From Oopsacas minuta (lineage: Eukaryota; Animalia; Porifera), in assembly GCA_024704765.1 (NCBI GenBank), contig JAKMXF010000354.1, positions 915,690 to 979,689 on the forward strand: a stretch of DNA of 64,000 nucleotides. Direction: 5' to 3'. Of the stretch, positions 1 through 64,000 are shown piece after piece; position 1 is the stretch's first letter, and each line of letters begins with the position of its first letter. The position numbers were made by a program, and so were the translations under genes. The notes under the pieces were generated by a model, which was not told where the DNA came from, did no database searches, and was given only the letters and a program-made list of their open reading frames with translations.

Positions 1-129
1 TGAAGTTTTACACTCTATTAATAGAATTGTTTAGTTCTTACAGCTGTAAATTACCCATTATTGTAATTGTATATATTTCCTGGGTTATGTCTGAGAGTCT
101 GGTCATATTCACAGCTGTTTATTTGATAG

Positions 130-15639
<15,510 letters not shown>

Positions 15640-16499
15640 TCATAAATATTTTACTAATTATAATTCTTAATATATCACTTTTGGCATTTTATCACTTTCA
15701 ATTTGATAACAATATTTTAAATCTTAATTCAATTATTTCATATATTTTGTTACTTTTTCATTTCTTGCTCCTGGCTGGATGTCCCGATTTTCCACGCATG
15801 TTGAGTGTCATGTCCCCCCGAATAGTCCCCCTTTTCTTAAGCCAGACTTAACAACTTCCTATCCCGTTATTTCCCTCGCTTTTTTTGTATTTTCTAATCA
15901 AATATTAAGTTATCACCCAAATATTAAGGTATCAATAATACGTGTGTTATGTCACACGAATAAATAAAATGTCTCTAAAAAGTGTAACCTGTTTCTCCAA
16001 ATGCTTAGATGTGAATCGTGTACTGTTTATCAGTCGGCAGACTATTAGTTTCTGCGTAAGGTATGTTGTCAAGTCACGAGCCAGGTGGCTGATCTATCTA
16101 ATGCATTCTTCATTTATGGAGAATAATTATTTACTGATTTTCAGCAATTTTGTATAATCTTTTGAATTTATTCTCTAATACGCCTACACGAGTAATTTAA
16201 TTAATGCAAGTTTGCTCGCGAACCCAGGCATCCTCTCAATATGCAAGTTATATTTGTCAATATTAGCCTAGTGACTCCAGAGGGGCTCTTCAGGTGTAAA
16301 TATTTTATCAAACATATGATATATTTATTCTGAAAAACAGCCAGCTTTTGTTTTTCTGAAAATAATGTGAATAGTTATTTAAGAGGGATATGTATTTTCC
16401 CCAATGACCATAAGCTGTAAGTTAAATAAACAAGAAATGTAACGTATATGTATATAGATAGTACGAAGGGTAAATATACGCAGTATAGTTTGTATATTA

Positions 16500-18218
16500 T
16501 TACAGGACAACACAGGCCCGGGAGGAAGGAATATTATTGTTAATATTGTCTGTCAAATTCTTACCCAATCCCACATCATCACTATTCCCAGAACTAGATT
16601 GAGAAGTAACTGATTCCACCGGAGATATTCTATTTTTACGAAATCTGTTCCCTGTACTGAATTTCTTGTTTCTCTCTCTCAAATTAATAGGTGTTACCGT
16701 GAGTTGTCCAGCAGTTATAGAAGAGCACAGCTGTATATCTGTATCATCCTCTTGTTTAATAAGAGACCGGGTAGTTATCGTAGCATCGTTACAACTTAAT
16801 TCTGATAAATCAGATACTGTTACCAGAGAGTGTAGTTCTGCTTCTGTTTGATTTATACAGCTATTCCCTATATACAATACTATTAATACAATGTATGCTG
16901 GTTATAAGAACCTCCTTTGGGAGTAGCAATACATGTCCTTATAACAGGCGTGCTTACCAATTAGTGATGGATAATCTGTTGCAGCCTGTTCCCCAGTTAA
17001 TAAAGATTTGTGTTTATTCCAAACACTCTGAAGTCTAGCTCCTATCTCTTCATCACCATACTCGTTATATTTTAGCTCTAGAACTAGATATGCCTCTTTA
17101 TACCGTATTTCTGCTTCTTTATCTCTTCTCTGTTTGATTAATAAATCTCCCAGCCTCTCCAGGGCCTCCGAAAGAATGAGTACTAACCTGTCAGAGCCTC
17201 TGGAGTGCTCTATCAACCGCTGTAGGATATTCTCACTCTCCTCGAACTGACCTTTATCACTCCATCCCTCGGCTATACCAATGAATATCTTGCTAGCTTC
17301 CTTGGGATATTCTACAACAGCCAATTCACACTCTTCCCTCGCTTCCCGCATGGCTCTCTCCCATCTTTCCCTGTCGTGTGTACTCTTAAGTAACTTTGCT
17401 CTTCTCATGACAGCTCTCGCTCTCTCCAGCCCAGTCTTGCTAGAAGCCAGTACATGATCCATACATACTTCTGCATCAGAATGAGCCTGCTGGTCTGTGT
17501 AGAGATCAGAGAGACGATGATACAAGTTCTTCTGATCCTCTGGTTTGTGTATGAGTCCTAGACAGATGAAATGAGTCCTTTCCATAGTTTCAGATACCCT
17601 ACTGGTGTTACCAGTCCTCCAGTAGAGGCTAGCTAAGTCGCATAAAGATTCAGCCTCTAGAACTGACTCTTCACATTTCTTGAATAGCAATGCTGCTGTA
17701 TTTAAGCTTAATCCTGCTTGTGTGTGTTTACCGACTTTATCTAATAACATACCAAGTCTATGCCATGTAACAGCCTCGTATTTGACTAGGCCCTCCTCTC
17801 TGTACAGCTGTATAGCTTTCTCGAGGTAACACTGAGTCAGATGGGCATTGTCACACTTCTCAGCTGCTACAGATGCGTTCATATATGAATGCAAGAGATA
17901 CTCTCTACTCAATTCTAACACCCTTTCAACTCCTGATCCATCAAGCGAGCTCATTTCTGATTTATTCCCGTAAATGTGACGAGCACTCACTTGCTCGAAG
18001 CAGTTCAAGCTTTCAATGAATTTTTGCTTGTACAAGAACGTCATGGCCATGTGAATTATAAGACACTGTTTAGCGATATCTCGGTTGGTACGAAGCTCAT
18101 TTGTATTTTGTACCGCAACCATACATTTCTTCAAAACTTCAACTGATTCTGAAAATTTCGAATCTTTCATTAGATTTTGTACATGTAATATGTCAGCTTC
18201 AATAGCTCCCCAGTCCAT
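16500..18218 (-). CDS. TPR-repeat protein with C-terminal CaaX (CVVL); exons 18218-16958 and 16867-16500 (~542 aa)
   Basis: Repeated helical TPR-like units; phase-1 GT-AG intron 16957-16868 joins the two ORFs in frame. Confidence 0.7.
16889..16950. mobile_element. MITE family C, half copy, in TPR-gene intron
   Basis: Matches the terminal half of 44519-44674 and 28238-28372 (TATTGCTAC..GGTTCTTATAACC.GCATAC motif). Confidence 0.7.
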
Positions 18219-18421
18219 ATCTAATTGACTGATTAGAGGACAATATGATGTGTGTGAGTATATACGTCGGAAGAGTAGTGAATTTTCTAAATATTATTTA
18301 TGCGATAATAGTACCTTACATTTGTGTGGGAGATCAGTGTTTATTCAAATTAACCCGAATTCATTGGAGATATCGATCAGGTCGTTAAATTATACTCCAC
18401 TGCCAAGGTTACTAGCTTGGA

Positions 18422-18799
18422 ATGTCTGAAGAATATTGGACTGTGTCCAGAGGCTTGGCAGTACGTAACAGTAATAAGTGCAGAGAATGCAAGCAATACA
18501 TTATGATGAAGGAACCGATAGTGATAAGAGACGGACGGAAAATCCGTCTGTTTTATCACAGCAGGTGTTTCAGTGGATCAGCTGATCCCAGGAGCCAACT
18601 AAACGGAGCATTCTCCCGGGAGAAATACGAGGGGATCATGTCCCCCTCCGCTCCAAAGGAAAAGGGGAACGGAAAGTGGTCCTGTAGGAGCTATGGGTAT
18701 ACTCCAGATTATGATGTGCTAAGCAAAATGAAAGAGCAATCGAATGAAAAGAAACATATGTTGAAAGGAAACAAAGAATTGAAAGTGGAAGCAAAATAA
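18422..18799 (+). CDS. Small protein with PARP-type zinc-finger-like C-x2-C...H-x2-C motif
   Basis: KCRECKQYI...IRLFYHSRCFSGSADPRSQ...APKEKGNGKW; 125-aa ORF with protein-like composition. Confidence 0.6.
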   Translation: MSEEYWTVSRGLAVRNSNKCRECKQYIMMKEPIVIRDGRKIRLFYHSRCFSGSADPRSQLNGAFSREKYEGIMSPSAPKEKGNGKWSCRSYGYTPDYDVLSKMKEQSNEKKHMLKGNKELKVEAK

Positions 18800-18954
18800 A
18801 TAATACTGCCTTCCAGTTATGCAACATTAAAATATTTCACTTTCATAATATCTTTCTGTTTCTACTTATGGAATTTCTGTGAATTTTGTCCTGTCAGTAT
18901 TGCAAGAAAAGAAGTAATTAATTTTTCTGATACAGACCAGTGAAATAATTAAAA

Positions 18955-20523
18955 TTATGAATTCATTACCCAACCCATTTGTTTGTATGCTTCCGCCAGG
19001 TCTTGTAATCGGACAGGTGGGAAGTAATCTCTCAGGAATTTTCGTTTCCACCAGTGACCCTCTGCTGCCTCTGAGCTGCCTAGCTGTGTAAACTCGTACG
19101 AGTAGTGCTTAGCCCGTATATAAGATGGTCTCCCTTGTAGAGGGGGATATGAAGCAAGGAGAGAGCGAGTTGTAGAGTCGTTACTCAATAGTTTACCGAT
19201 TAAATGGACGAACCAGGGATTAGATTGATAATTCTGGAATGCTGCAAACCACATTAACCAGTCCAGTCTATAATGGTAAGGAGAAATAGTGCAAGGCCGT
19301 CTGGTAGTGTTACCTGGCTTACAATGGAACTCATACTCATGCCAAACAGCTGATCGATTAGAAGGATTATCCCATGTAGCTTCTATTATAATTTCAGTCC
19401 TCTGTTTGGTAATAGAACCAAAAGCTCCGTATGTGTTAACGATACGGTAGGCATCAAATGATGTGTTCATAACCTGTCGAGAAGAGAACAGGTTCTGGAC
19501 GATTGGTATGGACAGATAAGCTATTACTAGTCCGAATATAAAGTTCAGTAAGGATCTCAGTTTAGATTTCCATCCGAATTCCTTGGAGCTAGAGATCTGA
19601 TTGACTCTATCTAATGTCGATTTAGAGAATAAGAAACTAAACCATCCGTCATTCAGACAGAATATTGACGGTAGCATAGTTAACCAGTTCAAGAAACTGA
19701 GATTTCCACTCAGTACGATCATGAACATGAAAGATATCTGCATTATACCCGATACAGCTGGTAACGGACGAGGTAGCACTAAAAACCATGGACTAACTAG
19801 CTCTACTATGTGATTAGTCATTGTCTCCATTTTGTGTACTATTTCAGGTGATTGGTGCATATAGTAGCTAAGTGGGTTGGGGACAGGCTGTGTCTCGTAA
19901 TGATAGTTCATGCAGGTTAGGTCACGCCAGCATTGATCGCCACGGATCTTTATCAACCCTGCTCCTAGCATTATACGGAATATCAACCATCTGTTGCCCA
20001 GTATAGCTATTAGAGAGGGAGGCGTGTGTGGAGGGAGTTGACTTAAACTCAGGAATGGACACAGGAAGATAGCCAGGAATCCTGTCTCTAATAACTGTGA
20101 TTCCCAACCGAATGAATACCAAATCTGTCCTACATTAACTAACGAGTGATATAACAACCATAGAGTTACCATAATTATCATATTTGATGCACCAAGGATA
20201 AGAACAACAGATGAGAGTATAACTCCACTCCAAGCTATTGCATCCAACCAGAAGTCTATGTGATGTTCCTCAACGAACCATAGGAGAGTGGGGACACGGA
20301 TAAATCGGAACCATACGGACTCATTCTTCCCCAACTGCTGTCCAACATAGTTAAGATATAAGTTTACAGGGAGAATACCCCTTGAGCCTATAAGTGCTGG
20401 GTTTTGCTGCAGGGCTACCAGGAAAGCAGTAGTGTATACGATAGCTAGACAACGTAGGAACACGATACGCGTCAACCAGTGTTGATTAACAGGATAGAAT
20501 GTGTTACGGAATGCTAAGAGCAT
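18955..20523 (-). CDS. LMF1: Lipase maturation factor 1, intronless
   Basis: HWLTRIVFLRCLAIVY, FGWESQLLETGFL, YHYETQPVPNP, PYHYRLDWLMWFAAF. Confidence 0.93.
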   Translation of the reverse strand: MLLAFRNTFYPVNQHWLTRIVFLRCLAIVYTTAFLVALQQNPALIGSRGILPVNLYLNYVGQQLGKNESVWFRFIRVPTLLWFVEEHHIDFWLDAIAWSGVILSSVVLILGASNMIIMVTLWLLYHSLVNVGQIWYSFGWESQLLETGFLAIFLCPFLSLSQLPPHTPPSLIAILGNRWLIFRIMLGAGLIKIRGDQCWRDLTCMNYHYETQPVPNPLSYYMHQSPEIVHKMETMTNHIVELVSPWFLVLPRPLPAVSGIMQISFMFMIVLSGNLSFLNWLTMLPSIFCLNDGWFSFLFSKSTLDRVNQISSSKEFGWKSKLRSLLNFIFGLVIAYLSIPIVQNLFSSRQVMNTSFDAYRIVNTYGAFGSITKQRTEIIIEATWDNPSNRSAVWHEYEFHCKPGNTTRRPCTISPYHYRLDWLMWFAAFQNYQSNPWFVHLIGKLLSNDSTTRSLLASYPPLQGRPSYIRAKHYSYEFTQLGSSEAAEGHWWKRKFLRDYFPPVRLQDLAEAYKQMGWVMNS

Positions 20524-20535
20524 ATCACTGTACAG

Positions 20536-20553
20536 CTCTCTCTCTCTCTCTCT
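20536..20553. repeat. (CT)9 microsatellite just upstream of LMF1
   Basis: Directly visible dinucleotide run. Confidence 0.9.
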
Positions 20554-20696
20554 ATCTATTAATTAATACTATATTGTGTGAATAATCTAGAGTAAAGTGC
20601 ACTAAAATTATGTGATATCTCTCGAACTCTCTGAGATAAGGTCTTACGTCTTGACCTATCAGGTTTAAGGATTGATCAATTAACTTATCAGATTTC

Positions 20697-21186
20697 TTAT
20701 GTAGTCAATTTAAATGCAAAAGTTGTATTGAAATATTCAGACTATAAAACCACACAAATACACGTATCATATCAATAAGAAGGACAAATACCATACGATA
20801 CTGAATAATATCATAGTACATATCTTGACTATTTCTACATTATTGTTTAGTTGATTGGCTAGTAGAGTCACAGTAGGTGACGATGGGGGTGTTGGTTGTT
20901 TTTTCGCCCTCACCCATATCCTCCCTACCAACACCCATATAAAACTTTTTGGATCAACAGGTGTTGGCAAGATTGGTGCAGGTTTTAGTAAATAGGGTAT
21001 AGGTTTTGCTACGGACGGTGCTGGGCTTGGTAAGGATGGGGTTTTGTAAGTTAGTTGACTCATGAAAGGGTTCCCCCATACCACAGGTGGTGGAGCTCCG
21101 AATTGGTAGTCAGGGAGATTAGTTATCCGCGAGTCAGAGAGTGGATTATATGGACAAAGAGCTGGAGGAGAAAATACTTCTGTCAT
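20697..21186 (-). CDS. Small Pro-rich protein whose first ~42 aa are paralogous to the N-terminus of the annexin at 31623; probable 55-bp intron then short last exon
   Basis: MTEVFSPPALCPYNPLSDSRITNLPDYQFGAPPPVVWGNPF vs MSEVLYLPALYPSNPLIDSRIRCLPDFLFGAPPAVVWGNPF (29/42 identical); no annexin repeats follow. Confidence 0.55.
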
Positions 21187-21510
21187 CGGTTAATCGTATT
21201 AGTAATCGGAAAACAGCTCTCTTATATACTACCGAGATCATTGTAGTATTGTTAATGCGGTAATTGCAAACGAGTTGCATATATTTTCTCCCTGACTAAT
21301 CTCTGTATCAATAATGCTATATTATACAATTTTAGTTGCATTACTGAGCTAGTAATTATTATATTTTTCCAAGAATTAGCAAAAGAATTGTCGAACAATC
21401 TGCAATTCCAGTAATTCACCTTCTTCTTCTTATTATTATTATTAATTAATTAATTCGGAATTCTATCCTTGTTCACTGACTATTACAAATAAAGTATGGA
21501 ATTGAACAAG

Positions 21511-24500
21511 TTAATAAGTAGCATACTCATTCCCATTTTGATAGTGCTCTTTGATTTCCTTCCTCCCCTCTGTGATAGCTCCCATCGCCTCGTAGCTGCT
21601 GGCATTCATTAGTTTGTAAATAAGAGAATCCCAGATAGGCGGATAGTCACGACGAGCGCTTTTGATAGGACGAACCAGTTTGACCCTATTAGACCCATCA
21701 GATTCTGGAATTATCTTCGGGTATTCGTAGGTAATCAGGCAGTACAGCGTAGCTGCTACACTGAATGAATCACAATTGTACAGATAAGGTTTGTTGGTCT
21801 TCATGCATGGAAGTTCAAACGTATCCGTATCAGAAGAACCAAGGAATTGTACGTTTTTGGGGAATAAACTCAAATCAACTGATCTCCCAAAGTCAATGAG
21901 GTGCAGGAGCCTGCCCTCAGGCTCTCTCATGTTAGCAATCTGGTCATTAGACCGCAGCATGAAGTTATCCGGCTTAATGTCATTATGTACTATTCCTATA
22001 GAATGTAACGTCCCAACCAAATACATAACCTCTAAGGCAAACTGAACGGTGATAGAATCATTAATTCCTCGCTTAACTTTCATTTGGTTTATCATATCCA
22101 GTAGAGTACCATGTGAATAGTACTCTGATACTATAATCGTAGCGTTCTTGTATATAAGACATGAGTAGGGTTGATAGAAGGACGAGCAGAGGTGTGGCTG
22201 TTTTAATTCAGTCAGTTTTTCCTGTATTTTACTACTTATAAGATATTCTATACACGTTGGTTGTTTCATTACTACTTTAAGGACTGGTCGGTCTGTATGG
22301 GTCAGCTTCTGAGCCTCTGGGGTTTGCGGGGAAGCTAGATACACATTAGCGAATCCTCCTGTCCCTACGTGTTCTAGAATCTTGAAATGAATATTCCCGA
22401 ATTGGCAGGTCCTCTTTACACCGATGTTAGGTACTGGAAGGTTTGTGTAGTTGATCAATCGTGGATAGTTGCTTTGTTTTTTATACTCGTTAATCATTTG
22501 CCTTATAGTTAGCAGATCAAAGGGATAAATTAGAGTTACTGCTTCTTCCATGCTAGACGTAGATTTCCCAGAAGAGTTTTCCTGACTGGTCTCTTTTATG
22601 GAACTTAGCTGTAACTGTTGTCTAATCCTCTCTCCCTCAACTCTCTGCTCCCCTAATGTAGAGCTAGTTTCTTTGCTAGAACTCACAATATTTTCTTTAT
22701 TTTCATCACAGTTTAACTGTCCGAATCTAAGAGCTACAGGGTCTAGATGACTCATTGTGTCCTGAATTGGGATCTGAGTGACGTCATCCATAGACAGAGG
22801 AACAATACGAGCCCCCATAGGGGTGGAGGTAGGCTGCTGAAGGAAAAGAGAAGAATCGATAAAAGTATCAGAGGATTTCGTGCTGTAGTTCTTGGCTGGA
22901 GTTCTGTAGGTCAGAGTACGGGAAGGAGGCGGCATCAATGATATATCACTCTGTTTATTATCAGATTCGAATATGTGTAGCTTTACATCTTCCTTGATTT
23001 TAATTTTCTCAATATGGTCACCTATATCCTCCTTCTCACTGGGAAGAGTTGTAGCGAATAGATCTAGTATAACTGCATCTGCTTTTCTAGACATACTGGT
23101 GTCTTCTATACCGTCAGATAGGACTCTGTGAGTTGGGATAAGCTGTTGAGTTGGTGATGGTGGTGGTGGAATGGAGCGAGGTGTCAACTTATCTGCTACG
23201 TGACTAGACTGTATTTCTGTAGGATAAGTGATAGGGTTACAGATTGAGGAATTATCTTTACTATTATTACTCGCTTCTCTCTGCTGACTGCGGACTGCTC
23301 CGATATAATGAGATTTACCTTGTAACTTAGTTGTATTGGACACATTAGCAATAGTTTCATCAAAAGATCGAGATCTTGATAAACTAGGATTACCCGATAG
23401 ATACTTAGATGTGTATATTTGTGGAGATTGTGTAGACTCAGGGATCCTATATGGGTGTATAGGGGTGTGAATAACTGGTCCAATATTCCTCCTAGGTACT
23501 GCACTAGTAGTAGAGTTATTTGGTTCTTTTATATCATGGTCTGGCCCTGACAACGTTTTCTTCACTTTGGCATGCTCGTAACCACCAGGTGATCTCCCTA
23601 CCCCCCGTACAGCAACATGTGTCTGTTTATGATTAGGGATTGACCAATTAGGAGACAGGATCACATTTGCTCTATCCATACAAGTGAACTCCATATCGTC
23701 ACTATCTATCTCATGCTCCTTCATGTACCTCTTAGCTCGTAATTCCTCTACAGAGATGTCCTCTACCGTTCCGTAGGGGTACACCTCCCAGTAGGGGTAC
23801 ATGAGGACCTGGTTAGGCTCTGGATACCTCGCTGAGGACCTCTCATCTAGCACGTGGAGGGGACCAGGTTCTGGGGTCTGGAGGCGTAACTTAAGAGTAC
23901 CTTTAGGAATACCTGTCATAGCAGGTACGGAGAGAGGAACTTCAGGATCTGGGTGTATTATAAAGTCTACTGGTGTAGCTTGTCTACAATCTGGGGTAAT
24001 CGGAATGCTTGATTTAATCCATTTACTTAAAGGCTGGGTATTTTCCTGGCTTAACTTCTCTCGTGTAGGTAGTGCTGTATTAGAATAATGAGGGAGCTGA
24101 GTCAAGTTATCAGCTTGTCCGCTGTATACAGAGAACTCAGTTTGTCTGTTGCTACTCGTCTGTTGTTCACCAATAGGTTGTACAGGTTTCTGATAACTAC
24201 TAGTCCGCATGGAATCTACTTTACCCTCATGTGACGTTAGATTGCCTAGTACATTTCTACCATCAGATTGCTGGTCAGGATGTTCAACACTCTTATCAAT
24301 TCTATCCTGTAGCTCTACTAACAATCCCTCCAGACGACCAATAGGCTGAGCTAGTAGACTAATTCCATTACATATAACAGCCTTTGCTTCAGTATTGTTA
24401 CCCTTAGTTTCTAAGCTACGACTCCAGAACTCATAGAATGTAGCTAATGACGTACCAATACCGTGTGACCGCATGTACTCGTATATGATCTGTGGATCTT

Positions 24501-24834
24501 TGAACCCCTCGGCATAACTCACCCATACACGAATGAACCTAGTGTCGCTGTCGTACTTCTGAGTGAGATTATTACGCTTGAAGAATAACACGCAGTTTTC
24601 GAGAAATTTGTAATATTCACTTCCAAGATTTGAATTAACTTCTCTATACCAGTTGATATACTCTATATAAGGTTGTAACGGATCCTCGTACTCTAGTGCA
24701 GAGCTTATGTTGTCCAGAAGAATTTTTTTTCTTTGTGAGTTCTTCGATTGAGACTCTCCTGTACGGAATAATGCTTCTACTTTTCTACCTTGTCTGTGGG
24801 GTTGTATGTTCTCCTTGCTCTGATCCCATGACAT
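21511..24834 (-). CDS. BUB1: BUB1/BUBR1 (MadBub-type) spindle checkpoint kinase, intronless
   Basis: N-terminal KEN box (SKENIQP), TPR domain, GLEBS-like EDISVEELRA, C-terminal kinase with GTGGFA, HNDIKPDN, DFG. Confidence 0.92.
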   Translation of the reverse strand: MSWDQSKENIQPHRQGRKVEALFRTGESQSKNSQRKKILLDNISSALEYEDPLQPYIEYINWYREVNSNLGSEYYKFLENCVLFFKRNNLTQKYDSDTRFIRVWVSYAEGFKDPQIIYEYMRSHGIGTSLATFYEFWSRSLETKGNNTEAKAVICNGISLLAQPIGRLEGLLVELQDRIDKSVEHPDQQSDGRNVLGNLTSHEGKVDSMRTSSYQKPVQPIGEQQTSSNRQTEFSVYSGQADNLTQLPHYSNTALPTREKLSQENTQPLSKWIKSSIPITPDCRQATPVDFIIHPDPEVPLSVPAMTGIPKGTLKLRLQTPEPGPLHVLDERSSARYPEPNQVLMYPYWEVYPYGTVEDISVEELRAKRYMKEHEIDSDDMEFTCMDRANVILSPNWSIPNHKQTHVAVRGVGRSPGGYEHAKVKKTLSGPDHDIKEPNNSTTSAVPRRNIGPVIHTPIHPYRIPESTQSPQIYTSKYLSGNPSLSRSRSFDETIANVSNTTKLQGKSHYIGAVRSQQREASNNSKDNSSICNPITYPTEIQSSHVADKLTPRSIPPPPSPTQQLIPTHRVLSDGIEDTSMSRKADAVILDLFATTLPSEKEDIGDHIEKIKIKEDVKLHIFESDNKQSDISLMPPPSRTLTYRTPAKNYSTKSSDTFIDSSLFLQQPTSTPMGARIVPLSMDDVTQIPIQDTMSHLDPVALRFGQLNCDENKENIVSSSKETSSTLGEQRVEGERIRQQLQLSSIKETSQENSSGKSTSSMEEAVTLIYPFDLLTIRQMINEYKKQSNYPRLINYTNLPVPNIGVKRTCQFGNIHFKILEHVGTGGFANVYLASPQTPEAQKLTHTDRPVLKVVMKQPTCIEYLISSKIQEKLTELKQPHLCSSFYQPYSCLIYKNATIIVSEYYSHGTLLDMINQMKVKRGINDSITVQFALEVMYLVGTLHSIGIVHNDIKPDNFMLRSNDQIANMREPEGRLLHLIDFGRSVDLSLFPKNVQFLGSSDTDTFELPCMKTNKPYLYNCDSFSVAATLYCLITYEYPKIIPESDGSNRVKLVRPIKSARRDYPPIWDSLIYKLMNASSYEAMGAITEGRKEIKEHYQNGNEYATY

Positions 24835-25169
24835 TACGTATAGATAAATTAGCTAATAAAGGATAGTACTGGAAACTTAATTACAATTTTGACTTTTCAA
24901 ATAGATTAGCGATTCCCAACCCATAGAGCCCATCCCATAGACTGCAATACAAATTGTGAGATCCTGTGGACCACCTTGCTGTCGTCAGTGTCCACCAAGG
25001 CGTCCTCGGCATTTCACACCTCTCTTATGAGAATATGACATAAATATTAGTATTATCATAGGCAATAGATGCGATGCTTAAGGGCCAAATTTTTCGGTAA
25101 AACTTCAACTTAAGATATAAGATATAGGTGTTAGAAGTAAAATAAGATATAAATAGTACTATATAGAGT

Positions 25170-26729
25170 TCATTTCCAAAATGTTTGTCTGTGTTTAGCT
25201 CTCTCCAACGTGTGGGAGGCAAGAGAAGCAGCAGAAGAGACGGAGACCTCATCAGGTTCAGGGGTACGAATATCCTCCTTATATTTAAACAATTGTGTTT
25301 GTAAGCTAGTGTCTGTCTGGGAGAGAGCACTGTGAGGAACACTAGCTGGTAAGTAATTCGGGCTGCTGTGTGTTACTGGGTAGATAGGAGAATAAGAATG
25401 TACTCTGTTTATATCGATAGGAGGTACAGCTGTTCTAGCTCTTATTGCCTCGTGTTGTGGAGGAGATAAAGGCTTATGTCTCACTACAGAGGATCTCATG
25501 GTATTGCTGGTAACTTTATGTAACTGAGAAGTGTGAGGTTCTAACTCAGTCAGCTGATTTGTGATAGGAGTAGTAACGTTGAGCTTTGATAAGGAGCTGC
25601 CCAGCTGATCAACAGGTGACTTATCTTTATGCTCGTTATGGCATACTCTACCTCTAGCAGAGGTGTCAATATGTTGTACTCTGTTGGTCTGTTCCTCCTC
25701 CACAATATTAGCCCCCTCATCTTGAGGGTAGACAGATCGATTTGAACTGAGACGAGATGAGTCGGCTACTTCTGCGTATCTCCGACACAGAGGGAGCTGG
25801 AAATGCTCCAGAGCCGAACTCCGTCCTCTGTCTCTATATACCCTAGCTTTCTCGCGTAACTCAATCACCATTTGGTACCAGGGATTAGTCACATTATTTG
25901 CTTTGTCAGGAGATGAAGTACGTAGCGAGTAGTTAGACCTGTATTCACTGCTCCAGCGACGGGGAGATCGCTGTACGGGGTTAGAAGGGGAGACAGGACG
26001 AACAGGAGCTGGTACAAGAGCAGGTTGAGATTCGTAAGAAGAGTGTTTGACAGGAAATTTATAAATAGGAAATGATTTGTCTTTAGAGCTCTGCTGGCCT
26101 AAACCCTGGAATTGAGATTGATACTCTGAGAGAGGGAAGGAAGGGACACGCTCTTTCTTAGTACGTTTAGCTCCTCTCTTGTCTCGGATCTTCTTAGACC
26201 GTTTTTGTCTTCCGACAACCTCTAAAGATTTATCTGGAATATTATGGGGAATAAAATCTTTATGTACCGGAACATCAATTTCTGGTCTCTCCTCTTTGTA
26301 AAACTCCATATCTCCTTGTTTAATTATGTTCCCTTTGGATACTTCTCTATCTACTGGTACCATTGTATGCGCTTTTGTTACCTCTCTATCAATTGGTTCC
26401 GGTGCATCCCTTTTGGATACTTCTCTATCAATTAGTTCCGGTCTCTCTACTTCCTTTAGAACCTCTCTGACATCAACGACAGGAACTTTAGGATTCTTCC
26501 TCTCCTTAAGTAAATCAGATACTTCTCTCTGCCCCGCTATAACAGGCTGGAACTGTCTCTGGTACTCAGAGGTATATCGACCCTTAGCCTCTGTCTGTCT
26601 CTTGTACCCTGCTCTCCACAGGAACCCCTTATGATCCATCCCGCTCTTCTGAGAAGTGAGCTCTGGGTATAAAGCATAGGGAGTCCTGGGGCCTGCCACT
26701 GATGGAGGGTTACTTGTATGAACTGACAT
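25170..26729 (-). CDS. MDM1: Nuclear/centriolar microtubule-binding protein MDM1
   Basis: SEYQRQF/SEYQSQF/SEYRSNY repeats, PWYQMVIELREKARVYRDRG, C-terminal LASHTLERAKHRQTFWK. Confidence 0.8.
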   Translation of the reverse strand: MSVHTSNPPSVAGPRTPYALYPELTSQKSGMDHKGFLWRAGYKRQTEAKGRYTSEYQRQFQPVIAGQREVSDLLKERKNPKVPVVDVREVLKEVERPELIDREVSKRDAPEPIDREVTKAHTMVPVDREVSKGNIIKQGDMEFYKEERPEIDVPVHKDFIPHNIPDKSLEVVGRQKRSKKIRDKRGAKRTKKERVPSFPLSEYQSQFQGLGQQSSKDKSFPIYKFPVKHSSYESQPALVPAPVRPVSPSNPVQRSPRRWSSEYRSNYSLRTSSPDKANNVTNPWYQMVIELREKARVYRDRGRSSALEHFQLPLCRRYAEVADSSRLSSNRSVYPQDEGANIVEEEQTNRVQHIDTSARGRVCHNEHKDKSPVDQLGSSLSKLNVTTPITNQLTELEPHTSQLHKVTSNTMRSSVVRHKPLSPPQHEAIRARTAVPPIDINRVHSYSPIYPVTHSSPNYLPASVPHSALSQTDTSLQTQLFKYKEDIRTPEPDEVSVSSAASLASHTLERAKHRQTFWK

Positions 26730-26804
26730 AACAAGCTAACGTTATGTAAAACAATTATAATATCAAACTATGAAAAGCTACATATGAAGTGATAACTATT
26801 TGTA

Positions 26805-27536
26805 TTATATTGAGCTAGAAAGTTTAACCTTAACTTTCTTCTTTATCTCATCCTGAGATTCTAACTTAACAACTTCCAAATATGGCGGGATATATTCGTT
26901 AGTGATCCATTTATTCTTAGGAATGCGGGGTAAGGTATTGATCCTCCCTGTCTTCCCTTCTCTGAGCTTCTGTTGGATATAGTCTTTATGTTTCAGCAGT
27001 AATTCCTCTTCTACTGTATTTAGAGTGAGTCTATAGGATTTCTCTAAGACAACTTCAGCTCGAGTGTCGTATGGTCCTTCCCGATATGCAGGAATCTGAG
27101 CATAAGGCCCCACTAAATCCGGGTCTCCGTCTCTCGGAATGAACATAGTATTACCAGCTTGTGTTACACGGAATTTATTGCCCCTGGGGGTAGTCACAAT
27201 ATTTACTTTCGTCGGTTTGTTACCATTATCGGGGTCAAGCAGCTGTATTTCATCTGGAACAAATGGACGCTCATATGAAATATGGACCGGTTTTCCTTCG
27301 GGACTTGTATACCGTACTGTCCGCATATTCAGAGCTCTGACGTAAATCCAATTTAGACTCCGGTAGACGGCGAGGACTCTACCACACTTCCCTATCTCTG
27401 GCCCCTTCATGACCTGTACAAAGTCCCCCGGGAAGATTGGGATCTCAACCTCCTTAAGTTTTACTCGCGGATATTTAGACCTGAATTTTTTGTATTCCAT
27501 CAACTCGCGATAACTTCTTCCCATCCAAGCCTTCAT
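26805..27536 (-). CDS. MRPL24: Mitochondrial ribosomal protein L24 (uL24m)
   Basis: KOW motif IFPGDFVQVMKGPEIGKCGRV..NWIYV; EGPYDTRAEVVLEKSY; ATG placed at 27536. Confidence 0.85.
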   Translation of the reverse strand: MKAWMGRSYRELMEYKKFRSKYPRVKLKEVEIPIFPGDFVQVMKGPEIGKCGRVLAVYRSLNWIYVRALNMRTVRYTSPEGKPVHISYERPFVPDEIQLLDPDNGNKPTKVNIVTTPRGNKFRVTQAGNTMFIPRDGDPDLVGPYAQIPAYREGPYDTRAEVVLEKSYRLTLNTVEEELLLKHKDYIQQKLREGKTGRINTLPRIPKNKWITNEYIPPYLEVVKLESQDEIKKKVKVKLSSSI

Positions 27537-27820
27537 TATTATATCTAAACTATCTAACGAATTTGAATTTTGTATTTGATAGCTATTAATTGCTACAGTC
27601 AACTCCCATTATGTCGTAGCTAAAGGGACAGCGATAATTATTTCAAAATAACCGATGCCGTGTTGGATATATTGGGAGTTGAGTGTATTGCGTTAATTAT
27701 AATAGAATGGCAGTTCTCCTCTTTTTGTATGGACAGTTCATATTTCTACTAATTTCCAGTAATGATATAGGACAGATACCTCCTTAATCACTGAATAATC
27801 TGCTACATCAATACAACAAA

Positions 27821-29162
27821 CTAATCCATGACATTATCATCATCGTCCTTATCCTTATCCTCAGGTTTAGGGTTATTCTGCTCTTGTATTGCCTTCACTA
27901 GATCCTCCTTATTAGCATCTACACCAGGTAGAGTACCTATAACATCACTCAGGAAGTTAGGATCAGTTACCAGATCGTCTCCATCTAGATCATCATCATC
28001 GTCTAGATTATCGTCATCATCCAATTCATAGTCCATGTCTATTATATCCATATCTGATCCCGTATCCCCTTCCATCGGCTGGAGGGACATCTGCATAGCT
28101 AGATGCAGCTGCTGCTCTTCTGTCAACTCGTTCAGCTCGGGAGCCTGTGAGGTAGCTAGTCCCTGCATCATACTAGTCAGAGCACTGCCCCCTGTACCGC
28201 TAGTCGTACGGGACTCACCAGCTAGGCCTGTAGACTACAGTAGATGCGGGTAAAACAACACGATATAAGCACTATCATCTGGAAAATGGTTCTCATATTC
28301 CTGTATATGTTATGCCGATTATAAGAATATGTATTGCTGCTCCAGTGGGGTTCTTATAACCGGCATCTACTGGATTGTATGATAGAATACACTAAATAAC
28401 TAATCACACAACTTACAGGTACTCGATGCTGCTGCTGCTGAATCCTAGACCTCTCTTCCTCCATAGATACACGTAATACCATAGCAAGCTCTGGGTCTTC
28501 GTTAGGATCAACTCCGAACTCATAATTTCCCGGCACAGCTCCTCCTCCAGACCCAGCCATGATAGGGGAGGAGACCAACACCTCGGAGAGGCGTGTCTCA
28601 GGGGGGACAGTGATCAAGTGACTGTTCTCTCCGTCCTTCCCATTCAATGTAGTTATCAAAGATTCTAACTTTTTAACATTTATACTTTCTTCCCCGAAAT
28701 TTATAACATCAACACTAACCTATAAGATAATGATAAAATATGATTACTGATTATTCTAGCAAATACCTTCTCTTTCCTAAGTCTCTTGCCCAGTATTACC
28801 AGATCACTTTCCTCGTCTATAACAGGACTACCCACAAACACTATTATCTTGATAGCATGATCTCTCCCTTGTCTGTGTTTCAAACACAGATGAGCTACTT
28901 GTAGTCCCTTACCCAACTCTATTTTCCCTTTAGGCTGTAGCTTACGAATAGTTGTCATTATCTTTGTAACATCCCTGGTTAGAGTAACCAGCATTTGAGA
29001 TGACGTCAGACTTAGGAGAGCTAGGCAGTTCTCAGCATTCTTGTTACGTTTGGACTGACATATCATGTTAACTGCTTCCTCCTGAGCACTGAGACGGGAA
29101 GGAATGAAATCTCCGTTTCGCATAAACTCACTGCTATCCAAGCAGATTACACATGACTCCAT
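27821..29162 (-). CDS. PSMD4: 26S proteasome subunit Rpn10/S5a; exons 29162-28767, 28719-28417, 28234-27821
   Basis: vWA domain ([18 protein letters not shown]), UIMs ([14 protein letters not shown]; [14 protein letters not shown]); exon lengths 396+303+414 keep frame. Confidence 0.93.
28238..28372. mobile_element. MITE family C in PSMD4 intron 2
   Basis: TIR CAGTAGATGC.GGT.A.AA / TTCTTATAACCGGCATCTACTG, TA at left flank; homologous to 44519-44674. Confidence 0.85.
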
Positions 29163-29313
29163 ATTTGGTAGGAATAGCTAAATTCACAAAATTATCAAAT
29201 AATATACAACTTCTTGAATTAAACTAAAGATTATGTAATTACCATAGGCTATATAAATATGAAAACAGGGAAAAGGGAACAAAGAATAGTTAGAAACACA
29301 AACGGTTATAAAG

Positions 29314-31623
29314 TTAGTCATAGAAATGCTCCTGCTCGTTATCAGTATCAATAAGGTTGGTCATAACCATCACTAGCTCGTTCTCCTTGATTACTCTTTG
29401 TATAGATTGTTCTAAACTGAGTTTTTCTTTTGAAAGACTAGCGAAGCATTCCATTATGTTACGAAGATCCGTCTCAACATGTGTGAGTAATATCCTCATT
29501 ATAGTCTGCTTGCGAGAGAGCGAATCAGGAGTATTTTCATTTTTCTCCTGCACGAAATCGAGACAGTTTTTTAGACGTAGAGCGTAGTACATATTCCTGT
29601 TCTGGATAGCTATCACACACCGTTGTAGGGCAGAGAGAATGCTCGCTTGTTTCTGAGCATTGAAAGTAGCGGACAAATGTTCAACAACTTTGGTTTCATA
29701 GATTTCTTCAAAGTCATTGAACAACACTTTGAGATGCTCCCTAGATCGCAATGAGAATAATTCAATTACATCATCTTCAGCTCGCTCTCCATTAATTGAC
29801 TGACGTAGAGTAGACAAGTCGTGTTTGAGGAGGTCATTATCCGAGTGAGACTCTTCCCATCGCTTCCCCTCCAACAATCTAAGAACCAGATTCGTGAACT
29901 TGCCCTTACCGCCAGTAGCCTTTTTGACGTGTTCAACCAAATTATAACCAGTTAATCGGGGGTAATATTCGTGGAAATAACTAATCTCACTATTGGTTGC
30001 TAAGAACAGAATATCTACAAGAGAAGAGTCGTCGATTTCAACTGCTTCCTTAGCTATCTTTACTCTCTTTCCCTCCATTGATATCCATATAGACCGGAGA
30101 CTTGTTCTCTCGTAGCTCTCAAGCAGGGCTCGAATAGTGAACAGCTGTTCGCCTGGCTTCATAAACTCTTCTATCTTTGTAATCAGATTAACTTGATAGT
30201 GTACAAGGTATTGACTTACTATCTTTAATCTATTATCGTAGCTACAACTTGATAGGATTGAGAACAGGATATTATTAGCTTTCCCCTTCTTTAACACAGC
30301 GGCGTGTATCTGTTGGACCTCTGGCAAGATGGTGTCCTCTGTCTCTGATATGAGAGCAAACAAGAGTTGCCGAAGAGCTGTGAACTTGGCTTCTTTGAAG
30401 CATTCAGCTACCCCTACTTCTAGTTGAATACCGGACAACGCAAGATACGCATCTTTTATTTCGCTTAAATCAAACTCTCGCTTCATGATAATAATACGCA
30501 CGATCGTCTGTCTGCTGCTGACGATATCAATTGGCAGGTCCTTGATAGATCCGTGAGTTAGGAACTCAATAGATTGGTAGAGACGCTGAGCATAGAATTT
30601 TACTTCATCTCTTACTGCATGGACGAATGTCTTCAAAGCGTTAATGAAATCATCCCCTATTATTTGACCAGATATGGATTTGTATGAGTTAGCTATGAAT
30701 ATACCTAAGTCCAATCCGTACTGCCTTTGGAATTCTTCTACTATTAACCTTAAATGCTCATAACTCCTCTTACTAAACACATGTATAAGATTGCTGGTTC
30801 TATTCTCATCCGTCTCGTAGATTTCAGTAACATCAACTTTAACCTGTTTCATGTCTATAAACCCTGTTTCATCACGATCCCCCTTAGACAGAGATGCCAG
30901 GAGGTTAGCGAAGTTACCGCTGGTCTCGCCTACTAGCTGAGGTTCTAATTCATATGTACGGTAGTTTTCACTCCAATTATTTCTACAGTAATGAATCTGC
31001 CCGTTAGTAGCCATGAATAATATCTCAGCAAGAGCCTCCTCATCTGTCCCAACACCTTCAAAGGAGAGGAACCGTCCAGTTGCCTTCCCTTCCATCGCGA
31101 TGAATAGCGAGTGGAGTCTAGTCACACGATACGAGTCTAGCATTGCCCGTACAGCGAAGTAATAGTTATGTGGCTTAGTTTGTTTGAAGAGATCTTCAAG
31201 CATATTCCTGTTAAATAACTCACGATATCTCTTAATGAACTTAGTACGATGTTCATAGCTCCTGTTAGGGAGAATCTCAAGCAGCACATTAAAGAGATTA
31301 TCCTTCTTAACGAGACAATGTCTTATTCTCCTGACGTCATCGTCTAGGAGAGATATAGTCATAGGCTCGGGGGTCAGAGGTTCTGGAGTCAAAGGTTCTG
31401 GAGTCAAAGGTTCTGGAGTCAAGGCTTCAGGAGTTGCATAAAATGGCTCTTCAGGTGTTGATAATGATTTAACCGAAGGAGCGCGAGGGGGCGGACGCAC
31501 GAAGGGGTTACCCCATACCACCGCGGGTGGAGCTCCGAATAGAAAGTCAGGGAGACATCTTATACGCGAATCGATGAGAGGATTACTCGGATAAAGAGCT
31601 GGAAGGTATAATACTTCTGACAT
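29314..31623 (-). CDS. Double-core (about eight-repeat) annexin, intronless
   Basis: EGVGTDEEALAEIL, ETSGNFANLLASL, RSYEHLR..F; the second half repeats the first half's layout; N-terminal (TPEPL)4. Confidence 0.85.
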   Translation of the reverse strand: MSEVLYLPALYPSNPLIDSRIRCLPDFLFGAPPAVVWGNPFVRPPPRAPSVKSLSTPEEPFYATPEALTPEPLTPEPLTPEPLTPEPMTISLLDDDVRRIRHCLVKKDNLFNVLLEILPNRSYEHRTKFIKRYRELFNRNMLEDLFKQTKPHNYYFAVRAMLDSYRVTRLHSLFIAMEGKATGRFLSFEGVGTDEEALAEILFMATNGQIHYCRNNWSENYRTYELEPQLVGETSGNFANLLASLSKGDRDETGFIDMKQVKVDVTEIYETDENRTSNLIHVFSKRSYEHLRLIVEEFQRQYGLDLGIFIANSYKSISGQIIGDDFINALKTFVHAVRDEVKFYAQRLYQSIEFLTHGSIKDLPIDIVSSRQTIVRIIIMKREFDLSEIKDAYLALSGIQLEVGVAECFKEAKFTALRQLLFALISETEDTILPEVQQIHAAVLKKGKANNILFSILSSCSYDNRLKIVSQYLVHYQVNLITKIEEFMKPGEQLFTIRALLESYERTSLRSIWISMEGKRVKIAKEAVEIDDSSLVDILFLATNSEISYFHEYYPRLTGYNLVEHVKKATGGKGKFTNLVLRLLEGKRWEESHSDNDLLKHDLSTLRQSINGERAEDDVIELFSLRSREHLKVLFNDFEEIYETKVVEHLSATFNAQKQASILSALQRCVIAIQNRNMYYALRLKNCLDFVQEKNENTPDSLSRKQTIMRILLTHVETDLRNIMECFASLSKEKLSLEQSIQRVIKENELVMVMTNLIDTDNEQEHFYD

Positions 31624-31921
31624 TAGAGTATCGTACGTATAAATAACAATTTAGTTAAACCGCACTCTTATATACCAAACAACGAACGACTAAACTATGC
31701 ATAGTTATTACCAGTTCGTATGAATTGCTAATAAGCGTTGAATAATGTAAACACAACCTGTACACCTATTCTATATGCCTGAAGAATAAGGACGAATCAG
31801 GCGATATCATAGCGTTCGCAGCTGATTACAAAGTCAATATATGTAGTAGTAGCGTGTAACATGTATTCAAAACTATTTAATTCATTCCGAATAATATTAT
31901 AGTCACCACTAGACGAATTGT

Positions 31922-34900
31922 TCATTGAAAAGTAATCACAAATCTTGGAAGATCGTGAGCTGGATCTTTCATTACGATTATACCCCCATTCTGTGTGTGG
32001 TGCTGCCCAGGAGTACCAAGTAATAGTTCGTTAACCATCATCTTCTTCCCACCTAAAACATTCTTTAAGGTTTACTGCAGGTATTCTATTAGTAAAATTG
32101 AATATACAAGTTACGTCAAGAAAGTTAATTAATACCTCTACAGTAAGAAAGTGAAATATCTGGAGTGGTAGCGAAATACTCTCCAGGCCCGTGAGCCTGC
32201 CCTTTTCTCAGAGACGCATTGTAACCATTCTGACAAATACTGTCAATATTAGCTTCAGGAGTTCCATGAAACGCCAGAGCTGTATTTCTGTTATCTTTCG
32301 CGAGGCTCTTATACTTCTCTTTGAATAACTTGAAAAGTGCACCACCTGGATGGGCATGTGGATTCTCCTTAATATCAGTTACTATTATGTTAGGAAAGGT
32401 TTTTAGCCATTTTTCAACTTCTTTCCTGTCTGTGAGGATGGCAGCTATAAACGAAAATTGCTCATTAAAATAGGACGAAATCTAAGTATAGTTATTTGAC
32501 AATTGTTTAATAATTGAATTAAATGAACAAATATTTTCTGCAAACCAATTTAACAAATTTCAGTCACAAGATCCATCACCCCAGCCGTCTCTCCATCTCT
32601 CCCATACTTTATCACAGGGAAAACTAGGCTTGCCTAGTCTAGTGTTAACTTCATTGTGAGCTCTACACAGCCATAAACTCAGTGTTAGAGAAGATGTGCT
32701 GACAGGAGGATGAGTACTCATCCAATCTCTGAAATATTCTGCACACTCTTCACAAGGAAACACATAGGAAAATGTGTGTAGAAATGATAGCATATCTTCC
32801 TGCTGTTGCTGGGAAGGTTCATCAGGGTAGTATGCTGCCATCGTGTGAAGGAAATTCCAAGTGGATTGTCCGAGCTCTATCCTGTCAACTGGACACTCCT
32901 TGGGCCACCCCTTCGAACTCTTTTGTCCTCCCTGGGGATTGATAACAGTACTCACTCCCCCGAAACCTCCTGTAGAAAGCTTCTGACTCCAAGTATTGAA
33001 ATCAGTACAAGCTCTACAAGGCTTCTTCTTATTCGAAGCTCTATCCTTCTCCGCTTCAACATCGTAAGCTAGGACACTCCCTGACATATTCAGGAACATT
33101 CCTCCAGCTGTGCCGAGCACTCTCAAGGCACGAGACAGCTGACTCATAACACTTATAAGCAGCTAACATTATACATAATTATTGGTAGCAATTATTAAGC
33201 AATAGATGTGGCTAGTGAGAAGCCATATATGGTCTGTAAGCACAAAAGAATTTTGATTATATTTTATCAGTTCACTCATTAGGCAATTTGTTATACACAA
33301 TTCTGATAATTATTAGTTATCGCATATTTGACGTAATAATTGTATGATTAGAAGAGATGACATAGAGAAGTTGGCCTTTGTATATTTACAAATTTGTACA
33401 ATTAGTCAGGTCGTAGGTAGATTTACAGATGGCATAACTATCTCGGGCCTCAGTCAAAATACAAAATGTTCGAAATTGGGGTAAACAGCTGTTTTGCTGG
33501 AGAACTGAAATTAGCATGCATTTGATATAACCGATACCAACAGTATAACAATTATATTCTACTCAGACAAATGCCTCGATTGTACTCATCAGCAGATACT
33601 AATCCGCTTATGTACTCGTCATCAATCATCATAGTAGACTCTCCTAATACAGAACTGACTGTACATAACACGGTCTGATTCCTGGTTAGTATGGTTGAAT
33701 TAAAATATTACAACTTGGTTTTCAGTATATTTCTGCATTTTGAAAAGTGTCTAATATTATGTCAAGATTGTAAGCAATTAATGTTTGGTTAATCAGCTGT
33801 CCGGCTCAACACGTGTTACTGTCTATTCAACATTTTTACTAACCATGTGAACAACCGCTAGTTCATTTGATAGTTCAATAAGGTATTATTGTCACTTTGA
33901 AGTTTTGCCAATAAAGTAATCAAAGGAATAATTATCTACCAATTCAGCTTCTTATAATACTAATAATCTACCCGACACATCTAATAGTAATTTCTATTTC
34001 AACAGGTGCTAAAATATATGAATATTTAATTAACTCACCATCTCGTCTGGGTGTATCTTGCTCAGCATGACTCTTACTACAGTAATCTTGCTGAGTCCCT
34101 GAATTCTCTACCAGTTTAGGCATGTTACAACCTGGTAGATCGCACTGAGCATTCGGGTCAATAACAACTAGAAATTAAAATAAATAACACGTAATGTGAT
34201 TATTTATATGTATATAGATTTCCTCACGTTTAGAACCCATTGCTTCAGCCTTTTTCCTATGAGACTTGGAGCAGAAATGATGAGTAACTCCATCCTCGAT
34301 AGACTTTGGTTTCCAACAGCCAGGGATGGCGCAGCGATCATCTGGCTTAACAACATTCTCTAGAAATATTTGTTAAATATGCATATGTGTAAAGTTATGT
34401 ATTCATCAAATTACCTGGACTTATCCCTTGGGTATTTCCTTGAGCTGAGTGAGACCTGGAGCAGTAGGGGTGCTCCTTACCTTCATCAAAGAATCTGTTG
34501 GGATTAAATTTAATTAATAATTGCTAAGATTGAGAATAACAATAGGGGAATTAAAATATTTGTTTTTTAGGAGTGGGGTTCCTTTTATCCTTTTAGTTAT
34601 CAAATTGACACCCTTCAATTATCAAATTCAACTTAAATACTCCCGAATAAAGGGGGGGAATAAAATTACACCCATGTAAGCGGGAGGGAACCCTTTCGAA
34701 CCCTAAGGCCTTGGCTAAGAGTGGAAACAAAAAGGGTGTAATGTTTACCGATAAATTTATCAAAAACAGGATAACAAACATAGAAACTAAGAAAATTATT
34801 CGAAATACAAATAACAAACTAAAATGTTAGGTAAAATTCTAAGATGAGAATTGTTAACTGAACTCTAAGATTCATTTCCTGGCTTGATATGAAATAGCGT

Positions 34901-37900
34901 CCCTCTGTTTCATCCATGTGACAAAATGTTCTAACATTCTTCTAAAACCCTTTCCTATATTCGCTTTCTTGTACTCTTTAATCTTCTTAACAATTGTGCT
35001 TAGACACAAATGTAATTGTCCAGACCTTATACATTGTTTATAGAATACCCAACCCATTAGAAATAGGTCAATTGCCAGTTTTGGATAGTTGCCAGTTATT
35101 ACGTCATTACACAGCTTATATATACTGGTGGAAATAGCGTATCCTACTTTACAGAGACTAGCAAAATCTTCACTTATATTCACCCCGCTGGAGAAGTTGT
35201 AATCTCTTACACATATTTTTCCGTTAGCAAACTTAATACACGTGTTAACAACTTCTTGAGCTGGTTTAGAAATGTTAGATGGGTACTTGATACAACTTAT
35301 ACTAGACCCTTGAGTGAAGGTGTCAAATGGTTGAATGGAGATGGGATTATTACAGTTCCATGAGTAAAAGGCTATCGCATTGTAAATCATTACCCCACAG
35401 TCTAATATAACATCTCCAAGGTATATCCCGTGTTCTTCCAAATAACCATCAGCTGTGAATAAGGACTGAATTCTTTTGAAAATATGGTCTCCAGGGAGGA
35501 GTCCATGTGGACAACAAGATCTACATAATAGGATTTACTCATGTCTTAGCCATATACTTGTGTGTCGTTCCAGTGAATCTATAACTCACACACATTGGAT
35601 AAAGTATGGTGATATGAATAAACCCATTCTAGCTGTGTAGAAATAATACTGGGACATAGGATTCTATACTGGGACATAGGATTCTATACTGGGACATAGG
35701 ATTCTATACTGGGACATAGGATTCTATACTGGGACATAGGATTCTATACTGGGACATAGGATTCTATACTGGGACATAGGATTCTATGCTGGGACATAGG
35801 ATTCTATGCTGGGATTAAATGGCCCTGATAGGATTGTTTTGTGATTACATATATTTTCAACCTAAGTAATTGAATCTGCTTGCTACGCCCTTGTTAATTA
35901 AAATACTCATAAGTTTTTATTATACTGTATAGATGGCATTAGTACATGGAGAGGATGATGAGAGTGATACAGAGGATACCACTAAGATTCCTCCGCTAAA
36001 GACTCAAGATAAGAAGGAGGGTGTGAAAGGGAAGTTAGTAGACGGGGAGGAGTCTGAGACAGATGATGAGGACACATACCATGACCCGGAGATTACGCAT
36101 ACTGAAGCGGACATTAGAGTAAAAGGTAATAATCATACAATGGCATGCTATCTCCACAAACGGGGCCTGTGGAAATGGGGAACTCTGGAAACGGATTGAA
36201 AATAAATAGAGCAATTTCCTAGTCCTAGACAAATGAACCTCCACAAATGGGGAAATGGGGTAGCATTTTTGGGCGTTCCTGACACCCCGTTAGTGGAGGC
36301 TATACTGGTTGAATGAAATCTAATATAGGCACTAACACTTTCGCAAGCTCATCAGAGCGAGTAGGAGAGATAGGTAAAAAGAACTTAGCAGGAGATCTAG
36401 CAAAACTATCAGAAACTCCTCAGCAAAAGAAACTAGGGGATGCTAACAGGAAATTGAGAAAGGATATAACAACTTCAGTTCTGTCAACTTACCAGAGAGC
36501 ACTACACAAAGCGGATCAGGTAGGGGACCAGATCGGGAAGTCTCAGCAGATAACAGGGAAGTGTATGGACGAGTTGAAACATACTTCTATCTATCTGGAC
36601 AGATTATCTGATATACTCGCAACAGGACTGAATGACCTCCCTCAAATAAGGGCGATAAGTACAGATACATAATAATTATTAGTAGCTTATCATTGCACCA
36701 GGAATATATTGTAAACTGAGTAGACTCAGGATTATAATTATAAATCATTACAGTGATATAGTTATAGTGTTGTTAATCCACATACATCATGTATACGATA
36801 TAGTGATATTCGTTCGCTAAACCTTTCTCCTACCTCATCGCTATATCGAATATCTATTGTGTGTATATAATCTTACGTATTATAAATATGGCATATATGT
36901 AGCGTGTTAGTAAATGGCAGATTTGACAGAAGATACCAGTTACTGCTCTACACACTGCTCTAAGTGCTTCACATCACATTGCAATGACAACATTTGTCCA
37001 TTAGTTATGTGTGTTTGTATGCAAAGAACGCATGAATGCAAACTGACAGAACACAAGAAACATATTTGTAGGGAAACAGAGGTCAGTTGTCTATTGAGTG
37101 AGATTGGTTGCCCGCTTCAAATGAAGAGGAAAGATGTATTAGAACACTTATCAGTTTGTCCTGCTAACACTATAGTGTGTAATATGCGACGAGTACGTAA
37201 CTATAATGTAAAGAACCTTCTTGTTAAACACTTGAATCCAAGAGAATCCGATCAGATACACTTCTCCTGTTACATACACGATATAGCTCTTATGCGAAGA
37301 ATGAAGAGATCTGCTAAACGGATCGATCAAGAACTCAGGACGAATCCTCACTGCAGAGAGATTGAGGCTATGGTCGAGAGTGTAGAAGGCTGTGATTGCC
37401 AGAGTTATCAGTATAGATGCCCTATGTATGACGTACAAACCGGGGATTCAGAGACTGTAATTTCATGTGGACACATTGTTAGACGCGAAGAAGTAATGGA
37501 ACATAGATTATCTCATCTATGTCTCACTGAGCAATTGAATAGTGTGTCTTGCCCAATGCAGGGTTACGGATGTACATACAAACCTCAAGCAATTGAGTTA
37601 TTAGCAGAGAGAAATTTGTGTAGTTTTAATGTAGCTGTGTGTAGCTTAGTAATAGATTGGAATCATGTGACGTCATATGAAGTTGATTATGACGCAATAA
37701 GCTATCTACCACCCAACGTTATGGATAACATACTGGATAGGCTAGATAGCTTGTCTATGAGGAATTTAAGTTGTACTAGCAAACGAATGAGAGAATTGTG
37801 TTACGAGAAATTGTACAGGAAAGGTATCGTTACTTTTGAATGGAAATCTGATGGCAAAGGGAAATGGCTTATGGGAAGAATGATTTGGTCATTTTCTAAA

Positions 37901-39695
37901 GCAAGCAAGTTCCCATCCTATCGTACAAACGCGAAATCCACCAGTGACTTGTCTAACCATTTAGATAATTGTAAATATTACGCAAAAGAGAGGACTAACT
38001 ACGATAACCTTCCAGATAAATTGAAGATGAGTTGTATGTTTCTTGCTGATAATAAAGTATAAGTTAACTCGTAGACTCTGTGTTGATATACTTTTGAATT
38101 ATTTTAGATATATTTATTGTATACATTTTGGGAATATCAAAATTAATACGAACCTTGGTTTATTACATCCAGGTAGAGCACATACCCCTTCTGACACCTC
38201 TCTCTGTGAGGGAGTACCCGCGTTTGGGTCAGGAGCTATTGGGGGATAAAATCAAATTGTTTTGAAATATATTCATAAAATCACTCACGAATTAATCCTA
38301 TTTGTTTGCCAGCATCAGCATGAGTTCTCCCGCAGTAGTTCATAAACGGCCATACATGTTTGTTACAGCTAGGCAGTAGACAATGGGTTATACCCTTTAC
38401 TATAGTATCTATAAGGAATATTACAGATTAAAATAATATCATGTATGTATGTAGTATTTGTTATTTGTATTTACTAACTGCCGAGAGCTTTCCTTCTCTC
38501 ATGCTCCATAGCATGAGTGATAGAGCAACAAGTCTGTAATCCATTCACAGGGTCGTAGAAGGGAGGCTGGTCACACTCTTGGATAGCACACTTCATAGGA
38601 TTTGATCCTTGCATCGCCTGTATAGGAAATATTTGTTATTATTATATTACATACATAAGACTAGTTTACCTGTTGAGGTTGTGGAGCTATTAATTGCTGA
38701 TTCATGTTTGGATTAAACATCAAGTTATTCCCCTGATACATCTGATTAGTCTGGTGCATTGGATAAAACTGCGCTCCTCCCATTTGATTCATTGGTACCT
38801 GTCCCATTTGACCCATTGGTGCTTGTCCAAATTGGTTAATAGGTGCTTGTCCCATTTGACCCATTGGTGCTTGTCCAAATTGGTTAATAGGTGCTTGTCC
38901 CATTTGACCCATTGGTACTTGTCCCATTTGACCCATTGGTGCTTGTCCCGTTTGACTCATTGGTACTTGTCCCATTTGACCCATTGGTGCTTGTCCCATT
39001 TGACCCATTGGCACTTGTCCCATTTGACCCATTGGTGCTTGTCCCGTTTGACTCATTGGTACTTGTCCCATTTGACCCATTGGTACTTGTCCCATTTGAC
39101 CTATTGGTGCTTGTCCCATTTGACCCATTGGTACTTGTCCCATTTGACCCATTGGTGCCTGTCCCATTTGACCCATTGGTACTTGTCCCATTTGACCCAT
39201 TGGTGCCTGTCCCATTTGATCCATTGGTACCTGTCCAAATTGGTTAATTGGTACTTGTCCCATTGGGTTCCTGGATACAGTTGAATCAATTAGCTCAGTA
39301 GCTGAGGTTTGATTAAATGGAGTAGCTCCCATATTTTGGTACTGAATACCCCCTATCCCAGCCTGAAGGGAGCTCTTAACATCTTCTTGTTGTCCTACGG
39401 TACTGATTGTTTCAGGTGGAGGTGATAGCACAACACGATTATACTGTGGAGGACAGTGAAGATTTATTGAACATTCACAATATTCACAGAAAGCAAATTC
39501 CCCATAACTTGCTTCAAACGATTTACATTCAATACAACCTCTGCAGGCACCAACAACTCCAAATGACTCATGCTTTATTGGGGCGTGATTGCATTCTGAA
39601 CAACGTACTGAGGTCCCGTCTGGGTTTGCCTTGAATTCAATACAAGCACAACCGTCCATACACTTCCCACGGAAGGTACCGAATTTATCCTTCAT
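31922..39695 (-). CDS. Zinc-finger/repeat-containing PARP-family ADP-ribosyltransferase (~712 aa); exons 39695-38670, 38617-38479, 38399-38289, 38235-38154, 34494-34415, 34359-34228, 34167-34039, 32444-32136, 32052-31922
   Basis: All eight junctions are GT-AG and phase-compatible (2139 nt). Finger 3 is split across the 3.66-kb intron ([10 protein letters not shown]|[15 protein letters not shown]). Catalytic motifs [48 protein letters not shown]. Confidence 0.8.
32560..33147 (-). CDS. GFER: FAD-linked sulfhydryl oxidase ALR/Erv1, nested same-strand in PARP intron 32445-34038
   Basis: CRAC shuttle motif, [18 protein letters not shown], active-site [26 protein letters not shown]. Confidence 0.95.
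34872..35627 (-). CDS. LRAT/NC-domain (permuted NlpC/P60) protein lacking catalytic residues; exons 35627-35590 and 35520-34872 (~228 aa), nested same-strand in PARP intron
   Basis: 69-bp GTGAGT..TAG intron gives [67 protein letters not shown], matching PGDHI / HxGIYxGD / NCExFAxxCKxG. Confidence 0.7.
35646..35814. repeat. 20-bp minisatellite (ATACTGGGACATAGGATTCT), about 8.5 copies
   Basis: Seven exact units, one with an A>G change and a partial ninth; no spacers. Confidence 0.97.
35933..36672 (+). CDS. BLOC1S3: BLOC-1 subunit 3; exons 35933-36125 and 36329-36672, nested in PARP intron
   Basis: Acidic [18 protein letters not shown] motifs; C-terminal [29 protein letters not shown] helix like the BLOC1S3 domain; phase-1 intron. 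Confidence 0.7.
36147..36307. mobile_element. MITE family D in BLOC1S3 intron
   Basis: Right TIR CCCCGTTAGTGGAGGCTATACTG, degenerate left copy; interior matches the reverse complement of 43966-44044. Confidence 0.65.
36914..38062 (+). CDS. FBXO30/FBXO40-like F-box protein with TRAF-type zinc finger, nested in PARP intron
   Basis: [34 protein letters not shown]; [16 protein letters not shown]; F-box [35 protein letters not shown]. Confidence 0.85.
   Translation: MADLTEDTSYCSTHCSKCFTSHCNDNICPLVMCVCMQRTHECKLTEHKKHICRETEVSCLLSEIGCPLQMKRKDVLEHLSVCPANTIVCNMRRVRNYNVKNLLVKHLNPRESDQIHFSCYIHDIALMRRMKRSAKRIDQELRTNPHCREIEAMVESVEGCDCQSYQYRCPMYDVQTGDSETVISCGHIVRREEVMEHRLSHLCLTEQLNSVSCPMQGYGCTYKPQAIELLAERNLCSFNVAVCSLVIDWNHVTSYEVDYDAISYLPPNVMDNILDRLDSLSMRNLSCTSKRMRELCYEKLYRKGIVTFEWKSDGKGKWLMGRMIWSFSKASKFPSYRTNAKSTSDLSNHLDNCKYYAKERTNYDNLPDKLKMSCMFLADNKV
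38772..39251 (-). repeat. Coding 24-bp tandem repeat, 20 units (P-[MI]-x-Q-x-G-[QG]-[VA]), in PARP exon 1
   Basis: [32 protein letters not shown] units counted from the translation; 480 bp. Confidence 0.95.
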
Positions 39696-39910
39696 TAATT
39701 ATCTAATATATTGTAACACGTAACTATAAGGTTAACTATACATCATGCTATTGATTGAAGTAAAGATAGGTGAAGAAATAAACTGCTGTACTTATATGCT
39801 TATTGGTTCATTCATCATATGTAGAGTTCTAAATCTCAATAAATAAAGCTATGGTGCTTGTGTTTCTATTTGAATCACAAACAACTCACTACTTTAGATA
39901 TTATAATATA

Positions 39911-40057
39911 CACTCCAACTCCCCGTTATATTGAAGCTCAAGGGCCCGTGATAATTACTCCGATATAACCGGTGAAAATATAGGTTACTTTGACGGTTTG
40001 GAACCATATGTACAATTTTGACATAAGCGGGTATGTCCATATAATGGGAGTTGACTG
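39911..40057. mobile_element. MITE family A, followed by a family B-like TIR starting at 40064
   Basis: TA flanks; homologous to 1322-1457 and 51444-51578. Confidence 0.85.
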
Positions 40058-40403
40058 TAAATACAGTAGACCCTCGTTAATACGTCACTAGGGGTGTCAA
40101 TTATTGTCTCCTTTCAAAGGTAGTTATCCTAATAATTAACCAGAGTCCATTGAATATCAATAGCTCACTAAGTTGAAAGAAAATCTTCATTCATGTGTCG
40201 AATAACGTCGAATAAAGCACGAATTGTGTAACCATTGTATGTGCCGCGTGGCTGTCTAGTGTAAAATTTTGAATACTAAACGCCTTATTGAATACTACAA
40301 TTCCGCATGAGTTAATTCTAACTAAAGCCAAGCTTTACATTCATTATTGTTCTTATAAAAACGAGTTTTCGGGAATTTTACCTAAAGGCATATATTATTC
40401 AAA

Positions 40404-41192
40404 ATGAAATGGTCTGTGACTACCCCTAAAATCGCTATTAGCCCTCAGAAGATGAACTGGGGCAGAGCTACACTTCTATTCCTTTTCCTGCTATTCAATC
40501 TTGTAATTATCTGTATTGCGGCCCTGCTGGTATACATCTCTGTCCACTACTACCTTATACTACAAGAGTATTCTGAATTGCTGCATGACAATTCGAAGAA
40601 CCTTGCGTATCTTGTTTTCCCTCTAGTTATTATAATCACCGTCGCTTTGCTACTACTACTACTGGCGCTCTTCGGGTGTATTTCGGGGATATGTCAAGTA
40701 AAGTTCATGTTTGGATTGTACGCGTTTATGCTGGTAATACTATTAGTACTCCAAGTAGCAGGGGCAGTGCTTATCATCGTGTTTGAGGCTCCAATCGAGA
40801 ACAACGTTTCTAAAGGAATGATAGAGAATATACACCTTTACAATCATACTAAATCATTCAGAGAGGCTTATGACAGTATACAGAGGGATTTGGATTGCTG
40901 TGGGGTTAAGAATTTCACTGACTGGGGTAACAACCATCTACACATCCCACAATCTTGCTGTAAGAAAGCACAAACCTGTGATACATGTGATATAGATGAA
41001 ATTAACACTCAAGGGTGTCTACTGAAGTTACTTCAGGACGTACATGAAAATTCAGTAATAACTCTGTGTATCATAATATTATTCGGGGTGTTTGAGGCTA
41101 CTGGGCTATTCCTGTCTATCCTACTTATCTGCTGTCAGGGCGAGAAAGTCAAGAAGTGCGAGAACCTGAAAGATGACCTGCCTACCTACTAA
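40404..41192 (+). CDS. Tetraspanin (CD63-like); the true start may be ATG 40452
   Basis: Four TM helices; large loop with DCCG, PQSCC and GC; intronless. Confidence 0.9.
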   Translation: MKWSVTTPKIAISPQKMNWGRATLLFLFLLFNLVIICIAALLVYISVHYYLILQEYSELLHDNSKNLAYLVFPLVIIITVALLLLLLALFGCISGICQVKFMFGLYAFMLVILLVLQVAGAVLIIVFEAPIENNVSKGMIENIHLYNHTKSFREAYDSIQRDLDCCGVKNFTDWGNNHLHIPQSCCKKAQTCDTCDIDEINTQGCLLKLLQDVHENSVITLCIIILFGVFEATGLFLSILLICCQGEKVKKCENLKDDLPTY

Positions 41193-41932
41193 TGAATGTT
41201 ATCCTATTACTAATTGCTCTGATGATCTGCTTTTTATCAAACTTTATTTGTGTGTACTAATTAGTTAATTAGACTGATGTATGTAATAAATACGATCCTA
41301 TGAAGTGAATAATGAGGTAGATATATTACCAAGGAAATTTGTACTCCTTTTCCCCGAGGTCCTATGGGGATAACGGGATATTTGCTCCTGGTTAAGATGT
41401 GTACCTCGGCCCGAACATGGGAACACCCCTGGTCAAGTGTTAACCATATTCCTATTAAAGGGAGTCAGCTAAATAAACTTGTATTTCAAGTCAAAAGTTT
41501 CTACTTATAGCCGGGACCAATTCCTTAAGGCTATTACATCAAATAGCAATAGGCATATCACACTACATAACATGACGTAAAAGTGTTTAGAATTTTAATT
41601 ATAAACATGAATTGATTCTTCGTGCCATTCACTAATTATAATGTACTCTCAGGGATCATTGATAACTCAATGATAATTATAAGCAATGTTCTATTCAATA
41701 ATCATGAACTCTGTCCTATGTCAAATCCTGTGCTTTCTCGTTTATTTGAGCATTTATTGACTCTAAATCTTTCATTAATTTCTCTTTCCACTCCGCGAGA
41801 TCTTTCTTCTTGCTATGATGTTCATGTTTCCTTGCTCCTTGGACGGGTTTTTGTTTTCCAGACGTGCTGTCTGTACGACTACTCGAGCCCTAAAAAACAT
41901 CACATTTTGTTATTCATATTCATTTATAATTA

Positions 41933-44900
41933 TTAACAAACCTTAGATCCAATTCCCCCTGACATCATACTAGTTCCCTGTAGTCCATCTCTCTGAAAAG
42001 GTAGCATTGTTGTAGAACCATCTTTGTTAACTATCATTTTCCCTCCTCTCCCCCTGCCGGTACCTCTGTGACCCTTCATTCCTATCCTACTATTACGTAA
42101 TGCGTCTAGCTTCAGATGACTGTCATCTCGTCTAGTATCAGCTAAATTACTTCTCAACAGTTTCTGCTTATAACCTATATAGAGTGTAGATCATAGAATT
42201 AGTATAATAAGATAAATAATATGCTATGGAAACTCGTTAATACGAAACCAACGGACTTGTTTGCCTTAACTGGAGTAATACCAATTGACTTTTATATTTA
42301 TAGGAACCTTCGTCTTATCCGGAAATTCGTATTAACGCGCGGTTGCACTGTATATCTTTAGTAAACTAACTCAATGCTTTTCCATCAGAAGTACTCCTAT
42401 TGCTACTGCCTGATGTAAACAGCTGGACCTGAGGAGGTTGTATTTGAGGTTGTGTTTCTATATGTGCTGGCCTCTGAGAGCTCTCCTGCTTAGCAATACC
42501 GTCTGTGATATCTGGTACTCCGTCTACTACAGGGGGATCTATATTAGACAGCTGTAAGGGCTGTTCTATTGGTGTCACGGGTGATGGGATAACTGGGGTT
42601 GGTTCTACTGGTACAACTCTCTCTACTTTAATTTTGTGTTGAAATGACGCATCGTTCTCTACAGTCTTAGTCTTCTCCTCGGTACCGTTGTCTTCTCGGA
42701 GAGGTTTAGGTTTAACAAACTTCATCTTAGCAACTTTAAGCTTTCTCTTCATCAGCTTTTGTTCCTTCTTCTCTCTAGCCTCTCGCTTAGCAGCTCTAAA
42801 ATTACAATAATTTATTGTGTGTATGTTTTAAAAGCTAGCCCAACGGTTGCTACCTTTTTGACCTGTACCCCTATACAACACATAATATAGACCCCCATGC
42901 TGTCGTCTGTGGTCCACACCTATTATACAAATCTTTATTACTCACTCAATTATTTCATATTTCTTTGGCAGATCTTGCTTTCTAATTAAAGACTCTTCAT
43001 CTGGCTGTAAACAAATATGTAATTAATATTATAAATATACTTGTGTTGTATCATTTCTCACCTCTGGACTAGAGGTAGTTATCTTCTTATTCTTATTAGT
43101 TGTGAATTCACTGTGTCTCTTAAGCTTAGCTCTCCCGAGAGAGAACGAAATGCTAGGTCTGTCTTTAGAGAGTTCTTTGTACTTCTTAGATTCTTTCTTT
43201 CCTCCTTCTTCATCAGACATACTACATAGACAGTGGAACTTCGTTAACACGAACACCAACGTTTCACTGTAGTATAGAACTGAGGTGATTATATAGGACA
43301 CAAATACACATACCCGAATTCATCATCAGAAATATCAGATCCGTAAGAAGCTCTTATTAATCTATCAAGCTTTAGTTTTTTGGGGAGAGGAGATCCGTGA
43401 GAGGGAGATCCAGCCTGTGAGGATCCGGTACTCCCGTCGGAGAGAGAGGAGGTGTCAGAAGATGCGTCACTACTGGAGTCAGATGAACTTGTAGATGAAC
43501 TGGAGCTTGAGCTACTGTGAGACAGGAGACTACACAAAAATGTAATTAATATAAAACCGACTAGACTACATATATGGCAACAATTCCCAATCCATTTTCA
43601 CATGTAGAACGCAATTCCTAATGTGAATACATTCTATGGACCTCAGGTTATCCGCTATTCTATAGCTATACTCACATATCATCAGGCTCCATTTGTAGAG
43701 GAGATGTAGGCTTCTGTGTTAGACTAACAGGGGGTGCAAATGCAGAGGAACATGAACTAGACCGGCTGGTTATAGTCAGATGAGAGAGAGGACTCCTGCT
43801 CCCCTCCTCCCCATCTCTATAACTCCTACTCCTACTCCTACTCATGATACGATCACTAGACCTCCTCCTCCTACGGTGTCTCCAGACATGATCTGAATCA
43901 GGTGATCCTATGTATCTTCTCCTGCCCGGACTAGTAATGTATTAGTAACAACTAACATATAGTTACAGTGTAAGCTTCATAAACGGTATGTCAGGGAAGC
44001 CGAAAATGCTACCTCGTTTCCCCGTTTGCGAAGGTTACACACTGTAATCAACTGACCTTCTTGAGCGCATATAACGAGGAGATCTTGAGTGGATCTACAA
44101 TAAATATTATTATTATTATTGTTTACTTATAATTAAATTACTTATCCTACCTCGTCAGGAATATCTGTGAAGTTAGAGAAGGCACTAAACTGAGGGTCAT
44201 CCTCTGGATACTGCGGGGAGTATCCGGGGGCATTCTGCTTGGAGTAATGAGGAGTTCGCCTGTAACGAGTATTCCATCTCTTCTTCTGTTTCTGCTCAGG
44301 ACTTGAATCTGGGATAACTTCTAACGGTTCTGTCATTGCAAGCTCTCTTCTCCGGTTAGCAACCGTGTAAGCCTAATAGGAATGTAAATTATCTGTATAG
44401 ACATTTGAGAATTAATAGAGTACCGTTCTTCCAGTTTTGAGACCCTGTAGCCAGTGATGTTCCTGTAAATTGTCCTATAATAAACAACAAACAAATAAAT
44501 AACAACAAACAATAAATTCAGTGGATGCTGGTTATAACACAGAATATAAGAACGTGCAATGCGATATAAGGACCATTCTCTGGAAAACAGGTCTCATATA
44601 TTCCTGTATATTTATGCAGGTTATAAGAGCACGTATTGCTACTTCCAAGGGGTTCTTACAACCGGCATACACTGCTATTTATGGTACTCACTTCTTCTCC
44701 TTCTTTATCCTTCTCATCTGTTGAGTCCTTATCCTCATCCTGCTTATCAGTGTCTGTCTTATCCTTAGTGTCAGGATGAGGGGAGGAGGGCTTGGAGGGT
44801 ACCACGGGAGGGGGAATAGGGAGCCCGGAGAACATGGGAGGGATTGGGAAGGGTGAGAATGGAGGTAAGGGGGGTAAGAAAGGAGGAGGGATACCAGGAG

Positions 44901-46356
44901 GAAACATAGGAGGGAAGGGAAGAGGGGGAGGGAATGGAGGAGGTAGTGATACAATATCTGTTTCTATAATTAGCACATTCTTAATTAAATTAACTGATAA
45001 ATAATAAACATACCGGTATCTAGCGGCTGTTTTGGCTTATAAGACTCCTTCACTTCTTCATTGTTAATTACCTCAGCCTTAAGATCTGTTATGACGTAAT
45101 CAATAACCCGAATAGAAATATTATTAAGTAACTAATTACCTCTTATGTCGTGACGGAAACGACATAGAAATCCATAATGACAGTTCCCTAGATTGAAACA
45201 TTAATTAGAATATTGTTGATAATATTTATGAGTTCTCACCTTGTAAGAAGAATTTACATGCAGGCATATCATCTAGTAGAAGTAAACAAATCTTGTAAAC
45301 ACATAAACAAATAAAACAAGGAACACTTTACCTTCGTGTAAACGATAAGATTCGGTAGAATTCCTTTGATCCTAACAACCAAATACAAATAAATAAATAT
45401 AAATTAAAATAATAAATATAACTACCGAGTGTTCATCATCAGTAACCTCCCCCTCTTCTATGTCCATCTGTTGTCCTATCTCCCCAGCCTCTGAGATAAC
45501 CACCCCGTCTGATTCGACCTCTCCCTCCTCACGACTGTCAGGTGTCAACAGAGCTTCCTCTAGTTTATCAACAGACAGAGTTATAGCGGATAGTCCCTCT
45601 TCGAAGACAAGTTCCCCATGCGTGCCTCCTATCTCCTGAGAGGGCTCCGGGGGCGTGGGAGGAGACGAATCGTCAGAGATCTCCCCCTCAGACAGCTGGT
45701 GCTCTGACCCTCTATCTTCTAACACTTTCTAAAGTATAATTACATCAATATATAATTAGCTATAATTGTGAGTTTATACTCACTTGTACTGTTTGAGTTA
45801 GCTCAATATTAACAGATATATCCTGACTAATAGATCCAGTAGTATCTCTATACTCAAGCTGTGTCATATCTCCACGATCAGTATCCTGTGACGTCATAAC
45901 AGCTTGTTCCTGGGGTTTAGTATCCTCCTGTGCATTTACATTAGAAGTATTCTCATCCTGAGTATCCGTCGCACTGTTTTGTGGAGACTTATCACTACTA
46001 GGACTAGATCTATTCACTGTACTGGTGTTTTCTTGCTCCTGTGACACAATTACATTACTAAAATCAATATTCTGTGGACAAGAAGTATTCGTGCTAGTAG
46101 CAAATGGAGATCGTTTCTCATACACAATAACATCGTCTTGGTTTATTATAACTGTACTATAATCATATTCTATGTCTCTGTTAGATGAAGTTGTACTATG
46201 AGATACGTTATCTGAGTCAGAAGGGGAATTATTCTCAGACACAGCAGACTCCTGGGCAAGAGGATCGGTCCGCGGAGACTCTATAACCTGACAACTATCC
46301 TCATTAGAGTGGGGGGAAGGGGAGCGATCAGTTGACTTCTGGTCCTCACTGCTCAT
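41933..46356 (-). CDS. Multi-exon ZC3H18-like CCCH zinc-finger protein
   Basis: Acidic N-terminus with EEGEV-type motifs, spliced CKFFLQG|NCHYGFLCRFRH finger, polyproline exon, HWLQGLKTGR, RS-rich and poly-Ser exons; exon set only partly resolved. Confidence 0.6.
42224..42350. mobile_element. MITE family B in ZC3H18-like intron
   Basis: TIR ...GGAAACTCGTTAATACGAA / TTCGTATTAACG..GGTTGCACTG-TA. Confidence 0.75.
43966..44044. mobile_element. MITE family D in ZC3H18-like intron 43931-44056
   Basis: TA-CAGTGTAAGCTTCATAAACGG...CCGTTTGCGAAGGTTACACACTG-TA. Confidence 0.8.
44519..44674. mobile_element. MITE family C in ZC3H18-like intron 44475-44691
   Basis: TIR CAGTGGATGCTGGTTATAA / TTACAACCGGCATACACTG. 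Confidence 0.85.
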
Positions 46357-47108
46357 AAGAAATCACCAGAGATTATCCTGACTGAACAAATATACAAGTT
46401 AGTTAGCTTAACAGTATAACTAATGCCTCAATAAATAATCATATTTGTTCCTTAGTTACTAAGTGGAGTATTGGAATGTACCCGAGAACAAGAAATTCGT
46501 TTCAGGTGATTTTTCGCAAAACAAAATTTCCTTTTTTCAGTCAGGTTAGTTGCGACATAATTAAACATACGGTTTTGAAATCTAATACTTAGCTTCAACT
46601 GAACTTTTCTCTACAATCAACAGAACTAATATGTAATCCTCTCCTATAACTTACCGTTCTGTACCATCAACGAACAAATATTTATCAAAAATCAATATTT
46701 CATAGCCAAGTTAATTACAAATTTACAATATACATGCATTGAATATACCACCTTATTACCATTCATTATTGGGGAAATACAGTGATATAATCTAATAATA
46801 GCTACAGGAAATAAATGAAGAAATGATTAAAATTAGAGGTAGTGAGAGTAGTGTTTGACAGAAAGGACAGCTCTGAAAAACCAGAAAAAATGAACTTGTC
46901 CCCAAAGAAAAAGGCAGACAGGGGATCCCGCTCCCGTTTTTAAATGTGCTGCTTTCCTAACAAGAGTTAGATAGGTAAGGAGAGGTGACGGATTGTTTGT
47001 TGTCGGTCGTAGCGAAGTAGATATTCAATAATTAATGAACAAATCAGGAATTGGAAAACAAACTTAGAAATCAATAAAGTTGCATTTTGGTGATAAATTC
47101 GAAGCGAG

Positions 47109-48908
47109 CTAGTGTTGAGTCCATTTGATAGTTTTGAGATCTACACCTTCCTGTACCATCTCCCAGAGGGGAGACATGTCTCTAAGCCGCCCCACTTCAT
47201 CTACACACTTCTGTACCGTGTAGTCTACCTCTTCTTCTGTAGTAAACCGACTGATACCGAATCTTATTGATGAATGTGCTAAATCCTCATCAGCTCCTAT
47301 AGCTCTTAACACATAGCTAGGCTCTAATGAGGCTGATGTACAGGCACTACCCGATGATAGAGCTACGTTCTTGAGAGCCATCAGTAAACTCTCTCCTACA
47401 AAGTATTGCATGTTTATTATCGTAATTATTACACAATTTATGTGACTCAACCAGAGACGTCAAGTTTGGGTACCTGGATGGGTCTGGACCCACCAGGTTG
47501 GTGTAATCTTTTTGGAGAAATAGCAGTTGGCGAATTTCTCTGTAACGGCTATAATATTGTACTAGTGCCAATATTATAGCCGTTACAGAGTTACGAGGGT
47601 ACTTACCTTCTATACATGAGAATGATAGATTGACACACCCAGGATATGTTAAAACAGGGTCTCCATTCCTGACAACAGCCGGTAGCTGAGAACAAATACC
47701 GTTTATAAGTCTATCTGACAGACGCGTGACATGTGCATGATCATACTCCATCTCCTGGTGACACAGCTCAGCTGCTGCTCCCAGTCCTACCACTAAATGT
47801 GTTGGTAATGTCCCGCTACGCATCCCTCTCTCCTGTCCTCCTCCACTCATCAGAGGCTGTACACGGACACGTGGTCTGCGACGTACGTACAATGCCCCTA
47901 TGCCTTTAGGACCGTATATCTTATGACCGCTAATAGACATCAAATCTATCTTGCTCTCCTCTACATCTATGGGGACCTAATATTTGTTTATTAATTATAA
48001 CAAATAATAACAAATTACACTTACCTTCCCTACTGCTTGAGCTGCATCTGTATGGAAGAATACTTTCTTCTGTCTACACATATCTCCTATTTCCTTGATC
48101 TTCTGTCTGACCCCTATCTCATTATTGACAGCTATAACAGACAGAAGGGCGGTATCGGGAGTAAGAATTTCATTTAGTTTATCAAGAGAGATAACTCCAG
48201 AGGACAAAACTGGCAGATAGGTGACTCTAAATCCCTCGTTCTCTAGTCTGCGACAAGAGTCTAATACACATTTATGCTCTATCTGTGTTGTAACTACGTG
48301 CTTCTTCTGGTGTTTGTAGAATCTAGAAATATATAAGATATACTACAAGGGTGTTATGCGGCGTGCCTACAGCCGCAGATACTCATATGTCGTAATATAA
48401 AATGTATAGTCGAGGGATATGAATGAGTAGAATCCAATTCTAGACGTATAGCCCTGAGAACACGGATGAGACCCTGATTACTACAGTCAACTCCAGTTAT
48501 ATCGAATTATCGTTGTCCCTTGAACTTCCAGATAATAGGAGTTGATTGCATTCTACTTATGGAGTGGCCTTACCTCGCTACTCCCTTGATAGCAATGTTA
48601 TTAGATTCTGTAGCTCCGCTAGTAAATACTATCTCTTTAGGATCAGCGCCGATTAGGTCTGCTACTTGCTGTCTCGCCTTCTCCACTGCCTCTTCACTCT
48701 CCCACCCGTACGCGTGTGTCCTAGAGTGAGGGTTCCCCCAATAACCCAGCTGGTAAGGGAGCATGGCGTCTAGGACACGTGGATCAATAGGAGTAGTAGA
48801 TTGTGCATCTAGATACAGAGGTCTGATATTATTTATAGATTGTGCTGCTGTAGATATTTGACGGATAGAATTCTTCAGAAGTTTGATTGTAGATTGTAGC
48901 TTCAACAT
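47109..48908 (-). CDS. NFS1: Mitochondrial cysteine desulfurase; exons 48908-48574, 48322-48025, 47976-47607, 47395-47109
   Basis: [51 protein letters not shown]-terminal IKWTQH. Confidence 0.96.
47538..47590. other. Perfect 22-bp inverted repeat (hairpin, 9-nt loop) in NFS1 intron 3
   Basis: CTCTGTAACGGCTATAATATTG (47538-47559) and its exact reverse complement CAATATTATAGCCGTTACAGAG (47569-47590). Confidence 0.95.
48484..48548. mobile_element. Minimal MITE family A (little more than two TIRs) in NFS1 intron 1
   Basis: TA-CAGTCAACTCCAGTTATATCGAA...GATAATAGGAGTTGATTG. Confidence 0.8.
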
Positions 48909-49381
48909 TTCTATTACACTAAATCAGTGTGAATACTGTTGCAACAACCATAGTCAAAGGAAAGTAGAGGACAATAGGACTTCGGTGGGACATACTAGTA
49001 TTGTCTGCTGGCTTGGCTTTTTGCGTAATATAATATTGGCATGACACTCGACATAATTCGAGGAACGTCCCCCCATACCGAATAGTAAACAGATAGTGGA
49101 AATTGGGGAAATTCTTAACATAATGCACTTGTGATAAATCATAATCAATAGATTGTGGGAAATCTCACGAGCTCCATGATTTAGAAAGTTTTCACAGGAG
49201 CAGAGATTCGTTACTAATATTCTCTCCCTCACTAATTCGCCCCACTAAACATCATGAATAACCTGTAATCATGCATTAATGTGGCAATTCTTTACTACCA
49301 CAATCGAATAATTTTATTGAAACTTATTTAATTGGATTTCTTCATTGTATAGTAATTATATTTGTGTTCTAGAGATAATCG

Positions 49382-49597
49382 ATGGGTTGTATCCGTTCCA
49401 AATCGGTCAATACTCAGGATGCTGATATCCGGAGACAGCTGATGGCAGAAGCAGCCGACCGCAGACAGAAGGAGCTAGAGAGCAGAGGAATTAAAGACGT
49501 GGATAAGTTAAAGAAGAAGGAACAAATAAGAAAGAAGTTTGAAGACAATGCTCAGCATGCCCCGACCCATACACCACTAACATGGACTGCTAATTAA
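49382..49597 (+). CDS. SVIP: Small VCP/p97-interacting protein
   Basis: MGC acylation site; RRQLMAEAADRRQKELESRGIKD; C-terminal LTWT. Confidence 0.85.
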   Translation: MGCIRSKSVNTQDADIRRQLMAEAADRRQKELESRGIKDVDKLKKKEQIRKKFEDNAQHAPTHTPLTWTAN

Positions 49598-49788
49598 TAA
49601 ATTGATCATATTTTGATACTTATATATTGTAGATGCATGAAATGTATAATTCTGCTATCGCTTGTAAACAGGCACATTTGAAATGTCACTATTGAGCACA
49701 GATATCAGTTAATTCTGACGTTTATAAGTTTGATACTGACACTAATATTACGAATCCCAGTTTTATAAGAACTATAAATTACTTTTAG

Positions 49789-50619
49789 ATGTCATCTCCT
49801 ACATTAACTGCTAACTCAAATGCCACTAATAAACCCCGTAAGAGCATGCTCCCCCTTCCTCAGCCTATTCTATCACACAAGCCTACTCCCCTCTGTCCCC
49901 CTGACGAAACTCCTCGAAAATTAAATTATAAACAAACTGAACCAAAGACCCCTAAACAGAATTCAAATGTGGTACTTAAGAAACGGCCCCTTTCAGCAAC
50001 CCCTTCACTCACATTTCCCCGCTCAGTCAGTGCCAGTAACTTAGATACCCGTCCCCGTATAAGACCTAAGCAGCAGGTCCTGTCCTATAACAATCTGTCT
50101 CAAGAGAACCATAAACTCCAGGGAGAGCTCTCCTCTCTCAGATCTCTGCTACAACAAGTTGAATTTGAGAAAGCAGAACAATTTGCTTCTTCACATTCTG
50201 AGATTACAAAATTGAGTCTAGGCCTAGAGGAGGCTACTTCAAATGTCACTAGCCTATCGAATGATGTCAAAACTCAACAGGACCAAATAACTGAGCTCTT
50301 GTCCGTGCTGGAAGGTAAGGGGATCGATCCTCTTAGTGGAGAAGTGATTATAACTAAAGATCAGAGGATGCAGGATAGTATAGCTGCTGTAGAGAAGACA
50401 AAGATAGTTAGTGAATCTCTGCAAATACAGAACTCTAAATTCACTAATATGCTAGATGATTTGAGGGATAAGAGATTACAGATGTCATCTCTCCTTACTA
50501 AAGACCAACAAGAGACTCTAGAGGACAAATTCAGGATTATTGACAATACATTCTCTGATACTGAATATGGTTCTAACTATACTTCTCATGTAATAGCAGA
50601 GGAACCTCTAACCACGTGA
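49789..50619 (+). CDS. Coiled-coil protein, possibly kinastrin/SKAP (KNSTRN)-like
   Basis: Basic Pro/Ser/Thr-rich N-terminus; coiled coil with LEGKGIDPLSG resembling SKAP LESKGLDPALG. Confidence 0.5.
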   Translation: MSSPTLTANSNATNKPRKSMLPLPQPILSHKPTPLCPPDETPRKLNYKQTEPKTPKQNSNVVLKKRPLSATPSLTFPRSVSASNLDTRPRIRPKQQVLSYNNLSQENHKLQGELSSLRSLLQQVEFEKAEQFASSHSEITKLSLGLEEATSNVTSLSNDVKTQQDQITELLSVLEGKGIDPLSGEVIITKDQRMQDSIAAVEKTKIVSESLQIQNSKFTNMLDDLRDKRLQMSSLLTKDQQETLEDKFRIIDNTFSDTEYGSNYTSHVIAEEPLTT

Positions 50620-50772
50620 CAATACCTGATAATTATAACATTGAATTTACAGCAGCGTTCGCCTATTAGTACATTTTCTATTGGAAATAATTCGCCATTA
50701 GCAAGGGAAATTCGTGCAAAATGCTAATATCCGTACTTCCGGTGTTTACTGTATCTTATATTGTATTAGCAT

Positions 50773-52871
50773 ATGGAGTATCTGAATACTCTATGTAACG
50801 GATCATTAAGCTCCAGGGTACTCGTAGTAGGAGCTGGAGGGATTGGATGTGAGCTGGTGAAGAACCTCGTACTTACAGGTGTATGTAATATAGACCTTAT
50901 TGACCTAGACACAATTGACGTGAGTAATCTCAACAGACAATTCTTATTTCAGAGGAAACACGTCGGTAAGAGCAAGGCTGAGGTAGCTAAGCAGAGCGCT
51001 CTGAAATTCAATCCTAGAGCTAATATTACAGCTAGACACGCTTCTGTATTTGATTCTGAGTATAATGTGGATTTCTTTAGTCAGTTCTCTCTTGTAATGA
51101 ATGCGCTTGATAACAGAACAGCCAGGAACCACGTGAACAGGTAAGACAATCTAACTACCATCTGATTATCAATACCAATCTAATATATTTGTGTAGGATG
51201 TGTTTAGCTGCTAATATCCCTCTCATTGAGAGCGGGACTGAAGGATATCTGGGACAGATTACAGTTATTATTAAAGGGAAGTCAGAGTGTTACGAATGTC
51301 TCCCTAAAGCTACACAGAAGACGTTCCCTGGGTGTACTATAAGGAATACTCCCTCTGAACCGATACACTGTATTGTATGGGCTAAGCACTTGTTCGCTCA
51401 GCTATTCGGGGAATATGATGCTGATCAGGTAATCTATAGATTACAGTAAACTCCAGTTATATCGAAGTCGGAAATTGTACAAATATGGTCCCAAACCGTC
51501 AAAGTAACATACATGTCATCGGTTATATCGAAGTAATTATCACGGCCCCTTGTGCTTCGATATAACTGGAGTTGACTGCACGTTCCTCTAGGAAGTAGCT
51601 CCAGATGCTCATGACCCAGAGCTACAAGTTACAGACCCTGAATGCAATACCACTTCAGCTAACGGGATAGAGCCCTCGGCCCCACCAGCTAGAGTATCCA
51701 CCAGAGATTGGGTAGGAAGTATTGGCTATGATGGTACTCAGTTATTTAACAAACTATTCTCCGAGGATATTAAGTACCTCCTTAGTATGGACAGACTCTG
51801 GCAGAAGAGACGGTCCCCTGTCCCCCTCAGCTGGGAGGATCTTAGAGATCTCCCCTCAAACTCTGACACCCCTCAGTCTACCCAGGGACTAGAGGAGCAG
51901 AGGGTGTGGTCAATTAAGGAGTGTGGAGACGTGTTTGTGACGTGTGTTAGTAAACTGAAACAGCTGATGGAAAAAGATGGAGATCTGGTAAGAGATATTG
52001 TTTTCCCAAATAATTCCTTATAGAACTGAGCTCTTGTACGAATTCTGTACATATTTAGGTCTGGGATAAAGATGATCCAGCTGCCCTAGACTTTGTCACA
52101 GCTACAGCTAATATTCGTTCTCACATATTTGCAATTCAACAGAAATCTCGCTTCGATGTAAAGTCAATGGCTGGTAACATCATCCCAGCTATCGCTAGTA
52201 CTAATGCTATTGTAGCAGGCCTGATAGTTATGGAAGCTCTTAAGGTATTACAAGGAGAGACAGACAGATGTAGAGCTACTTTCCTTTTAAGGAAACCTTC
52301 CTGTAAGAAACTATTCTCTTCTCTCTCTCTACCAGTTCCCAATCCTAACTGTTACGTATGTTCTAGCCAGCCTGAAGCTACAATTAAAGTTAATGCGAAT
52401 AGTTTCTTATTGAAGACTTTGGAAGAGAAAGTATTGAAAGAGAGGTTTAGCATGATAGCTCCTGACGTGGAGATAGATGATGGTAAAGGAACAATCCTGA
52501 TCTCTTCCGAGGAGGGAGAGACCGAGGAGAACATGGCATGGCCCCTAGCGCACTTTAATATTGGGAATAATGACAGACTTAAGTGCGACGATTTTATGCA
52601 AAACTTCCAACTAGTGTTAATAATCCTACACACAGAGGAGGGAGACATGGACCCAGCCTCATTTGAGGTAGTGGGGGATGTTCCTAAGCCTGAGCCTGAG
52701 CCTTCTAACAACAGTACCATGGAGATTGTCACTGTAAATCAAATTGGTAAACAGAAGAGACGGAGAGCAGATTCAGAAGGAGGTGAGGGGGAGGTCTGTG
52801 AGCTGGATAGCAAGAGAGCAAAAGTTAGCGTAGTTAGTGATGGCAGTGAAGATGAATGTATTGCTTACTAA
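50773..52871 (+). CDS. UBA2: SUMO-activating enzyme subunit 2; exons 50773-51140, 51197-51428, 51592-51987, 52059-52871
   Basis: [32 protein letters not shown] active-site Cys, [22 protein letters not shown]; 1809 nt in frame. Confidence 0.97.
51444..51578. mobile_element. MITE family A in UBA2 intron 2
   Basis: Near-perfect TIR CAGTAAACTCCAGTTATATCGAAG / CTTCGATATAACTGGAGTTGACTG; TA left, CA right. Confidence 0.92.
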
Positions 52872-53139
52872 TAAATCACATAGCAAGTATCTGAAATTTA
52901 AACAAATCAGCTGTTCGACCATTTTCATTCAATTATAATTCTTAATACAATTGCTTCTTATGAATGCAGTCTACCTCTTTAGATCTTTAGAATTCGTACA
53001 CTAAGAAGTAACAAATAGATCTATTATGGTTCCTATTTTTATTGAGTTGAATTTCGCGTACAATATCTCGCGTAATCATTTCATAGGTGTGAATTGCTGG
53101 TTTAAGCAGAACTACTGATTATTTGTTTGTAGCTACAAG

Positions 53140-53409
53140 ATGGATCAACTAGGTGTCGACAAATCTTCGAATATATTCAATCGCCGTCAACTAGAGGCTA
53201 GCTTAAAGATAGCAATGAACACGCGAGAAGGGAAGCAAGGTATAGGGACTTCTCAAGAGTTAGATCCATTCACAAAGGCTGTAAACTATTTAGAGAAACA
53301 TGAAATACTCAACCATATGGAGACGATAGCTGCTAAAGTGTGTTTTAACAAACCAGCTGATCCTATTGAATTCATGCTGAAAGAAATACTGGCTCTTAGA
53401 AATAACTAG
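53140..53409 (+). CDS. Small protein with RIIa/DPY30-like dimerisation-docking domain (TEX55-like C-terminus)
   Basis: DPFTKAVNYLEKHEILNHMETIAAKVCFNKPADPIEFM. Confidence 0.65.
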   Translation: MDQLGVDKSSNIFNRRQLEASLKIAMNTREGKQGIGTSQELDPFTKAVNYLEKHEILNHMETIAAKVCFNKPADPIEFMLKEILALRNN

Positions 53410-53527
53410 TTACGTATAGTAACAATATTCTAACACATTCACCATATATTATACAGTTTCCTCTTATCCTATTATTTCAATAATTTTCTTAGTTACCAAA
53501 TTGTTTACATGTTATGTTGAGCTCGCT

Positions 53528-54304
53528 ATGAATAGATACGGTACAACAGATCTACATATAGCAGCAGGGAATGGAGAAGTAAGGAACTTGGAGAGTATGT
53601 TATCTAACGGGCGTGACCCTAATATACAAAATAACATTGGATATACCCCACTGCATACTGCAGTAGTTAACGGAGAGGTATTGAAATTATTATTTTTTGA
53701 TAAATATTTAGAAATATTCCCCCCTTTTAGCTGCAATGTGTCGAAATTCTAATCGCTCACCACTCGTCGCCTTTTGTGACAGACAGTTTGGGACACACCC
53801 CGCTTGATAAGATCTCAATTGTTCTGAAATATAAAGAGAATTTTAACGATACTCTCATCTCTCAATACGAATTAATTCACAGACATCTCAAGGCTCATAT
53901 TTTTAAGTGAAGTATATACAATGGAATTTGTTAATACGAACATGGTTATTCAATTGGTATTACTTCAGTTAATACGAACGCAGTTTCACCGTCCGTTGGT
54001 GTTCGTACTAACGAGGTTCCACTGTATTTAGAATTATTAATCTATACATTTATGTAAAATTGTTTGCAGGCCTCTGACTCATCTCTGTAGAGACAAGATC
54101 CTCAGTTGTCTCGTGTCTCTTGATGATTCTGTTATACAAAGTCTACCTACCCCTCATAACCTGCAGAACTTCTTACATTATCGTGTGCCAGAGGAAATGC
54201 AATTAAAATTATACAAGAGTACTCGTACAAGACCAATAGCACCTTGTCTCCGTTTGAAACATCCTGTCTCTAATCTCAAGAAAAACAAATGCAGTATTAT
54301 GTAA
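53528..54304 (+). CDS. Ankyrin repeat and SOCS box (ASB-type) protein; exons 53528-53677, 53731-53906, 54070-54304
   Basis: TDLHIAA, TPLHTAV, TPLD ankyrin repeats; spliced KPLTHLCRDKI..IQSLPTPHNLQNFLHY SOCS box. Confidence 0.8.
53919..54024. mobile_element. MITE family B in ASB intron 2
   Basis: TA-CAATGGAATTTGTTAATACGAAC...GTTCGTACTAACGAGGTTCCACTG-TA. Confidence 0.85.
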
Positions 54305-54310
54305 CAGCAA

Positions 54311-54398
54311 AAGCTGTTATTCAAAGGTAATATTAATTATTGTAGTGTGGGGTCCACGGAACCCTTAGGATTCGTGCAGCCCAGTTTGAGAACCACTG
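54311..54398. mobile_element. Possible hAT/Charlie-like MITE remnant
   Basis: Right end GTTTGAGAACCACTG is the reverse complement of CAGTGGTTCTCAAAC; left end degenerate; no 8-bp TSD seen. Confidence 0.35.
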
Positions 54399-55315
54399 AA
54401 ATATCGTAAAGTAACTCGGGTAAGACGTACTCCTCGCGAACAGTAGTATGTACTAACCGAGTCCTACTGTAGCTGTAGTTATATAGTTTATGAATAAACT
54501 TACTCAACAAATAAATAATACAAAAGTTTTGAGGTTCTGACCTACTTAACCTATTAACAGTCTATACCAATATTTTATTTTCTACACCGAAGCATAATTG
54601 TACTCGAATGTTTTCATTGTGCGCATTGGTTTAGAATAAAATTGTTTGAGTTTTTACGTAATACAGAACTTGTGAGGGTAGAGACGAGGCGTTAGTTAGA
54701 ATCTGTTATTACATTTACGTATGTCTTACAGATTGCAAAAATGGACTCGAATACCTTTTCTAGTTGCCACAAACCAGCACCGAAACAATTATCTTAATTG
54801 TCTGTCACTGACATACTTTAGCTATTCACTTTCTCTTAGTGTAAAATTCAAAATTCCTGTAAAGATGCCTTACATAATTTGGTCAAACTTGTGAAACGAA
54901 TTATGAATTCTTTAAAGGGTATTCTGTAGTTATGGAAGAACAAGAAGCTCTACACTCCTACAGATATATAATGTCGATGCGTTATTCTACTCTCTGTTTA
55001 TATTATGAGATGTATAGTTGCAATATATTCTACCTACTATGTATATACCCTTATGACACCCTTGATTCAATCGTGATTACTGGCTGAACTATTTATCCGT
55101 CAGTTATGCTGATACACCGATTTTCAAGGTGATTAAGTTGCTAGTTATCATTTCTCACAAAAACCGCGGTATAATCTATGGGAAATTACGTGTATCTTTC
55201 CATAAATCTATAAGCAATAGATATATGCATATATAACTGGAAACTATAAATTTAGCTAAAGCTGGTTTCCAATATATTTCTATTAGATCAAGTAGAGCAT
55301 ATATTTTCAGCTCCA

Positions 55316-56536
55316 ATGGAGACTTCAGAGATTCAGAAACTAAACCGATCTCTTTTCCTTCCGAATGACATACGAGACGAACAGGGAAGACCTCCTTGTT
55401 TACAAATGGACGTTATACAACAGGACAGTAACAATCTCCACTCCCCTATCCCGACCATCCCAATCTTATCCCCCCTTACTCCTGTCGACAGCAACCCCCT
55501 GACTCGGATCAAGCGTCCGGTAACTCCTAGACTTACCCCCTGGAAGCTACAGGACTACCATCATTCAGTTATAGGCCTGCATCATGAAATTATAGATTTC
55601 TACAACTACATGAAGCCCACTCCCGCTGAGAAGAAGATGCGAACCGAATTGGTCACGAGGATCCGTTCTCTCCTCCAGGACAGAATCCCAGAGGCTCGTC
55701 TGGAGGTGTTCGGAAGCTGTAGCACTCAGACATACCTCCCGACATCTGATATCGATCTGGTTATATTCGGGGAGTGTAGTGGCGATCCTCTAAAGATAGT
55801 AGAGGAAGAGCTCTGTGCTGCAGGACTAGCCAATAAAGGAATCAAATTCCTTGACAAAGTTACAGTCCCGATCGTCCGTTTCACAGAGCTAACGACAGGT
55901 GTCCGTATTGATATTAGTTATGACATGCATTCAGGGCCGGAGGCTGCCTCTCTCGTCAAGAAATTTATCAAAACATATTCAGCTCTACCAAAACTATTAG
56001 TTCTTATCAAACAATTCTTACTACAACGTGACTTCAATGAAGTATTTTCCGGGGGACTAAGCTCCTACGCTCTCACTCTCCTAATCGTTAATTTCCTACA
56101 ACTACACCCCCGACGTATGGCGACAGATGAGGACGCTAATCTTGGCGTCCTATTGATAGAGTTCTTCGAGCTATACGGACGTCTTTTCAACTACAAGAAT
56201 ACAGGAATACGGGTCACCAACGGGGGATCTTATTTCCTCAAGAAGCACCATCAGTCCTACTATGAGGAACACTCTCTCCTCCTCCTCTTTATTGAGGATC
56301 CTCTCGACGCCAAGAAGGTGGTCACACGAGGAGCATTCCATTTCCCAATTATTCGTCATGCATTCGAACACGCATTCCTGCTTCTCTGCTCTGCTGTTCT
56401 CGGAAATGGTATCCCAAACGGGTATCAATCTATTTTGGGATTAATTATTTTCTTAGAACCGGATTGTATAGAACGACGCGGCCAGTGGGTCAAGACTTGG
56501 GGGGACCCCGCTGCTGGTCCAGAGGACCAACTATAA
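55316..56536 (+). CDS. Non-canonical poly(A) polymerase TENT4/PAPD5-7 (Trf4), intronless
   Basis: GLHHEIIDFY, FGS..TYLPTSDIDLV, VPIVRF, GGLSSY, NLGVLLIEFFELYG, IEDP. Confidence 0.92.
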   Translation: METSEIQKLNRSLFLPNDIRDEQGRPPCLQMDVIQQDSNNLHSPIPTIPILSPLTPVDSNPLTRIKRPVTPRLTPWKLQDYHHSVIGLHHEIIDFYNYMKPTPAEKKMRTELVTRIRSLLQDRIPEARLEVFGSCSTQTYLPTSDIDLVIFGECSGDPLKIVEEELCAAGLANKGIKFLDKVTVPIVRFTELTTGVRIDISYDMHSGPEAASLVKKFIKTYSALPKLLVLIKQFLLQRDFNEVFSGGLSSYALTLLIVNFLQLHPRRMATDEDANLGVLLIEFFELYGRLFNYKNTGIRVTNGGSYFLKKHHQSYYEEHSLLLLFIEDPLDAKKVVTRGAFHFPIIRHAFEHAFLLLCSAVLGNGIPNGYQSILGLIIFLEPDCIERRGQWVKTWGDPAAGPEDQL

Positions 56537-57006
56537 TTTCTACAAAGATGGTACCACCAATCTGAAACTGAATTTTAGGTGTCAATATTATTATGTTTTA
56601 TTACTATACTATGCACACATATAGACTGTTATCATAATTATTAAATCACTTCCATGATCCCAGAAATAATCTCTGTGGATGTTCGGTTGGGCCTTAGGAA
56701 TGTGACCAATTGTTTGTATACAAATTTGCTATATTTGAATACTGAGGTTACTACTGCAGTAAGATTGCAATAATATATTTGATGATATTTTCGTGTTCAT
56801 ATCAATCAAATAAATTATTGATTTAAGGGAAGTCGAATCGTGTCCGTGTTAATCGGCAAGAGCCAAGAGGGGCAGGGCCAATAAATCCTCTGTGTTGACG
56901 AAAATGGTCCCCACCCCTTCAGGTTGAACTTATCAAAACCACACACGTCACTGAAACTGAAAGAGGTTATTTACTTTCTGTTTGATGTAAGATATTAGTC
57001 CAGCTG

Positions 57007-57639
57007 ATGGGAGGAATATTGGACCGATTAGAGTCACTGTCTCCTCAAGGTAAGACTTATTCAGTAGCTGCTCGGTCTAATTTCGACTCTCTTGGATTCC
57101 AGGACTCCATCATCCACTCCTCAAGACGCAGGAGTCAATGGGACGGGGAAGCGATAGAGACGGAGAGACAAATATTAAACCTGACAGCTCTCTCCTTCTG
57201 GCTCTCTGATCAGAATGTTTGGGTATCTACGCTTGAAGGGAGAAGCAATCTAATTCTATTCAAACTAACGAATGGTAGTTGAAACTAATTTCAGATAATA
57301 CATTATAGTAACAATCTTGCTCTTGTAGGAAATGATAAATTCAAAGTGATGGTACACAGAGACAGCTTGACAATGGAGCTAGGGATTATTTGGCTGCCTC
57401 GTGTAGAGGTTATTAAGATGGACAATACAGGGGTCTACTGGGAGGATATGAGGGATCGGGTCTGGGGGGTCAGGTTCTTGACGGAAGGAGATACACTCAG
57501 GTTCCTAGCTGGATGTTCCCCTCTTGATTTTATCTCACGAGATACTCGATCTCAAAGAAATGTCAGATGGGTCCCTCCCCTCCCAACTGAGGAACATTTT
57601 CCTATCCCTAATCCTGTGAATATTGTCGAGGAGAAAGAG
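57007..57639 (+). CDS. EVH1/WH1-domain protein, probably the 5' part of a still life/TIAM-like GEF; exons 57007-57274 and 57329-57639, likely continuing beyond the window
   Basis: Gly2 start; VYWEDMRDRVWGVRFLTEGDTLRFLAGCSP resembles the SIF EVH1 C-terminus as recalled (VYWKD..WGLNF..DAKQFRECCSP); donor GAG|GTAATT at 57640. Confidence 0.55.
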
Positions 57640-57698
57640 GTAATTTATAATAAATAAGATAGCAAATTTTGAGGTTAAATATTTGTGTAAATATATTG

Positions 57699-60600
57699 TT
57701 ATGAAAGACAAGTTTCGTAGAGTTCTGCAAGATTAGAAATACTATTCCCTACTTCAGTTATCTCTCTCTCAACTTCCTCGAATTCTAATTTCAATTCTGC
57801 TATCGCTTCCTGCTCGGCTGCCAGGGCATCCAGTAGCATTTCTAGTTCACTTAGCTGTACGCTTACCACTTCCTGTAGCGAGCTGTTCGTTGCTATTATA
57901 AGTGAGTTGAGGGTATTGAAATTCTGTGTTACGTAGTTGTCTTTCTCTGTTACATTATTAGAAAGTAAATCAATCAATATAACTTGCTCTTGTAGGTTAG
58001 TATTAAGTGCGACAGCCTGCTGACACGCGTTTGTACACGCTAGGTTTGCTGTAGTTGCGTTTTGTTTAGTCTTTAAATATTTATCAAAAAGTTCATCGTC
58101 GATTCGTTCCACATCTCTACTGAGCGAGAATATTCTCTCTGAGGTATTCAAGAGTTCTTCAGTCTCGTTATAGAACTCTCTCACAGCCTCGCTAGCTGAT
58201 AACAGAGCATTTTTCGCATTCTCAATAGGCACATTGGTCATGGACTGAGTAACCTGTGATAATGAGATATATTTAGTTACTTCTATTAACAAACTCGATG
58301 CGTTACTAGCGGCTTGTTTCGCCTGAAGAGCTATCTCACTAGCTCTGTTAGCCTGCAGAAGACTGGAATTAGCATCTGTACGTATCATCTCTACAACATC
58401 TACTGATACTATTTGTTGATTAATCTGCTTAGAAAGCTCCTGAGCTATAGCAGGATCTGGTCCTGTTATAGCTAATGTATCCTGTAGTATTTCTCTTGTA
58501 ATATTCTCTGATTCATAGAGCTCCCGGAGAGTAGTAATATTTCCTGATTGTGAGGTTTGTGTAGTATTAGCCAAATAAGCTGCTTGCATAGAGGCATAGA
58601 GAACAGATAGAGAATCATCGAACACTGTTTCTGATTCAATATAAGTTTGATTAGAATTGTTATAAATACGCTGGATAGAGTTTAGAGAATATTCAGCTCT
58701 TCTCGCCTTCTCGTATGCAAGCATAAGAGCTTCATTCGTTCTATTACCTGTGCTGACAGCTATAGGAATTGCCTTACTAATCATTATCCTGCTATCATTC
58801 AATTCACTAGCTATTCTTTCCTCTTTCTGAGCAAGATAAGTCAAGGTAATACGATTAGTCTCATACTCTTGAATGAGACTTATAACAGTATTATTGATAG
58901 CTTCCAGTTGTCTTAGTACTTGTAAACTTGTGTTCGTATATAATGTTATTCTCTCATTACTACTCTCTATCGAGGCTCTCGCTACAGTAATTTGTATAAC
59001 TTCTGCTGCAATCTGTCGTATGGTGTCATTCGCAGTTTTTTGAGTCTCTTGAATGATATTCATCAGAGCTACCAGTTCAGTCATTAGAATTGTATGGCTA
59101 ATGACGTCACCTGTTTCAGATATTATACTCCCATCGAATCCCCTAGAATGCTCTAAGTTAGCTAAAGTTGTACTCAATGATGTGTTTAGCTCATTCAACT
59201 GCTCGTGGAGAGTGGTTAGGTTCTGGGATAGGACAGAGAGGATGGATTCTAAGATGGTTAGTTGGGTCATGTTTAAATTGGAGCTCCCAGCGAGAGAAGC
59301 TGCCGTGGAGAGCTGTGTGTTTAGCTGGTTAATCTGTGTAGATATGTTCTGGATTGTAAGAGGGAGGTAGCTGGTCAGAAGGGTATCAACGCGGGCATCT
59401 AGTTGTAAAACAGCTGTTCGTTCTGTCTGTATGAGAGCTAGCCAGTCGTCGAAACACTGAGGGCATTTCTCACAGTTAGGAGGAGATCCTATAAATACGA
59501 CAATTAAATAAACATAGTCAACTCCTGTTATAACGAGCACAGATATATAATAAGTTTCATTGGTTATACCGAAGTAATAATCGCGGTCCCTTCAGCTTCG
59601 ATATAACAGAATTGACTGTCCCTTAATGGATTAAATTACCTGTGTATCCAAAACTACATACGTCGCATTTGTTCCCTTCTACTCCTATATCACACTGACA
59701 GACCCCTGTTAACTGGTGACATGACTCTCCTATTGACCCATCCATGTCGCAACCACATAGATCACATCCGGTGCCTGTAAAGTTGAATGCATTACTAGAA
59801 CAAGCACAACATTTAATGTCTCTAACTCCTCCTACATTAGTGTTACATGAGCATACCCCTGTGCTCGTGTTACATGTATGTGAGATTGACCCGTTAGAAC
59901 AACAGTCGCAGGAAATACACCCCTCAGGGAGCCCAAAATGTAGCCCCCAGTAACCATCTTCACACGTGTCGCACAGGTCTTCTATCACATGCTCCTTACA
60001 GCTACACACCCCTGAGCGTTGGTCACAGACATTGTCTTCTCGTCCCAATCTGTTACATTGGCAGGGGGCACATGTATCCAACAGAGCGTCTCCATAGTAA
60101 CCAGGAGCACATAACTCACATTCAAACCCAGCTGTGTTGTTAAGACACATTAAACACTCTCCACTAGTAGTGTTACAATTGCCTGTCTGTGATAGATCTA
60201 TGTTTTCAGAACATGTACATGTAGCACAGTGAGATCCTATGAGCATGGGCGTCCCGAAATATCCGTCTTCACAGAACTCACAGGTACGACCTGTGTGACC
60301 GACAGTACAGTTGTCACAAGTAGGCAGACCATCTGACCCCAGGAAACAAGTATTACTGAAGCTCTGTGGTGCCACCAGAGGGCAGGGACACATTAGGCAA
60401 TCAGTAGCCGTGCCTAGTGTCGCATCTCCATAGAATCCACTTACACATATTTCACAGTTGTCACCTGTTGTGCTATCCTGACAGCTCTGACAGGTTCCAG
60501 TGATCGGGTCGCATAATTCTGTGTGGCCATTACATTCACAAGGAGTACACGAGTCGATTGGATTGAGGGAGGGACGGTAGAACCCCTGAGAGCAGTATTG

Positions 60601-63600
60601 GCAGAAAGTCCCTGTATACGCAGCCGGACACTCACAGTCCTCAACTACCAACCCATCAGCTGTCGGGTCTTTCACCAATGTTTCTAATATAAAATACTCC
60701 ATTGAAGTTCTGGCGATACTAGCCTCACTGTAACGAGCTTTAATCCGGAGGGACGTTAGGTTAGCGAGAACTTGGATCAGCTGGGCATATGTAGCTACAG
60801 GGCCGTTAAGGCTACCCACCCTCCAGCTGTTCTCCAGAAGAGGGATGGAGAAAGGAGTACCCGGTCCACTGGAGACCTCACCGGTAAATGAACTCACCAG
60901 CTGATCGGGTAAGAAGCTCCCCTCCATTATGAGATCTGGATGTGGTCCTATGAATGGCAGCTCATCAATAAGATCTTCAGAGAAGACACTCAGCATAATA
61001 TTCTGTCCGTATGACAGACTCCTGTCTCCCAGGAAGGGATCAAATGGTGCTTTCCAATACACCTGTGTAGGGCTAATGATAATAAACGTGATGTATTGAT
61101 TCGTTGCTAACTGTAGATAGAATCCATCTTCTACTAGCCATCCCATATCACACTCGGTTAGAGGGATGTCACTTTGTATCTGACAAATTGAAAAGTCTGA
61201 GGAATATTCAGATAGTATGTACCCCTGGGTCAAATTAGAGCATATATTAGTTTGAGTGAAACACTTACACTCCTCACAGACGGGACCTGTATCCCCCGGG
61301 GTTACGTAGTTACCCTGAGCACATAGGGTACATTTATCACCTGTGAATCCGTTGACGCATGAGCATATACCTTGTTCCGAGCACTGTATAGAGTCTGTAG
61401 TTTGTACTGAGCATTGACAGACCTGACAGCCAGCGGGAGACAACTGGAAATATCCCTCACTGCACTCGGTACATTTCTCTCCAGTAACTCCCGAGCGGCA
61501 ATTACATTGTCCTGAGTTATCACACTCCATCCCTGAGGAGTAATCGCTACATACACACTGTTGACAGCCTAAGTTTGTCAAGTCATAGAAGCCCAGCTGA
61601 CAGGTGTCACAAGCCAAATTTGTTACTCCTGTCTTACACACACACTGACCTGTGGTAGCGTTACAAGGGAGGATAAGTGCTCCCATGACGTCACAGTTAC
61701 AAGCGGTACATCCTTGCGTAGAGATGGAATGGTAGCCAGGAATGCAGCTACTACAATCGCGATTATTAACACCTTCTCTACAGGGACATTGCCCTCCGAG
61801 ATCATTACAAATACCAGAAGATGAGCTGATAGGATCACAATTACAGGGCAGTGCTGATTGATAGAAGTTAGCTAGAAGAGAGAATAGAGTGTCACTACAG
61901 CTGTCAAGTGTTGAGGTGACTGGGTAGAAGCTCTTTACACATTCCTGAACCTCATCTTGTTGCTGGGGAATGAGTAGTGAGTAGATAGGAGATAGAGTGG
62001 GGTCAGGTACGAGTACGAGGGAATCAATCCATAAGGTAGCGTCAGTAGGAGTCAGGGATGTCCTGTATAAGGTCGGAGCTTCCTGGAGACAGGTGGGTAG
62101 GAAAGAAATGTAGGAGTTAGAGTTGTTTAGAACAGCTGATTGAACTCGATTATACACTTCACACCTTTCTAAGTTATCCATAAGAAGAATTTCCATGTTT
62201 ACTGCTCCCGTTTGTAGCGTGAAATAACGAAGAACTGGGATATAATCGAGGAAGCGTGGGACTTCTATAATAAATTCAAGGGTCTGTCCTCTCTCTACTC
62301 TAACTAGTCCCTCCCCTGTGAATAACAGCTGTATATTTAACCCCTCATAACCTGGAACATCTGTCTCCCCAGGGTTTCCTGTCTCTCCTTCAAATAGTAA
62401 GTAATCCGGGGCAGGTAGAAAGTAGCCAGACTCTACTGAATCACATTTACTATCAGTAAAGTTGGGGAGACACATACACTCCCCTGTCAGCTTGTCACAT
62501 ACTGGACTAGAAGCTCCCCCCATGTCACAACCACATACCTGACACCCTTCACTATTCCCTGTAGATAACCCGTAGTAACCATCTTTACAAGTGCCACACT
62601 GAATTCCCTCTGTATTCTGCTTACAGCTACACTGTCCGTTGTCTGACTCACAAGTTATAGATAAACTACCTGCTTCATTACAAGCACATGCCTGACAGCC
62701 GTCTTGTTGTGAGGATAGGTTATAGAAGCCTATCTTACACTGATTACACTGTCTACCAAATACATTAGCCTTACAGAAGCAATCGCCTGTGGAGACCTGA
62801 CACTCCCCGGTATCAGCTGTTCCATCTGGATCACAATTACAGGGCCTACATATATCGGGGTCAGTAAGGAGGAGGATAGCGTCACGGTAGAAGAATGGGA
62901 GACAGGATTCACAGCTGTCGCCTATCGTATTGTCCTGACAGCCCTGACATACTCCAGATCCTATAGAGCTATCATAAACACAGGAGGTAGCATGTGAATA
63001 ACATTGACATTGCTGACAAGCATTATCCTGGATCAGGGTACCAGGGAGATAGGGACCGTTATTGAAGAGAGGGAGACACCGTTGACAATTGTCTCCCTCT
63101 GTATTGTGTCGACATATGCACGTGGATGGTTCAGTGATGTTACACGCGTCTGCATGTCCGTTACAGAAGCAGCTGCCCTGTACGCGCCATTCTGAGACTG
63201 CATGGAAGTATCCTTCATTGATAATACCAACAATTCGATTGAATGAGAGAATTCTTGCACGCAGATTGGTAACCAGGAAGTAACTCAATGCTATAGTACT
63301 ATAATTAGTTATTCCCCCTAATATCCTAGCTGCTGGGGAGAAACTGATCACTCCTCCGGAGTACGGATTTATGTTAGACTGGGTACTGTCACAAACCGAT
63401 GTGGTGCCCAGAGAGCTGTTACTAGGGTCCGGAGAAGAGGGGAGCTGGAAGTCGAATTGACAGTTAGGGGAGTAATATTGGTACACATACCAAGTAGACC
63501 CATAGTCAGTGCTGTACTCTAGAATCATGGATCGAGCACGGGGGCTAAACCAAATAAGAGTGGTCTCTGAGACTAGGAAGGGGGCTGAGAAGTCCAGCTG

Positions 63601-63909
63601 TAGGTTAACAACTATAACGTCATTCCCTGCTTGCCACCAGGTGTTACTATCCCCGTCTATAGCCAGAGAGGATGGGTGTTCACTAGAAGTACAATTATAA
63701 CACTCACTAATGTCCCCTAAAGTAAATCCTATGAGAGGACAGGACAGTTCAGGTCCTGCCTGTCCACAGGTGTTTGTAGCGGAGATAGATGCAGCGTTTA
63801 TTTGTGTGGGTATATTCTGTATAGGAGGGTAGCATCCTGTAGTGCTACTGCAGGCTGTGTTACATAAGGGAAGTAGGGTTAGGAAGAGGAGAGGGATAGA
63901 ATAGTGCAT
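57699..63909 (-). CDS. Laminin chain with beta/gamma hybrid short arm (~2019 aa); exons 63909-59640 and 59488-57699
   Basis: Signal peptide, beta-like LN domain, LE repeats, LF-like domain, LE, L4-like domain, LE, coiled coil ending YETCLS; one phase-1 intron (FGYTG|SPPNCEKC), 6060 nt. Confidence 0.93.
59515..59618. mobile_element. MITE family A in the laminin intron
   Basis: TIR AGTCAACTCCTGTTATAACG / CTTCGATATAACAGAATTGACTG; interior shared with the UBA2 copy. Confidence 0.85.
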
Positions 63910-64000
63910 TTATCTGTGAAGTTTTTGTCTTTTCTATTTGAATGGTATTTAGCTAGTGCAGGATTATTAGTTAGGTATTTACGGATTCTGGTTAGATATA

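Follow-up and report, generated by a model that had tools for sequence, protein, structure and literature searches.

A spliced glass-sponge gene (Oopsacas minuta) that probably joins unfamiliar zinc modules to a shortened PARP-type ADP-ribosyltransferase domain

Inspection of a 64,000-nt stretch of the Oopsacas minuta genome (assembly GCA_024704765.1, contig JAKMXF010000354.1, positions 915,690 to 979,689; hereafter the window) points, with a probability of about 0.8, to one gene coding for a 715-aa protein in which Cys/His modules, repeats and zinc fingers are combined with a shortened PARP-type ADP-ribosyltransferase (ART) domain. The original prediction, made from the nucleotide sequence only, had proposed nine phase-compatible exons. 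All were present over the span claimed, on the minus strand, and assembled into a single open frame of 715 codons plus a stop (39695..31922); checking each exon for an AG acceptor and a GT donor showed all eight introns to be GT-AG.

Gene structure, expression and public annotation

The coding exons are as follows (X4 is the RNA-like sequencing run described below; L001 is a syntenic contig).

31922..39695, minus strand: whole gene, nine coding exons (open frame, GT-AG introns, X4 joints, conservation in L001)
39695-38670, minus strand: exon 1, E1 (gene model)
38617-38479, minus strand: exon 2, E2 (gene model)
38408-38289, minus strand: exon 3, E3 (gene model)
38235-38154, minus strand: exon 4, E4 (gene model); its end carries the first half of finger 3
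34494-34415, minus strand: exon 5, E5 (gene model); its start carries the second half of finger 3
34359-34228, minus strand: exon 6, E6 (gene model)
34167-34039, minus strand: exon 7, E7 (gene model)
32136..32444, minus strand: exon 8, E8, first two thirds of the compact ART domain (Pfam PF00644; joint 34039/32444 in X4)
31922..32052, minus strand: exon 9, E9, last third of the ART domain and stop codon (open frame; E8 and E9 joined as in the public protein P0180)

The catalytic part had been said to be missing from the mechanical list of open reading frames; exon 8 was indeed absent from it, since frame inspection found no in-frame start codon in this exon.

The gene is expressed as one spliced message. 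Run X4 is RNA-like by its exon/intron depth profile and its TruSeq adapters, and is not on record as RNA. Its contigs contained exact joints at 32444/34039 (E7/E8), 34167/34228 (E6/E7) and 34494/38154 (E4/E5), all three being CT..AC on the plus strand. The two long junctions of the original prediction (38154/34494 and 34039/32444) were therefore among the joints observed, at exactly the positions given. The E3/E4 and E5/E6 junctions appeared as loose contig ends continuing into exon 3 and exon 5. The shorter side of the junction contigs was just 27-28 letters long, a length to be expected where k=31 unitigs meet a splice branch. The comparison spanned E3/E4 to E7/E8, with E1/E2, E2/E3 and E8/E9 lying outside it. 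That the exons form a single spliced gene, as had been proposed, is supported by these RNA-like contigs, by the conservation of the exons in a syntenic relative and by uninterrupted orthologous ORFs.

The description of the gene as hidden was apt: the public annotation splits it into a truncated gene, LOD99_12841, and a chimera named "ALR-like isoform X1". The second product (P0180, 339 aa) matches Pfam Evr1_Alr and PARP, the ART domain being fused to a nested ALR gene. The break traces to the contents of the two long introns, in which ALR/Erv1, BLOC1S3 and an F-box gene are nested alongside a box C/D snoRNA. Were the annotation correct, the window would code for a finger protein ending in intron 4 and for an ALR/Erv1 sulfhydryl oxidase isoform that ends with the ART exons. 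Both public proteins exist and match the window, and the penultimate ALR codon contains a GT that could serve as a donor. However, the product of LOD99_12841 (P0181, 468 aa) reads through the exon-4 donor into the intron and stops in the middle of a finger, while X4 joins 34039 to 32444 and 38154 to 34494 and has no ALR-to-exon-8 joint among the contigs listed. Further, the ALR frame closes with a stop codon of its own and ALR is a separate 198-aa gene call in L001, and the orthologues of other sponges have the last finger immediately ahead of the ART domain in one ORF. The O. minuta annotation, which reports only 83 nested genes, is also described as having merged nested genes into their neighbours (Aphrocallistes genome paper, PMC10282587). 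The two-gene arrangement is thus very improbable. In one of the few glass-sponge genomes, a single gene stands recorded as a truncated 'hypothetical protein' plus a false sulfhydryl-oxidase/PARP fusion; left uncorrected, this chimera would misdirect domain-fusion and orthology analyses.

N-terminal modules and zinc fingers

The following features precede the ART domain.

39570..39662, minus strand: Cys/His module 1, residues 12-42, C-x3-C-x-C-x2-F ... C-x2-C-x-H-x4-H (motif shared with orthologues)
39453..39545, minus strand: Cys/His module 2, residues 51-81, C-x2-C-x2-C-x2-F ... C-x2-C-x-C-x4-H-C (from translation)
38778..39264, minus strand: octapeptide tract, 20 repeats of Q-[VA]-P-M-G-Q-M-G, low complexity (Tandem Repeats Finder)
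38513..38590, minus strand: finger 1, residues 352-377, C-x4-C-x15-C-x3-H (pattern and orthologues)
38320..38382, minus strand: finger 2, residues 398-418, C-x4-C-x10-C-x3-H, 'WPFMNYC' type (pattern and orthologues)
38154..38182, minus strand: first half of finger 3, end of exon 4 (joint 38154/34494 in X4)
34449..34494, minus strand: second half of finger 3, start of exon 5 (X4 joint)
34259..34333, minus strand: finger 4, residues 492-516, C-x4-C-x14-C-x3-H (AlphaFold model, pLDDT 87)
34067..34144, minus strand: finger 5, residues 535-560, C-x4-C-x15-C-x3-H (pattern; orthologous finger in P0002)

The motif of module 1 forms the N-terminus of the orthologues P0173 and P0176 and occurs in four to five copies in P0059; a Pfam search with this module returned sub-threshold FAM221 and VCIP135_N matches only. 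Module 2 is a divergent copy that aligns with the second module of P0059. The 20 octapeptide repeats that had been counted were recovered as a 24-nt unit present in 20.3 copies with 85% matches. The tract was found in L001 and was missing from the orthologues P0173, P0176 and P0177.

Five fingers had been predicted, with the pattern C-x4-C-x(10-14)-C-x3-H. The number stands, but the central spacer measures 10-15 residues. Four fingers lie inside single exons, while finger 3 is split by the 3.7-kb intron 4 into a 10-residue half in exon 4 and a 15-residue half in exon 5; it is contiguous in P0173. A six-frame scan of all 64 kb found the pattern confined to the exons of this gene. Finger 1 has positional orthologues in L001, L002, L004, L007, L008 and P0059, and the sequence of finger 2 is almost unchanged across all orthologues. 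Neither the fingers nor the N-terminal modules matched a curated Pfam family above threshold, in line with their earlier description as unfamiliar.

The top structural match of finger 4 in two independent searches was the Tox4 C-terminal domain (9ci7_B). Foldseek gave a probability of 0.97 but a weak E of 0.23, and VIA a weak Z of 3.5 (rmsd 2.7, 37/37 residues). Over the gapless range 568-604, C5, C10, C25 and H29 of the finger fall on C572, C577, C592 and C596, the zinc ligands of Tox4, whose C-terminal domain is a protein-protein interface (PMC12278311). Both have a single zinc loop with C-x4-C-x14-C-x3-X spacing, followed directly by a helix. They differ in the last ligand (Cys in Tox4, His in the sponge finger) and in that the Tox4 loop stands alone, whereas the sponge-type fingers are arrayed in groups of five to seven. 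The match is too weak (22% identity, E 0.23, Z 3.5) for a claim of homology; the finger is a first candidate relative for the Tox4 fold. We know of no connection to PNUTS or PP1.

Membership of the MYM/FCS family was considered and rejected. When zf-FCS (PF06467) was run on 20 fingers, the best score was 17.2 bits (E 0.0046, the value for finger 4), below the gathering score of 22.4, and only three of the 20 matched at E up to 1. MYM/FCS and other small treble-clef fingers (A20, Rtr1/RPAP2, MYND, EsV-1-7 repeat) follow the same knuckle-hairpin-helix plan as the sponge finger and likewise have '[FY]-C-S' ahead of the last ligand, with structural Z of 2.1-2.8 and sub-threshold Pfam E of 0.005-0.03. 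However, the first knuckle is C-x2-C in MYM/FCS-type fingers and C-x4-C in the sponge finger, which ends in His, and none of its members reaches the gathering score.

The compact ART domain

The C-terminal 146 aa form a compact domain that profile searches and a structural model show to have the PARP (H-Y-E class) ART fold. Exon 8 alone matched Pfam PARP (PF00644) with 39.4 bits (gathering score 26.7; E 6e-10), over a stretch restricted to positions ~40-120 of the 199 in the model; the orthologues scored 30-47 bits. A 46-sequence profile matched ZAP (1e-10), PARP10 (4e-10) and PARP12 (1e-9). The AlphaFold model used was that of a 59%-identical orthologue (P0002), not of the O. minuta protein, and had a pLDDT of 96-98 over the ART domain. 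In Foldseek it matched PARP12 first (E 3.9e-9, probability 1.0), then PARP15, 13, 14 and 10, and its best 50 matches were all PARP catalytic domains. The ESM Atlas neighbours of the domain were PARP clusters without exception.

The FHGT, GEYFA and GGIIV motifs, from which an H-Y-I triad had been read, were all found, and the Pfam, profile and Foldseek matches, together with a 47-sequence alignment, bear out this assignment. The residues concerned are encoded as follows.

32266-32268, minus strand: His629 codon (exon 8)
32176-32178, minus strand: Tyr659 codon (exon 8)
32152-32154, minus strand: Ser667 codon (exon 8)
32143-32145, minus strand: Tyr670 codon (exon 8)
31979-31981, minus strand: Ile697 codon, third triad position (exon 9; aligned with the ZAP 'SVFVIF' strand)

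The His and first Tyr were placed by significant HMM matches to PARP15, PARP14 and PARP10. The third position was placed by aligning the 'nivVv' strand with ZAP 'SVFVIF', an HMM segment not significant alone, and by the position of the strand in the model. The NAD+-pocket residues H629-G630, Y659, S667 and Y670 are kept; across the subfamily, the H, G, Y and Y(+11) were present in 47/47 sequences and the S(+8) in 41/47. This +8/+11 spacing from the Tyr is that of PARP1. An R-x2-Q-x2-G-x-G-E-Y-F signature is invariant in the subfamily. The third triad column held Ile in 33 of the 47 sequences (V 5, T 3, L 2, M 2, Y 1, F 1), and Glu, Asp or Gln in none. Chain elongation depends on the catalytic Glu; PARPs with an H-Y-I/L triad, PARP10 among them, do not have it and work as mono-ADP-ribosyltransferases. 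Since the third position is Ile here and never Glu among the 47 relatives, the domain is predicted to be a mono-ADP-ribosyltransferase. Compared with PARP10 and PARP1, ~25-45 residues are missing between the Tyr and Ile strands, a region that takes in the acceptor loop and a strand; given this shortening, the activity or substrate choice of the domain could differ.

The same catalytic fold is found in the clade-3 mono-ART PARPs (PARP12, PARP15, PARP14, PARP10, and the inactive PARP13/ZAP), with Foldseek E of 4e-9 to 1e-7 (probability 1.0) and profile E of 1e-10 to 4e-7. Shared features are the His-Gly, G-x-Y-F-A, Y-x7-S-x2-Y and a hydrophobic residue in place of the catalytic Glu. The sponge domain is, however, shorter (~146 aa against ~190), with ~38 rather than ~68 residues between the Tyr and the Ile, and a Pfam scan found the protein to lack the WWE, macro, C3H1 and RRM domains of clade-3 PARPs; at a cut-off of E 1, none of the exons matched zf-CCCH or WWE. 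A zinc-finger PARP of the PARP7/12/13 type was rejected, there being neither WWE nor C3H1 fingers (C-x7-8-C-x4-5-C-x3-H) and the spacing being C-x4-C-x10-15-C-x3-H. Protist members of the subfamily (among them an MMETSP transcript with FHA, macro fusions, and P0019 of Entosiphon sulcatum) match the ART domain end to end with 35-50% identity and share its invariant residues. They differ in carrying macro, FHA, RanBP2-type or C-x2-C FCS-like fingers, whereas the sponge-type proteins have the N-module and the C-x4-C array. For the ADP-ribosylation field, the domain offers a minimal natural ART as a test object.

Orthologues and proposed function

Contig L001 keeps all nine exons in the same order and shares the nested ALR, BLOC1S3 and F-box genes. 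The gene is under purifying selection (dN/dS 0.07 against L001 over E2-E9; pN 0.086, pS 0.62), very strong in exons 8-9 (0.03-0.04). In the orthologues P0173 (535 aa), P0176, P0177 and P0174, the fingers and ART domain lie within one uninterrupted ORF, which in P0173 and P0176 opens with the N-module, and the alignment runs through every exon junction; in P0002, the counterpart of finger 5, the last finger, shares one ORF with the ART domain. The same ordered architecture was found among demosponges (Geodia barretti, plus several sponge-type sequences), on a second glass-sponge-like contig and on one 65%-GC contig; in Halichondria panicea, observation was limited to the ART domain and half of one finger. 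Many proteins of the compact ART subfamily come from protists, where the domain is joined to macro, FHA or RanBP2-type domains, and a tree separates sponge-type from protist sequences with 100/100 support. The claim that the architecture is lineage-specific therefore fails, since glass sponges and demosponges both have it, and protists too have the enzyme subfamily. The stress or innate-immunity role that had been suggested for the protein is a hypothetical one. This compact subfamily, widespread in sponges and marine protists, was not found among the descriptions searched; in sponges it is tied to two kinds of zinc module with no curated family, one of them resembling the recently solved Tox4 zinc domain.

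The 715-aa product would be an intracellular protein in which both Cys/His modules probably bind zinc and the Q/M/G/P-rich octapeptide tract may act as a flexible, low-complexity spacer. By analogy with known PARPs, the ART domain would bind NAD+ and transfer single ADP-ribose units. Because the fingers resemble the protein-binding zinc loop and helix of Tox4, they and the N-terminal modules are proposed to be docking or targeting modules.

Two other readings of this real gene appear unlikely, to a similar degree. The ART domain might be a pseudo-enzyme of the PARP13/ZAP or PARP9 kind, devoid of catalytic activity and serving for binding or as a scaffold only: the catalytic Glu is absent, the acceptor-loop region is shortened, and the best PDB sequence-profile match is the inactive ZAP domain. 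ZAP, however, lacks the triad His, while here all or nearly all of 47 diverse members keep the H, G, Y, S and Y; in addition, selection on exons 8-9 is very strong, and the protist fusions to macro domains (readers or erasers of ADP-ribose) fit an active writer. Alternatively, an active enzyme might target nucleic acids, its finger array binding RNA or DNA as do FCS-type and PARP12/ZAP CCCH fingers. In vitro, the ends of RNA and DNA are substrates of certain clade-3 PARPs. The sub-threshold zf-FCS matches, a weak resemblance in structure to the L3MBTL2 FCS finger (Z 2.1) and the orthologue on contig L003, which adjoins a NADAR gene, would agree with this, the NADAR family stripping ADP-ribose from nucleic-acid bases (PMC12945103). 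Against it, the top finger match, the Tox4 domain, is a protein-protein interface, canonical nucleic-acid-binding domains (C3H1, PBZ or others) were not detected by domain searches, and the NADAR neighbour occurs on one contig only.

A more speculative reading, and one we hold to be unlikely, is that the sponge-type proteins form an old, undescribed class of 'writer'. Here the R-x2-Q ... G-E-Y-F signature, including the Glu that adjoins the triad Tyr, would give the shortened ART domain a catalytic or acceptor specificity unlike that of any characterised PARP, and an array of Tox4-like fingers would dock the protein onto a specific partner, perhaps a TND-type domain belonging to the machinery of transcription termination.

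Exon structure of the gene

Nine segments were found on the minus strand between positions 39695 and 31922, each preceded by AG and each ending before GT; joined together, they gave a single open frame with 715 codons before the stop codon.

Exons of the gene, numbered 5′ to 3′, as defined by splice sites and open frame
E1: 39695-38670, minus strand
E2: 38617-38479, minus strand
E3: 38408-38289, minus strand
E4: 38235-38154, minus strand
E5: 34494-34415, minus strand
E6: 34359-34228, minus strand
E7: 34167-34039, minus strand
E8: 32444-32136, minus strand
E9: 32052-31922, minus strand

Translation of the product placed two N-terminal Cys/His modules at residues 12-42 and 51-81. The 20 octapeptide repeats of the original prediction were recovered as a tandem repeat (TRF) with a period of 24 nt and 20.3 copies at 38778-39264. 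The five zinc fingers predicted were also present, with spacers slightly more variable than the 10-14 residues first proposed, the pattern being C-x4-C-x10-15-C-x3-H. A six-frame scan of the whole window found this pattern only in exons of this gene. Finger 3 is split by a 3.7-kb intron, and splicing rebuilds it correctly. The C-terminal domain spans 146 residues and carries the FHGT, GEYFA and GGIIV motifs. Exon 8 was indeed missing from the mechanical ORF list, since it has no start codon in its frame.

Three independent lines of evidence, namely public reads, the locus of a relative and continuous orthologues, indicate that the nine exons form one gene. The gene stretch was present in four public runs, all from one sample. 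Three of them showed flat depth and Nextera adapters and resembled DNA. In the fourth (X4), which had TruSeq adapters, depth was high in exons, low in introns and zero in one intergenic bin. None of the runs containing the gene stretch is recorded as RNA, X4 included, and X4 was taken as RNA-like solely from its depth profile, adapters and spliced contigs. Contigs from X4 had joints exactly at 34494/38154 and 32444/34039, the two long junctions of the original prediction, both of which proved exact; a further joint stood exactly at 34167/34228. All three joints read CT..AC on the plus strand, i.e. GT..AG on the minus strand, and the shorter side of each was 27-28 letters long, as k=31 unitigs would produce at a branch between spliced and unspliced paths. 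At 38235 and 34361, loose ends continued into the ends of exons 3 and 5.

The locus of a relative was found on a 717-kb contig of another assembly (L001), where tetraspanin, exon 1, an F-box gene, BLOC1S3, ALR, a PARP exon and annexin follow in the same order, and where all nine exons were identified by tblastn at 56-93% identity. Comparison of exons 2-9 with this locus gave a pN of 0.086, a pS of 0.62 and a dN/dS of about 0.07; for the two ADP-ribosyltransferase (ART) exons, dN/dS was 0.03-0.04. Fingers and ART were contained in one uninterrupted ORF in four related proteins, P0173 (535 aa), P0176 (458 aa), P0177 (404 aa) and P0174 (396 aa), whose source may be mRNA or intron-less genes. These ORFs aligned across all exon junctions of the model, those in finger 3 and at E7/E8 and E8/E9 among them, and the first two also had the N-terminal module at their start. 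The gene is expressed and under selection.

Public annotation and nested genes

Three genes are nested in the two long introns, and a small RNA candidate lies in intron 7.

Features within the introns
32560-33147, minus strand (that of the host): intron-less Erv1/ALR sulfhydryl oxidase gene, nested in a long intron (Pfam)
33558-33638, minus strand: box C/D snoRNA candidate of 81 nt, in intron 7 between exon 7 and the nested ALR gene
35933-36672, plus strand: two-exon BLOC1S3 gene, nested in a long intron (Pfam)
36914-38062, plus strand: F-box/TRAF-like zinc-finger gene, nested in a long intron (Pfam)

All three nested genes are nested likewise in L001, and their depth in X4 was above that of the surrounding intron. 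A protein search identified two public Oopsacas minuta proteins whose exons agree exactly with the window. The first, ‘Hypothetical protein LOD99_12841’ (468 aa), consists of exons 1-4, continues past the exon-4 donor into intron sequence and ends partway through finger 3. The second, ‘FAD-linked sulfhydryl oxidase ALR-like isoform X1’ (339 aa; Pfam Evr1_Alr and PARP), corresponds to the complete ALR ORF within intron 7, joined at its penultimate codon to exons 8-9 by splicing. Among the joints listed for the X4 contigs, none linked the nested ALR gene to exon 8. Since one public model stops within a finger and the other attaches the ART to ALR, the enzyme half is filed under another gene, and the description of the gene as hidden was borne out. 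Glass-sponge genomes are rich in nested genes; in the O. minuta annotation only 83 were detected, and a nested gene was sometimes merged into its neighbour (Aphrocallistes vastus genome paper, PMC10282587).

The snoRNA candidate has a terminal stem (TCTACT/AGTAGA), a box C (ATGATGA), an internal TGATGA and a terminal CTGA. It was about 80% conserved relative to L001 8492-8638, while its flanks were not conserved. The Rfam model SNOR75 matched it over the full model length with 38.8 bits (below the gathering score of 50; E 1.4e-6), and SNORD15 matched more weakly. A 189-aa ORF in intron 4 (34872-35441, minus strand) was considered as an extra exon or gene. It had no Pfam hit and the whole segment is missing from L001, so it was not taken as part of the gene; it is a species-specific insertion, or else no gene at all.

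Cysteine-rich modules and the compact ART domain

The product contains arrays of small Cys/His modules. The N-terminal motif, C-x-C-x2-[FYW] ... C-x2-C-x-H-x4-H, is shared by the N-termini of the orthologues, one of which (P0059) has four to five copies. Only sub-threshold Pfam matches were obtained for it (FAM221 and VCIP135_N). A language-model search returned leads below 0.9 only, namely archaeal hypothetical proteins and a weak match to PCAF_N (0.75); the N-terminal 90 residues had no match among PDB sequences. The octapeptide tract was found only in O. minuta and L001, and would serve as a flexible low-complexity spacer. Its Pfam matches, bL9m_N and Mtr2, were below cut-off and were dismissed as low-complexity noise.

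None of the five fingers, nor of 15 orthologous ones, reached any Pfam cut-off; sub-threshold matches were to zf-FCS (best E 0.0046), EsV_1_7_cys and RPAP2_Rtr1. In the alignment of these 20 sequences, only the four ligands were invariant, the consensus being C-A-L-P-G-C-x2-P ... [YF]-C-[SG]-x2-H-A. In the AlphaFold model of finger 4 (pLDDT 87), a helix follows a loop that contains short strands. Chain B of 9ci7 ranked first for this finger both in a Foldseek search of all PDB chains (probability 0.97, E 0.23, TM 0.72) and in an independent all-against-representatives search, with VIA giving a Z of 3.5 and an rmsd of 2.7 across all 37 residues (chain range 568-604). This chain is the Tox4 C-terminal domain in complex with PNUTS, in which Cys572, Cys577, Cys592 and Cys596 bind zinc and residues 597-612 form the PNUTS-binding helix (PMC12278311). 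The gapless range sets C5, C10, C25 and H29 of the finger exactly on the four zinc ligands of Tox4. Lower-ranked matches (Z 2.1-2.8) were to A20 fingers, RPAP2, MYND, zf-HIT and the FCS finger of L3MBTL2. On the modelled structure, the finger may be called ‘Tox4-CTD-like’ in shape and spacing, which is not a claim of proven relationship, the statistics being weak, as expected for 37 residues. By analogy, the fingers might tentatively be seen as protein-docking modules rather than nucleic-acid-binding ones. A language-model search with the finger array gave no usable match, and the hit of the finger profile to HIV-1 protease (‘LPGCWKPKLI’) among PDB sequences was attributed to chance, being a 10-15-residue string in synthetic constructs.

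The prediction of an ART domain (Pfam PF00644) held well, exon 8 alone scoring 39.4 bits against a gathering score of 26.7. A scan of 1.8 billion representatives detected 688 relatives at E ≤0.001, 128 of them at E ≤1e-10. Among the best 150 of the 688 representatives and their cluster mates, 60 sequences matched the full 146-residue domain end to end; the short length is therefore a family trait rather than a truncation. A 46-sequence profile matched ZAP (1e-10), PARP10 (4e-10) and PARP12 (1e-9), then PARP15 and PARP14, followed by tankyrases and PARP1. Structure was modelled and searched with the orthologue P0002 (59% identical over exon 8), not with the O. minuta protein itself; its AlphaFold model had a pLDDT of 96-98 across the ART, and its best 50 Foldseek matches were all PARP catalytic domains, PARP12 being first (E 3.9e-9), in agreement with the fold predicted. 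Neighbours in the ESM Atlas were PARP clusters throughout.

In an alignment of 47 sequences including that of O. minuta, the His, a Gly, the Tyr of GEYFA and a Tyr 11 residues later were invariant, and a Ser eight residues after the first Tyr was present in 41. The H-Y-I triad originally read by manual alignment was upheld: with the third position set by aligning the last-but-one strand to ZAP ‘SVFVIF’ (an HMM segment not significant by itself), this column contained I (33), V (5), T (3), L (2), M (2), Y (1) or F (1), and never Glu. Within the PARP family, H-Y-E characterizes the polymerases, and H-Y-I/L is found in PARP7, 10, 11, 12, 14 and 15. The aligned residues show an intact NAD+ pocket without the elongation Glu. 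Given the triad and this family pattern, NAD+ binding and transfer of single ADP-ribose units would be predicted, and the enzyme probably mono-ADP-ribosylates (probability about 0.6). Compared with PARP10, the stretch linking the Tyr strand to the Ile strand is shorter by about 30 residues in the sponge ART; the missing part is the acceptor-loop region, and the choice of acceptor may therefore differ. The compact subfamily has its own invariant signature, R-x2-Q-x2-G-x-G-E-Y-F. In the alignment of compact ART sequences, the columns of P0002 residues 126, 129 and 135 were invariably Arg, Gln and Glu (47 of 47), the Glu directly preceding the triad Tyr; in canonical PARPs the residue at that place is hydrophobic. 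The protein is an enzyme of the PARP family in which a shortened catalytic domain is combined with a previously undescribed accessory architecture, no description of this PARP-type protein having been found in the literature searched.

Distribution of the architecture and related loci

The ordered architecture (N-terminal module, a ‘CAIxEC...CC’ finger, a ‘WPFMNYC’ finger, further fingers and the compact ART) was present on six contigs (L001-L004, L007 and L008). With related pieces also occurring in demosponges, it is not limited to one sponge lineage, contrary to the suggestion that it might be lineage-specific. The part with the fingers occurs in Geodia barretti. In Halichondria panicea, a 389-aa protein filed as ‘E3 ubiquitin-protein ligase NEDD4-like isoform X2’ (P0179) has WW repeats followed by half a finger and the compact ART; as its finger part starts mid-finger, it is perhaps another annotation chimera, like the ALR-ART model of O. 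minuta. In Entosiphon sulcatum, a protein joins the compact ART to FCS-like fingers of the C-x2-C type. A maximum-likelihood tree was built from 58 ART domains; it addresses relationships within the family only and leaves out P0059 (its match does not cover the whole domain). In this tree, a 100/100 branch separated the sponge-type sequences from members that included an MMETSP transcript with FHA as well as macro-domain fusions.

The one contig that might place the full architecture outside sponges has 65% GC (L003, from SRR33270664). Its orthologue, P0059 (759 aa, no introns), has four to five N-terminal modules, seven fingers and the ART. A word search with the whole protein found only P0059 itself, because low-complexity words swamped the search, and a search restricted to the ART found only P0173. 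Within 954-7280 of this contig, P0059 is oriented head to head with another PARP-domain gene, which has one such finger; after that gene come a NADAR gene and a protein kinase, and the group possibly forms an ADP-ribosylation gene cluster. On the sponge-like contig L007 (3161-15088), the whole finger-ART gene is present in two tandem copies, each paired with a divergently oriented shorter paralogue (two fingers and ART), giving four PARP hits in 12 kb. Contig L004 carries, head to head with P0173 and 115 bp from it, a paralogous 422-aa ORF (66-1334, minus strand) with two N-terminal modules and one C-x4-C finger; this ORF lacks the ART, and the zinc modules thus also occur apart from the enzyme.
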